From assembly GCA_963769425.1 (NCBI GenBank), contig CAVYLP010000004.1:96001-160000 (forward strand): a stretch of 64,000 nt of DNA, written 5' to 3'. Position 1 is the stretch's first letter, and the number at the start of each line of letters is the position of its first letter. The notes beneath the pieces are model-generated. The model saw only the letters and a list, made by a program, of their open reading frames with translations. It did no database searches and was not told where the DNA came from. This document shows, in pieces, positions 1 through 64,000 of this stretch. A program made the position numbers and the translations under genes. This stretch comes from Candidatus Bathyarchaeota archaeon. Its GTDB lineage: Archaea; Thermoproteota; Bathyarchaeia; TCS64.

Positions 1-1
1 T

Positions 2-183
2 CATCACTGGACGGTTTTATATCCCTCAACAAGGAGCAGACTTTCGCTTCTCGTTAAGCCTCTTCTCAGGCTCCTCAAGGAGAGATCTGGGAGCATACTC
101 GTATCGAGTATCGTCCACGGATTACCCAACGCCATTGGAGAAGTTGCAAACTTCATCCTATGGCTAGGTCTTCAGATTAATGA
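2..183 (+). CDS. Possible 3' end of a CPBP/CAAX-family intramembrane protease (partial, end uncertain)
   Basis: Frame open from nt 2 reads ...KERSGSILVSSIVHGLPNAIGEVANFILWLG. This resembles the C-terminal SGS...HxxxN motif of CPBP proteases. Confidence 0.35.
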
Positions 184-255
184 TGGGGCTGGGTGCACCT
201 GCCCGCCCCCCCTGTGCATTTTTAAGCCCCCGGATGAGCCACATATGGTAGGCTA

Positions 256-1794
256 GTGAGATCTTTGAACCCCGAAGAAGTCGCATCGAGGCTTAACGAG
301 AACGAGAGGAAGATACTAGTCGCTCTAGGGGGTGGCGGTGCTTCCTCCACGACCGCCCTTAGCCAGGCCACTGGCCTCGGCAGGGACGCCGTCGAGAAGG
401 CCTCCGCTTGGGCGGAGACAAAGGGCGTCGTCAGCTTCAGGGAGGAGGTCTCACGGTTCTTTAGACTCACAAAGGAGGGGCAGAAGTACGCAGACGAGGG
501 GCTCCCCGAGAAGCAGCTCATAGAGGCCGCGGCGGGAGGCGACAACGAGTTGTCACACCTCAAGGGGGACATCCCCGCAATCAACATCGCCCTCGTCTGG
601 GTCCGCAGCAACGACTGGGCAACAATAAAGGGCGGGAGGGTCGAGCCAACCCCCGAGGGCGTAAAGGCGGCGAAGTCGGAGACTGTCGACGAGAAGATAC
701 TAAAGCGCCTCGCACAGGGAATGATCCCAGAGGGCAAACTCGGAGCGGAACTCGCCGCCCATATCCCGGTCCTCGCGAAGCGTGGTCTCGTCGAGGTCAA
801 GGATGAGACGGAGCGCTTCGTGGAGCTCACTCTGTTTGGTGTCGAGGTGCTTCCATTCGTCGAGGCGATTGCCTCGAGGCCAGTGATCACTCAGATCACA
901 CCTGAAGTGCTCCAGTCGGGCGCGTGGCGCGATGCCGTCATCCAGCATTACGACGTCAACCTTCCAGTACCGAACCTAACCCCGGGTAAGCGCCACTTCA
1001 TCAGTCAGATTATCGACTATATCCGCCGATTCTGGGTCGAGCTCGGATTCAAGGAGATGAAGGGTCACTACCTGGAGCTCAGCTTCTGGAACTTCGACGC
1101 TCTCTATCAGCCGCAGGACCACCCCGCCAGGGACCTCGCCGATACCTTCTACATGAAGACCCCTTACAGGGGCAGGCTCCCCGGGGGGAAACTCGTTGAG
1201 CAGGTTAAAGCGACCCATGAGAACGGCTGGACCACCGGCTCCACGGGCTGGCAGTACAAGTGGAACCCTGAGCTCGCGAGCCGCTGCGTCCTCAGGACTC
1301 ACACCACTAGCCTAAGCGTCCTCCAGCTCAGCAAGCTCAAGCCAGAGGACCTACCGGGGAAGTTCTTCAGTGTCGGCCGCGTCTTCCGCAACGAGGCGAT
1401 CGACTGGAACCACCTCGCCGAGTTCTACCAGACCGACGGCATAGTCGTCGGCGAGGACGTGACCTTCCGTGACATGCAGGGTTACCTCAAGGCGTACCTC
1501 GAGGGGCTGGGGCTGAAGAAGTTCAGGTTCCGCCCCGGGTACTTCCCCTACACAGAGATGAGCATGGAGGCGGAGGTCTGGATCGAGGAGCGCGGCGGCT
1601 GGATGGAGCTATTCGGCGCGGGGATGTTCCGCCCCGAGGTCGTCAAGCCACTGCTCGGTGTCGACGTACCCGTCCTCGCCTGGGGCCCCGGCTTCGACAG
1701 GCTCGTCATGCAGAGCTACCACGTAGACACGATCAAGGAGCTATACGGGAACGACATCGGGCTTCTCCGGAAGGCGAAGCTCTGGACGAGGTGA
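256..1794 (+). CDS. pheS: Phenylalanine-tRNA ligase alpha subunit (archaeal type)
   Basis: Motifs FWNFDALYQPQDHPARDLADTFY, LRTHTT, GRVFRNE, FPYTEMS, AWGPGFDRL; N-terminal winged-helix region. Confidence 0.97.
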   Translation: MRSLNPEEVASRLNENERKILVALGGGGASSTTALSQATGLGRDAVEKASAWAETKGVVSFREEVSRFFRLTKEGQKYADEGLPEKQLIEAAAGGDNELSHLKGDIPAINIALVWVRSNDWATIKGGRVEPTPEGVKAAKSETVDEKILKRLAQGMIPEGKLGAELAAHIPVLAKRGLVEVKDETERFVELTLFGVEVLPFVEAIASRPVITQITPEVLQSGAWRDAVIQHYDVNLPVPNLTPGKRHFISQIIDYIRRFWVELGFKEMKGHYLELSFWNFDALYQPQDHPARDLADTFYMKTPYRGRLPGGKLVEQVKATHENGWTTGSTGWQYKWNPELASRCVLRTHTTSLSVLQLSKLKPEDLPGKFFSVGRVFRNEAIDWNHLAEFYQTDGIVVGEDVTFRDMQGYLKAYLEGLGLKKFRFRPGYFPYTEMSMEAEVWIEERGGWMELFGAGMFRPEVVKPLLGVDVPVLAWGPGFDRLVMQSYHVDTIKELYGNDIGLLRKAKLWTR

Positions 1795-1799
1795 ATTAG

Positions 1800-3461
1800 A
1801 TGCCGGTAATTAATGTCAATCTAGCGGACCTCCGCGAGGTGCTCGGCAGGGATGTTCCGCTCGAGGAGCTTCAGGAGAAGCTACCGATGATGGGGACGAG
1901 CTGGGAGGGGCCGCACGAGGAGGGGTTCGCGCTAGAGATCTTCCCCAACCGCCCCGACCTGATGAGCACGGAGGGGCTCGCCCGCGCGTACGCGAGCTTC
2001 ACGGGCGAGAAGCCGGGGTTACGCCACTATAAGGTCAGGGACGCATCGTACGTCGCCGTCGTAGATGAGAAGACGCAGAAAATACGCCCATTCTTCGTCT
2101 GCGCTGTAGCGAAGGGCGTTGACTTCAGTGACTCACTCATACGCAGCATAATTCAGCTACAGGAGAAGCTCCACATCACACACGGGAGGAAGAGGCGAAA
2201 GGTCGCCATTGGGCTCCACAACCTGAAGCCGGTTCAGTTCCCCGTCACCTACACTACTAAGCCCCCGGAGTTCAAGTTCAGGCCACTCGGGGAGCGCTTC
2301 GACAAGGACCTCAAGTGGATGCTGACGGAGATGCCGAAGGGGGTCGAGTACGCTTGGATATTGGAGGGGGCGGAAGAGTACCCGATGATAATGGACGCGA
2401 AGGGGATGGTGCTCTCGATGCCGCCGATCATAAACGGTGAGTATACGCGCATTGACGAGGCGACCCGGGACATCTTCATCGACATCACGGGCACCGACAT
2501 GAAGGCGATAACGGAGACCCTTAACATCATCTGTACGACATTCGCGGATAGGGGCGCCGAGATATACAGCGTCGAGGTCATGTACCCCGATAAGGCCATC
2601 AAGACCCCGGACCTCAGCCCCCGGAAGTGGAGGCTCAGCAACAACTACATCAACAAGACCCTCGGGATCAAGCTAGGCCACGCGGAGACGGTGATGCTAC
2701 TCGGGAAGATGGGGCACGGCGCCGAGGTTGTGGGCGACGAGATAGATGTCTACGTCCCCTGTTACCGCACCGACATAATGCACCCCATAGACCTAGTCGA
2801 GGACGTCGCCATCGCCTACGGTTACGACAAGTTCGTCCCGAACATACCGCCGATCCACACGAAGGCGGGGGAGGACGAGCTAGAGATATTCAGCAGGTAC
2901 ATCCGCAACTTCCTCATAGGCTTCGGCCACATGGAGGTCGTCACCTTCATGCTGAGCAACAGGGAGAAGCTCTTTGCCAAGATGAATATCGCCGAGGAGT
3001 CGGTGGCGGAGGTGGAGAACCCGAAGATGGAGGGCTATAACGTCCTCCGCAACAGGCTCCTACCTAGCCTCATGGAGGTACTGAGTGTGAACAAGCATCA
3101 CCCGTACCCTCAGAGCCTCTACGAGGTGGATGACGTGATCCTACTCGATGACAAAACGGACATCGGTGCAAGGAGTGCGCGCCGCCTGGCTGTGGTCCAG
3201 TGCCACGCGAAGGCGAGCTTCAGCGACATTAAGGCGATGATGAACTCGATCCTCGAGAACCTCGAGGTTAGGGCAGAGGTGGAGGCGGGTGGCTGGGACT
3301 GCTTCGTCGATGGTAGGAGGCTGGTCGCGAGCGTGAACGGGGAGCCACTCTGCTGGGCGGGGGAGATCAGGCCGGAGAGCCTTGAGGCGTGGGGGCTTGA
3401 GATGCCCGTGGTCGCCCTTGAGATGGATGTCGAGCTCCTCAAGAGGGTCGTTAAATCTTAG
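1800..3461 (+). CDS. pheT: Phenylalanine-tRNA ligase beta subunit
   Basis: NRPDLMSTEGLAR, QEKLH..GRKRRKVAIGLH, PCYRTDIMHPIDLVEDVAIAYGY; directly follows pheS. Confidence 0.97.
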   Translation: MPVINVNLADLREVLGRDVPLEELQEKLPMMGTSWEGPHEEGFALEIFPNRPDLMSTEGLARAYASFTGEKPGLRHYKVRDASYVAVVDEKTQKIRPFFVCAVAKGVDFSDSLIRSIIQLQEKLHITHGRKRRKVAIGLHNLKPVQFPVTYTTKPPEFKFRPLGERFDKDLKWMLTEMPKGVEYAWILEGAEEYPMIMDAKGMVLSMPPIINGEYTRIDEATRDIFIDITGTDMKAITETLNIICTTFADRGAEIYSVEVMYPDKAIKTPDLSPRKWRLSNNYINKTLGIKLGHAETVMLLGKMGHGAEVVGDEIDVYVPCYRTDIMHPIDLVEDVAIAYGYDKFVPNIPPIHTKAGEDELEIFSRYIRNFLIGFGHMEVVTFMLSNREKLFAKMNIAEESVAEVENPKMEGYNVLRNRLLPSLMEVLSVNKHHPYPQSLYEVDDVILLDDKTDIGARSARRLAVVQCHAKASFSDIKAMMNSILENLEVRAEVEAGGWDCFVDGRRLVASVNGEPLCWAGEIRPESLEAWGLEMPVVALEMDVELLKRVVKS

Positions 3462-3966
3462 GTTTCTTCGCCTTCTCCACTATTTCGTTTATGAACTCTG
3501 TCTTTCCGTCTGTGTAGGCGACCCTGTCGTTTCGGTACTTCACGGCGAGTCTGGTCTTCAACTCCCTGTAGGCTTCGGCGTCGGCTGGGTGGGTTCGTAG
3601 CCAGTCTCGGAAGAGGATGTGTTTGAGGTGGTGGGGGCTCCCCTCCCTGACGAGGTGTAGATGGAAGCCGGGGACGTGGGTGGTTTTTGCTAGGCAGTAG
3701 TACCAGTCGGGGTTGTCCCCCGTTGAGGCGTCATCATATCCGAGGGGCTTGAGGAGCGCCCTGCACTTCTCGGCGTCGTCTCGCCCGTCTACGCCGGCGA
3801 TGATGTCGATGATGGGTTTCGCCCAGAGGCCTGGGACGCTAGTGCTCCCGACGTGTTCGAGAGAACGTATAATCCCGCCGACCGTTCCTTGGATGAGCTT
3901 GCTCTCCTCCTCGTAGATCCTCGGCCACGCGAGGTCGTAGGGGGCGATGACGACGGGTCTGGGCAT
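3451..3966 (-). CDS. GrpB/UPF0157 family nucleotidyltransferase-fold protein
   Basis: HVGSTSVPGLWAKPIIDI, FRDWLRTHP..A.AY..LK, YTDGKTEFI. Confidence 0.9.
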   Translation of the reverse strand: MPRPVVIAPYDLAWPRIYEEESKLIQGTVGGIIRSLEHVGSTSVPGLWAKPIIDIIAGVDGRDDAEKCRALLKPLGYDDASTGDNPDWYYCLAKTTHVPGFHLHLVREGSPHHLKHILFRDWLRTHPADAEAYRELKTRLAVKYRNDRVAYTDGKTEFINEIVEKAKKPKI

Positions 3967-3968
3967 GG

Positions 3969-4907
3969 TTGCCAGTATCCTTGGTTCTCTTTTATAGCTC
4001 TTGGCGCAATATTCAGGGGATCGATTTGGGTGAGAGACCCGTTGTCCCGCCGAACCTTGTGCTGCTGGTTAGCATAGTGGCGGTCTCAACGGCCTCCGTC
4101 CTGATCCGGTTGACGGCTGCGCCACCGATGGCCATCGCGACGTGGCGCCTCGCCCTCTCGACGCTGATGCTGCTGCCCTTCTTTCTGGGTCGCGGCGGGG
4201 TCTCGAAGCTGCGATCCATGGGGAGGGGTGACCTACTTATGCTGGTCGGGGTAGGATTCGTCCTCGCCGTCCACTTCGCGACGTGGATCACGAGCCTGAG
4301 CCTCACTTCGGTGGCGAGTTCGGTGATCTTCGTCCACGTGGACCCAATCTTCGTGGCGGTTGTGAGCCACTTCCTCCTCGGGGAGAGGGTGAGCAGGCGC
4401 GTCGCATTGGGCATTGGAGTCGCCTTCGTGGGGGCGTCGATTATTGCCGTCGGTGACATGGGCCTCGGCGGGGGTAATCTGATGGGGGATGCGTTATCAC
4501 TCATCGGCGCGATCGCGCTTGGAGTCTACATCTTGGCGGGGAGGAGGCTCAGGCAGAGGCTCGACCTGACAACGTACGTCACGCCGGTGTACGCGGTCTC
4601 GGCGATCGTGCTTGCTTTTGGGAGCTTCGTCGTCGGGGCTCCGCTTGTAGGTTACGACTCGGGTGTGTTCCTGATGTTCTTCGCCATCGCCCTAGTCCCG
4701 ATGATATTCGGGCATACCCTCTACAACTGGGCGTTGAAGTGGATAACGGCACCAGTGGTGAGCATCAGCCTCCTCGGGGAGCCCGTTGGGGCCTCGATAC
4801 TCGCGTTCTTTATCCTCGGAGAGTCCCCAGGCGTCCTCACGCTCGTCGGCGGGGCCGTGACGCTGGTGGGGATACTCGTCTGCGCCTACCAACCCGCGAG
4901 TAAGTAA
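3969..4907 (+). CDS. DMT/EamA family transporter (true start probably ~4026)
   Basis: About 10 hydrophobic helices in two EamA halves; LGERV, EPVGASILAFFILGE. Confidence 0.9.
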   Translation: MPVSLVLFYSSWRNIQGIDLGERPVVPPNLVLLVSIVAVSTASVLIRLTAAPPMAIATWRLALSTLMLLPFFLGRGGVSKLRSMGRGDLLMLVGVGFVLAVHFATWITSLSLTSVASSVIFVHVDPIFVAVVSHFLLGERVSRRVALGIGVAFVGASIIAVGDMGLGGGNLMGDALSLIGAIALGVYILAGRRLRQRLDLTTYVTPVYAVSAIVLAFGSFVVGAPLVGYDSGVFLMFFAIALVPMIFGHTLYNWALKWITAPVVSISLLGEPVGASILAFFILGESPGVLTLVGGAVTLVGILVCAYQPASK

Positions 4908-4972
4908 ATATTCAGCGCATCGGGAGTGGGAAACGAAATAAACTCTGTTGTGTTTAGATACCTCGATCGTTA

Positions 4973-5899
4973 ATGGTGTTCAAGGGCAAGTTCAAGGGCA
5001 TACTCTGTCTCCCCGTCACCCCGCTAGTCTCAGGTGGGGACAGTATCGATGAGGAGGCGATGCGCCGCATCGTCGACGTAATAATCGAGGATGGAGCCGA
5101 CGCACTAGTCCCAGTGGGTGCAACGGGCGAGTTTCCCTACCTCCTCCACGAGGAGAGGAAGAGGGTCATCGACATCACCGTTGACCAGGCGAACGGGCGC
5201 GTCCCCGTCATCGCCGGGACAGGTGCGCTCTCGACGAAGGAGGCCAGGATGTTCACACAGTACGCGAAGGACGTTGGCTGCGCCGGCGTCCTGCTCAGCC
5301 ATCCCCTCATGGTGCGGGCAAACGACCACGAGACCTACCACCACTTCGAGGCTATAGCCACGAAGGTGGACATACCTATCATTCTCTACAACAACCCCGG
5401 CTTCGGCGCCTCGATAAGCCCGAGCGTCGTCGCCCGCCTAGCCGAGAACTTCGACAACGTCGTCGGCTACAAGGAGGACGACTTCTTCAGCCTACGCTAC
5501 TCGGACATCATCTGGAGGGTACGCGAGAAGATCGCCGTCTACACGGGCAGCCCATCCGCCTACCTCGCCTTCCTCGCGCAGGGGGCAACGGGCGCACTCA
5601 TCGCCGAGTTCCAGGCCTTCCCCCATATAATGCTCGGCCTCAAGAACGCGTGGGAGAAGAAGGACATGAAGAAGGCCCTCTACTACCACGAGTTAATCGT
5701 GAAGATGTTCAACATCATCGACACCAACTTCGGCTCCGCGAGCTTCTGGGGCAGGTACAAGGCGATCTGGAGGCTCAGGGGGGTCGACATGGAGCTGGAT
5801 GTAAGGGACCCATGCACCCCGGTGACGCCGGAGCAGCTCGAGAAGGCGGCCCCGGAGTTCATGAAGCTCGACATCGAGAAGACTTGGTTCATGGGCTAG
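4973..5899 (+). CDS. DHDPS/DapA-family class I aldolase or dehydratase
   Basis: GATGE motif, ILYNNP (Tyr), VVGYKED (Schiff-base Lys). Confidence 0.88.
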   Translation: MVFKGKFKGILCLPVTPLVSGGDSIDEEAMRRIVDVIIEDGADALVPVGATGEFPYLLHEERKRVIDITVDQANGRVPVIAGTGALSTKEARMFTQYAKDVGCAGVLLSHPLMVRANDHETYHHFEAIATKVDIPIILYNNPGFGASISPSVVARLAENFDNVVGYKEDDFFSLRYSDIIWRVREKIAVYTGSPSAYLAFLAQGATGALIAEFQAFPHIMLGLKNAWEKKDMKKALYYHELIVKMFNIIDTNFGSASFWGRYKAIWRLRGVDMELDVRDPCTPVTPEQLEKAAPEFMKLDIEKTWFMG

Positions 5900-5953
5900 A
5901 CGCGGTCCGGGGAACCTTTCATATTCCCTGACCTCCCTTTTTCTTAGATCAAC

Positions 5954-7168
5954 ATGGCTGATGTCAAGATTCTAAAGGAGAAGGTCAAGGGCGAGGTGGA
6001 CGCGATTCTCCCCCGCCTCGTCGAGATGAGCGACTGGATAGGCAAGCACCCCGAGCTCGGCAGCGAGGAGGTTGAATCGTCGAAGTTCCTAGCCGCTGAG
6101 CTAAAGAAGCACGGCTTCAAGGTTGAGATGGGTGTCCAGGGGATGCCCACGGCATTCAAGGCGGTGATGAAGGGCAAGGGGAAGGGCCCCACGATCGCCT
6201 TCCTCTGCGAGTACGACGCCCTGCCAGGCATCGGGCACGGCTGCGGTCACAACATCATAGGCACATCCGGCCTCGGCGCAGGCATCGCGGTCTCCAAGCT
6301 GATGAAGGATATGCCCGGGGAGCTCTGGGTCGTCGGCACCCCCGCGGAGGAGGGGCACGGCCCGAGCAGCAGCGCCAAGAAGAAGATGGCGGAGGCCGGC
6401 TTCTTCAAGGGCGTCGACGCGGTTATGATGATCCACCCGATGGGTAACAGCAAGATGACGGTGGCGACGGGCTTCCTCGCCATCACAGGCATCAACATCG
6501 TCTTCTCTGGCAGGACGGCGCACGCCGCCGCAGACCCCTACAACGGACTGAACGCACTCAACGCCGCGGTCCTATGCTACATGGCCATACACGCCAACAG
6601 GCAGCAGTTGAAGCGTGGAGCCAACCCCGTCGTCCACGGCATCATAACCGAGGGGGGCCTCGCCAACAACATCATCCCCGATCGCGCCGTCATGCAGTTC
6701 GGCGTACGCAGCAGCGACGACTCCTACATCCCCACGCTTGTGGAGATGGTGGAGAACTCCGCCAAGGGTGCCGCCATCGCCACCGGTTGCGAGGTTAAGG
6801 TCACAGTCAGCCCCGGCCTCAAGTCAAACGTCAGGAACCCACCGCTCGAGAAGCTCTTCGTCAAAGAGTTCAAGGAACTGGGCGTCGAGGCGGAAGACCC
6901 CGACTACACAGCGGCGCAGCCTCCGGGCGGTAGCACCGACTTCACCGACCTCAGCCACGTCGTCCCCGGAATGCATGCAATGGTCGGCTTCACCAAGGCT
7001 GAAGTATCTGGGCACAGTCGTGAACTCTGCGCCGCCACGATGACTGAGGAGGGACACAGGGGCATCGAGATAGGCGCGAAGGTCCTCGCCCTCGCCGGCG
7101 TCGAGGTCCTCTCAGATGCGAAGCTGCGCGCCGAAATCAAGGAAGCCTTCGACAAGGCGAAGAAGTGA
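5954..7168 (+). CDS. M20 family amidohydrolase (ACY1L2-like)
   Basis: HPELG.EE, EYDALPGIGHGCGHN, GTPAEE, GSTD. Confidence 0.9.
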   Translation: MADVKILKEKVKGEVDAILPRLVEMSDWIGKHPELGSEEVESSKFLAAELKKHGFKVEMGVQGMPTAFKAVMKGKGKGPTIAFLCEYDALPGIGHGCGHNIIGTSGLGAGIAVSKLMKDMPGELWVVGTPAEEGHGPSSSAKKKMAEAGFFKGVDAVMMIHPMGNSKMTVATGFLAITGINIVFSGRTAHAAADPYNGLNALNAAVLCYMAIHANRQQLKRGANPVVHGIITEGGLANNIIPDRAVMQFGVRSSDDSYIPTLVEMVENSAKGAAIATGCEVKVTVSPGLKSNVRNPPLEKLFVKEFKELGVEAEDPDYTAAQPPGGSTDFTDLSHVVPGMHAMVGFTKAEVSGHSRELCAATMTEEGHRGIEIGAKVLALAGVEVLSDAKLRAEIKEAFDKAKK

Positions 7169-7222
7169 CCCCAGATCAGCCCCCAAACCCTAAATACGCT
7201 CCGGCTCAACCTAGTTGAACCG

Positions 7223-7987
7223 GTGACTGTTATGAAGAACGAGTTCAAGCGGATGATGAAGGCTGGGAAGCAGGGCTTCGGCACATGGATTACGGTCGAG
7301 AGCCCCATGTGCGCCGAGATGATGAGCAGCATGGGCTTCGACTACTTCGTGCTCGACAACGAGCACAGCCCACTCGACATACTGAACATCCAGACGCTCA
7401 TGCAGGCCTTCCGCCCCGACTCGAAGACGAGCCCCATAGTCCGCCCCTGGTGGAACGACATGGTGGCCATCAAGCGCGCACTCGACATCGGCGCCCAGGG
7501 ACTCCTCATCCCGTGGATCAACACCCCCGAGCAGGCTAAGGCCGCTGTCAGTTACACGCGCTACGGCCCGAAGGGCCTCCGCGGCTGTGGCCCGCGCCGC
7601 GCCGCGATGTTCGACCCCGACTACCTGAAGACCGCGGACGACGAGATATTCGTCGCCGTCCAGATCGAGACGAAGGAGGCGGTGAAGAACATCGACGCCA
7701 TATGCTCGGTCGAGGGTGTTGACTGCGCCTACATCGGCCCCGCCGACCTCTCCGCCAGCCTCGGCCACATCGGCGACTTCACCAAGAAGGACGAGCAGGA
7801 CGCCATCGACAAGGTCTACGACGCGTGCAAGGCACACGGCGTCGCCGCCGGCATCCACGAGGGATGCGGGAAGCCCCTCAAGGAGCGCATCCAGAAGGGC
7901 TACAACATGGTGACGTGTGGAAACGACCTCGTCTACATGAAGATGGGCGTCCAGAACCAGTTCAAGGAACTGGGGATAAAGAAGTAA
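7223..7987 (+). CDS. HpcH/HpaI family class II aldolase
   Basis: LDNEHS, KRALDIGAQG, QIET, IGPADLS. Confidence 0.9.
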   Translation: MTVMKNEFKRMMKAGKQGFGTWITVESPMCAEMMSSMGFDYFVLDNEHSPLDILNIQTLMQAFRPDSKTSPIVRPWWNDMVAIKRALDIGAQGLLIPWINTPEQAKAAVSYTRYGPKGLRGCGPRRAAMFDPDYLKTADDEIFVAVQIETKEAVKNIDAICSVEGVDCAYIGPADLSASLGHIGDFTKKDEQDAIDKVYDACKAHGVAAGIHEGCGKPLKERIQKGYNMVTCGNDLVYMKMGVQNQFKELGIKK

Positions 7988-8010
7988 CCGGGTCGCCCTT
8001 ATTCCAAACG

Positions 8011-8038
8011 GACACGGAGCGACGGCTCCGCGTCTTTT
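8011..8038 (+). terminator. Hairpin plus T-tract downstream of the aldolase gene
   Basis: GACACGGAGC-GACG-GCTCCGCGTC (9 of 10 bp paired) followed by TTTT. The T-run overlaps a TATA-like box for the next gene. Confidence 0.35.
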
Positions 8039-8065
8039 ATATAATCTGAGGTTTTCTCCAACCTC

Positions 8066-8617
8066 ATGACTAATGTTGGCGGGAAAGCTGCGCTTGTGAT
8101 AATCGACGTCCAGTGCGCCTTCTTCACGAAGGAGTACGGCGTCGAGGCCTACAACGCGGAGGAGTACCTGTCGAGGATCAAGGGGCTGATCACGAGGGCG
8201 AGGGAGGCCAGCGTGCCAGTCATATTCGTCCAGCACGACGGTGCCAAGGGGACGCCCTTCGAGCCGGGTACGCCCGGCTGGCCCATAAACCCCGAAATAG
8301 CCCCCCGCCCGGGCGAGCTCGTCGTCCACAAGCCCACCCCCGACGCCTTCTACAAGACGACCCTGCAGTCCGAGCTGGACGCCCGCGGCATAAAGAAGCT
8401 GATAGTCGCGGGCATGCAGAGCGATTGGTGCGTCGACACGACCGTCCGCAGGGCATACAGCCTCGAGTACGATGTCACCGTCGCCGAGGACGCCCACACC
8501 ACCTACTACGATGGCGTCATCGAGGCGCCCCAGATAATCGCCCACCACAACAACATCTTCGGTGGCAGATTCGCCAAACTCGTCAAGGCCCAGGACATCA
8601 ACTTCACCAAACTCTAA
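8066..8617 (+). CDS. Isochorismatase-like cysteine hydrolase
   Basis: ALVIIDVQ, K...DAF, AGMQSDWCVDTT catalytic triad pattern. Confidence 0.9.
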   Translation: MTNVGGKAALVIIDVQCAFFTKEYGVEAYNAEEYLSRIKGLITRAREASVPVIFVQHDGAKGTPFEPGTPGWPINPEIAPRPGELVVHKPTPDAFYKTTLQSELDARGIKKLIVAGMQSDWCVDTTVRRAYSLEYDVTVAEDAHTTYYDGVIEAPQIIAHHNNIFGGRFAKLVKAQDINFTKL

Positions 8618-8719
8618 ACGGAACAGAAGTCAGATGCTTCCGAACAAACGACTAATCGAAAAACCAACCAAACTAGCCAATTCTTAATAACAAGCTAAAA
8701 CAACCAAACACCGAACTAA

Positions 8720-9529
8720 ATGGTCGGCACCGTAGCAGTCATCGGCGCAGGAGTCATCGGCGGAGCCATAGTCAAATGCCTCCAAGAATCCGAAGAAGTC
8801 GGAAAAGTCATCGCCACCCGCCGAAGCCTCGAAGCCCTCAAACCACTAAAAGAACTCGGCGCCGAGGTCACCACAGACAACAAGGCAGCAGCCAAGAAGG
8901 CGGACATCATCTTCCTCTGCGTCAAACCCAACGACGTCGCCACCGTCCTCCAGGGCATCGAGGACGAGATCGAGGGTAAGCTAGTCATCAGCACAGCCGC
9001 CATCATCCCACTGGAGTACTACAGCGACGTCGCACCAGGTGCAAGATACGTCCGCAGCATGCCTAACATCGCCGCCCTCGCAGGCGAGAGCTTCACAGCA
9101 TACGCCTGCGACCTAAAGGTCACAGCAGACGACAGAGCCAACGTCAAGGCCTTACTAGACACCATGGGCACATGCACCGAGGTCGAGGAGAAGTACATGG
9201 ACGCCATCACCGGCCTCACCGGAAGCGGCCCAGCCTTCGTCGCCATAGTCATCGACGCCCTCATGTTTGCCGGCCTCAAAGTAGGACTCCCAAGGGAGCT
9301 AAGCCTAAGAGGCGCCGCACAATCAGTCCTAGGCGCCGCGAAACTCGTCCTCGACGGCACCATGAAGCCGACCGAGATAGCAGAGATGGTCACGACCCCT
9401 GGAGGCACCACAATCGACGGCATCTACGAGATAGAGGACGGAAAACTCCGCACCGCCCTCATGAACGCTGTCGAAGCAGCGACGAAGAAGAGCGCCAACA
9501 TGCGCTTCAAGTGGGAGAAGAGCGAGTAA
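8720..9529 (+). CDS. proC: Pyrroline-5-carboxylate reductase
   Basis: IGAGVIG, LCVKP, RSMPN, GSGPAF, VTTPGGTTIDG. Confidence 0.93.
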   Translation: MVGTVAVIGAGVIGGAIVKCLQESEEVGKVIATRRSLEALKPLKELGAEVTTDNKAAAKKADIIFLCVKPNDVATVLQGIEDEIEGKLVISTAAIIPLEYYSDVAPGARYVRSMPNIAALAGESFTAYACDLKVTADDRANVKALLDTMGTCTEVEEKYMDAITGLTGSGPAFVAIVIDALMFAGLKVGLPRELSLRGAAQSVLGAAKLVLDGTMKPTEIAEMVTTPGGTTIDGIYEIEDGKLRTALMNAVEAATKKSANMRFKWEKSE

Positions 9530-9569
9530 AGAAGCTGTTAAATCCACTACTCGCACCATCTTTCCTCTA

Positions 9570-11197
9570 GTGAAAGGCTTGTCGTACGATCTACTCATAA
9601 AAAACGGCAAGGTGATCGACGGCGCCGGGAACCCCTGGTACTGGGGCGACGTCGCTGTCGAAGGCGACCGGATCGCCGCCATAGGAAAACTACCCGACGC
9701 CAAGGCGCAGAGGGTCATCGATGCCAAGGGACTCGTCGTCGCACCCGGCTTCGTCGACGCCCACAGTCACAGCGACTTTAACACCCTCGTCTACCGCGAG
9801 ATGGAGAGCTCCGTCATGCAGGGCATCACGACTGTGGTCGCAGGCCAATGCGGCTCAACCGCAGCCCCCGTCGACCCCGCCCAGCGTGAGTCATTCGAGA
9901 AGCAGGTCAACGCCCAACTCCCATCCGGGGTCAAGATCAAGGTGACTTGGAGCACATTCGACGAGTACCTCAGGGAGGAGGAGAAGGCGGGTCTCGGCGC
10001 CAACGTCGCCCACATGGTCGGGCACGGCGCCATACGAGAGGCCGCGATGGGCCCAGACGCCCGCCCCCCGACCGCCAAGGAGCTGAAGAGGATGAAGGAA
10101 CTCTGCAGGGAGGCCATGCAGGCGGGCGCCTACGGTCTCAGCTCCGGCCTCATCTACCCACCCGGCATCTTCGCCAACACCCGCGAGCTCATTGAGGTCG
10201 CTAAGGTCGCTGCGGAGTACGGCGGTATCTACGACACACACATCAGAGGCGAAGGCCGAGCCCTCCTCAAATCGGTACGTGAGGCCATCAAGATAGGAGA
10301 GAAGGCCGGGCTCCCCGTCCAGATAAGCCACCACAAGGCCGCGAACAAGGCGGTCTGGGGGAAGAGCAGGACGACCTCAAGACTCATTGAGAAGGCTCGC
10401 GCAAAGGGGATAGATGTCACAGTCGACCAGTACCCCTATCGCGCCGGTGCAACAAGCCTAGTCACACTCCTACCCCCGTGGGCCCACGACGGCGGCATGG
10501 AGAAGCTCCTCGCCCGTCTGGCCGATCCCAAGCAGAGGGAGAAGATGAGGAGGACATCAAGGACGGCATCCCCGGTTGGGAGAACTTCGCCGGCGAAATC
10601 GGTTGGGAGAACGTCATGGTCTCCAGCATCAAGGGGGAGAAGAACCGCCGATACGAGGGGAAGACCATGGACGTTATCGCGAGGGAGATGAATGAGAAGG
10701 ACGTCTTCGACGCCCTCTGGAAGTTAATCCTCGCCGAGGAGGGGACTCCTGGAATGATAATATTCAGCATGGATGAGGGCGATATCAAACGCATCATGGC
10801 GAGTCCCTACCAGATGGTCGGAACCGACGCGAGCAGTGTCTGCACAATCGGCCCATTCGGCCTCGGTAAACCACATCCTCGTTACTATGGAACCTACCCG
10901 AGGGTCCTCGGAAAGTACGTTCGCGAGGAGGGGGTAATACGCCTCGAGGAGGCGATAAGGAAGATGACGAGTTTCCCCGCCCAGCGCTTCGGCATTCTGG
11001 ACCGTGGCCTCCTCCGACCAGGGATGCACGCCGACATCACAGTTCTCGACCCGGACAAGGTTATCGACAAGGCAACATTCGAGGACCCCCACCGATACCC
11101 TGAGGGCATCCCATACGTTGTCGTCAACGGTGTCGTAACCGTAGATGATGGGAAATTCAAGAAAACCCTGGCGGGGAAGACGCTGAGAAAACGCTAA
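9570..11197 (+). CDS. N-acyl-D-amino-acid deacylase (D-aminoacylase); 1-nt frameshift near 10550
   Basis: PGFVDAHSHSD, GQCG, THIRGE in ORF 9570-10691. HPRYYGTYPRVLG and GMHADI lie in the overlapping ORF ending at 11197. Confidence 0.9.
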
Positions 11198-11290
11198 CAC
11201 CCCCTAAAAAAAGTCCTAATAATCTATAAAATTCCACTAATTACTATATATGAATTAAAAACGAGTTGATTTAATAATAATTGGTCATTG

Positions 11291-12030
11291 GGCAGGTATC
11301 AGGGTTATTTGACGAGTATCATGCCCGATCTTGACCCCCACTATCGGGGAATGTGTTCCTTGTAGCGGGTATATTGTTCCTAGTAGCAGGAATTTAATTC
11401 CTAGCAGAAGGTACATCGTATTCCTAGTAGCAGGAAGTCACTTCCTGGTAGCTGGAATGTTCTTCTTCCTTGTAGCTGGTAGTTTCTTCCTATGTAGCTG
11501 GAATTCTCTTCCTTGTAGCTGGAATGTCCCTATTCCTTGTAGCAGGAAGTATCTTCCTTGTAGCTGGTATATTCTTCCTTGTAGCTGGTATTTTCTTCCA
11601 TGTAGCTAGGAATGGGATTCCTAGTAGCATGGTATAACGATTTTTCCGCGTCGCCGATTCCATGCAGCGGGTACATCGGGACCCATCACCCCGTTAGCCG
11701 ATCTCTCCCCAGTCCCATTCGTGGATGGTGTGGAGACTCTGTTCCTGGTACGGTGGTACATGTTCCGTGTAGGGTGGCACAAATTGTTCCTGCTAGGGTG
11801 GAACACGGAGCCTTCTGATCGGGGTGATGTGTTCCGGGTAGGTGGAACGTGTTCCGTGTAGGGTGGCGCAAATTGTTCCAGTAGGGTTGAACATGTTCCG
11901 GCTACGCCTGGATAACGTTTTTTCCACGCATCTATGCCAATTAGGAGGGTTACGTATTCTCCTTGACACGAACCGGGTTCCTAGTAGGGTGGAATCACAA
12001 AGCGCTCTGCAATGACCCTCGATACCTGCC
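11291..12030. repeat. Imperfect ~20-bp inverted repeat bracketing most of the motif array
   Basis: 11291-11309 GGCAGGTATC-AGGGTTATT versus the reverse complement of 12011-12030, GGCAGGTATCGAGGGTCATT (1 gap, 1 mismatch). Confidence 0.7.
11356..11673 (+). repeat. Phased tandem array, subfamily A: 14 copies of TTCC(T/A)(A/T)GTAGC(A/T)GG(A/T)A
   Basis: TTCC starts at 11356, 11377, 11398, 11421, 11442, 11466, 11487, 11509, 11533, 11554, 11575, 11596, 11618 and 11658. Spacing is mostly 21 bp (range 21-24; the last gap is 40). Confidence 0.95.
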
Positions 12031-12060
12031 ACTGGGAATCAGGTTCCTACTAGGGTGGTA
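11742..12060 (+). repeat. Array subfamily B: ~9 copies of GTTCC-NNNTAGGGT-GG(A/T/C)A
   Basis: TTCC at 11742, 11763, 11787, 11832, 11852, 11876, 11896 (degenerate), 11978 and 12044. Segments 11761-11790 and 11850-11879 are 29/30 identical. Confidence 0.9.
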
Positions 12061-12127
12061 TAGCACACTGGCTGGCTGGGCGTATGTGCCTCGCTGGTAG
12101 GAATAAGGAAAAACATCACTTTTTGCA

Positions 12128-12141
12128 CCTGCTACTAGGAA
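12128..12141 (-). repeat. Single inverted copy of the subfamily A motif
   Basis: CCTGCTACTAGGAA is the reverse complement of TTCCTAGTAGCAGG found at 11377 and 11421. Confidence 0.85.
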
Positions 12142-12347
12142 TCCCCTTTCTACTACGGATGTAAACCCTACCACTTAGTAACGAAAAAGAAAAAGAATCG
12201 TAGGGGGCTCCAAGTGGCAGGGATGATCTCCTTCATCCCATTCGAGGATCGTACTGGCTATGAAAAGATGTATTTTTTTAAAATGATCAGAAGGTTAAAT
12301 GAATATTTTAAGTGGACCAATCGTTATTATTATCGGCGTATCTATAC

Positions 12348-13867
12348 ATGTTTGCGCACGCGCGCTCAAAGAAATTATTTATACTAATCTTATTCTCCAC
12401 AACACTATTAGCTGGATTAATTGGATATTTTTATTCTCAGTATCAAAGTGACTCGGAAATTAGCAATGGAAAATACGAGTAAGACTTCAGCTAAGCCAGT
12501 TGATTGACAAAGAGGCTACGTTAAGTGAAACAAACCTCAATTTAACAAGGGCTTCAGCAAATCTTCTCCAGATTAACGATAGTCTAAATCTGGAAAATGA
12601 TGCGTTGAAGATGCGTTTGGAGGCATTAAGAGCTCAAGGAACACAACAGGCGAGTTGGGTACTATATTTGGAGGGAAATTCAACCCTCGCTAGGAACGTC
12701 CGTACAAACCAAGTGGAGTACACTGGTGAATCAGCTGACGCCCTGCAATACACAATTGGTCAAGGTGGGCTGACTTACCTAGTTAGCGGACGATACAATC
12801 TCTCACACAGTGTTATCTTAGCAAGTAATTCAGGGATCGTCGGGGATGGTCAAGGAACCCAGCTATTTCTAAACGACAATTCAAATCGGGATCTTCTTGT
12901 GATACCTTCAGGTTCCGTAAATTGCATAATTTCTAATCTATACTTGAACGGGAATAAAGCACATAATGAAGCCGGTTCCGGTATCGCAATATATGGTTAT
13001 AATTGGAGACCTATAATTCAGCATGTCACAATCAGGGACTGCGCTGATTACGGATTGATGACCACAGATGGCTCGGGTAACTACGTCTACGAGCCCATCT
13101 TTTTCGACATTGATGTAAGGAACTGCGGGCTCGATGGCTTGAACTTCGGTTTCTGCTCTGACGCATACGGCATGGACATCTACTCGGAAGGAAACGCCGG
13201 AGCGGGGATACAGCACTTCGACGTTGCTGGGACGTGGATACATGAGCACTCAACGTTCAACTTCGGGGAGTATGGCTTTGTGGTGAGCGGATCATCTACA
13301 GATCTGCGTTTCTTGGAGACGCACGTAGACAAGAATCAGCAAAATGGAATGCTGCTCGGTGGTAAGAGGAACACCCTATCCGGGGCGTTTATATTTAATA
13401 GTGGTCAGATGTCGCCCAATACCTATGACGGCTTAGTGATAGAAAATGCTACGGAATGTATTATATCTGGTTGCATAATCACGGATTACCAGACCAATAA
13501 AACGCAGAGACGAGGAGTCGTAGAAACTGGGGGCTCTGATTACAATATTATTCAGAGCAATGACCTGAGTGGAAACATTGAACAAAGCATAATCAAAGGA
13601 GTTCATGATAAAGTCGTTATTAATGGAGGATATGTTACTGAAAATCAGGGAGTTGCCCTAATTGTTGAGGGAACAAAGAGCATTAGGGTTCAGCATGGAT
13701 GTCAATACACACCCTCCCCCGGAGACGTTCATGTGACACCAGCATCCAATCTTTCAAACTGCACTCAGTTCTGGGTGTCCAATATCGACTCTACTGGTTT
13801 CACAATCAATCTTGATGGAAACTGCATGAGTCAGGTTGATTTCGCTTGGAGTGTAGACCGTCACTAA
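12348..13867 (+). CDS. Membrane-anchored right-handed parallel beta-helix (pectate-lyase/NosD-like) surface protein; frameshift near 12470
   Basis: 12348-12482 encodes MFAHARSKKLFILILFSTTLLAGLIGYFYSQ (signal or anchor). 12500-13867 encodes a coiled coil, then PbH1-like repeats (GIVGDGQGTQL, ISNLYLNGNK, GIAIYG) and a C-terminal beta domain. Confidence 0.75.
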
Positions 13868-13934
13868 TAACTAATTCATGCATGAGAAAAAGAGCGCTGA
13901 GAAAAAATTTCAAAAAAAAGGGAAAAAAATTGTT

Positions 13935-14400
13935 TTAGGTTCCAACAATGAGTTCGTCAGACTTGCAATGTCCCTCAAAGTATGGTACGGCCTTGTACGT
14001 TATCCTTGCATCTGCTTGTACGGTATCATATCCTGGAAATGCTCCCCCATAATTCACCAGAGTGAATCCGCCCCTAGGAGGCGTCACTGGGGACCCATCG
14101 CACCAACTAGCGACAGCGTTTTGAGTATTTGCTGACGCACTTGGTCTTAAGTTCGGTAGCAAAACAACGTCGGGGGAACCATGTTCATGATCGATGGTTG
14201 TCTTGCCATCTATCGTTTTGACTGATTGAAGGTGTACCGTGACCTCTTCGAGTCTATAGAATCCGGTCATGTTATGAACAGTAACAACGTATAGGGCACG
14301 TTCGTCGTAATTCCATAAGGGTCCGGAGTAGGTATATCGCAGGATGACTTTAGCCGTTCTCGATCTTGGCCCTTGGCTACTCCCATCTCGCAGTCGAATT
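13935..14400 (-). CDS. Hypothetical protein, probably 5'-extended or frameshifted
   Basis: The frame of ORF 13935-14270 stays open upstream (RDWEIRLRDGSSQGPRSRTAKVILRYTYSGPLWNYDERALYVVTVHNMTG...). No family recognised. Confidence 0.4.
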
Positions 14401-14795
14401 TCCCAATCGCGTTAAAGTATACCTCAACATTCGCAGTACCGGAGCTTTTCGGGTTAAATGTCTGTTTAGGCGGAATGTTTTGGAGGTTATCCCCAGATAC
14501 TGTTGGGATGATTATGTATCAATTATAGTAGAAAATGATATTTCAACAGAAAGTTTAATGCTATTATTACTTACGGAATAAACAATAGGCTGAATCTAAC
14601 AATATTTTTTGATGTATTCTTCCAGATGATGCTCATTGAGTAAGTATTGGCTTGGCTGATTCTGCCAGGAGGATCACGTACAAAGGTTACTGTTATTGGA
14701 GCAGCTTCTTCAGGTGGGGAATTTACCTTTGATGGCTAACATAGATCTGTAGGTCGTTCGAGAATATTGGTGCCTGGTCCTTAAGGATCATTCTA

Positions 14796-15212
14796 TTAGC
14801 TCAAGATAGACAACCGGTTCAACTGCTGCAGGTCTTGTTGTATAGTAAAAAAGATTGGATGAACTCTGCCTCGTTTAAGAAGCGTCGGGGTATTATGCAG
14901 AGGTTTTGAATATATGCTGGCATATATACCCGCTATTACCCCAGCTACAATTAGACAGAAACCTACAACTGCAACAGCACTACTTAAAATGAAACTCTCC
15001 TGGGCCTGAAGCCGTGTCTGTGCAACATATTCGTCCAATGAAGAGGAATCAATTAGCAGTAAATACTTAAAAATATCCGTATCTTTTTGCGCTTTTTTAA
15101 TTTCGTCAAAGTATTGTTTTCTTTCATCTTTCGCACTTGTTACCAGAGCTAAAAGGGCTTCTCTGGTTTTAGCACCACCCGCTAGCGAACTTAGGAAATC
15201 TTTTATCCCCAT
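14796..15212 (-). CDS. Two-TM membrane protein resembling the TRADD-N-associated membrane domain (3' part frameshifted)
   Basis: EYVAQTRLQAQESFILSSAVAVVGFCLIVAGVI, followed across frames by AEFI...LYNKT/LQQLNRLS. Confidence 0.55.
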   Translation of the reverse strand: MGIKDFLSSLAGGAKTREALLALVTSAKDERKQYFDEIKKAQKDTDIFKYLLLIDSSSLDEYVAQTRLQAQESFILSSAVAVVGFCLIVAGVIAGIYASIYSKPLHNTPTLLKRGRVHPIFFTIQQDLQQLNRLSILS

Positions 15213-15384
15213 TTCTATACGGCATCTCCTTGAGACTCATGAAGTTACCTTTGATTATCACTATATTAAATATTGCATAACGCGCGTAAATGCAGTATTA
15301 TCCGTTTGTTTTTCGTGGAGTCACATTACCTCACCCTCGCCCCGCCCCCATCTCACATATTCACCAAATTACGAATTTATCTAG

Positions 15385-16281
15385 TTGACCAGCAATTCTA
15401 GAGTCATTGGAGGATTGGGCATTATGAGTTTCACATGGTCATTCAAAGCGTTCGCTCATTACATAGTTAATCCACCTACAATGCAGTCTGGATGTGACAT
15501 TAGCCTTACATTGATCAATAATGTTGATGTCTTCCATCTCACCAAACAACGTATTGGTTCACAGACGGAATACGCTATAGTCGTATCTAACCCGACGAAA
15601 TTGGGTGTGAATAACAGTGAGCAAACGACAATAAACAGAGTGTCACAAGACTTGATCCTGGCATGCGGTTTAATCTTACGACGTAGTGCTCTTTCAATCT
15701 TCAGGTCTGATACAAGCAAACCTGACGTCGTCATGATACCGATTCCTGCTAAAACTATCGTGAAGGACACCCCAACAGGCAAGAGCATTGAGATTCATGA
15801 GACAGTGACCATGAGAGAAGAAGTCTACGTGACGGTAGGCACGAAGGAGGAACTAGATGAGTCCGAAGTGGTAAAACTGGTAATGCAATTGAATAAGCTT
15901 CAGAGGTTCAACCTAGATAGTGGTTATAGTTTACGGAAAGCCAATCTAATTAACGCTCTACACGAATATGAAGCGGCGATGGCGTCGTTTGATCGTCTTA
16001 TGATCTTCAAGCATTTGTACAATGTGCTAGAGATCGTTACCAACATAGACGGTATTGACAGAGAAAGAAGTGTACTCGATACACAAATGGCTTTAATTAC
16101 AGGGGTGCCACAGAGCCAGTGCGAAGAGTGGAGAAGTCTATACAATCGAACAAAGCATATATATCGTAATACTGCCGACGTTGCAACCTTTGTCACTAGA
16201 ATTGAGAAAGTGACCGATTATATCCCGGTTGCCAGAACAGCAGCAGGAAATGAACTGACCAAATTATTAATTTCAATTTGA
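15385..16281 (+). CDS. Hypothetical protein with C-terminal HEPN-like (ApeA/MauJ-like) helical domain
   Basis: AT-rich ORF with ALHEYEAAM...FKHLYNVLE...WRSLYNRTKH, resembling HEPN E...Rx4-6H architecture. Confidence 0.5.
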   Translation: MTSNSRVIGGLGIMSFTWSFKAFAHYIVNPPTMQSGCDISLTLINNVDVFHLTKQRIGSQTEYAIVVSNPTKLGVNNSEQTTINRVSQDLILACGLILRRSALSIFRSDTSKPDVVMIPIPAKTIVKDTPTGKSIEIHETVTMREEVYVTVGTKEELDESEVVKLVMQLNKLQRFNLDSGYSLRKANLINALHEYEAAMASFDRLMIFKHLYNVLEIVTNIDGIDRERSVLDTQMALITGVPQSQCEEWRSLYNRTKHIYRNTADVATFVTRIEKVTDYIPVARTAAGNELTKLLISI

Positions 16282-16440
16282 ATTTCGGCATAGCTATATA
16301 ACCATTATATAATATTATGTGGCTGTCAACAGACGACAATATATAAAAAAGGAATTGCGATTATATTATACGAACGTACTAAAATACGAAAGGGAATAAA
16401 GTAGGCCGAAAATGGGGGCGTATATAGAAAAAAATTTCGG

Positions 16441-17505
16441 TTATTTTATGTGCACATAGAAGTTTATCTTATATACTTCCTCATGTGCTTTCATGTGCTT
16501 CGGCGTCGCGTGGGGAACCGGCAGGTCGATCATCGTCTTGAAGCCGGGCTCCGCGTTGATCACGAGCGGGATCATGTTCGCAGTGATGGCGATCGTAGCG
16601 TAGTCACCGTGCGTGCATGGGCTGATCTTCTCGTTGATCGGCGGCACACCCTTGATGGTGACGCTGTCGAACTCCTCAGGGGCACCGATGTACGCCTTGA
16701 AGTCCATGGTGATCATCTTCTTGCCTTTGACGATGCCGTAGGCCATCTGCATCGAGCCCGCGTTGTAGCCCTTCGGCACCTTGATCGCCTCGCTCGCTGC
16801 ATCCTTCTTGAGAACGACAGGCTCGGGGGTCTCCACCTTGATCTCATCCAGTTCCCAGCCCAGCGCGTCCGCGATCATCTGGATGCTCTGCTCTAGACCA
16901 ACGTGGCCGGTGATCTCGTGGCTCGCGATCTTCTTCTTGAATTCGTCGACCGTGAGGCCTGCACCTATCTTCGTCTGGAAGGGTATGCGGCGTGTCGCTG
17001 CATCCATCTGGCGTGCGATGTAGATGTCGTCGACCTTCTGGCAGACGGCGGTGAGGAACGTTGGGAGGGTGTCCATTACGAAGCCTGGGTTGACCCCGGT
17101 GCCGAGGATGGTTGCCTTTCCCTTCTTCGCCACCTTGTCCAGCTTTTCTGCGTACTTCTTGCCCTCGGGTGTCGCGTAGGGGTAGCTCAGCTCCTCGCAC
17201 GTTGAGACGACATTCACGCCGTGCTTGAGGATACCCTCAAACTGGGTGTAGGTCTGCTTCAGGTAGCTCATCGTCGTGTGTGTGACGATGTCGGGTTTGG
17301 TCGCCTCGAGGACGGCGTCGACGTCGTCGCTGATCTTGACGCCGAGCTTTTTCCTCCCCATGACCTCTCCGAGGTCCTTGCCCACTATCTTGGGGTTGAT
17401 GTCGATTGCGCCGACGATTTCCACACCCTCTTTCTCGAGGAGGTGGGTCACCAGCTTTTGACCGATTACGCCTATGCCGTATGAGACGACCTTGACGTTC
17501 TCCAA
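16441..17505 (-). CDS. 2,4-diaminopentanoate dehydrogenase / native amine dehydrogenase family (DapB-like Rossmann fold)
   Basis: YGIGVIG, GVNVVSTCEELSYP, LGTGVNPGFVMD, KIGAG, GHVGL. Confidence 0.8.
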   Translation of the reverse strand: MENVKVVSYGIGVIGQKLVTHLLEKEGVEIVGAIDINPKIVGKDLGEVMGRKKLGVKISDDVDAVLEATKPDIVTHTTMSYLKQTYTQFEGILKHGVNVVSTCEELSYPYATPEGKKYAEKLDKVAKKGKATILGTGVNPGFVMDTLPTFLTAVCQKVDDIYIARQMDAATRRIPFQTKIGAGLTVDEFKKKIASHEITGHVGLEQSIQMIADALGWELDEIKVETPEPVVLKKDAASEAIKVPKGYNAGSMQMAYGIVKGKKMITMDFKAYIGAPEEFDSVTIKGVPPINEKISPCTHGDYATIAITANMIPLVINAEPGFKTMIDLPVPHATPKHMKAHEEVYKINFYVHIK

Positions 17506-17545
17506 GTTGGATCAGGATAGAAGGAATGGGTCAACGTTATAGCCC

Positions 17546-18682
17546 TTACGCGTTGTCGGGGGTCGGTTCCTCAGAGTGAGTGGAGACAGGCTGAGCCTCT
17601 GAATCCTTACTTACGTCTGGTGTTGCGGGTGCAACCGATTTGGGCTCCTCTTTCGGCTGCTCAGGTGGTGCACCTCTTATTTTCCTCATCAAGGAGTCGA
17701 AGGGCTCCCACCCTTTTCGCTTCGCATAAAGGACAACGACGAAGATGACGACACCAGGTAATAGGGATCTTAGAACGGAGTTGAAGACGACGTCGAATGC
17801 TGGTTGCTCTTGCATTAAGAACCAGTTGATTGGTACCGTGCTTCCGGTAGTGACCCACCACGAGCTAGGGGTAATGTTAGTTGTCCACCATGTTATGTCG
17901 CATGCGATGGGTACCATGATAAGGACGAGGTGGTAGAGCCACACCATTACTCCCGTGTCGTCATCGTGGAATGCGAGGGGGACCAAAAGGCAGCCCACGT
18001 ACCATACGGCAATCGCGAGGTTGTCAAGGATGAGATGTGCACTACCTGAATCGTTCTGGGTTTTACTGGGGATGAACCAGTAGCTAGCCACAATCACCAC
18101 GGCAACGAGCAGGGGGGCTAAGGATAGGGGAGGGAATCGCCCAACTGCGGGTCTCTTCGCAGCTAGGATGTAATCTATGAAGAACGCTAGCGCCATGAAC
18201 CCTATTACTAAACCGAATCCCCTGAGTGTCTTTATGAAGAGACTGAAGTAACCGATTATCGGAATGTGCCCGACCACCTTGCCCATAACGTTCGAGGCGG
18301 ATACTGGTGTCCCATCGGCAGAGAAGTTGTTGTCCCCCTTTGTCACGTAGCTGATGACGCCATTCGAGTCGATTCTCCTGATTGCCCGATGCACTATGTA
18401 CTCATCCGTTGTCCCCGGTTTCAGGAAGACGATAATCTCTCCCTCTGGAGGTGAAGCGGCCGTAATCTGGTTTGTGTCCGGTATCTTCGCGACGATGATG
18501 TAGTCGCCAACGCCCAAGGTCGGGACCATACTCTGGCTTACGACCACCATCATCGGGTATTCTGTCCCGAGGGCTCCCCTGAGAATGTATGTGCCGCCGA
18601 AGAAAGCAAGTATCAACACAGCAAAGGCGACACCGTATTTTATGATGTCCTTAACCTTGGGGTCCAACTTAGATAGCCCCAA
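17546..18682 (-). CDS. Signal peptidase I (S26, Sec11/SipW type) with a long multi-TM C-terminal extension
   Basis: VVVSQSMVPTLGVGD (Ser), IVHRA (His), TKGDNN...D. About 200 further residues, mostly hydrophobic. Confidence 0.85.
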   Translation of the reverse strand: MGLSKLDPKVKDIIKYGVAFAVLILAFFGGTYILRGALGTEYPMMVVVSQSMVPTLGVGDYIIVAKIPDTNQITAASPPEGEIIVFLKPGTTDEYIVHRAIRRIDSNGVISYVTKGDNNFSADGTPVSASNVMGKVVGHIPIIGYFSLFIKTLRGFGLVIGFMALAFFIDYILAAKRPAVGRFPPLSLAPLLVAVVIVASYWFIPSKTQNDSGSAHLILDNLAIAVWYVGCLLVPLAFHDDDTGVMVWLYHLVLIMVPIACDITWWTTNITPSSWWVTTGSTVPINWFLMQEQPAFDVVFNSVLRSLLPGVVIFVVVLYAKRKGWEPFDSLMRKIRGAPPEQPKEEPKSVAPATPDVSKDSEAQPVSTHSEEPTPDNA

Positions 18683-18692
18683 TGGGGGCTTG

Positions 18693-19047
18693 CTAATCAG
18701 CCTTTCGGGGTGTGAGCCAACCCGTCAGGTCCTGGCAGCTGACCGGGTCCCTGACGCCGCTCTCGAAGCACTTGTCGATGTCGGCGCAAATCATACACGG
18801 GCACCCCTCTATGCTGTCCATCGTGACCAGCTCCTTCTTGCTAAACAGCTTGTAGCTCCACCTTCCTTCGTGTAGTACCTTGCGCCTCTCTACTGAACCT
18901 TTCTCTTCGAAGCGGAGGGCGAGCCTCGACCCCTCCCTGCTGCTTACGCCGAGCTCTTTCCATAAGTTCGCTCTGCATTATCCCGCCCTCACCCGCCTCG
19001 AAAATAATCTTCAGGGCGCGCTGCTCGAGGCTATTTTTATGGGACAA
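18693..19047 (-). CDS. RPC34/hRPC39-like transcription factor (TFE-beta): winged helix plus Fe-S cysteine cluster; frameshift near 18963
   Basis: Rejoined protein: SHKNSLEQRALKIIFEAGEGGIMQSEL/WKELGVSSREGSRLALRFEEKGSVERRKVLHEGRWSYKL...GCPCMICADIDKCFESGVRDPVSCQDLTGWL. Lies between tbp and the Sec11-type peptidase. Confidence 0.8.
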
Positions 19048-19060
19048 GGGTCTCTCCCGA

Positions 19061-19684
19061 CTATTCCTCGTAGTAGATGAGGTCGTAGTCCTCAAGGATG
19101 CCGTGCAGCTTCTCCACGGCTTCGCGGACCATGTCCTCATGTTTGGCGCCTGTGCAGACGAGTTTGCCGCTCGCGAAGAGGAGCATTACGACCTTCGGTT
19201 CACCCATCCTGAAGATGAGGCCGGGGAACTGCTCGGGCTCGTACATGACGTTGTCCATGATGTCGGCTGCTGTCTCGAGGTCTATCTTACCGTGGAGGTT
19301 CGCCGAGGCGACTATGTTCTGTATGACGATCTTCGGCTTGCCGAGGATGATGATGCCGTTGGTCTTCAGCTCCCTGACGACCTTCTTCACCGCGCTCCGT
19401 GCCTGTTTCTCTGACTTGGCGCCGGTACAGACCATCTTACCGGATCCGAAGATGAGCGTCGCGGTCTTCGGCCTCTTCAGCCTGAAGACGAGGCCGGGGA
19501 ACTGCTTGGGGCGGTACTCGACGTTGCGGAATACCTTCATTATCGCGAGTAGGTCGATCTTCTGGTCGAGGGTCGCCGAGGCGACGACGTTCTCGATGCT
19601 TATATGTAGGTCCTTCTTTTCAGCCACGTCCTTGACGCTTACGGGTAGGTCTTTCTTCTCAGCCAATTGATCTTCACCAATCAT
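19061..19684 (-). CDS. tbp: TATA-box binding protein
   Basis: Two repeats of NVVAS/NIVAS...Y.P.QFPGL.FR...LIFGSGKMVCTGAK. Confidence 0.98.
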   Translation of the reverse strand: MIGEDQLAEKKDLPVSVKDVAEKKDLHISIENVVASATLDQKIDLLAIMKVFRNVEYRPKQFPGLVFRLKRPKTATLIFGSGKMVCTGAKSEKQARSAVKKVVRELKTNGIIILGKPKIVIQNIVASANLHGKIDLETAADIMDNVMYEPEQFPGLIFRMGEPKVVMLLFASGKLVCTGAKHEDMVREAVEKLHGILEDYDLIYYEE

Positions 19685-19690
19685 CCATGA

Positions 19691-20017
19691 TTAGAGGTCG
19701 TCCAACCTGCCCAGCAGATCGGTAGGCAGTAGGTCTTGGTTTACTATCTCAACGACGGGGAAGCTGCTTACATTGGGCTCGTGCTGCACATTCTCTGAGG
19801 AGCCGATCTCGCCGCTGTAGCTGTTGTACGTGATGAAGTTGCCCTTGATCGGCTCCTTCTCCTTGACGAAGTAGAGGAACATCTCGTGTAGTGTCCCGCC
19901 CACTAGGAAGTAGAGGTGGGATTTGTCGTTCGCTAGGTGCTGGATCACCCCGCTTGAGGGGGAGGATGCTACGAGCATTATTAGGTCCCTGAGGGACCGA
20001 AGTTGAACGAACTTCAT
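19691..20017 (-). CDS. Hypothetical protein upstream of tbp (TACK 'cren protein'-like)
   Basis: Clean ORF co-oriented with tbp and preceded by a TATA-like box. Confidence 0.7.
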   Translation of the reverse strand: MKFVQLRSLRDLIMLVASSPSSGVIQHLANDKSHLYFLVGGTLHEMFLYFVKEKEPIKGNFITYNSYSGEIGSSENVQHEPNVSSFPVVEIVNQDLLPTDLLGRLDDL

Positions 20018-20246
20018 GGCGTTACCTTATAAAGGGTGCATTCAAGTATATAAATAGTTTAAATATGTCTAAATGTTTCAGCTTGAGTTAAATTCGTTTC
20101 ATGAGAATAACGTCCCATTTATATAATTTGACTCATCCAGATCAATTCATCAAATAACCATCTTACACGTTTATGATCTATACCTTATACGCCTCGACTA
20201 CTCCTTGAAGCAGGTTTATATCAAACACTTTTCCACCATCTGAAGC

Positions 20247-20687
20247 GTGAACATCTCCGATCTTCTGGTTGTCCTTCAGACGTCGCTCGCCCCCTGCGTC
20301 TTGATCAGCGGCGTCGGGCTCCTAGTTTTATCCATGACGAATAGACTTGGTCGCCCCCTGGATAGGATTAGGGCGCTGACGGGTGAGATCAGTAAGGCTG
20401 ACGGTAGTCAGAAGAAGGTGTTGCTTGAGGAGATCGATATTCTGTACAGGAGGGCGAGGCTTCTCCAAGCCGCAGTCACCTTCTCGGTTCTGAGTATCTT
20501 CTTCGTGGCGACGATCATCTTCTCGATATTCGTGACGGTGATGTTTGGTACGGGACTCGAGGGACTCATTGTGATTCAGTTCTCCGCGAGTCTCATCGCC
20601 CTCGTCGTATCCCTCGTGCTCTTCGTCTGGGATATTCAGCTCGGCCTCAACTCGATTAAGATAGAGATTGATCGCTGGAAGCCATAA
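20247..20687 (+). CDS. DUF2721-like membrane protein
   Basis: LAPCVLISGVGLLVLSMTNRLGR..DRIR...LYRRARLLQ.A, three TM segments. Confidence 0.8.
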   Translation: MNISDLLVVLQTSLAPCVLISGVGLLVLSMTNRLGRPLDRIRALTGEISKADGSQKKVLLEEIDILYRRARLLQAAVTFSVLSIFFVATIIFSIFVTVMFGTGLEGLIVIQFSASLIALVVSLVLFVWDIQLGLNSIKIEIDRWKP

Positions 20688-20768
20688 TGACCCCGGTGCG
20701 CCCTCTATATCCTGCTACGTTTTCTATATAGAATAGACCTAAACCACTGATGTACACAGCCCTGATCG

Positions 20769-21206
20769 GTGAAGAAAATGAACTGCAAGGTATGCGGGGA
20801 GACCAACCCAGAGGACGCGAGGTTCTGCAGCCGCTGCGGCTCCAGCCTTAGCGTTGACGGCCAGAGTTTCATAGTGGCCACGATGCCGACGATCCCTGGT
20901 TATAAGGTGAAGAAAGTGATAGGGATTGTGTCGGGCATCACCCCGAGGACGAGGGGGATACTCGGGAAGTTCATCGCTGGGATCGAGTCTATGATCGGCG
21001 GTGAGGTCACGGCGTTCAGCTACGAGATCGAGAAAGCACGCGCAGAGGCGATCGACAGAGTCAGGGCTAAGGCGGTGGCGATGGGCGCGAACGCCGTCCT
21101 GAGTGTGGACATCGAGACCTCGGATATGGGCTACCAGATGGGCATACTAGTCTTCTCAGCGACGGGCACAGCCGTTGTAGTGGAGCCAGAGACACAAGCG
21201 AACTAG
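20769..21206 (+). CDS. Zinc-ribbon plus YbjQ/UPF0145 heavy-metal-binding domain protein
   Basis: CKVCG...FCSRCG, then IPGYKV..IGIVSG, GGEV, GANAV, ATGTAV. Confidence 0.88.
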   Translation: MKKMNCKVCGETNPEDARFCSRCGSSLSVDGQSFIVATMPTIPGYKVKKVIGIVSGITPRTRGILGKFIAGIESMIGGEVTAFSYEIEKARAEAIDRVRAKAVAMGANAVLSVDIETSDMGYQMGILVFSATGTAVVVEPETQAN

Positions 21207-21737
21207 TCTGTTTTCCGCTGAATGTCGAAAATAATCGGTGCGAAGAACTCCTTCTTCGCCCTGCAGATGGGGCAGAGGTAGGGTGGTTCCTCGCGGTAGA
21301 CGACGTAGCCGCACTGTTTGCAGTACCAGAGCTTGTTCCCTTTTGTCTGGGGAGTTGCTACTGATTGAGTCTTCGTTTCCTCCGTTGGCTTTGGGGTGAG
21401 GTCAGGGAACATCTTCTCGGCGGGTCTCCGCTCCGGTATAGGTATGGGTTTTCCAGAGTCGTAGATTGCCTTGTTGACGTAGAGGCTGCAGTAGCAGGCG
21501 CCGTACTCGGCGAGGTCGGGGTCGCGGTAGTCGCAGGGGCAGATTATGTCACGGTCCTGCTCGTAGACGCCTGTGGCGGGTCTGCAGGGGCAGGAGGGGT
21601 AGCCGTAGCGGTCCTCGTTTGTCTTCAGGCCCTCGAGTAGGTCTTGTAGGAACTTCTGCTCGGGGAGTGAGGTAGTAGCCGTGCATCTTTGCGTCGGCTT
21701 CAGCTCGTTGCTTGACTCTTTCTAACGTGATACTCAA
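21203..21737 (-). CDS. Ferredoxin:thioredoxin reductase catalytic domain fused to a rubredoxin-like domain (FDR-like); frameshift near 21665
   Basis: Rejoined frame gives GYPSCPCR...ICPCDY...GACYCSLY...IPERR, then WYCKQCGY...LCPICRA. Confidence 0.85.
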
Positions 21738-22018
21738 AGGCCTAACGCCCCTAGGATCTTCTCTGGTTGGTAGCCGCTGATGAGTTGGGTTTCGTCAATG
21801 ATTACGATTGGGAAGCCGAGGGGGGCGTTGCGCTTCTGTAGGTCTTCTATAGCGGCCTTGCGTTCCTCTGCTTTTAGGACGTCGACGTCGAGGTATTCGT
21901 AGGCGACGCCCTTCTCCTTGAGGAGTTCCTTCGTCTTCTTACACCAGCCGCATGTGCTGAGGGTGTAGAGGAATACCCGGTGTTGTTTCTTGTCTCCGTC
22001 AACCTTGGTGATGGGCAA
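21734..22018 (-). CDS. Glutaredoxin-like protein
   Basis: LSTCGWCKKTK, GFP cis-Pro; overlaps the start of the FTR-like gene. Confidence 0.9.
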   Translation of the reverse strand: MPITKVDGDKKQHRVFLYTLSTCGWCKKTKELLKEKGVAYEYLDVDVLKAEERKAAIEDLQKRNAPLGFPIVIIDETQLISGYQPEKILGALGL

Positions 22019-22121
22019 CTGAGAATTCTCCTTTGGTAGGTTTCTCTCTGCGAGGTTAATAAATGGTGATTCGGCTCGGAATCGTCTTCTAGGTGTTCGG
22101 CCGTGTTTGTTTTGATCTGTT

Positions 22122-23351
22122 TTGGGCGGGGTGAAGGTCTGGGACGGCTACAGGGCGTATGGTTACCTTGAGGCGGGGTTCGACTACAGGGTCTTCAAGC
22201 TTACGAGGGGGGCGGGGAGGGTTCCCGAGTATAAGGTTTCACTCTCGAGAGCGGAAGAGGAGAGGTTTAAAGGGCTCATAGAGGGGAACACCGTTGTCGA
22301 CCTGCATGAGCATCCTGTTCTCTACCCGGAAGACATGGCTCAGCTACCGGAGGTTAATGGGCTTGGGCGACAGTTCACCGCCTACGAAGATATCGCGAGA
22401 GCTGGCGTGGACTGTGTTTTCGACCATATGATGGATGGTATGAGCTATATTACGAGCTTCAGCGGTTGGAAGTGGGACGACATCGTCCACGACATCGGTA
22501 TCAGGCTCTGTGATCTGGCTCATCAAGGCACGGTCATCCATTGCAAAGGTCTAAGTGACGTTGAGGAAGCGCGTAGGAGCAGGAGGATCGCCCTCGTTCT
22601 CTGCTTAGAGTCAGCAACACCGATAGAGAACGAGATTGATCGTGTCGATGTTCTCTACGGCCTCGGCGTTAGGAGCATGGGTGTCTGTTACTCCGAGTCG
22701 AACATGCTTGGTGGAGGCATGGGTGAGAGCAGGCTTGACTCAGGTTTGACCGACTTTGGCTATGATGTGGTGAAGAGGATGAATAAGGTGGGGATGCTCG
22801 TCGATGTGGGGCACACGAACGATAAGACGGCGCTTGAGACAGTCGAGGCGTCTGAGGACCCGATCTATAACAGCCATAGCGGTCCAGGGGCGATTGCTCA
22901 GGGTCACACGAACGGTGACGAGTTCCTGCATGCTCTGGCGGAGAGCGATGGGTTGTTGGGCGTCGGTGGAGCGGGTAGAGGTCTCAGGACGAGGAAGCAC
23001 CCGATCGGAAGCATCGACAGCTACGGTGAGTGTCTCGCTTACTGCATAGATTTGATGGGAGTGGACCATGTCGGGTGTGGACCTGACTCCTTGTACGGCG
23101 ACCATCAAGCACTCTACAGGGTGTGGTTCCCTAGACGGATGGGTCACTATAAACGGCCAGGCGCGGGTGATGTTGAGGAGTTCCCTATCTCGAGTGGGGA
23201 GGTTGACCTGGGCTATGTCAGTGGGCTTGAGAATCCGAGTGAGTTCACGAACATCGCTCGGTGGATGGTGGCGAATGGTTACAGTGATGGTGAGATCGGT
23301 AAGGTGATGGGTGGAAACGCGCTCAGGCTCCTTAAGCGGGTGTGGGGCTGA
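22122..23351 (+). CDS. Membrane dipeptidase family (M19) protein
   Basis: DLHEH, LES, GLTDFG..VVKRMN..GMLVDVGH, SH, GVDHVGCGPD, KVMGGNALR. Confidence 0.88.
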   Translation: MGGVKVWDGYRAYGYLEAGFDYRVFKLTRGAGRVPEYKVSLSRAEEERFKGLIEGNTVVDLHEHPVLYPEDMAQLPEVNGLGRQFTAYEDIARAGVDCVFDHMMDGMSYITSFSGWKWDDIVHDIGIRLCDLAHQGTVIHCKGLSDVEEARRSRRIALVLCLESATPIENEIDRVDVLYGLGVRSMGVCYSESNMLGGGMGESRLDSGLTDFGYDVVKRMNKVGMLVDVGHTNDKTALETVEASEDPIYNSHSGPGAIAQGHTNGDEFLHALAESDGLLGVGGAGRGLRTRKHPIGSIDSYGECLAYCIDLMGVDHVGCGPDSLYGDHQALYRVWFPRRMGHYKRPGAGDVEEFPISSGEVDLGYVSGLENPSEFTNIARWMVANGYSDGEIGKVMGGNALRLLKRVWG

Positions 23352-23601
23352 TCCTTCTTCTGAGTATCGATGTGCATACGATCAGCCAGTATGTGTAGTT
23401 TGGTAGGGTTAGGGCGAAGCTTAGCCAGTAGCCCTGCTGGGCGTAGTAGGCTAGGGCTAGGCCTATTGCGAGTACGATGAGTAGGGTGCCGGGTAGGTTG
23501 TAGCCTTTGAGGACCTTGCGGTCCTTGAAGGCGGTGTAGAGCATTAGGAAGCCGCTTAGGAAGAGAAAGAGGTTGCCTGCGTCGAGTAGGAGGGTGTCCA
23601 C
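23332..23601 (-). CDS. Small 3-TM membrane protein
   Basis: Hydrophobic 89-aa ORF with a PQ-loop/SemiSWEET-like layout. Confidence 0.6.
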   Translation of the reverse strand: MDTLLLDAGNLFLFLSGFLMLYTAFKDRKVLKGYNLPGTLLIVLAIGLALAYYAQQGYWLSFALTLPNYTYWLIVCTSILRRRISPTPA

Positions 23602-23734
23602 GGTTGTGTTTGGTTGTTTGGGTTGATAATTGTTGGGCTCTATTGCGGGTTTTCTATGTTGATCGTTTTCATCATCATGAATCTTTTTTCACAGGGGAGT
23701 GGCGCGCGCATCGAGTTCTTGACGAATCATGTTC

Positions 23735-24553
23735 CTATTTTTGGGTGGCACGTTTCCCTATGTTTGTGACGATGATCTCCCTTATTGGGCCTCTTCCTGT
23801 GGTCTTCGTGTTTATGCTGCGGTTAGCGTGGACGGTCACGGTCCTGAAACCCCTGTAGAGCCTCTTCGCGGGTTCGCTGTTGCTAAGGACGAATAGGACG
23901 CCTCGGGCGTCGAGTTCACGGATCGTCTCGCTGAGCCTCTCCTGCTCGGCCCAGGGGAAGCCGTTTTGGCTGTAGGTGTTGAAGTTGGATGTCCTGCTGA
24001 GGGGCTCGTAGGGGGGGTCGAGGTAGACGATATCTCCCTCTTGGGCTGCTTCGAGGAGGTAGGAGAAGTCCTCGTTCCTGATCTCGACCCGTTTCAGTGC
24101 CTCGCTAGCTGAGTAGATGTCGTCCTCGGGAACTATGGTGGGGTTCTTGTAGGTGCCGAACGGGACGTTGAAGACGCCCCTACTGTTAACCCTGTAGAGG
24201 CCGTTGTACCCGGTCTTGTTCAGGTATAGGAGGATGGCCGCGTCCTCAACCGGCGCGAGCCCGTCCTCGTTGAACCTGTCCCGAAGCTGGTAGTAGGTGT
24301 CTCTGTCATAGGAATATTTCGATGCCTCCTCGATGAGCAGGTTCGGCTCGTCCCTCACGACCCTGTAGAAGTTAATGAGTCGGTGGTTAACGTCGTTCAC
24401 GGTCCCCCTCCTCGGCTTGACTGTGAAGAAGAGTGCACCACCTCCGAGAAATGGCTCATGATAGGCGCGTTCGGCGTAATCAGGTGGGAAGATTGCGAGT
24501 ATAGCCTGTATCAGGCTTCTCTTCCCCCCAGCCCACTTTAGTATTGCCGTCAT
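23735..24553 (-). CDS. dam: Dam-family (D12 class) N6-adenine DNA methyltransferase
   Basis: LKWAGGK, EPFLGGGA, YLNKTGYNGLYRVN..G.FNVPFG, YLDPPY. Confidence 0.9.
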   Translation of the reverse strand: MTAILKWAGGKRSLIQAILAIFPPDYAERAYHEPFLGGGALFFTVKPRRGTVNDVNHRLINFYRVVRDEPNLLIEEASKYSYDRDTYYQLRDRFNEDGLAPVEDAAILLYLNKTGYNGLYRVNSRGVFNVPFGTYKNPTIVPEDDIYSASEALKRVEIRNEDFSYLLEAAQEGDIVYLDPPYEPLSRTSNFNTYSQNGFPWAEQERLSETIRELDARGVLFVLSNSEPAKRLYRGFRTVTVHANRSINTKTTGRGPIREIIVTNIGKRATQK

Positions 24554-24596
24554 CGACCAGCATCATCTTCTACTTCGAAACACGTTGAAGTGGCGG

Positions 24597-24626
24597 TAAC
24601 GACATAACTATATAGTTATATCGTTA
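24597..24626. promoter_or_regulatory. 30-bp near-perfect palindrome (dif-like site or operator)
   Basis: TAACGACATAA-CTATATAG-TTATATCGTTA with one mismatched pair; lies in the divergent gap between dam and a small ORF. Confidence 0.55.
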
Positions 24627-24676
24627 TGGTGGAAGGCTCTCGATAGCCATAATTACATCCCTTCAATCTCGATCAC

Positions 24677-24940
24677 TTGATGAGACCTCGTATCTTAGTC
24701 GTGAGCCTGGTCGTTGTTGCCATAACGCTTCTAGCCATGCTATGGGGTTCGACCTACTCAGTCCCCGACCTCGTTAGGGTCGACTACGGGCTCCCACTTA
24801 GGTGGGGGAGCAACACCCTCGACACGCTGGCGGGGCCCGTGGACCGGTGGTCCGTGGACATGATGTCCCTCGCGTTGGACCTCATCTTCTGGTTCGCGAC
24901 GCTGTTAGTTGTTCAGTTCATCGTCTCCAGACGATGGTAG
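24677..24940 (+). CDS. Small membrane protein
   Basis: Two TM segments flanking a YGLPL.W loop. Confidence 0.65.
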   Translation: MMRPRILVVSLVVVAITLLAMLWGSTYSVPDLVRVDYGLPLRWGSNTLDTLAGPVDRWSVDMMSLALDLIFWFATLLVVQFIVSRRW

Positions 24941-25025
24941 GCCCCTTTTTTCCCACTATCCGGGGATATTCCAAGAAATGAGAAATCGGGTCAGATGCGG
25001 CGTAGAAAAAAGCCGATGGCGTTTT

Positions 25026-25922
25026 CTAGAAGATGTCCTTGCCGTCCACCGCGAGGAGCCGTGACCAGTTCTCGGTTGTGGTCTCCTGGATCGAGGCGAT
25101 CTCCTCGTCTTTCAGGTGTCTGAACCTGCCCTGCATCTTGAGGGCCTCTGAGACGGGTTTCAGCTCCCTCGGCTTGTACGTCAGCTTGAAGCTGTGCCCG
25201 TCGAGTATCTCGTAGAGCGGCCAGAGGCCCGACTCGACTGAGAGCCTCGCGAGCTTTATCGTGTCCTTCGGGTCAGTGCCCCACCCCGTCGGGCAGGGGC
25301 TGAAGATGTGCATGTACCTGAAGCCCTTCAGCTCCTTCGCGTATACGATCTTCGCCGTGAGGTCCTCGGGGTAGGCGACTGAAGCCGTACCGACGTACGG
25401 CACGTGGTGCAGGGCGAGTATCATTGGGACGTTCTTCTTCTCCGCGGTCTTCCCCCTGCTCATCTTGGCGATTGGCGTCGTCGTGGTGCTCGCGTGCGAG
25501 GGCGTGGCGCTGCTCCTCTGCCCTCCCGTGTTCATGTAAGCCTCGTTGTCGTAGGTGAACCACATCACGTTCTCGTTCCTCTCGGCGGCCCCGGAGAGGC
25601 CCTGGAACCCGATGTCCGCGGTCCCCCCGTCCCCGATGAGGCCCGCGACGATGATGTCCTCCCTTCCGATGATCTTGTAGCCCCTCGAGAGGCCCGTCAT
25701 GAAGGCCGCCGCTCCCTCGAAGGCCGGGCCGAAGAAGCTGGGCACGCGTATGTTCATGAAGCCCGGGGCGCAGGAGGCGACCTCGACTCGAGCCGAGTTC
25801 CTTCCCAACGCCTTGAATACAAGCCTGCCGACGATGGACCCGCCGCAGCCCTGGCAAGCGGGGTTGCCCGACCACATGACCTCCTCCTCTCTGAGGTCCC
25901 GTATGCTCATTTTCTTGCTCAT
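25026..25922 (-). CDS. porB: 2-oxoacid (pyruvate-type):ferredoxin oxidoreductase beta subunit
   Basis: GNPACQGCG, GDGGTADIGFQ, DNEAYMNTGGQRS, SPCPTGW. Confidence 0.9.
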   Translation of the reverse strand: MSKKMSIRDLREEEVMWSGNPACQGCGGSIVGRLVFKALGRNSARVEVASCAPGFMNIRVPSFFGPAFEGAAAFMTGLSRGYKIIGREDIIVAGLIGDGGTADIGFQGLSGAAERNENVMWFTYDNEAYMNTGGQRSSATPSHASTTTTPIAKMSRGKTAEKKNVPMILALHHVPYVGTASVAYPEDLTAKIVYAKELKGFRYMHIFSPCPTGWGTDPKDTIKLARLSVESGLWPLYEILDGHSFKLTYKPRELKPVSEALKMQGRFRHLKDEEIASIQETTTENWSRLLAVDGKDIF

Positions 25923-25926
25923 ATCA

Positions 25927-27180
25927 TCACCCTATCCATGTGGGAGCGTTGTCCACTCCGCCACCCTTGAGCGTCATATCGGCAGCCTTCTCGATGTCCC
26001 GTACCCTGACCTCGCGACCGGCGAGTCCGGCGTAGAAGCCTAGCACCTTCGGTCTCTCCTTCATGTCGTAGACGGCGCTCCGTATGGAGCCGTATGCGAT
26101 GCCGTTCTCCCCGAGGGAGATGTTGCGGTCGATGACGCCGATCGTCTTAACACGCTTGCCGATGTCCCTGAACTCCTCGTCGGGGAACGGCCTGTATGAC
26201 TTGAGCTTGACGAGGCCGATCTTCTTTCCCTGCTTGCGTAGGTTGTCGACGGCTACGCGTGCGGTGCTGGCGAGGGTGCCCATGGCGACGATGACGGCGT
26301 CGGCGTCCTCGGTGCGGTACTCCTCGACGAGGCCGTCACCGTAGCTGCGCCCGAAGAGCTTGCCGTAGTCCTCGTTCACCTCAGTGATGACCTTCTTCGC
26401 CCTCATCATGGCCTCCTGGTGCGCTCTCCACCTCCACTGGAGGTCGTGGCCCTTCCAGCTGATCATGGTCAGGTGGCTGAAGTTCTCGTCGCCCGCCCAG
26501 GGTGTGAATGGCTCGTTGATGCTCTTGCCCTGCGCCCAGTGCTTCTTGTACTCCTCGAGGTCGTGGTCCCACGTCTCGGGGAGGACTGGGTACTTCGGTC
26601 TTGAATGGTGGTAGCCACGCGTCGACCTTCTCCTGCTCTGGGATGGATGACGGGCTCGGCGGTGAAGCTGAGCACGTAGCCGTCCAGTGCGTAGGCGACT
26701 GGGAGGCGGACGCGGTCATCCTCCGCGATCTTGTACGCCATGATGCCCGTGTCGAGCACCTCCTGGTTGTTCTCGCAGTAGAGCTGAATCCACCCCGTCT
26801 CCCTCTGCGCGAGCAGGTCGGTGTGGTCGGGCTGCATCGTCCGTGACACTCCTGTTGCAGACCGCCATGACGACGGGTGCCCAGTAGCGCGCCGTGTGGT
26901 GGAGGGCGTGGCACATGTAGAGCAGTCCCTCGCCCGAAGTCGCAGTGAAGGCCCGTCGCCCCCGCGATGCTGCCCGAGAGGCAGACGAGCTGCGCCGTGA
27001 TCTCACCCTCGACGGTGACGAACTCCGCGGGGAGCTCGCCGCTCGCCACGAACTCGGATAGGTACTCGACGATCGTGGTCTGCGGCGTGATTGGGTAAGC
27101 CGCTATGAGGTTCGCCCTCGCGAGCTTCGTCGCGTAGGCCACCGCCTTGTTGCCAACCATTACCTCTGACTTCAACTCAT
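25927..27180 (-). CDS. porA: 2-oxoacid:ferredoxin oxidoreductase alpha subunit (several frameshifts)
   Basis: [25 protein letters not shown] and [16 protein letters not shown] are spread over successive frames. Confidence 0.85.
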
Positions 27181-27430
27181 TGCACCTCTTCCCTCTCCAT
27201 CTTCACGGCACCCACGAGGCACTCCTCGGCGCAGATGCCGCAGCCCTTACAGTAGTCGTAGTTGATCTCGGCCTTGTCCTCCACCATGCTCTATCGCGGT
27301 CTCGGGGCAGTAGACCCAGCACCGTTTGCAGCCCACGCACTTCGCCTTGTCGACGACGGGATGCATGACCCTCCAGTCGGAGACGATCCGCGAGTAGGAG
27401 ATGAGCGGCTGGGTGGACGCCTTCTTGACC
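27177..27430 (-). CDS. porD: 2-oxoacid:ferredoxin oxidoreductase delta (2x4Fe-4S) subunit, frameshifted
   Basis: [25 protein letters not shown].../[16 protein letters not shown]. Confidence 0.8.
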
Positions 27431-27439
27431 TATCTCGGC

Positions 27440-28020
27440 CTTCTTGAGGCCGGAGGCGTCGACGGGGGCGTGTCGTCGCCTCGTACGCCTTCTTCATCGC
27501 CTCGACGTTGTTCGGGATGAGACGCTCGGCCAGCTCGCCGTGTGCAGCGACTCGGCGAGTGAGTCGAGCTGTGACGAGCCCCGTCGCCTTCGCGAATGCG
27601 CCCGAGTATCGCTGTGTTCGTGATTGGCCGACCGAGAACGTCGAGCGCGATCTTCGTCGCGTCGACCGTGGCGATCTTGAAGTCACCGGCGAGCCCCGTG
27701 TCCTTGAGCGTCCCCCGGGTGGTTGATGATCACGAGCCCCCCTTCTTGAGGCCGTCCGTCACGTCGACGCTCCTGTTGAGGAGTGGGTCGAGGACGACGA
27801 CTATGTCGGGCTCGTGGACTAGGTCGCGTTCCCTGATGCGTGTGTCGTCTATCCGGCAGAAGGCGGAGACCGGGGCTCCGCGCCTCTCGTTGCCGTACAT
27901 CGGGATAGCCTGTGTGTACTTGCCGTCGAGGTGTATCGCCGACGCCAGTATCTTCACGGCGGTGACGGCGCCCTGGCCGCCCCTACCGTGGAAGCGTATC
28001 TCTATCAAGTGAGTAACCAA
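27440..28020 (-). CDS. porG: 2-oxoacid:ferredoxin oxidoreductase gamma subunit, frameshifted
   Basis: [33 protein letters not shown]; C-terminal [10 protein letters not shown] lies in another frame. Confidence 0.85.
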
Positions 28021-28144
28021 CAGATATCCCGGATTTTTTACGGGTTAAAAGGTCTTGCAGAAAGTAATGGCGCAATGCCCACGGGGTTTGAGGCTAGAAG
28101 CTCCTTATCTCCTCTTGACCCGTTGTCGGGTTCGACAAGCCGAT

Positions 28145-29864
28145 TTGAACGCCTCAAAGGCCATGATGGAGATGCTGAAGGGATACGGCGTCGGCGAGGT
28201 GTTCGGCCTCCCCGGCGAGACGACGCTCCCATGGTACAAGGAGTGGTGAGCACCCCCGAGGTCAGGCACGTCATGATGCGGGACGAGCGGAGCGCCGCCT
28301 TCGCCGCCGACGCATACGCGCGGTTCAGCTTCAGAGCCCGGCGTCTGCGAGGGACCGAGCGTAGGCGCCACCCACATGATCCCCGGCGTCGCCGAGGCCT
28401 TCAAGGCCTCCATCCCCATGGTCGTCATCGCGAGCGACATCCCCCTCCACTACGAGAGACGCAACACCCTGACGGGCCTCGATCAGTCGGCGCTCTTCCG
28501 GGGGATAACAAAGGAGAGCATCACCGTCACTGAGGCGTCCGACCTGCCCAGCATAGTGCGCCGCGCCTTCCGCGTCGCCACGACTGGGAAGCCGGGCCCC
28601 GTACACATCAGGTTCCCAAGCGACAAGCAGGGCGAGGAGATAGGGGAGCCCCCGCTCTGGGTGCAGAGCGACTTCAAGGCTTACCCCGGCCACCGAGGCG
28701 TCGCGGAGCTCGCCAAGATAAGCGAGGCCCTTAAGGTGCTCGGCTCGGCGCTGCGCCCCGTCATCGTCTGCGGTCAGGGCGTCCTCCTCAGCCAGGCTTG
28801 GGGCGAGGTGCAGGTCCTCGCCGAGCTCTTCGGAGTACCAGTCGGCACGACGATAAACGCGAAGGGCGCCTTTCCCGAGGCGCACCCGCTCAGCATAGGC
28901 GTCACGGGTGCCCGAGGCGGCTCGACCTACGGTAACAAGGTCATCTCGGAGGCAGACGTGATATTCTACGTCGGCTCGAGCACAGACTCGACCGCCACCG
29001 ACGGCTGGAAGATACCCCCGCTCGACACGAACGGCGAAGACAATACAGCTCAACGTCGACGGCGGTGAGGTGGGGAACAACTACAACGCCGAGGTCTCCC
29101 TCATAGGCGACGCCGCCGCGACGCTCCGAGTCATGGTCGAGGTCGCGGAGAAGCAGGAGAAGAAGACCCGCAAGTTACCCAGGATCAGGGCGATCCAGAA
29201 GGAGAGGGCGGATTACGAGGCATACGCCTCGGGGCTCATGGCAAGCAACGAGGTCCCAGTCCACCCCCTCAGGTTCGTGAAGGATCTGGGCGACGCGCTG
29301 CCGAAGGACTACGCCCTCGTCACCGACGTGGGCATCGCGGCCGTCTACACGGCCGCGTACCTCAGGCAGGCGGAGGCGGGGCGCCGCATGATATTCAACT
29401 ACGCCGTCGGCGCGTTGGGGTACGCCATCCCAGCCAGCATCGGCGCTCGATTGGCGAGACCGAACAGTGCGGTCATCACACTAGTAGGCGACGGCAGCTT
29501 CGGCTTCACCGCGGGGGAGCTTGAGACAGTGGCCCGAATCGGCGGCCCCAACCACATAGTACTCCTCAACAACATGAGCTACGGCTGGATACGCGCAGAG
29601 TGGCTTCTCAGCCACGGCAAGGAGTACGTAGACTTCGCCACCAACTTCAGACCCGTCGACTACGTCAAGATCGCCGAGGGCTTCGGCATCGAGGCGACTC
29701 GCGTCGGTAAGACCGCTGACCTCGGCCCCACACTAAAGAAGAATCTTACTAAGAAGGACCCCACATTCACCGAGGTCATCGTCAAGCCGGAGGACCAGTT
29801 GGTGCCCCCGGTGCCAAGCTGGATAAAGAAGGCGGAGAAGCAGGGCTACCCACACGTCAAGTAG
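28145..29864 (+). CDS. Thiamine-pyrophosphate enzyme, acetolactate-synthase-like (about 3 frameshifts)
   Basis: VFGLPGE, RDERSAAFAADAYAR, RAFRVATTGKPGPVH, GDGSFG...NNMSYGWI. Confidence 0.85.
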
Positions 29865-29869
29865 AACAA

Positions 29870-31303
29870 CTACTCTACTTGGAACTCCACGTAGAATACC
29901 TGAGGCTCTCCATCGGGGTACTTGATGAGTGCGACGACGCGGTACTTTCCTGCTTCAGCTCCCGATAGGTCGAATCTCTGCCACCAGAATGCCCCGGTAC
30001 GGATGTCTACCCCATCGTTCTTGGCGGCGCTGTTCAGGTGATAGCTCAGCCACCCAAGGTCGACCCATCTTTCGAGGGTGTAATTCATGACCATGTTCCT
30101 TGGGCTCCCATTCGTAACAGTGAAGAAAAACGACCTACCGTGCGGAGGATCAGCGTCTACTCTGACTTCGGGGGAGATGGGAAGATCGTCATACTTGACA
30201 ACCTGTACGACGCGGGTAATAGTCGAGAATATACCCTCGTCGAAGTATGCCGACAGCTTCAGGTAGTAGATGCCTGTATCGCTCTCGGGCGGGATACCGA
30301 TGGTTGTTTCCCAGCTCATGTATGTGCTGAGAGGCAAGATCGCCCCCTGGGACACTGTCTCAAGGTTCGTCGCCTTGATCAGCTCAAGTTTAAATGAGAC
30401 TGTGTTATCCTCGCCGGAGCCGCCGAGGTGCTGAACCCTGAATGGGACTGCGTCGCCCGGTGCATATGGGCCTACGTTTATGTTCTCAGAGAACTCACCC
30501 GAGCGGAGGTTTGGCTCAGGATCCCAGATGTAGGCTATCCGGTCAGTAGTGGCTTCGATATACGGGAATGTCAGCGTCTCGACCCATTTCGAGCCCTCGA
30601 CCCCGACCTTCTTAGCGTAGCGATACTCGCCTTCGCCAAGCGGTAGCTGGAAGCCCTGCCTATAGATGCCCCAGCTCTCAACCTCCAGCGGAGGGCCGGC
30701 GTCGGCGACGCTCGCAACGGTTACCCAGCCCGAATCCGTCTTCTTCTCCAGCTCGTACCCCGAGCCGATGAGCAGTGACTGTGCTCCGAGGTTAGCGAGC
30801 TCCAGCGTCTGCAGACCATTCCTCCAGTTCTCGTAGAAGTATATCGGCCTGAAGCCGTAGATGGGCTGGGTGTCAGGGGCTTGCTCGGGTCGTACTATAG
30901 TGAACTCGATCGAGGCATTCATCGCCTCGTTCGTGTTCACGTTTCTCCATACCCTGTAGAACCCGGAGTCCAGCCCCGTAATGTCGATGGTCTTACTGTC
31001 CAGGGGAGCGACGAATACGTTTGCGAAGTGTGAACGGGGTTCGTAGGGGATAGGTTTCCAGATCCCACCGACCAGCTTATCGATCTTCAGGGCGTCCATC
31101 GACTGCTGCTCGCTGATAGGCGTGACAATCGTCATGGACTCTTCATCGGTTATCGGGGTGGGTTCGACCCTCAGGGACATTGTGGGTTCGAGCTCCCACA
31201 AAATACTGTTCGATTTGGGGGGCTTTGACTGCTGGTAGGGGACTGCTAGGACGATGACTGCGGCGAGGAATATGTAGACGAACCAGACGCGGTTGAGCTT
31301 CAA
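29870..31303 (-). CDS. N-terminally anchored extracellular protein with repeated Ig-like beta-sandwich domains
   Basis: Hydrophobic N-terminus. Repeated L(E/D)(K/R)...GW...G.YR(V/Y) pattern (SGFYRVW, EGEYRYA, TGIYYL, AGKYRVV). Confidence 0.65.
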   Translation of the reverse strand: MKLNRVWFVYIFLAAVIVLAVPYQQSKPPKSNSILWELEPTMSLRVEPTPITDEESMTIVTPISEQQSMDALKIDKLVGGIWKPIPYEPRSHFANVFVAPLDSKTIDITGLDSGFYRVWRNVNTNEAMNASIEFTIVRPEQAPDTQPIYGFRPIYFYENWRNGLQTLELANLGAQSLLIGSGYELEKKTDSGWVTVASVADAGPPLEVESWGIYRQGFQLPLGEGEYRYAKKVGVEGSKWVETLTFPYIEATTDRIAYIWDPEPNLRSGEFSENINVGPYAPGDAVPFRVQHLGGSGEDNTVSFKLELIKATNLETVSQGAILPLSTYMSWETTIGIPPESDTGIYYLKLSAYFDEGIFSTITRVVQVVKYDDLPISPEVRVDADPPHGRSFFFTVTNGSPRNMVMNYTLERWVDLGWLSYHLNSAAKNDGVDIRTGAFWWQRFDLSGAEAGKYRVVALIKYPDGEPQVFYVEFQVE

Positions 31304-31378
31304 TGGATAGCGAGTTACTGTAATTTCTATTTAAGAAGAATGGATCAAACAAGTCGTTAACAGTTCGGAATATTTAGT

Positions 31379-32508
31379 TCAGTTTTGCTTGATGGATTCC
31401 ATGAGCTTATCGATGTCCTCGCGTGTGTTGTAGAAGTGGGAGGAGACACGCATGTGGCCGCCGTGCGCCTCGCGACCCGTCACCTTGATCTTACCTTTCT
31501 TCAGCTTCTCCGCGAGCTTCACCGCCCCATCCTGTGCGAAGCTTACGACTGGGGACTCGTTACCCTCCGGGGTCCAGATCTCCTTTCCAATCTCATCAAG
31601 TTTCTCGAAGAGGTACCCCGTGTTGTCGAGCACCCTCTTCTCTACATAGTCCATGCCGAGTCGATTCAGGTACTTGAGCGACTCCTCGAGGGCGTAGACG
31701 CCCTGGAAGTTGATAGTGCCGTACTCGAACTTCTCCGCCGTGTCCCTGGGCGTCAGTGCCTCCGCGTGCGCCCCCTCCCAGATCTGGTTCTTCCACCCGG
31801 TCCTGTCCGGCGTCAGCTCCTCGATGGACTCCTTGTCGACGTATAGGAAGGCGAGGCCCGCCGGGCCCATCAGGTACTTGTAGGGGGCGACTGAGACGTA
31901 GTCGGCGCCGTCCCGCTTGTAGTCGACCTTCAGCGCACCGACGGCCTGGGTGGCGTCTACGAGGAGCTTCGCCCCGTGGACGTGGGCGACGTCCGCAACC
32001 TCGGCGAGGTCCACCCTGAAGCCGTTGACGTAGCTGACCTGGCTCACCTGAACGAGTCTCGTCCTGTCGTCGACGAGCTTCTCGAGGTCGGATGACGTCG
32101 AATCTGCCGTCCCTCGGCTTCCAGACGCGGGACTCGACGCCGTCGCGGCTCGTCGTGTAGGTATCGAGGGGGTTGTGCTCCCACTCTGGGAAGACGACGT
32201 TGTCCCCCTCCTCCCAGTCGGTGCCGTTTATGACTATGTTCAGGCCGCTGCCCGTGCACATCGTGTAGGCTATCTCCCGGGGGGAGGCGCCGATGAATGA
32301 GGCTATCATCCCCCTGACGGTCGTCGCCTTCTCCAGCCATCCGTCGAGGATGGTCCGGTTGCCCAACGTCGAACCCGTACCACTCGTCCGCCCAGCGGTC
32401 GTATCCCTCACTGACCTGCTTCGGCATGAGCCCGACGAAGGCGTTGTCTAGGTAGACCCACTCATTTAGGACGGGGAAGTCCGCTCTTATCTTCGCTATG
32501 CTGACCAT
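31379..32508 (-). CDS. Class V aminotransferase / cysteine-desulfurase-like PLP enzyme (frameshifted)
   Basis: YLDNAFVG, VDATQAVG, APYKYLMGP, FEYGT, RVSSHFYNT. Confidence 0.85.
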
Positions 32509-32586
32509 TACCCACTACGGATGACTCGGGGTATTTTACATGTGGCGCCGATAACCCTAAACGATCAAACGGGGGAATCAGTGAAC

Positions 32587-33072
32587 ATGTCGAAGCGGTT
32601 CCCGGTAACGCCAGCCACCACCTACCTGGACAAGCTCGGGATAGTCTACGAGAAGCACAGCTACGACTACCAGAGGAAGGGAAGCGACGTCGCAGCTGAG
32701 GGCCTCGGCGTCGGACTACACGACGTAGTTAAGACGCTCATAATGCAGAGGGACGACGGCGAACCCATCGTGGTCCTCCAGCACGGGGACATGGAGGTAG
32801 GGCTCAAGGACCTCGCCCGCCAGATCGGGGCGAAGAGTGTTCAACCCTGCGATGTGAAGGACGCCCAGCGCCACACGGGGTACCTCGTCGGCGGAATAAG
32901 CCCCTTCGGCACGAAGCGCCAGATGCCCGTCTACGCCGAGGAGACCATTCTCCAAATGCCAAAGTTTTACATAAATGGGGGACAGCGCGGCTTCATCCTC
33001 GAGATCACCCCCGCGGAGATACAGAAGTCGCTCAAGATCACGCCTGTGAAGGTTGCTCGGGCGCAGGGTTAA
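32587..33072 (+). CDS. ybaK: Cys-tRNA(Pro) deacylase YbaK
   Basis: TPA, VVKTL, TGYLVGGISPFG, INGGQRG. Confidence 0.88.
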   Translation: MSKRFPVTPATTYLDKLGIVYEKHSYDYQRKGSDVAAEGLGVGLHDVVKTLIMQRDDGEPIVVLQHGDMEVGLKDLARQIGAKSVQPCDVKDAQRHTGYLVGGISPFGTKRQMPVYAEETILQMPKFYINGGQRGFILEITPAEIQKSLKITPVKVARAQG

Positions 33073-33192
33073 GACCGAGTCTCGAACGCGTGCCCTCATC
33101 CCAGAGTCAGTTAACAGGTCAATCGACCAGTTTTCCCATCTCAAACAGGACGACCTTCACCCAGTCCAACCGAAGATGTAATATCCGTCTAA

Positions 33193-34650
33193 GTGGACCT
33201 TAACCGGAATCCCATGGCGGACATCTACATTCGGAACGGTTACCTGCTCACGATGAGGGGTGATGGCCTCGGCACGATCGAGGATGGCGCCCTCGCCGTC
33301 GAGGGGCAGGAGATCGTGGCGGTCGGTAAGACCGACGACCTCGACAGGAAGTACCGCAACTCTGAGAGGGTCATAGAGGCTAAGGGGAAGGCGGTCCTCC
33401 CCGGCTTCGTCGATGCCCACATCCACACAGGGCACACCATCATACGCGGCGAGGCGCAGGACGTCCCCGAGATAGAGTGGATGCTCAAGACAATGGCCCC
33501 CTTCAGCAAGTACATCAAGCCCGAGCACAGTATAGCAGGCGGTGCCCTCGGCGTCATCGAGGGCGTTAAGAGCGGCGTCACCACCTTCGGCGAGATAGGC
33601 GTCAACGAGGGCCACGTCGCGGAGAAGGTCTTCGTCCCCGCCGGCGTAAGGGCAAACATCGCTGACACAATAAACGAGATTGGGCCCAACAGCCGCCCCG
33701 ATGCGAACAAGCTCTATATCTTCGACGAGTCCCTCGGCGAGCAAAAACTCAAGGCGGGCATCGAACTCGTGGAGAAGTGGGACGGCGCAGGGGACGGCAG
33801 GATAAGCTGCATCTTCTCCCCCCAAGGGGCGGACATGATGAGTAAGTCGCTCCTCCTTCGCGTCAAGGAGGAGGCGGTGAAAAGGGGAAAGCTCTGCCAC
33901 ATACACGTCGCCCAGGGGGCGCGCGAGGCCATACAGGTCAAGCTCAGATATGGCACAACCTCAATCAAGTACCTCGACTCCATCGGCTACCTCGACGACA
34001 ACATCATAGCGGCCCACTGCCACCAGACGACGGACGACGAGGTCGCCATACTCGCCAAGAGGGGGGTACGCTACATCAGCTGCCCCGCCAGCATAGCCCT
34101 CATCGACGGCATAGTCCCTCCACTCGCACTCTTCCGGCAGCAGGGCGGGAGATATGCGGGCCTTGGCAGCGACCAGGCCCCCGGGAGCACGGGGCATAAC
34201 ATGCTCGTTGGGATGAAGACGGCAGCTCTCCTCAACAAGGTACGCCACAGGGACCCGACGGTTCTCCCCGCTTGGGAGATGCTCCGAATAGCCACGATAG
34301 GCGGAGCCAACGCCATAGGACTGGGCGACAAGATAGGGAGCCTCGAAGTAGGGAAGAAGGCCGACATTATCCTAATGAATTTGAGGGTCCCCCACATGGT
34401 CCCCATAATCTCCAAGCCGGTCCCAAACATAGCCCCCAACATAGTATACTACAGTAGGGGTGACGAGGTCGAGGACGTGATAGTAAACGGCGGCTTCGTC
34501 GTCGAGGGTGGCAGATGCGTGACCCTCAATGAGGAGGAGGTGATGGAGCGCGCCCAGAGGGCGGCGGACGAGATAACAGGGAACGCTGCTGACGACTTCA
34601 TGGCGGCCGACGGCTACCTTGCCAAGGCTGTTAGAAAGGGGTTACTCTAG
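33193..34650 (+). CDS. Metal-dependent amidohydrolase (MTA/SAH deaminase / Atz-like)
   Basis: PGFVDAHIH, HIHVAQ, AAHC, GLGSD, IGSLEVGKKADI. Confidence 0.88.
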   Translation: MDLNRNPMADIYIRNGYLLTMRGDGLGTIEDGALAVEGQEIVAVGKTDDLDRKYRNSERVIEAKGKAVLPGFVDAHIHTGHTIIRGEAQDVPEIEWMLKTMAPFSKYIKPEHSIAGGALGVIEGVKSGVTTFGEIGVNEGHVAEKVFVPAGVRANIADTINEIGPNSRPDANKLYIFDESLGEQKLKAGIELVEKWDGAGDGRISCIFSPQGADMMSKSLLLRVKEEAVKRGKLCHIHVAQGAREAIQVKLRYGTTSIKYLDSIGYLDDNIIAAHCHQTTDDEVAILAKRGVRYISCPASIALIDGIVPPLALFRQQGGRYAGLGSDQAPGSTGHNMLVGMKTAALLNKVRHRDPTVLPAWEMLRIATIGGANAIGLGDKIGSLEVGKKADIILMNLRVPHMVPIISKPVPNIAPNIVYYSRGDEVEDVIVNGGFVVEGGRCVTLNEEEVMERAQRAADEITGNAADDFMAADGYLAKAVRKGLL

Positions 34651-34809
34651 TAGCCTATCGTCTCTTTTGATTATTTCATATAAATAAAGACGATGAGTTA
34701 TTTCTGAATAAAAAAACCTATCCCCAGATGTTACACTGAGAAAAATGTTATAAATCATAGATGCAGTACGATACCGAAGAACCGGCTCTTTGGGAGAGAT
34801 GCTACAGCG

Positions 34810-35187
34810 TTGGTTCTGAACTTCAAGGGGTACGACCCCACAGAGGTAGGACTTAGAAAGTTCCTATCGATCCAGGAAACAGAGGTGCTAATGTGCCTCT
34901 GGGGTAAGGAGAAAAACGGGGCAGCGCCCGAGGAGATTAGAGTGCAGCTGGCCGCAGGGGGTTCCCCTCATAGCCCTGCGACTATTAAGAAGGCGCTCGA
35001 CGGCCTAGGGCGATGGGGTCTGGTGGAATCCAGGATGGTCGCCAGGAGCACGCCGAGGCTCTGCTACTTCGCCGCTGTGGATGAAGAGAAGGCGACGGCC
35101 CACCTCGTCGGGAGGTTCCTGTCCTCGGTGAAGGCCGCTCTACCCGAGGAGTTGGCGAGGGCGGCTAGGGAGCAGGGGCTCATGTAG
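34810..35187 (+). CDS. BlaI/MecI/CopY-like winged-helix regulator
   Basis: LS..E.EVL..LW...TI...L..L...GLV pattern. Confidence 0.6.
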   Translation: MVLNFKGYDPTEVGLRKFLSIQETEVLMCLWGKEKNGAAPEEIRVQLAAGGSPHSPATIKKALDGLGRWGLVESRMVARSTPRLCYFAAVDEEKATAHLVGRFLSSVKAALPEELARAAREQGLM

Positions 35188-35602
35188 GCTTCGGTAGGTG
35201 CCTGGACAGTACCGCTTCGAGCCCGAGCCTACCGACGGCTCCCAGCTCCTGGTCGACCTGTTTTCCGCCATTGAAGAGTATGAAGTTGGGGATGCTCATG
35301 ACCCTGAAGCGAGCTTGAGTCGCCCTGTTCTGATCGGTGTTTATCTTCGCGAAGTAGGCTTCGCCGGCGTGATCTCTCGCCATTGCCTCCACCACCGGTG
35401 CCATGGACTTACACGGCATGCACCAGTCCGCCCAGAAGTCGACTAGGAGGGGACGCGTGGCACCTGCCACGGCTTGATCGAAGTTCGCGTCCGTGAGGAC
35501 GTTCACGATACCGTCCCGGAGGATGCTTTGCTTCGGTGGCGGGCTCATCATCCTCTCGAGCATCCGCCGCTTTATCTCCTCAAGCTCCCGGTCCTCGGAC
35601 AT
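35180..35602 (-). CDS. trxA: Thioredoxin
   Basis: DFWADWCMPCK, SIPN; archaeal N-terminal D.ELEEIKRR helix. Confidence 0.9.
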   Translation of the reverse strand: MSEDRELEEIKRRMLERMMSPPPKQSILRDGIVNVLTDANFDQAVAGATRPLLVDFWADWCMPCKSMAPVVEAMARDHAGEAYFAKINTDQNRATQARFRVMSIPNFILFNGGKQVDQELGAVGRLGLEAVLSRHLPKPT

Positions 35603-35636
35603 ACAGGGAGAGATGAGTAGAAGCTGGTAAAGAGAG

Positions 35637-36104
35637 TTACTTCTTTAGGAAGTTGGGGTTCGTGGAGTCGTACTTGTCGGCCTTAGCCTGGTCACCAGTT
35701 ATCTCCGTGAGCCACTTATCGGCTCCGTCCCTCTTCCAGTCCCCCGCCTTCGTGTGTGCCTTGATGTAGTTCGCGGGCATCGGGTGCGTCCCAACGATCA
35801 CGGGGAGGCCGACGACATTCTCTATGTACTTCTTGTGGTCCTCGATGTGGGGGCAAATGGGGTATCCGGCCAGGTAGCAGCTTGCGAGGAGGATGACCTC
35901 CGCGCCATACTTCTTCATGTCCGCGGGCGCCGCCTCGAGGCGCTCCCCGGGGCAGCCGCCACACGCCATCCAGCCAACGACTTCTATCGGCTCATCCTTC
36001 GGGTACTTGGCGAAGACGCCGTCCCTCTCGATCACCGACTTGAAGCACTTGTTACCGGTGCAGGTCCTGTTCCGGTCACAGATCATTATGCCTACCTTTA
36101 CCAT
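35637..36104 (-). CDS. CGGC domain protein
   Basis: IMIC...CTG.KCF, ACGGCPG, C...CP, VGTH. Confidence 0.88.
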   Translation of the reverse strand: MVKVGIMICDRNRTCTGNKCFKSVIERDGVFAKYPKDEPIEVVGWMACGGCPGERLEAAPADMKKYGAEVILLASCYLAGYPICPHIEDHKKYIENVVGLPVIVGTHPMPANYIKAHTKAGDWKRDGADKWLTEITGDQAKADKYDSTNPNFLKK

Positions 36105-36149
36105 GCCTCATACACTCGGCGAGGTTGGAGATAATGCTTCCCCGGGAAA

Positions 36150-36473
36150 TCAGCCCTCTAAGCCCCGCCTGACGCGTGTGAGCAACTCCACCGAGGGCGA
36201 CGCGTAGGGGCTGATCCACCTCTCGTAGACCTCCCTAATCGGCACGACGTTGAGGTAGTTCCAGCGTAGCCTGCCCTCCCTTTTTACTATGACGAGCTCC
36301 GCCTTCTCGAGGACCCGGAGGTGTTGCATAACGGTGCAGCGGTCGAGGCCGGAGAAGTGTGCGCAGATGTCCCCGGTGGTCATGGGCTTGTCCCTTAGGA
36401 GATCGAGTATCTCACGCCTCCTGCCGTCTGCAAGCGCCTTGAAGACGCGCTCCTGCTTATCAGCTTCGGACAT
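36150..36473 (-). CDS. ArsR/SmtB family regulator
   Basis: FKALADGRRREILDLL, VMQHLRVLE.A.LV. Confidence 0.9.
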   Translation of the reverse strand: MSEADKQERVFKALADGRRREILDLLRDKPMTTGDICAHFSGLDRCTVMQHLRVLEKAELVIVKREGRLRWNYLNVVPIREVYERWISPYASPSVELLTRVRRGLEG

Positions 36474-36479
36474 CCACAG

Positions 36480-36505
36480 TATATGTTATAATAGTATAAC
36501 ATATA
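36480..36505. promoter_or_regulatory. Perfect 11-4-11 inverted repeat, probable ArsR operator
   Basis: TATATGTTATA-ATAG-TATAACATATA in the divergent gap between the ArsR and SRPBCC genes. Confidence 0.7.
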
Positions 36506-36530
36506 TATTGCTGTCGCCAACCATCAAGAG

Positions 36531-37019
36531 ATGAAGCTCAAGTTCCAGGTCCAGGCAAAGATACAGAAACCCTTAGCCGAGGTCTTTAACGCCGTCTATA
36601 ACCCCAAGAAACTCAGCGCATACTTCACCTCCGGTGGCTCGAACGGCCCACTCGACGAGGGGTGCACCGTCCTCTGGACATTCGCCGACATGGCGGGGCA
36701 GAGCGAGACCGTCCCCGTCAGGGTCCAGAAGACGATCCAGAACAAGCTCATCAGGTTCAAGTGGGCTGCGAGCGAGGGCATCTATGCCCCGGAGGAGGGC
36801 AAGACCCCCCACCCCGGCGGATATGACACGACAGTCGACATCACCTTCGAAGCCCTCGGAGAGAACGAGACGCTCGTCAAGATCATCGAGGGAGAGTGGC
36901 GCCCAACCGAAGACGGTCTACAGGGTTCCTACCAGAACTGCCAGGGCTGGACGAACATGAGCTGCTGCCTCAAAGCATATCTCGAATACGACGTCAACCT
37001 AAGAAAGGGATTCTTCTGA
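36531..37019 (+). CDS. SRPBCC/AHSA1 domain protein
   Basis: I.KP..EVF.A...P..L..YF, GW..M...LKAYLE. Confidence 0.88.
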   Translation: MKLKFQVQAKIQKPLAEVFNAVYNPKKLSAYFTSGGSNGPLDEGCTVLWTFADMAGQSETVPVRVQKTIQNKLIRFKWAASEGIYAPEEGKTPHPGGYDTTVDITFEALGENETLVKIIEGEWRPTEDGLQGSYQNCQGWTNMSCCLKAYLEYDVNLRKGFF

Positions 37020-37681
37020 TGGCTAAAACAAGGAACCACTACTACTCCGAGGAAGAACTTAGGAACATAGCCTCCGAGCTCACCTCCGCCGAGGCTGTGC
37101 CCGTCAACGTGGAGATCGAGGCGGAGCACAGGGTCCTCGACCTAAGCGAAGTTGACAAGATACTCAGGGACTCGGAGAACATCTTCCTGCAGGACTGTGG
37201 GTGCCGCAAGCTCCACCACAACTGCGACTCCCCCCTCGACACTTGCCTCGCCGTGAATGTGGGACCCGACTACGCGGAGAAGTGGCCGGACAACCACTCT
37301 CGCAGGGTCAACGTGGAGGAGGCCCTCGACGCGCTAAAAAGGAGTCACGAGGCGGGGCTCGTACACATGGCCTACGTCTTCAAGGGTGAGGAGAAGCCCC
37401 AACTAATCTGCAGCTGCTGCACATGCTGTTGCCACACCCTTGGCGGCATAGTCGACCATGGGATAACAACACAAGTCCTCACCTCGAAGTTCATAGCAGT
37501 GGACGATGAGTCGAAGTGCATCGACTGTGGGAAGTGCGCTGAGAGGTGTGCCCTCGGCGCTCGGCGCATGGTCGATGGTAAGAAGAGGTACGATAAGACG
37601 AGGTGTTTCGGTTGTGGGTTATGCGTCTCCACTTGTCCCAAAGGGGCCATAGGGCTCGTTGAGAGGAAGAGGCTAGACTAG
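37019..37681 (+). CDS. 4Fe-4S binding protein
   Basis: CGCRK, ICSCCTCCC, CIDCGKCAERC, CFGCGLCVSTCP. The ATG overlaps the upstream TGA. Confidence 0.88.
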   Translation: MAKTRNHYYSEEELRNIASELTSAEAVPVNVEIEAEHRVLDLSEVDKILRDSENIFLQDCGCRKLHHNCDSPLDTCLAVNVGPDYAEKWPDNHSRRVNVEEALDALKRSHEAGLVHMAYVFKGEEKPQLICSCCTCCCHTLGGIVDHGITTQVLTSKFIAVDDESKCIDCGKCAERCALGARRMVDGKKRYDKTRCFGCGLCVSTCPKGAIGLVERKRLD

Positions 37682-38666
37682 CCGACCGCAGTGGTAAGTC
37701 CAGTCCCCAGGGTAGACCGTGGGCTGATACCTCGTGTCGAAGATCACCGACCTATATGGCACCCTGCATTCCTCAAGGACACGTCCCGCCGTATCCTTAA
37801 GGACGCCAAGAAGCGCCCCCTTCTCGACTACGGCGCCGAGTTCTATCCTGTTGTACATTACGCCGCCGTGCTCTGTCTTCGGCCAGCTGCTCCCGTCGCT
37901 GACTAGCTGCTCCGAGTCTGAGCCTACGGGCTCCTCGTTGATCATGCCTATGCCTATGAGGACATTCATCACACCCTGCACACCGGTCTCGACGAGATCG
38001 TCCCAGAGTCTGCCACCTCCGCCCAGCTCAGGGCTCAGTGTAGGTATCCCGACAAGCCCAGCCTGTATGCTCAGGCTCCCCATCATGCTTGGGCGGGTGT
38101 TTACGCCGCCGAGGACTGGCACACCCTGTCCGAAGAGCCTGTATAGCTTCTTGTTCTGATCCCCTACAAGCTTCTCCGTCTCCGGGGTCCCGCGGGCGTG
38201 TATGTACCTCGCCATGAATGCTCGGCCCCCCTCGTGGAGGTCGACGACGAGGTTGGAGCCCTTTGATCGCCTCGTCCCAGATGGTCGCCGCGATTCTCTC
38301 CATGAGCAGGCCCCTGTGATCACCGGGCCAGACCCTGTTCATGTTTAGGTTCTCGTATCCCATTGGTGGCGGCGAGGCACGCTCCGCAGAATTGAATGCT
38401 AGGGGATTGGAGACTGGAATGGAGGTTAGTGATCCCCTGAGCTCCTTCGGGTCCACCCCATCGAAGACCCTGTTACTGATCTCCATACCACCGTACTCGT
38501 CGCCGTGCTGGACTCCCAGCATTGTGGCCCTCGGTCCATCCCTCGCCCCGACGGCGACCCGGACCGTTAGCGATATCGGGGTACCATCCGCAAACTCGCC
38601 AACCTTCGCCTGAAACGTCTCGGTGGAGCCCCGAGTAACCCTGCGCCCAAAAACCGTTAGGGACAT
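37673..38666 (-). CDS. Succinylglutamate desuccinylase/aspartoacylase (M14) family; frameshift near 38260
   Basis: GVQHGDE, NP.AF, NMNRVWPG, then VVDLHEG and PELGGG in the next frame. Confidence 0.85.
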
Positions 38667-38741
38667 ACAGATGATAGTTTCATACCCGAGGTGATAAAAC
38701 CTCGACGCCCTTAATTAGTTGATTCAGGGTGCTCTAAAGAT

Positions 38742-39288
38742 ATGGCGTCCTGGAAGAAGGTTGCGGAACTCGTCATGTTGCACAAGGAGGCGAGACCCGA
38801 GATGAGGGCGAGGGACGCCTACAAGTTCCTCTACCAGGGCGTCTTCGGTGTAGGGCATATAATGGGACCGGGTGCGTGGGACTACCTACAGAAGGAGACG
38901 ACAGGTATCGATCTCAACGACCAGCTAGGCGACCCACTGATGGAGAGCGTCTCCCTCGACGGCTCAGTCGTACGTGTCAACCTCCGACCCTATATGCGGG
39001 AGGGTTATCTCCTCAATTACCTGATGGAGGCGATGAGGAACTCGGAGGTAACAGGGTGACTCCGTCCAATTTGTGGAGATATGGGATGCTTTCGCTGAGC
39101 TCGTCTGGTCGGGGCAGCTAGACTTTGAACACAGTGAGGTAGACGCTATCAACACGAGTCTCGATAGGAACAACCCACAGCCTCAGCACCACACCCCCCA
39201 ATATCGGGAGGCCTACCACCCCGCCTACCGCGTCGTCAGGAGGCGGGAGATACTGAAGATACTCGGCCTCGAGACTTACCAGTTATAA
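38742..39288 (+). CDS. Hypothetical protein (frameshift near 39060)
   Basis: DAYKFLYQGVFGVGH, VRVNLRP and HHT..YREAYHPAYRVV appear to form one protein. Confidence 0.7.
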
Positions 39289-39312
39289 CCTAGTTGGAAT
39301 TAATTATTCCCC

Positions 39313-40755
39313 ATGGCCAGCCTTGAGGGGATGAAAAGCGACGCGTTAAGCTGGATCGACAGGAACATCGATGTGATCATCGGAATCAGCGACAAGATAT
39401 GGAGCTACGCTGAGCTTGGCTTCGAGGAACACGATTCTTCTAGGCTCCTCTCTGGTGAGTTGGAGAAGCACAGCTTCAGGGTCGAGCGCGGCGTTGCAGG
39501 GATTCCAACTGCCTTCGTCGCCTCGTGGGGGTCGGGGAAACCCCTCATCGGCGTGATGGGGGAGTACGACGCCCTCATGGGCGTATCGCAGGAGAAGGTT
39601 CCCACGAGGGACCCAATCGTGGAGGGCGGCAACGGCCACGGGTGCGGCCACAATATACATGGTGCCTCCGGGATGGCGGGTGCCATCGCCGCGAGGTACG
39701 CCATGGAGAAGAACGATATCAAGGGCACGATCAGGTTCTACGGCACACCCGCCGAGGAGAGCGGCAGCGGAAAGGTCTGGATGGTCCGCGCCGGAGTCTT
39801 CGACGGCGTCGACGCAGTCCTCAGCCACCACCCAGGAGCCATGAACTACGCCCCCCTCGGAAGCAGCCTCGCAAACAACAGCGTCAAGTTCCACTTCCAC
39901 GGCAAGACGAGCCACGCCGCGGGGAGCCCCGAGCAGGGCAGGAGCGCCCTAGACGCGGTGGAGCTCATGAACGTCGGCGTCAACTACCTGCGTGAGCACG
40001 TCGTGCAAGACGCCCGGATGCACTACGTCATCGAGGCCGGAGGCGGCCAGCCCAACGTCGTCCCCGACTACGCACGCAGTTGGTACCTGATCCGCGCTCC
40101 CGAGAGGGATCAGGTTGACAGCATCTACGCACGAATCCTCAAGATAGCCGAGGGCGCCACACTGATGACGGAGACCACCTTCGAGGTCGAATTCCTCAAG
40201 GCCGTCTACAACAAGCTCCCTAGCAGGGCCCTAAGCGACCTCGTCGCCTCAAACATGCGCCTAATCGACGCCCCAAAGTGGAGCAGGGAGGAACTCGCCT
40301 TCGCGACGGAGCTGGGGAAGAGCGTCCCCGCCGAGCAGAAGCGGGACTCGCTGCGCAAGTCGAAGCGCCCCGGCTGGGAGAAGCTCGAGGGCGTCGTGAT
40401 GGATGATAGCGTACCCGACGCTTGGGACGAGGGGGACGTGAGCCACGGCTCCACGGACGTGAGTGACGTCAGCTGGAAGGCTCCCACGATGGAGTTTTAC
40501 ACCGCCACGTGGCCCCTCGGTACCCCGGGGCACAGCTGGATGAACGTCGCCGCCTCGGGCACCGGCATCGGGCACAGGAGCCTCATATTCGCCTCTAAGG
40601 TGATAGCTGCCTCTGCCATCGACCTCCTCACTAAGCCGGAGCTGCTCAAGGGGGCGTGGGAGGAGCAGAGCAGAAGGACGATGGGAAAGACTTACAGGAG
40701 CCCCCTGCCCCCCAATGCTAAGCCACCACTCGGGATGTGGGGGAAGAAGAGCTAG
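39313..40755 (+). CDS. M20 amidohydrolase, AbgB-like (p-aminobenzoyl-glutamate hydrolase subunit B family)
   Basis: EYDAL, GHGCGHN, TPAEE.GSGK, GRSALDAVELMN.G.NYLREH, GSTDVSDVSW, PGHSW. Confidence 0.88.
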   Translation: MASLEGMKSDALSWIDRNIDVIIGISDKIWSYAELGFEEHDSSRLLSGELEKHSFRVERGVAGIPTAFVASWGSGKPLIGVMGEYDALMGVSQEKVPTRDPIVEGGNGHGCGHNIHGASGMAGAIAARYAMEKNDIKGTIRFYGTPAEESGSGKVWMVRAGVFDGVDAVLSHHPGAMNYAPLGSSLANNSVKFHFHGKTSHAAGSPEQGRSALDAVELMNVGVNYLREHVVQDARMHYVIEAGGGQPNVVPDYARSWYLIRAPERDQVDSIYARILKIAEGATLMTETTFEVEFLKAVYNKLPSRALSDLVASNMRLIDAPKWSREELAFATELGKSVPAEQKRDSLRKSKRPGWEKLEGVVMDDSVPDAWDEGDVSHGSTDVSDVSWKAPTMEFYTATWPLGTPGHSWMNVAASGTGIGHRSLIFASKVIAASAIDLLTKPELLKGAWEEQSRRTMGKTYRSPLPPNAKPPLGMWGKKS

Positions 40756-41393
40756 AGCTTGTAGACGTCACCAGGCTTCAGGATGACAACCTTCGTTGCG
40801 CCGCCGGCCTCCACCTTCTTCTTGAAGACCATCGGGTCCGTGTCCCAGATGTGCATCGGGATGGCGACCTTCGGCTTGATCGCGAGGACGAGGTCGGCGG
40901 CCTCGTCGTTGTCCATAGTGTAGGTGCCACCGGTGGCGCAGAGCATCACGTCGATGCCCTTCAGAGCCCTCAGCTCGGGGACGAACTCCGTGTCCCCGGT
41001 GTGATAGATGGTCTTACCCTCGGCGCGGATGAGGTACCCTACGCCGAAGCCCTTCGGGTGGAATGGGACCCCCGGGGCCCTCAACCTCTTCACGTTGTAT
41101 GCCCAGACCGCCTCGACCTCGACGTCCCCGACCTTCGTCTTCTCCCCGGGCTTGAGGGTGATCGGCTTCGCCCCCGCCTTCGCGCAGTCAGCCGGGGCGA
41201 TGAAAGTCGTCGAGGGACCGAGGGCCTGCCTCAGCTTGTCCTCCTTGCAGTGGTCCTGGTGGGAGTGGCTGACGAGGACGACGTCCCCCTTCGGCGTGTA
41301 CTCACCCTCATAGGGGTCGAGGTAGATCGTCTTACCCGCGGCCTTCACCATCCAGCTAGAGTGACCGAGCCATTTTATCTCCATAATACTCAC
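40752..41393 (-). CDS. MBL-fold metallo-hydrolase
   Basis: WLGHSS, SHSHQDH, YHTGDT, IPMH. Confidence 0.9.
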   Translation of the reverse strand: MSIMEIKWLGHSSWMVKAAGKTIYLDPYEGEYTPKGDVVLVSHSHQDHCKEDKLRQALGPSTTFIAPADCAKAGAKPITLKPGEKTKVGDVEVEAVWAYNVKRLRAPGVPFHPKGFGVGYLIRAEGKTIYHTGDTEFVPELRALKGIDVMLCATGGTYTMDNDEAADLVLAIKPKVAIPMHIWDTDPMVFKKKVEAGGATKVVILKPGDVYKL

Positions 41394-41429
41394 GTGGATG
41401 ACTCAGGCCGCGGGGATTTATCTCTCTTC

Positions 41430-42634
41430 TCATGCAGCGGGTTTGGACTCCCTGATTGTCAGATAGAGCAACCCAAAGGCGAAGCGGAGAACAGTCGTGA
41501 AAACGAGTACCATGCTTATCGCGGAGTAGTTGGTTGATGTGATGAACCCCTGGGTGATGGTGCCCATGAGATATGAGCCAAGGAAGCTTGAGACGCCGAC
41601 GGCGGTCACGCTGGCGGCTAGGTAGGTTGCCCTCAGCTTGGCAGGCGCGATGTCGATGATATAGGTCGACTGCCCGCACGACCACGCCGCCGTCGCGACC
41701 CCGACCAGCCCCTCTATGGCGATTATGTGGAGCCAACTGGTCGCGAAGGCGTAGCCGAGGGTGGAGACCGCCATCGCTACGCGGCTGAAGACTATTATTG
41801 GCCGCCTCCCGACCCTGTCCATCATCCTCCCGAAGATGCTCTGGAAGAGGACGCCGAAGCCTAGGTTCGAGACCGCCGTCGCGGCTATCTGCCAGACGCT
41901 CATCCCCAGCTTCCCTACGGTTATGTATGAGAAGAACGGCAACGCCGTCGCGGAGCCGGCGTTCCAAATGAATGTGATGATCAGGAATCGTCTCAGGTCA
42001 CGATCCCTCATGAGGGCGGCGAACTCGAATCTGCGCCTTCCCCCCACGGGGGGCTTCTCCTTCGTGAACGAGACTCAGAATGGCGGAGGCGAAGCTGGAG
42101 GCTGACGCGAGGAGGAGGAGGGCGGTGAATGATGCCTGTGTTCATCGGCCCCGTCTGGTTGAAGGCTATGATTAGCGCGGTCACCATCGCTGCGAAGCCG
42201 CCGATCTGGGCGACGGCGCTTATCCTCCCGATCACCTCGCCCCTCCCGACCTCCCCCGCGTAGTCGCCGATGAGGCTCCCCCAGGCAGGTGTCGCCATCG
42301 CGGTCGTCGCGCTGATCACGACGATTAACACGAGGAGCCAGAGGGGGGCGCCGACGAATGCGAGGGCGGCGAATGCTAACCCGCTCAGGACGCGCCCCGC
42401 GATGATTATACGTCTCTTCCCAAATGAGTCGGCGAGGTCACCGAAGACGACCTGCGGGAGGGCGAGCGCGATCTGCCTGCTCCCGTTTATGAGGCCCGAC
42501 TCCGCGACGGTTGCCCCCGCGGCGACAGCTATGGTGCCCGTGAACCTGTCGGTTATCGTGTCCGGGATGGACTGGGCTGCGCCCGCGAGGTAGAGTGCCC
42601 TCGACTCCTCAAGGTGCTCCTCGTCGCCTCCCAT
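41430..42634 (-). CDS. MFS transporter (frameshifts near 42070-42130)
   Basis: GDLADSFGKRR and GRMMDRVGRRP motif-A loops in the two halves. Confidence 0.85.
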
Positions 42635-42728
42635 AGGTCCACCCCTGCACCACACAGATTATTTGAAGGTATCACCGCACCGCCTCCCAGAACCTTTTAA
42701 ATCCCCTCCCCCATCTTCTGTAGGCGCC

Positions 42729-42813
42729 GCAGGGGTTCCCGAGTGGCCAAAGGGGTCAGGCTTAGGACCTGATGGTTAGTCCTCCGTGGGTTCGAACCCC
42801 ACCCCCTGCACCA
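42729..42813 (+). tRNA. tRNA-Leu(UAG), CCA encoded
   Basis: Acceptor GCAGGGG/CCCCTGC, anticodon arm TCAGG-CTTAGGA-CCTGA, long variable arm, T-arm GTGGG-TTCGAAC-CCCAC. A TTTTAAAT TATA-like box lies upstream. Confidence 0.95.
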
Positions 42814-42828
42814 TTTTACTAGCGCGCG

Positions 42829-43448
42829 CCGCATCTGCGAACCTGATCTCTTATGGCTAATCAGAATACACGCTACATATCTTTCCTCTTCATAGTCGTG
42901 CAGTAGACTCGGAAGCCGATCTTCTCCCAGAACTTATTGCCACGGGGGTTGGACTCTAAGACCTCGAGACTAAGTTCTGAGCCCTTCGGGAAGTGCTTCT
43001 CCGAGATGAGGTTGAAAGAGGCTTCTCCTAAGCCTTTACTTCGTTTCTCTCGACGAATGAAGAACTGGCGGACATACACCGTTGGCTGATCGGGGAAGTA
43101 GTCGTCCCTGCCCTCCTTGTAGAGCATGTAACCGGCTTCCTCGCCGTCTACATTTATCATAACTGCACGCCAATCGCTTCTAAGAAGTCCAATCATCCTG
43201 TTATTTAGCTCCATTATGTTCATGGGGTTCCGACTTCCCTCGTCCTCGATGAGTTGTTTGTTCCAGTTGGCAAGGGTGGGGACATCTGCGAGTGTTGCGG
43301 GTCGGATCTCAATGTTCATCTCAATCACGCCGGTTACCATGGGTTTTCTATCGAAGTTGTTTGACTTAAAGCGGTTATGACATGACTGGCTCAGTATTCT
43401 ACTTGTTTGCTCTAAGTGCAACAAATCCAAAGACCGCATCTGCGAACC
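42829..43448 (+). repeat. 15-bp perfect direct repeat CCGCATCTGCGAACC flanking the GNAT gene
   Basis: Copies at 42829-42843 and 43434-43448. Confidence 0.85.
42873..43340 (-). CDS. GNAT family N-acetyltransferase
   Basis: IRPAT..D, FFIRREKRSKGLG (motif A), L.VL..N..G..FW.K.GF. Confidence 0.88.
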   Translation of the reverse strand: MVTGVIEMNIEIRPATLADVPTLANWNKQLIEDEGSRNPMNIMELNNRMIGLLRSDWRAVMINVDGEEAGYMLYKEGRDDYFPDQPTVYVRQFFIRREKRSKGLGEASFNLISEKHFPKGSELSLEVLESNPRGNKFWEKIGFRVYCTTMKRKDM

Positions 43449-43558
43449 ATGCCCTAAACCGGAATCTTGTCAAGTAGGCTCATCAGTACGCGCGCGAGAA
43501 AATCCAGCAGCAGAAAGTAATGATTACTACCTTATATATTTCTTAACAAACCTCTGAA

Positions 43559-45077
43559 ATGATGATTTTCATGGCTCAAAACCCTAAGAATAAAATGTTC
43601 ATAGATGGCGAATGGGTTGACTCCTCCTCCGGCGAGAAGTTCGAAGTACGCGATCCATCGACAGGGAAAGTGTTCGAGAATGTTCCATCAGCGTCGTCAG
43701 AGGATGTCGATAAAGCGGTAGAATCCGCTAGAAATACATTCGATAATGGGAGTATGGAGTAAGGCTCCTCCAGCAGATAGAGCGAACGTCCTCCTGAAGG
43801 TCGCGTCGATGCTTGAGGAGAAGATAAACGAATTCGCGGAACTGGAGACGCGCAACTCCGGAAAATCGATCAAACAGTCAAGAAACTACGACCTACCCTA
43901 CACGATCGACAACATACGTTACATAGCTGGAGCGTCTCGCCTGCTCGAAGGCGACGCTATGGCAGAATACGTCGCAGATGGTACAAGCGCTGTGAGAAGG
44001 GAGCCCATCGGCGTCATTGCCGTGATCACGCCCTGGAACTACCCGTTGATGATGGTCATATGGAGAGCCTTCCCTGCTCTTGCGACTGGAAACAGTGTAG
44101 TACTCAAACCATCCTCCTACACGCCTCTTACCACATTAGAACTCGGACATATACTGCAGAAAGCCGGCGTACCGAATGGGGTCTTCAACATCGTCACAGG
44201 TCCAGGAAGTTCAGTCGGAGAGGATCTCGCTCGACACAAGAAAGTTGACATGATCGCTTTCACAGGCAGCACCGAAGTTGGGAAGCGACTATTGGAGCTC
44301 GGGTCGAAAACAGTGAAGAAGGTCTCTCTGGAACTCGGAGGTAAAGCCCCGTTCATAGTTCTTGAAGACGCCGACCTTGACGCCGCCACAGAGGGAGCGG
44401 TAATTGGGGGTCTCGTCAACAATGGGCAAGACTGCGCGAACTCTACGAGGTATTACATCCAAGAGTCTAGGCTCGAGGAGTTCCAAAGTCTACTCGTCGA
44501 GAAGCTAAGCAAGGTCCGTATAGGTGATCCATTTGATCCAGAAACAGATATGGGGCCGCTGATCTCCGAGGCGCAGCGTACAAGAGTCTTAGACTACATA
44601 GAGAAGGGAGTCGGAGATGGAGGCAGACTGCTTTATGGTGGGAAGAAGCCGAGGATAGCCAGACATCAAGGCGGCTTTTACTTGGAGCCCACGGCGATCT
44701 ACACCGATAACGACGACTCGTCTATCGTGAAGGAGGAGATTTTTGGCCCCGTCTTCACAGTCCTCAAGACTTCAGATTTAGAGGACGCTGTACAAAGGAG
44801 TAATGATGTGGTCTATGGGCTTGGCGCATCCATCTGGACCAGAGACGTGACGAAGGCTATGAGGGCTGTAAGGGACCTGAGGTTCGGCACCGTTTGGGTC
44901 AACGAACACGTCACAGTTCCATCGGAGATGCCTTGGGCTGGCTACAAACAGAGCGGTCACGGAGCCTCTCTATCTCGCTACAGCCTCGAAGAGTTCACCT
45001 ACATCAAGCACGTCTACTTCGATCTAACTGGCTTAGCAAGGAAGTCGTGGTATTACCAGGTGTATGGGAAGAAGTGA
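43559..45077 (+). CDS. NAD-dependent aldehyde dehydrogenase, aminobutyraldehyde/betaine-aldehyde-like; frameshift near 43750
   Basis: ITPWNYP, FTGS, LELGGK, NGQDC, EEIFGP. Confidence 0.9.
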
Positions 45078-45132
45078 AGTATAATTAGCAAGACACAATA
45101 AATGTCGCATCTTTCATAAGAAAAAAATAACC

Positions 45133-46371
45133 TCAACATGTTAAAGCTCCATCATACATCTGGTGCATCAACACCCTCGTGTTCTCAAGTGTCAGTTTCC
45201 TAGGATTGAATCTGGGGAGGCCGTATAGATGCTGGCGTTCATTGAAGATGTACTCTGCGAACCCGTCGATCTCGCCTTCTGGAATGCCGAGTTGTTTCAG
45301 ATTAGTTGGCAGCTCAAGGTCCTCCAATAGCTCCTTAACGCCGTATACGAATCTGTTGGCCGCTTCACGCGGTGATAGACCAATTACATCGTCACCAAGA
45401 ACTTGCCTAGAAACGTATGCGAGTTTCTCGATGCATGCTGGTAGATTGAACTGTAGTATGTAAGGCAGGACAACTCCACATGCTACGCCATGGGGGACTT
45501 TCCAACGAGGTCCCAACGCTTCCGCAACGCAATGTCCCAGTATTGCTGGGCCACCGATCCAGGGGTACGCGATCACTGTTCCTCCTAGGTTCGCAGCAAT
45601 AGCCATGTACCATCTTGCCTCCAGATCGTCCCCCGTGTGGTAGGCTCTTCTCGCGTATCCGAAGACGACCTTCGTGGCTTCCAGCGCCTGAGAGTCGGAT
45701 ATTGGGTTGGCTTCTCTATCTATAAGGGCCTCAACATTGTGGGATAGGGCGTCCATTGCGCTTCCGGCTGTCTGCTTTGGTGGACAGGAGATCACCATTA
45801 GGGGGTCTACTATCGCCACATCCGCCAAGAGGTTACTGCTGGCTGCCCATGTCTTGTATAGACCCTCGATAACGACGGAGTAGTTTGAGACTTCGCTGCC
45901 GGTACCAGAGGTTGTTGGGATGAGTATCTTCGGCTTCGCCGCGACTTTGCTCTTATCTTCTATGGGATTCATATAATTCATCACGTCTCCGGAGTTCGTT
46001 AAACAGAGGGCAACCATCTTCGCAGTATCCAGCACCGCACCACCCCCCACTCCAATGACGAGGTCATAGTTCCCCTCCCTGCCGAATGTCACAGCGGCCC
46101 CTATGCTGTCCGAGGTGGGTTCAGCGGAAATCTGATCGTAGATCTCAATATCTAAGCCAGTATTCCTTAATTTGTCTGCAACTGAATCAGTTATCCCAGC
46201 TTTTTTTACGCCCTTATCAGTGACCACGAGAATCTTCTTACCTCCGAGCCTCTTAGTCTCGGGACCAATAAATTCCTGCACAGCTCCTGTGGCGAAGATT
46301 ACTCTTCGAGGTAAATCATATACGCTCACCCTGGCCACGTTCAGCCTAGTCTCATAACCTTTCAGACTCAA
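45133..46371 (-). CDS. Iron-containing alcohol dehydrogenase family (hydroxyacid-oxoacid transhydrogenase / 4-hydroxybutyrate dehydrogenase-like)
   Basis: GVGGGAVLDTAK, PTTSGTGSE, DALSH, GH...PHGVAC metal ligands. Confidence 0.88.
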   Translation of the reverse strand: MSLKGYETRLNVARVSVYDLPRRVIFATGAVQEFIGPETKRLGGKKILVVTDKGVKKAGITDSVADKLRNTGLDIEIYDQISAEPTSDSIGAAVTFGREGNYDLVIGVGGGAVLDTAKMVALCLTNSGDVMNYMNPIEDKSKVAAKPKILIPTTSGTGSEVSNYSVVIEGLYKTWAASSNLLADVAIVDPLMVISCPPKQTAGSAMDALSHNVEALIDREANPISDSQALEATKVVFGYARRAYHTGDDLEARWYMAIAANLGGTVIAYPWIGGPAILGHCVAEALGPRWKVPHGVACGVVLPYILQFNLPACIEKLAYVSRQVLGDDVIGLSPREAANRFVYGVKELLEDLELPTNLKQLGIPEGEIDGFAEYIFNERQHLYGLPRFNPRKLTLENTRVLMHQMYDGALTC

Positions 46372-46636
46372 ATTACGTCTCTCCTATTGATTGTATGAAT
46401 TAGATGGGTGTTTATCGAGATTTAAAATAAACATGTTTTACATGTAAAAGATCTCAAATCCCTCATTATGGGTGCGCGCAGGTATTGCACACACACAAAT
46501 TACTAATAATAACGGGTTGGTGCCCCACCCCTGCACCAACTATTAATAAACAAAACTCCTGTGTGGATATTAGTGTCATAATACCTATGTTATTTAGGAC
46601 AGATTCTATATTGCACCTATCGCAAATATTCCACAT

Positions 46637-47260
46637 ATGTTCACAAGGGTCCTCCCTGCTATCATAGCGGGAAACCAAGAAGAGCTAGATGCTATGTTGG
46701 GGCGCCTGCTGGGCAACGTCGAATGGGTTATGCTCGATTTTATGGATGGCAGATTCGTGGCCTCCACAGCACTTATGTTTGACTTAAAATTGCCGAAAGG
46801 GCTCCGTTACGAGGCTCATCTAATGGTAAAAACGCCTATGCACAATTTGGAGGAGCTTCGAGGGAAGGTAGAGTCTGTGATAATCCATGTTGAGTCGGAT
46901 GGTTTCTCGGAGGCGCTGACCAGGGCAAGGAGCCTCGGTTACGAAGTCGCCGCGGCGATCAACCCCGGGACACCGACGAAACTCCTCGAAGAACACCTGA
47001 AAGAGTTGGACAGAGTCCTCGTCATGACCGTTGAACCAGGCAGGTACGGTGCGCCCTTCGTGCCTGCGGCTCTAGAGACTGTGAAATATCTGAGAATGCT
47101 AGCACCGCAATTACCAATCGAGGTCGATGGCGCTATGAATCCAGAGAATGCAAGAAAGGCCAAGGAAGCTGGCGCCAATATCTTCGCTTCTGGTAGCTAC
47201 ATTGTGAAGAGCCCCGACCTTAAGGGTGCAATAATGGCCCTTGAAGCAGCTGTAAGATGA
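46637..47260 (+). CDS. rpe: Ribulose-phosphate 3-epimerase family
   Basis: LDFMDGRFV, EAHLMV, INPGTP, LVMTVEPG, IEVDG, GANIFASGS. Confidence 0.85.
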   Translation: MFTRVLPAIIAGNQEELDAMLGRLLGNVEWVMLDFMDGRFVASTALMFDLKLPKGLRYEAHLMVKTPMHNLEELRGKVESVIIHVESDGFSEALTRARSLGYEVAAAINPGTPTKLLEEHLKELDRVLVMTVEPGRYGAPFVPAALETVKYLRMLAPQLPIEVDGAMNPENARKAKEAGANIFASGSYIVKSPDLKGAIMALEAAVR

Positions 47261-47490
47261 GATTCTTTGAATGTCGATTCCTTCGAGTGACTATAATCCA
47301 TGTATGTTGGATATGAGGGTTGATCCGTTATTGAATTATTGTGAATTGTGTTCTCCGCTTTGCCTTTTTATTAACGTTTTAAAAATAATTTCCTTAGAAA
47401 ATATACCAATCCGGACCCCATTTATTGGTAAAGTTTAAATTGGTCCTTTGGAGTGGGTTTTCTTAGTATTAAGCTGTCTCAAACGGAGAA

Positions 47491-47793
47491 GTGCTTAGAG
47501 TTTTGTCATCATCTCAACCGTGTTACTCTAGGTGTAGAGATTTTAGCTGCACAAAGAGGGCTATGTCCTTCAGAGGTAAGTCTACGTGGTGCCAATGGAC
47601 GGAGGCGGAGTGTGAGCCGACGAAGTGCACTTATGCAGTGTGCTTTAAGCGTCAGCTCCTCGACAACGGTGTCTGTGGCTTCACAATCAAAAGGAAGACC
47701 CAAGAGGATTCGGAGCCGGATACTTTCCAGTTACCTGAAGTACGTGCGAGAGGTAAACTCGCCAAGAAGGTCGGGGATAGGAGCATCTATTAG
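47491..47793 (+). CDS. Small Cys-rich hypothetical protein
   Basis: Eight Cys in C.S.C..F.C.K.A...WC.W...C...C.YA.C....L..G.C; co-oriented with the downstream methyltransferase. Confidence 0.6.
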   Translation: MLRVLSSSQPCYSRCRDFSCTKRAMSFRGKSTWCQWTEAECEPTKCTYAVCFKRQLLDNGVCGFTIKRKTQEDSEPDTFQLPEVRARGKLAKKVGDRSIY

Positions 47794-47820
47794 CCTCCTC
47801 CTGTAAAATCAAGTTCGGCC

Positions 47821-48666
47821 ATGAAGCGGGACATCCGTAGCGAGTTGTCGGGCATTATCCCCACCGAATTAATCGGGCTTGTGCCACGTTCCTTCGACGT
47901 TATTGGTTCAAAGGGCCGAGCGGTGGCGGTCATCGAGGTACCACCTGAGCTTGAGCAATATGGTGTCGCCATAGGGGAAGCCCTGATGCGAGTTCAGAGG
48001 AACGTGAGAAGCGTCCTCTCGAAGGGGACCGAGCGCATGGGTGGATTCCGCGTACGAGAGATGACTCTCCTTACCGGTGACTCAGACACCGAGGTACTCC
48101 ACAAGGAGTCAGGATGCGTATTCAAGGTCGACCCGGCCAAGGCGTACTTCTCGCCGAGGGAGTCGACCGAGAGGGAGAAGATAACATCGCAGGTGGCTCC
48201 CCATGAGAGAGTCCTTGTTATGTTTAGTGGTGTCGGGCCATTTGCCATTTGCATCGCTAAGAGGCAGCCGACAGTCTCGTGTGTCGCTGTCGAGTTTAAC
48301 CCCGCTGGACACAGATACTGCTTGGAGAACATCCAACTCAATAAAGTAGGTGATCGGGTCACAGCCATCCTCGGTGATGTCCGGGAGGTCTGTCCGTCGC
48401 TCGGTGAAAGGTTCGACAGAGTCCTCATGCCACTCCCGAAGGGGGCATACGAGTACCTCGACGTCGCTGTTCCTATGGTTAAACCCGGGGGTATCCTCCA
48501 TTTCTACCATTGGGCACAGAGGGATGACCCCTTCACGGAGGGTGAAAGAATCCTTACAGAAGCCGCTGAAAGTTTTGGTAGAGTAGCGGAAGTAACTGAC
48601 CGCGTCAGGGTCTCCCAATATAGTCCATCCGCTTGGAAGATCAGATTAGATGCCCGTATTGTCTAG
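47821..48666 (+). CDS. Trm5/Taw2-family SAM-dependent tRNA G37/wyosine methyltransferase (short form without D1 domain)
   Basis: SFDVIG, HKESGC.F.VD..K.YFSPR...ER, VMFSGVGPF, DRVLMPLP. Confidence 0.85.
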   Translation: MKRDIRSELSGIIPTELIGLVPRSFDVIGSKGRAVAVIEVPPELEQYGVAIGEALMRVQRNVRSVLSKGTERMGGFRVREMTLLTGDSDTEVLHKESGCVFKVDPAKAYFSPRESTEREKITSQVAPHERVLVMFSGVGPFAICIAKRQPTVSCVAVEFNPAGHRYCLENIQLNKVGDRVTAILGDVREVCPSLGERFDRVLMPLPKGAYEYLDVAVPMVKPGGILHFYHWAQRDDPFTEGERILTEAAESFGRVAEVTDRVRVSQYSPSAWKIRLDARIV

Positions 48667-48942
48667 CTACTTGTTCTCTTCCTTCTCGCCTTCCCTCTCT
48701 AGGTCGAGCGGATTGTCGAGCGGGATCGGCGGCGGGGTCGTCGCCATGGTGTAACCAATCCAGAGAACTATGAAGAGCATTATGTAGACAGCCGCCAGGA
48801 TCGGGAGTTTGAAAGCCCAATCAGCTATTTCTTGGCTGATAAATCCAATCCCTAACTGGGGACCGAAAGACCATGCGAAGTACCCGATCATTATCAGCGC
48901 GGTGATCAGCATAATCGAGTATCCAAGCGACTTATCGTTCAA
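48667..48942 (-). CDS. Small archaeal 2-TM membrane protein
   Basis: Hydrophobic ORF with a WIGYTMATTPPP motif. Confidence 0.7.
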   Translation of the reverse strand: MNDKSLGYSIMLITALIMIGYFAWSFGPQLGIGFISQEIADWAFKLPILAAVYIMLFIVLWIGYTMATTPPPIPLDNPLDLEREGEKEENK

Positions 48943-49127
48943 TATCTACGCCTCTCGATATCTTGTTGTGCTTAACATTATTAGTCTTTTCTTTATGAAG
49001 AATTAGATATCAGGTTATTCGACTACACCAGCTGACTAACAAGCTCCCTCTCCCCCTCCATTAACCCTCTGAGAATATAGGCAATGGTTAAAAAGGTAAG
49101 CTGGGAATTAATTCGCTTACGTGACAG

Positions 49128-50351
49128 GTGAACGCGTTGAACAACGTCTTCATCAACGAGCTTAGTCAGGTGCCCCTTCAGTCGAGGTCTCTCGAGATCA
49201 CCGAGAGGAAGGGCCTCGGGCACCCTGACACGATGTGCGACAACATCATGAACCAGATCTCAGTCGACCTCTCAACCGAGTACATGAAGAGGTTCGGGGC
49301 AATCTTCCACCATAACATGGACAAGGGCCTCATCGCAGCTGGCGAGACTACGGTAAAGTTCGGCGGTGGAAAGGTAAACAAGCCGATCCTTATCATCTAC
49401 GGGGACCGCGCCACCTTCAAAGTTGGGAACGAAGATGTACCAGTCAACGAGATAGCCGAGAAGAGCACCAAAGCATGGCTAAAGAAAAACCTCCGTTTCG
49501 TAGACCCCGACATCCATGTAAAGTTCCAGAGCGAGATCAAGCCGGGCTCAGCCGCTCTGCAGGACATCTTCAGCAGGAAGAAGAAGGGCCAGTACCTAGG
49601 CGCCAACGACACCAGCGCCGCAGTGGGCTTCGCCCCCTATACAGAGCAGGAGAAGCTCATCCTCGGCCTCGAAAAGTATCTCAACTCACGGGACTACAAG
49701 AAGGAACACCCAGAGGTCGGCGAGGACATAAAGATCATGGCCCTCCGCCGGGGTAAGAAGGTCGACCTGACCGTAGCTATCGCAATGGTTGACCGCTTCA
49801 TAAAGAGTGAGGACGATTACTTCAAGCGCAAGGACGAGATCCTCGACACGATCCATGCCTGGATAGATGACAAGGGTGGATTCGAGGGTGTAGACGTTGC
49901 CTTGAATGCTCTCGACATGAGAGGTAGGGGCTTAGACGGCCTTTACCTGACTGTGCTCGGCACATCAGCTGAGGCGGGAGACTCTGGCCAAGTTGGCAGG
50001 GGCAATAACGTGCGCGGGGTCATCGCCCTCCTCCGCCCGATGAGTAGCGAAGCCGCCGCGGGAAAGAACCCCGTCAGCCACGTCGGCAAGATCTACAACA
50101 TGCTCTGCTACAAGATAGCGGACAGGATCATCGACGAGGTCAACGGCGTCGAGGAGACGTACGTATGGCTCCTGAGCAGGATCGGCCGCCCGATAAACGA
50201 GCCGAGCGTCATATCCGCCCAGGTCATCCCCCAGAAGGGCGTCTCTATGAAGAGCCTCCAGCCGAGCATAGAGGAGATAATCGACGACGAATTCGACCAC
50301 CTCGACGACTTCTGCAGCGCCCTCGCGGACGGCCACGTCGGCCTCCGCTAG
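49128..50351 (+). CDS. mat: S-adenosylmethionine synthetase, archaeal type
   Basis: ERKGLGHPDT, HHN.DK, ANDTS, GEDIKIM, GTSAEAGDSGQVGRGN, GKNPVSHVGKIYN. Confidence 0.95.
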   Translation: MNALNNVFINELSQVPLQSRSLEITERKGLGHPDTMCDNIMNQISVDLSTEYMKRFGAIFHHNMDKGLIAAGETTVKFGGGKVNKPILIIYGDRATFKVGNEDVPVNEIAEKSTKAWLKKNLRFVDPDIHVKFQSEIKPGSAALQDIFSRKKKGQYLGANDTSAAVGFAPYTEQEKLILGLEKYLNSRDYKKEHPEVGEDIKIMALRRGKKVDLTVAIAMVDRFIKSEDDYFKRKDEILDTIHAWIDDKGGFEGVDVALNALDMRGRGLDGLYLTVLGTSAEAGDSGQVGRGNNVRGVIALLRPMSSEAAAGKNPVSHVGKIYNMLCYKIADRIIDEVNGVEETYVWLLSRIGRPINEPSVISAQVIPQKGVSMKSLQPSIEEIIDDEFDHLDDFCSALADGHVGLR

Positions 50352-50971
50352 ACGCCTCTTTTCTCGCAGACATTTTCTAGGGGACAAACCCCGCATCGGG
50401 GTCTCCCCGGTTTACAGAACTCCTTACCCAGTCTCAGTATAGCTCCATCAGCGTAGCCATAATCCTCGCGTAGGAGCGATCCCTCGAGGGCGATTTTTAC
50501 ATCATCAGGGCCTGCCTTTTCATGCGCGAGCCCGAGCCTCTTCGTGACCCTGTGGATGTGGGTGTCTACGGCTATGGCAGGCTCCCCGTAGCCGTAGCTG
50601 AGGACAATATCGGCTGTCTTCGGCCCGACTCCGGGCAGGGTCATGAGCTCGGCTCGTGTCCGGGGGGTCAAGCCTCCGAACCTCTCGACGATCGCCCTGC
50701 TCGCGCCGATGATGTGCTTTGCCTTCTGGTTGTAGTAACCTGATGGGCGTATGAGTTGTCTAAGCACTGCTGGGTCTAGGTCGAGTATTTCCTGTGGTGT
50801 TGAGGCGACGGAGAAGAGTGCGTTAGCCGCCTTCGAGGCGTTCTCATCCCTCGTCCTCTGGGATAGTATGCAGCCGATAAGCGCCCTGAAGGGTTCCTCG
50901 GGGCTAACCCTGAAGGCGTCCTCACCGTAGTGCCCCTTAAGGGCCTTCAACACCGTCTCAGCTCTGTTCAA
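50348..50971 (-). CDS. nth: Endonuclease III
   Basis: LSQRT.D, LPGVGPKTA (HhH), AVDTH, C....P.C..CP....C. Confidence 0.93.
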   Translation of the reverse strand: MNRAETVLKALKGHYGEDAFRVSPEEPFRALIGCILSQRTRDENASKAANALFSVASTPQEILDLDPAVLRQLIRPSGYYNQKAKHIIGASRAIVERFGGLTPRTRAELMTLPGVGPKTADIVLSYGYGEPAIAVDTHIHRVTKRLGLAHEKAGPDDVKIALEGSLLREDYGYADGAILRLGKEFCKPGRPRCGVCPLENVCEKRGV

Positions 50972-52397
50972 TCCCCTGCATCGCCGCCTGTAGTCGGCTC
51001 GATAGGAACCCCGGGACCGATTTACCGTTCCTCTTAGCGAGCTTCTCGATCATCTTACCCGTCCCCGATGAGTACTGCGCCGCCTTCTTTGGTCTCCCAG
51101 AAACAGCCTGAGGGAGGCCCAGTCTCTCCGCTAGGTTCCTGAGTATAATCTTACGGGGCTCCTTTCCCTCCCTCGGGAGCTTGTACTGGGGTGGTAGGCT
51201 GAGGGCGAACCTCGTGAGCTGGGGGTCTATGAAGGGGAGTCTGAGTTCAAGGCCGAGGTCCGAGCACACCTTCCAGTCCCTCTCCAGGTTCACCTCGTGG
51301 GACCTGAGAACGTCGCGGAACATGCTGGCGACCGCCGCCCTCTCATCTTTCTGGTACTCATCGGCGTACTTCGCGTAGCCCCCGAAGAGCTCGTCGCTCC
51401 CGTTCCCCGAGTAGATGACCTTGCTGGATCGAGTCGAAGCCTTAGTCGCGACGAAGTATAGGGGTGTGGCCACCCCTACTTTCATTGGGTCCGCCTCCTC
51501 CACGCTGAGCAGGATACGGTCGAGGTGCTCATCCAGATCGGTCTCGTTGTACGTCTCAATCATTAGGGGGAGGTCAAGACAGCTGGCGGCGACCTCGGCG
51601 GCTTCCAGGTCGGGGGAATCAGTTGAGCCAACGCACGTGAGGCGGAGGCGTAGCCCAACCCGCTTGAGGTAGTAACCGAGCAACGTGCTATCTATCCCGC
51701 CTGAGAAGGCGAGGGTCGGTGCGGTCTGACCACTGGCGGTCCTCGCTGCGGCATTTGTAAGAAGCTGGTCTAACTGGTCGGTCGCCTCCTCGAGGTCGAG
51801 GGGGAATGTCGACGGGTTGTCGAGCGTCGTTATAGTTTCATCTTCCAACCCTTTCGGGCTGAGTGTGACTATATGCCCCGGGGGCACTCTTGTGGGCGTC
51901 ATGCCGAGCGCGACGAGGGTTTTCATGTTGCTCGCTACCGCAGCGTGTTCATCATTTTGCCCATAATAGACTGGAACGGCGCCGATGGCATCCCTCGCGC
52001 AGATAATCTGTCCCTCTTCGACAACAGCAGCAGCCCATGATCCATCTCTGCCGGTTAGTAATTCCTCCAAACCCTTTCGGGGATTGTTCCTCAGTGAATT
52101 GAAGATGGTCAGCGGGTCGGATGACTCCCAGAGTCGTCCTATGAAGGTTGTCGCGTGCCCCGCATCGAGGATAGGCTGGGGATTATCTAATGGGTTGGTT
52201 TTGATGAGCCTGTGGCCGAGGGCTACGCCGCAGTTTAGTGATGTAAAATCCGGTGCCCCCGGTGTATGCTCTACACCGTCGGGAGTCGCCAAGCCGTACG
52301 CGTCGGGTCGTGCTCCTGATTCTTGCCTGAGTAGTCTAATCAGGCGCGGTGTGACGTCCTCACCTCTTCGGCTGAGCAGCCCAACGAGTTGGCTCAT
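50958..52397 (-). CDS. Asparagine synthase (AsnB)-like protein
   Basis: ARDAIG..P.YY, FSGGIDS, SGNGSDELFGGY, ELRLPF.D, K..LR, RPKKAAQY. No N-terminal Cys. Confidence 0.85.
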   Translation of the reverse strand: MSQLVGLLSRRGEDVTPRLIRLLRQESGARPDAYGLATPDGVEHTPGAPDFTSLNCGVALGHRLIKTNPLDNPQPILDAGHATTFIGRLWESSDPLTIFNSLRNNPRKGLEELLTGRDGSWAAAVVEEGQIICARDAIGAVPVYYGQNDEHAAVASNMKTLVALGMTPTRVPPGHIVTLSPKGLEDETITTLDNPSTFPLDLEEATDQLDQLLTNAAARTASGQTAPTLAFSGGIDSTLLGYYLKRVGLRLRLTCVGSTDSPDLEAAEVAASCLDLPLMIETYNETDLDEHLDRILLSVEEADPMKVGVATPLYFVATKASTRSSKVIYSGNGSDELFGGYAKYADEYQKDERAAVASMFRDVLRSHEVNLERDWKVCSDLGLELRLPFIDPQLTRFALSLPPQYKLPREGKEPRKIILRNLAERLGLPQAVSGRPKKAAQYSSGTGKMIEKLAKRNGKSVPGFLSSRLQAAMQGIEQS

Positions 52398-52429
52398 ATC
52401 ATAGTGCTCGCGCGGCGGCGTGTTTCAGC

Positions 52430-52849
52430 TTATCCCTTGGCCTGTTCGTCCTCTGCAGCCTCGAGGATGGAGTCCACCTGCTCCTCCGTCAGCTTGGCGC
52501 CGTTGAGGAAGGCTCCCCGCCTCGGATCTGTGCTCAGGCATGACTTCTTGATGGGGTAGGGCCTCGCGAACCGGGTGAGACCCCTAAAGGTTAGTCCGCA
52601 CTTCCAGCCGTGCCCCCTGCTGTAATCCTCCTCCTCGGGTGCCATCTCCCAAAGCATCTCGACCTTGTCGACTATGCCGTAGCCGACGAAGGAGTCGCGC
52701 CCCTCAGCCTTCATTATGAGAAGGATGGGTGTCCCTCTTTTGTAGTCGCGCATGACGCCCGTGTAATACTTGTTTAGACGAAATACCTGCTCAAGCCACT
52801 CATCTCTGCTTATTCTTAGGATATAGCCGGGGTTCGCTAAGTGAAGCAT
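52430..52849 (-). CDS. Hypothetical protein, PUA/EVE-like
   Basis: W...F...G..IL......FVGYG.V...F..P.P...LT.EQV..I pattern. Confidence 0.5.
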   Translation of the reverse strand: MLHLANPGYILRISRDEWLEQVFRLNKYYTGVMRDYKRGTPILLIMKAEGRDSFVGYGIVDKVEMLWEMAPEEEDYSRGHGWKCGLTFRGLTRFARPYPIKKSCLSTDPRRGAFLNGAKLTEEQVDSILEAAEDEQAKG

Positions 52850-52882
52850 CAGTAGAGAATGATAGTAAGTATATTATAAATG

Positions 52883-55142
52883 TTAACTCTCTTTCTCGGG
52901 CTCGAACTTCTCCTCTACGAAATCAGTGAGGGCCTTCTGCTCCTTTTCCGCCTTGTCGAGGCTCTTCCACTCGTCCTCCTCGACTAGGCCACCGACCTGT
53001 TCCTTGATTGATTTTGCTAAGCGAGGTCCTATCAGGGGGAGGGCGACGAGGCGCTGCAGGGGGGCGCGCTTGAGCTCTGCGAGACCGGTAAGGCCACTAT
53101 TGTATAGAACGCGTGCGCGTACGCGGCCTATTCCCTTGAGTCGGACGAGCGGCAGCAGCTTCTTCGAGACGCCGTGCTTGACGCGGTCGTTTAGCTCCCC
53201 GAGCTGGCGCTTGTGGTCGGGTGCCCCGACTATGTCGGCTATCTCGTGGGCGCTGTATAGGAGCCACTCGGCATTATGGACGGCGGAGTATCGGTCTCCG
53301 GGCTGGACGCCGTGTTGCTCGAGGATGTCTGCCTCCGACTTCTCGTTTATCCAGTCGTCGAGGACCATAGCGGTCTTCACCTCGCCGAGGAACTGCTCGC
53401 GCTCAATGTAGTCCCCTCCCTCCTGATTGAGGGGGATGGCGAACTCCTCCTGCCTCTCCTCGGCGTATGTCTCGACCATCTCGAGGTCGCCTCTGCGTGG
53501 GCGGAGGATGGGTCTCATGTCGGGTGTGTGACAGATGAGGTGAAGCCAAGTGAAGTCGGTGACGTCCATTGCGCCCTTTCGTAGCCCGTTTCGGAGTACG
53601 ACGGCGGTGAGGGGGTCGATGTAGAGCTCCGAGACCCTCCTGCCGAAGTCGGTGGCGTAGAGATAGTTTCCTTTCTCCTCAAGCATTTCCTCCTTGAGGA
53701 GGTAGCGAAGGACGCCGGTGGTGATGAGCTTGATGCTCGCTGGGGGGTAGTTGAAGCCGTAGAAGGTGCCTCCGAGGAAGTCTAGTAGTCCCTGCTCGGT
53801 GTGTGCGTAGTCGCTGGCTATTGCGGCGAGTGTGTGACCCCGGAGCGCCGACTCCTGAGCGAGGCGGCTGTATAACCTCTCCGGGTCAGCGAGTATATAA
53901 TTCTCCATCAACTGGTCCTGCTCGTCGCTGCTACTGGCGATGAGTATGGCCTCGCCATATGGATCGTACTGTGGACGCCCTGCCCTGCCACTCATCTGCT
54001 TGTACTCGAGGACGGTGATGGGATACATTCCGTAGCCGGCGACGAAACGCTTGTAGTTACCTATTACCACGGTTCGAGCGGGGAGGTTGACACCCGCCGC
54101 CAGAGTCGGGGTGGCGGTGAGAATCTTCAGCGTCCCCGCCTTGAAAGCTCGCTCCACGATGCGCCGGTGCTCTGTGTTTAACCCGGCGTGGTGGAAAGAT
54201 ACACCCTTAGAGACGGCGAAGGCAAGGGCGTCTGTGAGGCTCGTCTTCTCCCCGTGAACCTCAATCTGCGATGCCAGCCCCTCGAGATCGGTCTGTACCT
54301 TTTTACTCTGCATCCCGTTGAGGGCCATCGCCGCCTCTCTCGCCATGCTCTCGGCGCGCCTACGGGACTCGACGAAGATTAGCGCCTGTCCGCCGTCTAG
54401 GACGCTGTTCATGGCAATGTTTAGCGCGTCCATCGTGTTGAGGGGCTTTGAGCTTCTTGACGGTGCCGTCGCGGAAAATGACAGTGTTGCCGTGTGCCAC
54501 ACCCTCATAGAGCTTCGTCGGTCTCCACTCGGTAGTGACGCACTCCGCGTTAAGCCACTCAGCAACCTCGTCGGCGTTCTTGATGGTGGCGCTGAGGGCG
54601 AGGACCTGCATGTTAGGGTTCATCTGGCGTAGCCGGGCGATAGCGATCTCCAGAGTGGGGCCGCGCTCGTCCCCGATGAGGTGGACCTCGTCCGCGATGA
54701 CTAGGGTGACGTTCCCCATCCAAGGGCTTCTGTGCCTGAGTAGTGAATCACACTTCTCGTTCGTTGTGATTACTATATCGTAGCCCTCGAGCCAGGGGCT
54801 CTTGCTGTCGAGGTCCCCCGTGCTGACTCCGACCCGCATCTTTCCCCCGCCGGGTTTCGGTATGCTCGTGTACTCCTCGAATCCCTCGAACTTCTCCCAA
54901 GCTAAGGCACGTAGGGGGCTGAGGTAGAGAACCTTTCCACGGCGCTCCAACACATGCTTGAGGGCACACAGCTCGGCGATGAGGGTCTTCCCGCTCGCCG
55001 TCGGGCTTGCGAGGACGAGGTTCTTTCCCTCAAGGACACCTGTGTTTACGGCGTCGGCTTGCGGCGGGTAGAGTTCCTTGATCCCCTTGAGGGTGAGGAT
55101 CTGCTTCACCTCTTCGGGGATGGGGAGGTCCGCCACAAGCAT
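52883..55142 (-). CDS. hel308: Ski2-like DNA helicase Hel308/Hjm; frameshift near 54450
   Basis: PTASGKT, DEVH, LSAT, FHHAGL, TPTLAAGVNLP, QMSGRAGRP, IGRVRAR.LY. Confidence 0.95.
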
Positions 55143-55187
55143 CTTCGATCCCGTATGCCTTGTGGGCGGGCTGATATTAAGTATGGT

Positions 55188-55985
55188 CTAGCCCATCGGG
55201 AGGCGCTCCTTAGCGAGGCTGACGAGGATCTCGATCGCCTCCTTGACCCTAGCCTCCAGCTCCCCCCTATCCTTCCCCCTAGCGCTTATCCAGAACTTGA
55301 TCCCCCTCTCCCCGTAGGGCTTCACCAGTGACTTTATCCAGACCCCCGGGACCCGCCTCATCGCCTCGTCTATGAGGGGGGCTAGGGTCGACTCGTCCCT
55401 CAGGGGAAGGCTGAGGACCTCCTCGTAGTAAGCCTCGTCGAGGTGCTGGGTTATGTGGGGAATTAACTGGTTGTCGAATATCCACATGAGCTCGTGTGGG
55501 ACACCGGGAAGAGAGACGACCTCGAAGCCCTCCCGCTCAAGCAGGACACCTGGTGCACCACCGACCTTGTTGTCGAGGGGGCGAGCGCCCTCTGGGAAGA
55601 CCGCCATCTTCCTCCTCGCCTCGGTGATCTCCCCCGACTCAATCCTGCCGCTCTCGTGGAGCTGCCTGTATTGCCTCGCGACTATGGCGAGGCCCTCCTC
55701 GTTCACATCTAACGGGAGATGGAAAGCTTCTGCGACGCCCTTGAGGGTCATGTCGTCGTGAGTGGGGCCAAGCCCACCGCTGGTGATTATGAGGCCGCAA
55801 CCGTCCTCTACCGCTCTATTGATGGCTCTCCCAATCTCGGGGACGTCGTCCCTGATCGTTAGAACCTCCTTAACCATCAAACCGAGTGGCTTGAGGCGCT
55901 CGATCATCCACTTCGTGTTAGTGTCGAGTATAATGCCGTCGAGTATCTCGTTGCCGACGGTTACTATGGCGACTTGGCGTATCAA
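55188..55985 (-). CDS. CinA-like molybdopterin-binding domain protein
   Basis: VGNEIL.G...DTN, SGGLGPTHDDMT, LPGVP.E. Confidence 0.9.
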   Translation of the reverse strand: MIRQVAIVTVGNEILDGIILDTNTKWMIERLKPLGLMVKEVLTIRDDVPEIGRAINRAVEDGCGLIITSGGLGPTHDDMTLKGVAEAFHLPLDVNEEGLAIVARQYRQLHESGRIESGEITEARRKMAVFPEGARPLDNKVGGAPGVLLEREGFEVVSLPGVPHELMWIFDNQLIPHITQHLDEAYYEEVLSLPLRDESTLAPLIDEAMRRVPGVWIKSLVKPYGERGIKFWISARGKDRGELEARVKEAIEILVSLAKERLPMG

Positions 55986-56022
55986 CTCGCTATATGGTTC
56001 CGGGTGGGGCGTAAAGGGTTTC

Positions 56023-57039
56023 CTAGACCCCGATGAGCCGCCCCAGATCGGCTAGATTCAACCCGGTAACGCCCTCCACCCTCGAGAGGACTTTTGAGTA
56101 ATGGATCCTGTTGTTCTCCATCTCGGTGAGGGCTTCGGGCCTCATCCCCCTCGCCGAGGCACCCGCATTCATCGTAATGGCCAAATCCCCTAGCCGGCGG
56201 AGACCCGCGAACGCCTCGAAGTAGGGCAGATCAAGAAGCTCCCTCGACGAGTATTCGGAGTACGAATCATAGACCTCCGTGCGGAGCGCCTCGTCGATGA
56301 ATGTTCCTGCGAGGAGACCCGTCCAGCATAGGTCCTCCCTGAAGTCCCCAACGGTGCAGCCCGCCCAGTCTATTACGACCGGCGAGCCGTCTTCTCGTAG
56401 CAAGACATTACGGGGATGGAAGTCCTGATGGATTAGACAAAGTGGACTCTCGATTACTCGCTCGGCGTTGCTCTTGAGCCACCCAACAAGGGGTTCGAAT
56501 GCGGCTCCGAGTCTACGTCTATTAAGCTCCTTCTCCTCCTCCCCGACCCTTCCGAGTACTCGGCGTCTGCTGTTTACGCGATAAACACCAGGGATGACCT
56601 TGCTCACTGGTATGTCGTGGAGGTTTGCCATGAGACGCGAGTTCAGAGAGAGCACTTCCCCGTACCTCTCTCTCGGGGAGCTGAAGAATACGTCCCAGAG
56701 TGTGCCACCCGTTATACGTTCCATGATGAGGAAGGGTGAGCCGAGCGTCTCGACCCCAGCCTCGTAGGCATAGACCTTGGGGACTGGGTACCCCACCGAG
56801 GCGAGGCGCTGCATGATGTTGAACTCCCACTCGGCCTTACGTGCGCCATCGTCTACCGGGTAGATTCTTGCTACGAGTTCGAGTGGCTCCTCACTTGGGA
56901 TATCGAGGGTGAAGGCCACAATCTGAGTCTCCCAACCGACGGTAATGTCCTTGGGTGCGACGATGCGTGCCCCCTCCCCGTGCAGCTCCCGAAAGAGGGC
57001 GCCGAGTCCCTCCTCGACTTTACTTATTTCAATCAACAT
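56023..57039 (-). CDS. Aminoglycoside/choline phosphotransferase (APH) family protein
   Basis: PVP.V, FLIMERI.G, HQDFHPRNV, VIDW. Confidence 0.85.
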   Translation of the reverse strand: MLIEISKVEEGLGALFRELHGEGARIVAPKDITVGWETQIVAFTLDIPSEEPLELVARIYPVDDGARKAEWEFNIMQRLASVGYPVPKVYAYEAGVETLGSPFLIMERITGGTLWDVFFSSPRERYGEVLSLNSRLMANLHDIPVSKVIPGVYRVNSRRRVLGRVGEEEKELNRRRLGAAFEPLVGWLKSNAERVIESPLCLIHQDFHPRNVLLREDGSPVVIDWAGCTVGDFREDLCWTGLLAGTFIDEALRTEVYDSYSEYSSRELLDLPYFEAFAGLRRLGDLAITMNAGASARGMRPEALTEMENNRIHYSKVLSRVEGVTGLNLADLGRLIGV

Positions 57040-57261
57040 CGTCGCCCCGTTCGTTCTTAATGTGACAGCGGTATTAATCTGATTGTTGCAGCGTCTAAAC
57101 TTGACTCCTATATAGCAAATGGAGAGAGCCCGTAACGCTTACCGTCGAAGACTTTATTACACCTATCAGTCAACTATAAGTGATTAAATAACCACTTACT
57201 TTAGATAAAAAAGGTTAAAAGCACTCCTCAACCCCAATCTGTTGGTTTCAGGTGAGGCTGG

Positions 57262-58263
57262 ATGGGCTGCACCGTTGTAGTTGACGGATTCTACGGAGAC
57301 ACTGGGAAGGGCAAGATAGTTTCCTACCTTGCGGTCGCTGACGATGTCGCCGTCGTGGCGAGGGCAGGGGTAGGCCCAAACGCGGGCCACACAGTAGTCA
57401 AAGACGGCAGGGCATACAAGCTCAGGATGGTGCCCTGCGGCTTCGTGAACCCGAAGGCGCGCATGCTCATAGGTCCCGGCGTACTCGTGAACCCGGAGCT
57501 GGTCCTCAAGGAGGTCGCAGAGACAGAGATAGAGAAGCGCTTCGGCATCGACCCACAGTGCGCCGTCATCGAGCCCAAGCACATCCAACTCGACCAGACG
57601 GACAGCAACCTCAAGAACACCGTTAAGACAACGGGCACGGGTACAGGGCCCTGCAACGCGGACCGGGTCATGCGCGTCGCCAAGATGGTGAGAGATATTC
57701 CCGAACTCAAGAAGTACATCTGCGACGTCCCCGCCATCGCGAACAAGGCCCTCGATGACGGTAGAAACCTGCTAATCGAGGGGACGCAGGGGACCTTCAT
57801 CAGCCTCTACTTCGGCCAGTACCCCTACGTGACTAGCAAGGATGTCTGCGCATCCGCCGCGTGCAGCGACGTGGGCGTCGGCCCGACGCGAGTCACCGAC
57901 GTGGTCATGGTGCTGAAGAGCTACGTGACCCGCGTAGGTGGCGGCGAGCTGGACGGCGAGATCAGCCAGGAGGAGGCGAAGAAGAGGGGCTGGGACGAGT
58001 ACGGCACCGTCACGGGGCGTCAGAGGCGCGCAGCCCCCTTCGATTACAACCTTGCCCGGCGGGCGAAGATGATCAACGGCGCGACAATGATCGGGTTGAC
58101 TAAGCTAGACATACTCTTCCCTGATTGCAAGGGCGCTAAGGAGTACTCGGAGCTCGGCGCGGATGCGAAGAAGTTCGTGAAGAAGATCGAGGATGAGGTC
58201 AAGATACCCGTCTCCCTCATTGGAACAGGGCCGGGTTACGACGAGCTCATCGATATGCGTTAG
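57262..58263 (+). CDS. purA: Adenylosuccinate synthetase (short archaeal type)
   Basis: GDTGKGK, GPNAGHT, EGTQG, YPYVTS, EYGTVTGRQRR, TKLD. Confidence 0.96.
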   Translation: MGCTVVVDGFYGDTGKGKIVSYLAVADDVAVVARAGVGPNAGHTVVKDGRAYKLRMVPCGFVNPKARMLIGPGVLVNPELVLKEVAETEIEKRFGIDPQCAVIEPKHIQLDQTDSNLKNTVKTTGTGTGPCNADRVMRVAKMVRDIPELKKYICDVPAIANKALDDGRNLLIEGTQGTFISLYFGQYPYVTSKDVCASAACSDVGVGPTRVTDVVMVLKSYVTRVGGGELDGEISQEEAKKRGWDEYGTVTGRQRRAAPFDYNLARRAKMINGATMIGLTKLDILFPDCKGAKEYSELGADAKKFVKKIEDEVKIPVSLIGTGPGYDELIDMR

Positions 58264-59414
58264 TGCCTGAAGAATCCCTTCTTTTGGGGCTCGGTGTTGA
58301 ACTCTTTCGCGAGTTCTTCCATGAGCTCGCGCTGATGTTTGGTCATCTTGACTGGGACCCTGACTGTTACGTGGACGAGGTGGTCGCCCCTACCGTAGCG
58401 GCTCGGCATCCCCTTGCCCTTGAGCCTTATTATGTCGCCGCTCTGGGTGCCGCTTGAGACCTTAATGGTTTCTTCACCGTTAATCACTGGGACCGTTATC
58501 TCCGCGCCCAGTGCGGCCTGTGCAACGTTTATCTCGGCTTCGTAGATAGTGTCTGCACCCTTTCGGAGGAGGTAGGGATGTGGCTTGACTCTGATTCCTA
58601 CGAATAGATCACCGGATGGGCCGCCATAGAGGCCCGCGTCCCCCTGTCCCCTGAGGGTGAGGTACATGTCCTCGTCTACCCCTGGGGGTATCTTGACGTC
58701 TATCTTCCTCCTCGTTTCCTCGACGCCGTCGCCCCTGCACTTTGTGCATGGCTTCTCCGGGGTCCTGCCGCGTCCCTGGCAGCGGTCGCATGTGGTGACG
58801 GTGATCATTCTGCCGAAGGGGCTTGCGACGCTCCGCTGGACCTGACCCGAGCCACCACATTTTGGGCATACGATGACGCTGGCACCGGGCTCGGCACCGC
58901 TGCCCCCGCACCTGCTGCATTTCTCCAGCCTGTTGAGGTTGAGTTCCATCGTGGCACCCGTAGCCGCCTGCTCGAGGGTTATCTCGACAGCTGTTTCGAG
59001 GTCCCTCCCCTTCTGGGGACCGCTGCGTTGGCGCTGGAAGCCGAAGCCCCCGAAGTTGCCTCCGAAAGCGCCACCGAAGAAGTTGCGGAGTATGTCCTCC
59101 ATATCGACGCCGAAGCCGCTGAAGTCTGCGCCGCGGAAGATGTCCTCCTGGCTGTAGGCGCCACTAATACCGGCGTGACCGTATGCGTCGTACTTCTGTC
59201 TCTTCTCCGGGTCGCTTAGGACTCCGTATGCCTCGCTTATCTCTTTGAACTTCTCCTCGGAGGCCGGGTCCTTGTTCCGGTCTGGATGCAGCTCGAAGGC
59301 GAGTTTCCTGAAGGCTTTCTTTATGTCGTCCTGGGTAGCGCTCTTGTCGACGCCTAGAATCTCATAGTAGTCCCGCTTCGCCGCCAAGAGCATCCCCTGG
59401 GTGCTAGGTCTCAT
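58260..59414 (-). CDS. dnaJ: Chaperone DnaJ
   Basis: J domain HPD, G/F region, four CxxCxGxG motifs. Confidence 0.97.
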   Translation of the reverse strand: MRPSTQGMLLAAKRDYYEILGVDKSATQDDIKKAFRKLAFELHPDRNKDPASEEKFKEISEAYGVLSDPEKRQKYDAYGHAGISGAYSQEDIFRGADFSGFGVDMEDILRNFFGGAFGGNFGGFGFQRQRSGPQKGRDLETAVEITLEQAATGATMELNLNRLEKCSRCGGSGAEPGASVIVCPKCGGSGQVQRSVASPFGRMITVTTCDRCQGRGRTPEKPCTKCRGDGVEETRRKIDVKIPPGVDEDMYLTLRGQGDAGLYGGPSGDLFVGIRVKPHPYLLRKGADTIYEAEINVAQAALGAEITVPVINGEETIKVSSGTQSGDIIRLKGKGMPSRYGRGDHLVHVTVRVPVKMTKHQRELMEELAKEFNTEPQKKGFFRH

Positions 59415-59452
59415 CCGAGTCGGTCGGCTTAAAAACGTTTACATGTGCCCGT

Positions 59453-59594
59453 TTAGTCGGCAGCGTGTTCATAGAGGGTTTCGAGGCGATCGAATTATCC
59501 CTCCATCTTGGTGAGCAGCTTGTCGATCGTCTCCTCGTGCTCTATGGGACCTGATAATAAGGTCTAGAGTTGTCAGGTATCTGCGCTCCGTCAC
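59453..59594 (-). CDS. Possible small coiled-coil protein between dnaK and dnaJ (frameshifted; absent from the ORF track)
   Basis: Rejoined frames: TERRYLTTLDLIIRS/IEHEETIDKLLTKMEG/FDRLETLYEHAAD*. Confidence 0.35.
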
Positions 59595-59658
59595 GGGGGT
59601 CGATTGACTAGGGAGCGGAAAAGTTTGTGTCACCCCGAGGCAGGTCGGGGGCGTACAG

Positions 59659-61557
59659 TTACTGCTTCTTTTCGTCGTCGACTACCTTGTACTCGGCGTC
59701 GACGCTCTTCTTGCCCTGTTCCTCTTGGGGCTCGGGGCTGGGCTGTTGTTGTTCTTGGCCGGGCTGCTGTTGTTGTTGCTGCTGTTGTGCCTCGGCGGAT
59801 TGCTTGTAGATCTCTGCGCCGGCCTCCTGGACGATCTTCGTCAAGTCGTCTGATTTGGCTTTAATGGCATCGGTGTCGGTGCCCTTGAGGGCCTCCTTGA
59901 GGGCGGTGAGGCTGTCGCTGATCTTGTTCTTGAGGTCGCTGGGTAGCTTGTCGCCGACGTCTGTGAGGGTCTTCTCTGTGGTGTAGGCGATGCTGTCGGC
60001 GTTGTTCCTGATCTCGGCCTCCTCCTTTGCCTTCTTGTCTGCCTCAGCGTACCTCTCGGCCTCCTCCATCATGCGGTCCTTCTCCTTCTGGTTGAGCTTA
60101 GTTGAGGCCTGGATGGTTATGCCCATCTGCTTTCCGGTGCCGAGGTCCTTGGCGGAGACGTTGAGGACGCCGTCCGTGTTTATGTCGAACGTGACCTGTA
60201 TCTGGGGGACGCCGCGTGGGGCTGGGGGTATTCCGGTGAGGTCGAAGCGCCCCAAGCTTATGTTGTCCTTCGCCATGGCTCGCTCTCCCTGTAGGACGTG
60301 TATGGTGACGGCGGTCTGCATGTCAGCGGCTGTGCTGAAGGTCTGAGTCTGCTTGGTGGGTATGGTTGTGTTGCGTTCTAGGACCTTGGTCAGGACTCCA
60401 CCGAGGGTCTCGACGCCGAGGCTGAGGGGGGTTACGTCGAGGAGGACTATGTCGCTGATCTCCCCGGCGATGATGGCGCCCTGTATGGCAGCGCCCATGG
60501 CCACGCACTCCATGGGATCCAGACCCCTCTCGAGCTTCTTGCCGACAGCCTCCTCGACTATCTGCTGGACGAGGGGCATCTTGGTCATGCCTCCGAAGAG
60601 GATGACCTTGTCGATCTTGTCCTTGGTAATCTTCGCGTCCTCAATGGTTCGGAGGATGGGTTGCCTGATCTTCTCGATTATTGGGCGGGCGATCTGCTCG
60701 AGCTTGGCCCTCGTCATGGTGATGTGCATGTTCTTGGGGCCGTTCGCGCCCATTGCGAGGTAGGGGAGGTCGATGTCGGTGCTGAGGACGCCGCTTAGTT
60801 CGATCTTTGCCTTCTCGGCGCCCTCCTTGAGGCGCGCCATAGCCTTGAGGTCGCTGCGCAGGTCGACTCCGTCGCTGCGCTTGAACTCGTCGACGAGGTA
60901 GTCCATAATGGCTTTATCGACGTCTGCTCCACCGGTCTGGGTGTCGCCGCTTGTGCTGAGGACCTCGAAAACGCCTCCGCCGAAGTCCATGACGGTTGTG
61001 TCGTTTGTTCCTCCACCGAAGCTGAAGACGAGAATCTTGAGCTCCTTATCAGCCTTGTCGATGCCGTATGCGAGGGCTGCGGCTGTTGGCTCGTTGACGA
61101 TCCTAGTCACTTTGAGACCAGCGATCTCACCTGCGTCGATGGTTGCCTGGCGCTGGTTGTCGTTAAAGTGGGCTGGTACAGTGATTACCGCTTTTGTGAC
61201 CTTCTCGCCGAGGAATGTCTCGGAGTCTCGCAGTATTTTTTGGAGGATGAATGCGCTGATCTGCTGGGGAGTGTAGTCCTTACCGTTAAGGGTGATTGTC
61301 TTGCTTGTGCCCATGAGGCGCTTTGCCTCGCGGACCGTGCCCTCGGGGTTTGTGATAGCTTGGCGTCTTGCGGGTTCGCCGACGAGGAGTTGGCCGTCCT
61401 TTGTGAAGGCGACGACGCTTGGGAACATCTTACCAGCGACTGTTGGGCCCTCGGCGCTGGGGATCACTACTGGTTTGCCGCCCATGACTACTGCCGCGGC
61501 GCTGTTTGTGGTTCCTAGGTCTATTCCTATGATCTTCTCACGCTTGTTCTCTGTCAT
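59659..61557 (-). CDS. dnaK: Chaperone DnaK (Hsp70)
   Basis: [40 protein letters not shown]; Gln-rich C-terminal tail. Confidence 0.98.
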
Positions 61558-62176
61558 CGTCTTTTTCCTCTTGTTTGCTCGGCGCCTTCGCGACCTTTAC
61601 CATTGCTGCGCGTAGGACCTTGTCTTTGTAGGAGTAACCCTTCCTTATCTCCTCTACTACTGTTCCAGGTGGGCAGGTGTCACTCTCGGATTCGAGAACG
61701 GCCTCGTGGTGGTATGGGTCGAATGGCTTGCCTACGGCTTCAAGCGGTGTAACTCCCTCGGATTCGAGGAGTGTGAGGAGCTTTGTGTGGATCATCTTGG
61801 CACCTTCATCACCTGTGTGGTTTGCTACTAGAGCGAGTTCGTCGGCGAGGATTGTAAGCTGGGCGAGAATGCGTGCGTTGTTTCTGTCGTTTGCCTCCTC
61901 GATTCGTCGCTGGCTCTGCTTCTGAATGTTGTCGAGATCTGCCTTGGCGTACTTGAGTTGGTTGAGGTATGATTCAGCCTGGGTCCTTGCCTCAGCTAAC
62001 TGGGCTTCGAGTTCGGCTATTCGTTCGTCCTTGCGCTTTGGTTTTGGCGGCGGTGGCTCCGGGCTCATGTCGTTAGGTGTTGACGCGGGTTGGTTTATTT
62101 TCTTTGTGCTGTCTGTGGAGGATGTTTTCTCATCGATCGCTAATAATAACATCGGGCGGGTTATTGTGTGGTTCAT
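61538..62176 (-). CDS. grpE: Nucleotide exchange factor GrpE (true start probably ~62068)
   Basis: [20 protein letters not shown]...VLRAAMVKV. Confidence 0.93.
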
Positions 62177-62313
62177 TGTGCTTGGTTGGGGGTTTGCGTC
62201 GTGTTTTGTTGATTTTATATTTTTGTGTCAGCGGCGTGTTTTTTCGCTATTTAAGGGGTGTTATGAAGCATAACAATCTGATGTGTGTTTGTGTTGGATT
62301 TAGGAATTGTTAG

Positions 62314-62769
62314 TTATTGAGCAATGTCTGCGATCGTGTGAGGGACGGCGCGTAGTAGGTCTGCAGTCCTCATCTCGATGCCGTGTAAGTGGTGGCCGGA
62401 GCCGAAGTTGACTCGGGAAAGCTTAGTGACGCGTGTGTCGATGGTGAGTGGGATGCTGAGGGTTAGAGGGCAGACGGCGCCGGGGTCTACGCCCGCCACC
62501 TCACGCACCTCGTCGGGGGACGCCACCGAGAGCCTCCTCCCCGTGACGCCCTTCGCCTTTAGGAAGTCGACGCGGTCCGTGCCGATGAGGAAGAAGGCGT
62601 ATCGCCCGCCCTTGGAGTCGCGCATTATGACCGTTTTGCACACCTCCTCAGCGGGAAAGTCTCCCCTGCTGAATCGGAGGACATCTGCGACAGTCATGGC
62701 GCAGTCGCTAAGCTCTATGAGACGATAGGGGATGCCCTTCTCGGTGAGGATTCGCTCGGCTTCGAGCAT
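62314..62769 (-). CDS. YbaK/EbsC (INS superfamily) aminoacyl-tRNA deacylase-like protein
   Basis: VCKTV, AS..EV....G..PGAVCP, FGSG. Confidence 0.8.
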   Translation of the reverse strand: MLEAERILTEKGIPYRLIELSDCAMTVADVLRFSRGDFPAEEVCKTVIMRDSKGGRYAFFLIGTDRVDFLKAKGVTGRRLSVASPDEVREVAGVDPGAVCPLTLSIPLTIDTRVTKLSRVNFGSGHHLHGIEMRTADLLRAVPHTIADIAQ

Positions 62770-62852
62770 CGTTCAGGTATTGGGTCGACTGCTTAAATAA
62801 GCGGCGGTCGAGCTTGCGCTACGGTATAGATAAGAGAAAAAAACTCGGGTAC

Positions 62853-63524
62853 TTAGGCCAGCTTTATTGCGACTAGCGCGAGGAGATGGAGTGGGTAGTA
62901 GACATAGAAGAAGTACTTCCTGAAGAGTGGGTGCGCCCTGCCGCCACCGCCGAAGTTGAGTCTCCCCCAGCTGTGCAGGAGTATCAGTGGAAGTGCGAGC
63001 AGCGCGAGTGGCTGGTAACTGGGCTCGATCACGTACAGCACCGCGTTTACTAGGGCGAAGAGGCCGACGCCCACCCTCCAGTCCTTCCTGAGAAGGTAGA
63101 AGAAGAGAATCGTCGCCGTGCCGTAGATGCCGTAGTCGACGGGGAGGAACGAGGCGGCAAGCGGGATGAAGATGAGTGGGCTGTTCTTCTCCATGAGGTA
63201 GACTGTCGTCAGCCCCAGGGCAAGGGTGAAGAAGATGTTAAGCTTCTCCCAGGGCTGCACACCGTTCGCGAGGGCGAAGGGGATCTGCGAGACCAGACCG
63301 AAGAAGAGGAGCCTGTTGAAGTAGCCCCTCAGGTTCCGAGTGCTCTCCACTCCGAGCACCAGGAGATACGCGAAGAGGGGAAAAGCGAGCCGACCCACGA
63401 AGCGTAGCACCGTATACTCGGGGTAGAGCACCAAGCCTATGTGGTCCACTGTCATCGTGGCTATCGCCACCCACTTGAGGAACTCCCTCCCCCAGTCATA
63501 GCTCGCCGCGTCAGGGGCTTCCAA
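62853..63524 (-). CDS. TraX family membrane protein
   Basis: LKWVA..TM.VDH, GRLAFPLF, NIFFTL, DYG..G, FY.YYP.HL. Confidence 0.88.
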   Translation of the reverse strand: MEAPDAASYDWGREFLKWVAIATMTVDHIGLVLYPEYTVLRFVGRLAFPLFAYLLVLGVESTRNLRGYFNRLLFFGLVSQIPFALANGVQPWEKLNIFFTLALGLTTVYLMEKNSPLIFIPLAASFLPVDYGIYGTATILFFYLLRKDWRVGVGLFALVNAVLYVIEPSYQPLALLALPLILLHSWGRLNFGGGGRAHPLFRKYFFYVYYPLHLLALVAIKLA

Positions 63525-63687
63525 TGCAATCGATTGTACTAAACAGCGAATAAAAACCGTATAGCTGCGGTTCTGATCCTGCTTCTGCGTAATCCTGAAT
63601 TTCGCCTGTAGGGTGGCGAGTTCGTATAACTATACTTGCGGAGGATATAGGCTTCCACGGATTCGATAGTTGCGCGCCGTGGACCGG

Positions 63688-64000
63688 CTACAGCTTCTCT
63701 CTCAGCACCTCGACGGCTCTGTCGACCTGTTCGACACTTGTGCCAATGTAGGTGTGGGGGTTAAGCCACTCGTCCATCTCTGCGGGGGTGATGAGGTGGG
63801 TTGCCTCCTTATCCTCCTCCATGACCTGCCTGAGGGGGCGCTTCTCCGCCCACGCCTTGAGGGCTAGACGACGCATGAGTTCGTGCCCATCTTGTCGACC
63901 TACACCCTTCGAGACGAGCTCGATCATCACCCTCTCAGTCAGTATGAGCCCAAGCGTCATGTTCAGGTTCCTCTCGATGTTGTCAGAGTCGAAGCTGAGG
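63688..64000 (-). CDS. purB: Adenylosuccinate lyase, C-terminal part (runs off the window)
   Basis: NI.RNL..T.GLI..E.VM..L..KG.GRQ..HE...P..Y.G. Confidence 0.85.
   Translation of the reverse strand, partial: LSFDSDNIERNLNMTLGLILTERVMIELVSKGVGRQDGHELMRRLALKAWAEKRPLRQVMEEDKEATHLITPAEMDEWLNPHTYIGTSVEQVDRAVEVLREKL

Follow-up and report, generated by a model that had tools for sequence, protein, structure and literature searches.

A tandem array of quasi-palindromic sites in a Candidatus Bathyarchaeota genome as a possible orphaned copy of a virus-derived DNA element

What is a long tandem array of short quasi-palindromic sites doing in the genome of a Candidatus Bathyarchaeota archaeon, and what might bind it? 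The array lies in the window, by which we mean the whole 64,000-nucleotide stretch analyzed here, and coordinates without a contig name refer to it. A first-pass annotation had read it as a platform for a dimeric protein and counted 14 sites of one type, a count that sequence reading and a site scan reproduced: type A sites, TTCC-N2-GTAGC-N-GG-N-A, lie on the plus strand at 11356-11673. They start at 11356, 11377, 11398, 11421, 11442, 11466, 11487, 11509, 11533, 11554, 11575, 11596, 11618 and 11658, and the start-to-start spacings are in order 21, 21, 23, 21, 24, 21, 22, 24, 21, 21, 21, 22 and 40 bp. The spacing of 21-24 bp given earlier holds for the first 13 sites, which form sub-array A (11356..11634, plus strand), and fails for the last interval of 40 bp. 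Allowing up to one mismatch, the pattern TTCCWWGTAGCWGGWA has 10 matches in the 64-kb window against a mean of 0.02 in 100 dinucleotide shuffles, none of which reaches 10. Tandem Repeats Finder (TRF) reported periods of 21, 45, 67 and 109 at 11356-11624 and of 21 and 44 at 11740-11900. Sites are 16-17 bp long, linkers 5-8 bp, and unique spacers are absent. Repeats of about 21 bp bear out the proposed helical phasing only approximately, since with a mean spacing of about 21.8 bp the sites slip by about one helical turn over the length of the array.

The array is modular. Sub-array A closes with an end motif, GGTATAACGATTTTTCC (11631..11647, plus strand), which resembles either a BRE/TATA element or a T-run terminator and has counterparts at 23 array ends in the genome. 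About 10 nt beyond it stands the terminal site of the module, TTCCATGCAGCGGGTA (11658..11673, plus strand), and an alignment of array ends places a site likewise at 23/23. A 68-nt spacer (11674..11741), conserved between loci having two sub-arrays, leads to sub-array B, in which site scan and TRF delimit seven (G)TTCC-N2-GTAGGGT-GGAAC sites (11742..11912, plus strand), followed by a second end motif, GGATAACGTTTTTTCC (11910..11925, plus strand), recognized by array-end comparison and a tRNA-promoter weight matrix. The roughly nine variants with a longer core reported earlier are all present: nine sites with a GTAGGGT-type core start at 11742, 11763, 11787, 11832, 11852, 11876, 11896, 11978 and 12044. 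The last two are the plus-strand sites (11978-11994 and 12044-12060) of module C (11970..12143), which also carries a T5 run at 12120-12124 and has a sharp end at 12143 common to about 16 copies. A single exact inverted copy had been claimed at 12128-12141. We found three inverted sites, all in module C (12023-12038, 12087-12103 and 12126-12141), the last with one mismatch to the consensus. AT-rich tracts are seen in the sequence on both sides, as described before, the left one (11200..11290) separating the array from the amidohydrolase gene, whose stop codon is at 11198.

Two trivial explanations were considered. In metagenome contigs assembled independently from short reads (X3 and X4, of the peat and sediment runs X1-X6), the left flank continues into the array, which excludes an assembly artefact. 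The same contigs omit exactly three units (11356-11420, 65 bp), and unit copy number therefore differs among strains. A continuous reading frame with seven-residue repeats was rejected: 37 of 94 adjacent spacings in eight arrays are not multiples of three, and the longest ORF across the window array is 92 aa.

The array had been treated as a singular feature, yet it has company throughout the genome. The A pattern has 67 matches in the 2.55-Mb genome and 1 in the control, and we compiled about 27 array loci with up to 26 sites each, eight of them large modular arrays. A second copy at C4:9428-10132 is 89% identical to the window array over 712 bp. In other site types the GTAG core is retained and the two arms vary in concert (TTCC/GGAA, GTTCC/GGAAC, GGTACC/GGTACC, GATCC/GGATC), and type D has wholly lost its arm symmetry. 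Among 68 units from the eight arrays, anchored only on TTCC, positions 7-11, 13-14 and 16 hold 1.3-2.0 bits of information, and positions 5, 6, 12 and 15 and the linkers 0.3-1.1 bits. All 23 of 23 array ends share one architecture of about 85 nt, each sub-array closing with a fixed motif, GG(T)ATAACG(A)TTTTT, and then one more site.

The surroundings of the arrays are varied. The eight large arrays have no conserved gene in common within 8 kb, and the genes immediately left of three of them are ordinary host genes (ABCE1-like, ABC ATPase and M20 peptidase). The window array neighbors genes for a P5CR, an amidohydrolase, a beta-helix protein and others. The array at C6:323516 has a 3' fragment of tRNA-Leu on its left; the genome's arrays show no consistent association with tRNA genes. 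Synteny with seven congeners stops at the amidohydrolase stop codon (11198), and the syntenic position lacks an array in 7/7. The exact two-site A pattern had no match in genome contigs of 185,579 species or in IMG/VR. With the end-motif pattern, IMG/VR gave one match, a chance one inside a coding region, and metagenome contigs gave five, of which two (L054 and L055) are real related arrays and three are chance. Literature searches on Bathyarchaeia tandem repeats and on small terminases, pac sites and tandem repeats returned nothing on such arrays, PMC11447400 included.

Could the array be a chromosomal replication origin, an initiator titration array or a segregation centromere? The AT-rich flanks and the phasing of the repeats at about 21 bp invite this reading, as does a TTCC...GGAA dyad resembling ORB elements. 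Archaeal chromosomes have one to a few origins, with orc1/cdc6 adjacent or near. The family here occupies about 27 loci rather than one to three, and an origin is unlikely because the genome's only Orc1/Cdc6 gene (its sole Cdc6_C match, C1:24396-24674) is on contig C1 and the window on C4. As the first-pass annotation had stated, no initiator or partition gene adjoins the array; the scanned neighbors include no Cdc6 or ParA/SegA-type gene, and a gene for a binding protein is absent too. Nor does a ParA/SegA-type gene lie beside any other array examined, which counts against the segregation site that had been proposed. The absence of a conserved gene near the eight arrays and of the array itself from the congeners' locus points the same way, and cumulative GC skew, computed over the 64-kb window, shows no turn at 11-12 kb. 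ORB and mini-ORB clusters share with the array a short dyad in several copies and an AT-rich neighborhood, but their intra-dyad spacing is about 3 nt compared with 8 nt here, and the present sites stand in tandem with a single orientation, as many as 26 at a locus, with no orc1/cdc6 adjacent. We regard an origin or centromere as very improbable.

A more informative neighbor was found at some of the other loci. Gene X, as we call it, encodes a helical, basic protein of 60-100 aa that belongs to no known family. Gene X or its wreck adjoins the array and reads away from it at 7/27 loci; its N-terminus lies within 300 nt of the array on the expected side and strand at 7/27 loci, compared with 8/2000 random windows, and the strict gene X motif is missing at 20/27. 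A profile HMM identified four full-length copies in the genome in addition to degraded ones beside arrays. An intact close paralogue is located at C4:351848-352123, about 244 kb from the window array on the same contig, and has been retained together with the module-C array that precedes it; another copy of gene X is at C2:94957-95193. Beside the window array, neither a viral gene nor a remnant of gene X was found.

Gene X also connects the arrays to proviruses. It occurs in 54/301 genomes of the class, G000 among them, and in 37/70 of the same family, forming 168 clusters at 50% identity. The module order in related Bathyarchaeia is an ABC-ATPase/GNAT gene, a short intergenic region, gene X, a second small gene and a large terminase, the last identified by Terminase_6N (31.2 bits, cut-off 22) and phrog_2 (E 9e-35). 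Among 30 gene X loci with 1.5-kb flanks, the large terminase is downstream in 11, the ABC/GNAT gene upstream in 11 and the second small gene present in 17. Parts of this module persist beside arrays in the present genome: a terminase fragment at C3:227776-228006, and ABC/GNAT C-terminal fragments abutting the module-C end at C4:352290-352475 and C3:176420-176566. No array precedes the packaging module that is intact in this genome (C2:93451-95193). A palindrome with CTAC, TTAC or GTAG in its spacer occurs within 120 nt upstream of gene X at 8/29 relatives' loci, compared with 17/580 random windows of the same loci, and was not found at the other 21/29; these enrichments overstate independence because the relatives are kin. 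It is present in single copy, with a (G/A)(C/T)TAC centre and the core as in the arrays. Six real-looking loci in relatives carry a site plus end motif with neither gene X nor terminase within 1.5 kb.

Searches for relatives of the gene X protein in Pfam, PHROGs, PDB sequences, PDB/BFVD folds and the ESM Atlas matched no family. A homologous-protein search returned the query's own cluster only, and IMG/VR yielded no gene X, 28 pattern matches of alignment A1 giving 0 confirmed. The best PDB sequence match (FADD, E 0.35) is a chance one, and the best small-terminase candidate, Terminase_7 (E 0.05, 14 bits), amounts to no detectable signature. The AlphaFold2 model (mean pLDDT 79.9) has helices at residues 8-20 and 25-61, a basic tail and a free N-terminal segment. 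In the homodimer model ipSAE is 0.60, compared with 0.00 for the best control; partner pLDDT is at least 77, and agreement between runs is at least 100% of contacts. The ipSAE mark used is reached by 20/30 proteins solved as same-chain pairs and by 1/23 solved as single chains. This modeling supports the prediction that gene X forms dimers. The free N-terminal segment followed by two helices had suggested a ribbon-helix-helix (RHH) fold, which was dropped: PDB/BFVD, PDB-sequence and ESM Atlas searches gave no support, and hhalign against the genome's single RHH_1 protein gave a probability of 0.4%.

These findings suggest that the window array derives from a viral cis-element, being an amplified copy of it that has been orphaned, and that it provides a DNA platform on which a gene X-type dimer would bind. 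We give this explanation about an even chance of being right. On this reading a provirus control region, normally in front of the packaging genes, has about 27 copies scattered over the genome, and the array, as one of them, would be a stranded viral platform rather than an origin or partition site. The best fit among the identities proposed earlier is that of a cis-acting remnant left by an integrated element, and a platform for a dimeric protein likewise remains the best reading of the array, with both the sites and the dimer predicted. The ancestral form may have been one palindrome between the ABC-ATPase/GNAT gene and gene X in a subset of provirus loci. In this species the single viral site would have multiplied into tandem arrays, whose modules now stand at about 27 places with viral genes mostly decayed or gone; around the window copy the flanking viral genes would all have been lost. 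Gene X-type dimers would occupy the sites side by side on double-stranded DNA. In the virus, the element may have served as a packaging recognition region (cos/pac-like) or as an operator of the packaging operon, while the sites of an orphan copy could only bind or titrate a gene X-type protein. The route by which a non-coding module reached about 27 loci is left unaccounted for by this explanation.

A rival reading is a MITE-like non-autonomous element, with the sites being terminal or subterminal transposase or recombinase sites and the modules spreading themselves. Such an element would account for about 27 dispersed loci confined to this species, for the common sharp end at 12143 and for the inverted TTCCTAGTAG sites that bound module C. 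In some copies module C looks as if inserted into a single site that is then present on both sides, and a metagenome contig fuses 11387 directly to 11970. MITEs and REP/BIME-type repeats are likewise species-specific, dispersed and intergenic with a short quasi-palindromic unit, but the present arrays are long, tandem and one-directional with a fixed end module. At the eight large arrays we saw neither a target-site duplication nor, within 8 kb, a conserved transposase or other gene. The common end falls where the remnant of a viral gene has its stop codon region, and any two inverted sites would resemble terminal inverted repeats. We consider self-spreading modules quite unlikely.

Another possibility is that the arrays are neutral scars of decaying proviruses, grown by replication slippage, bound by no protein today and without function. 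Decay or loss of the adjacent viral genes, strain differences by whole units and the empty syntenic position in seven congeners all agree with it. Simple recent slippage predicts otherwise than what is seen in the units, where core positions are far more strongly conserved than the linkers and the variable positions inside sites. Arrays have also outlasted coding genes at about 27 loci, and the intact gene X paralogue keeps its array. On balance a neutral scar is unlikely, though of the alternatives it deserves the most weight. At the other extreme, the arrays may be host-kept DNA decoys that soak up a viral packaging or late-gene protein, or pseudo-packaging sites through which host DNA would be directed into capsids. 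Specificity types A-F would then match different virus lineages, the protein being drawn off superinfecting viruses. We offer this as a speculation with a small chance of being correct; if true, it would be an undescribed sequence-only virus-host interaction in archaea.

The end motif raises the question of transcription. The arrays may be transcribed and their units act as RNA hairpins or protein-binding motifs, as in a sponge-type or processed non-coding RNA, with a module layout of promoter, leader, repeats and T-run terminator. A T5-T8 run on the array strand closes every sub-array. A promoter weight matrix trained on 41 tRNA promoters scores the end motif at 8-13.5 bits on the array strand (background 99th percentile 9.6), which outscores the opposite strand at 19/23 ends; the window motifs score 8.0 bits on the plus and 5.2 on the other strand at 11631..11647, and 12.8 and 3.3 at 11910..11925. 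Since those 19/23 ends score higher on the strand opposite to the gene X direction, we have withdrawn the reading of the end motif as a promoter aimed at gene X. Arms that change together between array types and folding energies below those of shuffles (z -3.1 and -3.5) also agree with an RNA role, but the concerted change of the arms is just as well explained if the palindromes are DNA sites for a dimer. Each unit could form a stem of just 4 bp, and in type D the complementary arm is missing altogether. Minimum-energy folds consist of long-range unit-to-unit pairings rather than unit hairpins, and Rfam gave no match, whether at gathering scores or with E relaxed to 1. The first-pass annotation had argued that the GGTA variant favors DNA binding over hairpins, and we concur: position 15 is unconserved, which often breaks the second stem pair, and the asymmetry of type D and the folds agree. 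An RNA function seems rather improbable to us.

Very little is known about the viruses of Bathyarchaeia, a major uncultured lineage of sediments. Gene X represents an unannotated protein family whose genes open the terminase operon in tailed proviruses of this lineage, and together with its site it is a candidate protein/DNA pair for packaging or late-gene control of Bathyarchaeia viruses. A viral cis-element that appears to have been amplified and scattered over the host chromosome while the viral genes decay poses the question of whether such copies are decoys or scars. A false lead has also been removed, the array not being an undiscovered origin or segregation system.

Among known systems, CRISPR arrays resemble the family in having partly palindromic direct repeats, a conserved 'leader-like' flank and several loci per genome. 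CRISPR repeats are 23-50 bp with unique spacers of similar length, whereas here 16-17 bp repeats are separated by 5-8 bp linkers and no unique spacers. Plasmid partition systems such as parC-ParR (plasmid R1), the omega-protein heptad arrays (pSM19035) and the ParG sites (TP228) are centromere or operator arrays of small dimeric proteins. Like them, the family has many direct repeats spaced by one to two turns of the helix, located directly upstream of the gene of a small, predicted dimeric protein, around a promoter-like element, on a mobile element; tandem repeats are so placed upstream of gene X or its wreck at 7/27 loci, the window array not among them. Unlike them, it has no adjacent ParA/ParM/TubZ-type NTPase, its neighbors in relatives are an ABC_tran+GNAT protein and a large terminase, an RHH fold is without support for gene X, and it occupies about 27 mostly gene-less chromosomal loci. 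Phage cos/pac regions, such as the R sites of lambda cosB and SPP1 pacL/pacR, are recognized by the small terminase. They have 2-4 sites compared with 10-26 here, and gene X lacks a detectable small-terminase signature. In both, however, repeated predicted or known protein-binding sites, as symmetric elements with an asymmetric centre, lie right upstream of the small gene or genes preceding the large terminase. The family has this placement in relatives, where gene X stands two genes before the large terminase; no such block adjoins the window copy.

The array at 11356-12141 begins with sites of type A, of the form TTCC-N2-GTAGC-N-GG-N-A. The first-pass annotation had described fourteen of these at 21-24 bp intervals, and this is true of the first 13, the fourteenth lying 40 bp further on. 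Its roughly nine variant copies are indeed there, with a GTAGGGT-type core, seven at 11742-11912, the other two at 11978 and 12044; instead of one inverted copy, the opposite strand holds three (12023-12038, 12087-12103 and 12126-12141). With at most one mismatch allowed, the 16-nt pattern matches 10 times in the window versus 0.02 expected, and none of 100 shuffles reaches 10.

The array is not unique to the window. BLAST, TRF and motif scans of the source genome (G000; 2.55 Mb in 6 contigs, C1-C6) found eight large arrays, at C2:142982, C3:227216, C4:9428, C4:107356 (the window's own), C6:260043, C6:323516, C6:762527 and C6:900233, and about 27 loci once shorter pieces are counted. The type A pattern has 67 matches in this genome against 1 for a control pattern, and at most 4, the control level, in each of forty relatives. 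C4:9428-10132 is 89% identical over 712 bp to 11442-12143. The window array is thus shown to belong to a dispersed family, and the earlier reading of a dimer platform left by an integrated element fits best as a statement about this family and is not supported as one about a singular feature. A self-mobile, MITE-like element is a quite unlikely account of this family. The 94 adjacent spacings of the eight large arrays run from 20 to 25 bp, namely 21 (49), 22 (18), 23 (14), 24 (8), 20 (4) and 25 (1), so helical phasing is only approximate. In 37 of them the length is not divisible by three, which rules out a coding repeat of 7 residues.

The build of these arrays is modular. A sub-array ends in two sites followed by GG(T)ATAACG(A)TTTTT, a stretch of ~10 nt and a last site, and 23 such ends can be aligned over ~85 nt. 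A conserved spacer of ~68 nt can join one sub-array to a second of a different site type. Across site types, the core (T/A)GTAG(C/G) and the following GG are kept while the arms change together: TTCC/GGAA in type A, GTTCC/GGAAC in B, GGTACC/GGTACC in E and GATCC/GGATC in F, with type D (TTCCTAGTGGCGGTGTC) having no complementary right arm. Module C (11970-12143 in the window) occurs in ~16 copies, all stopping at the base equivalent to 12143. The stretch past this common end, 12144-12225, is common to no other locus and holds a few degenerate fragments resembling sites: CTACTAC at 12150-12156, CCTACC at ~12167-12172 and TCCAAGTGGCAGGGA at ~12208-12222.

When 68 units were anchored on TTCC only, positions 7-11 (GTAGC), 13-14 (GG) and 16 carried 1.3-2.0 bits, position 16 being A in 68/68, while positions 5, 6, 12, 15 and the linkers carried 0.3-1.1 bits. 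This pattern looks like one of protein contact positions, and recent slippage alone would not be expected to produce it; a neutral scar is unlikely. Another possibility is that the units act in RNA. Folds of both strands are more stable than those of shuffles (z of -3.1 and -3.5), but these minimum-energy folds consist of long-range pairings between units, a unit hairpin would have a stem of just 4 bp whose second pair is unconserved, and type D lacks the complementary arm entirely. These features agree with the earlier argument that the broken stem favours DNA-protein binding over RNA hairpins, and make an RNA module quite improbable. Together with the absence of an Rfam match for the array, the weak hairpins favour double-stranded DNA sites, and we consider DNA the somewhat likely active form.

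The end motif combines a T5-T8 run with a BRE/TATA-like part. A T-run is an archaeal terminator signal, here on the array strand. A promoter PWM trained on 41 tRNA promoters of the genome (median site score 12.2 bits, background 99th percentile 9.6) scores the window's two end motifs at 8.0 and 12.8 bits on the + strand and 5.2 and 3.3 on the - strand. Because the array strand scores higher at 19/23 ends, a promoter aimed at the small gene described below was withdrawn as an explanation. The end motif may be a promoter, a terminator or both.

At the window locus, contigs from Logan for four peat and sediment metagenome runs, which contained only 0.26-0.30 of the sampled words, were compared with 10300-13300. 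Two contigs, one of run X4 (641 nt) and one of run X3, connect the amidohydrolase gene to the array; each lacks exactly 11356-11420, that is, three units. The array is therefore real and sits at the same place, in another copy number, in related strains. No run catalogued as RNA contained this region. At 12449-12477, immediately before the beta-helix gene begins, six small gaps remove 23 bases from the contigs of X1 and X4. The amidohydrolase (Amidohydro_3) gene itself, 9570-11197, is broken into two ORFs that overlap (9570-10691 and 10478-11197). In two metagenome runs, related strains have one extra base at ~10550-10552, within the overlap, so the window's copy is either a frameshifted pseudogene or contains a one-base assembly error.

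An origin or chromosome segregation site had also been proposed. The sole Cdc6_C match lies at C1:24396-24674, whereas the window is on C4. The listed neighbours (P5CR, the split amidohydrolase, a beta-helix protein, small membrane proteins, a DAP dehydrogenase-like protein, a signal-peptidase-like protein and TBP) include no origin or partition gene, and in seven congeners synteny extends as far as the stop codon of the amidohydrolase (11198), with no array beyond it. A replication origin or centromere is accordingly hardly credible. One congener, G003, has sequence similar to 13700-13860 about 30 nt past this stop. A low-GC island (11200-17000, 42-48% against ~60% on either side) begins at the array; it carries the gene of a right-handed beta-helix protein (12500-13867), genes for small membrane proteins and ORFs assigned to no family, and neither viral genes nor an integrase gene were seen there. 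A second low-GC stretch (42729-49000, 47-53%), directly after tRNA-Leu(TAG) at 42729-42813, may be an integrated element.

No conserved gene was found in the 8-kb surroundings of the eight large arrays. Many arrays do have the start of a small ORF immediately to the left, on the opposite strand and reading away. This uncharacterised gene, gene X, has the N-terminus MR(K/S)Y(I/V)FT-x2-ERRRL-x2-WL. Its strict N-terminal motif lies no more than 300 nt away, with side and strand as expected, at 7/27 loci versus 8/2000 random windows; the window array has none. G000 has four full-length copies (79-130 aa), and degraded ones adjoin arrays.

In relatives, the gene order is a 482-aa protein with ABC_tran and GNAT domains (phrog_293, E 6e-34), gene X, a second small ORF and a large terminase (Terminase_6N, 31.2 bits with a cut-off of 22; phrog_2, E 9e-35). 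Among 30 loci with flanks of only 1.5 kb, the terminase was found in 11, the ABC/GNAT gene in 11 and the second small ORF in 17. In G000, a terminase fragment adjoins an array at C3:227776-228006, and C-terminal ABC/GNAT fragments touch the module C end at C4:352290-352475 and C3:176420-176566. Gene order and fragments together indicate that the arrays fill the intergenic region between ABC/GNAT and gene X in the packaging module of a tailed provirus; this is very probably where they originated, and the sharp end of module C is the stop of the ABC/GNAT gene. An apparently intact block at C2:93451-95193 (gene X, small ORF and large terminase, the last 62% identical to that of locus L040) has no array in front and is probably a younger provirus.

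The ORF after gene X is listed at 159 aa in two loci (L040 1501-2027, L037 1194-1720), overlapping it by ~230 nt in another frame. Conservation across loci is limited to residues ~54 to 120, so its true start is probably downstream of where gene X ends. The small terminase could be the product of either of these two ORFs. In three loci of relatives (L024, L027 and L031, the first from G101:C50), gene X begins ~120 nt past a complete tRNA gene, with 2-3 direct repeats of a GGGGGTTTTTATACC-type unit in between, so the packaging block can lie right at the border of an integrated provirus.

Neither Pfam nor PHROGs has a family that gene X matches. Searching 1.84 billion representatives with its profile returned 168 proteins at E<=0.001, mostly of 55-100 aa, and the gene is present in 54/301 genomes of the class (G000 counted) and 37/70 of the same family. 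An AlphaFold2 model from 80 sequences (mean pLDDT 79.9) has residues 1-7 unstructured, helices at 8-20 and, a long one, 25-61, and a basic tail. The homodimer model of residues 1-66 reached an ipSAE of 0.60 versus 0.00 for the best of three controls, a mark reached by 20/30 proteins solved as one-chain pairs and 1/23 solved as single chains; runs agree in at least 100% of contacts, with partner pLDDT of at least 77. The modelling supports a predicted dimer. A ribbon-helix-helix reading of the topology is only a guess, because PDB and BFVD fold searches, PDB sequences and the ESM Atlas returned nothing and comparing profiles with the only RHH_1 protein of the genome gave no support.

A possible ancestral site is seen in 8/29 relatives' loci as one palindrome within 120 nt upstream of gene X, with arms of 6-10 nt that differ between loci and a 5-9 nt spacer containing CTAC, TTAC or GTAG, the same core as in the middle of array sites. 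Random windows of these loci gave 17/580, though, the relatives being kin, this enrichment should not be taken as a clean statistic. Allowing up to two mismatches, the end-motif pattern has 20 matches in G000 (none for the control) and one or two in each of 7/70 other genomes of the family. Some of the latter are small clusters of sites or a single large palindrome, with no gene X, terminase or ABC/GNAT within 1.5 kb. Two metagenome contigs (L054 and L055) carry true arrays.

Our best explanation, which we hold to be as apt to be right as wrong, is that a viral cis-element was multiplied and orphaned into a multi-site DNA platform, whose sites a gene X-type dimer would occupy. That gene X itself is the binder is tentative, a call just short of even. 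What is new here is an uncharacterised protein family with its candidate site, and the way this site has been multiplied and dispersed across a host chromosome. The array would work most like the operator or centromere arrays of small dimeric plasmid proteins, or like the terminase recognition region of cos/pac phages; it falls outside partition systems, having no NTPase partner.
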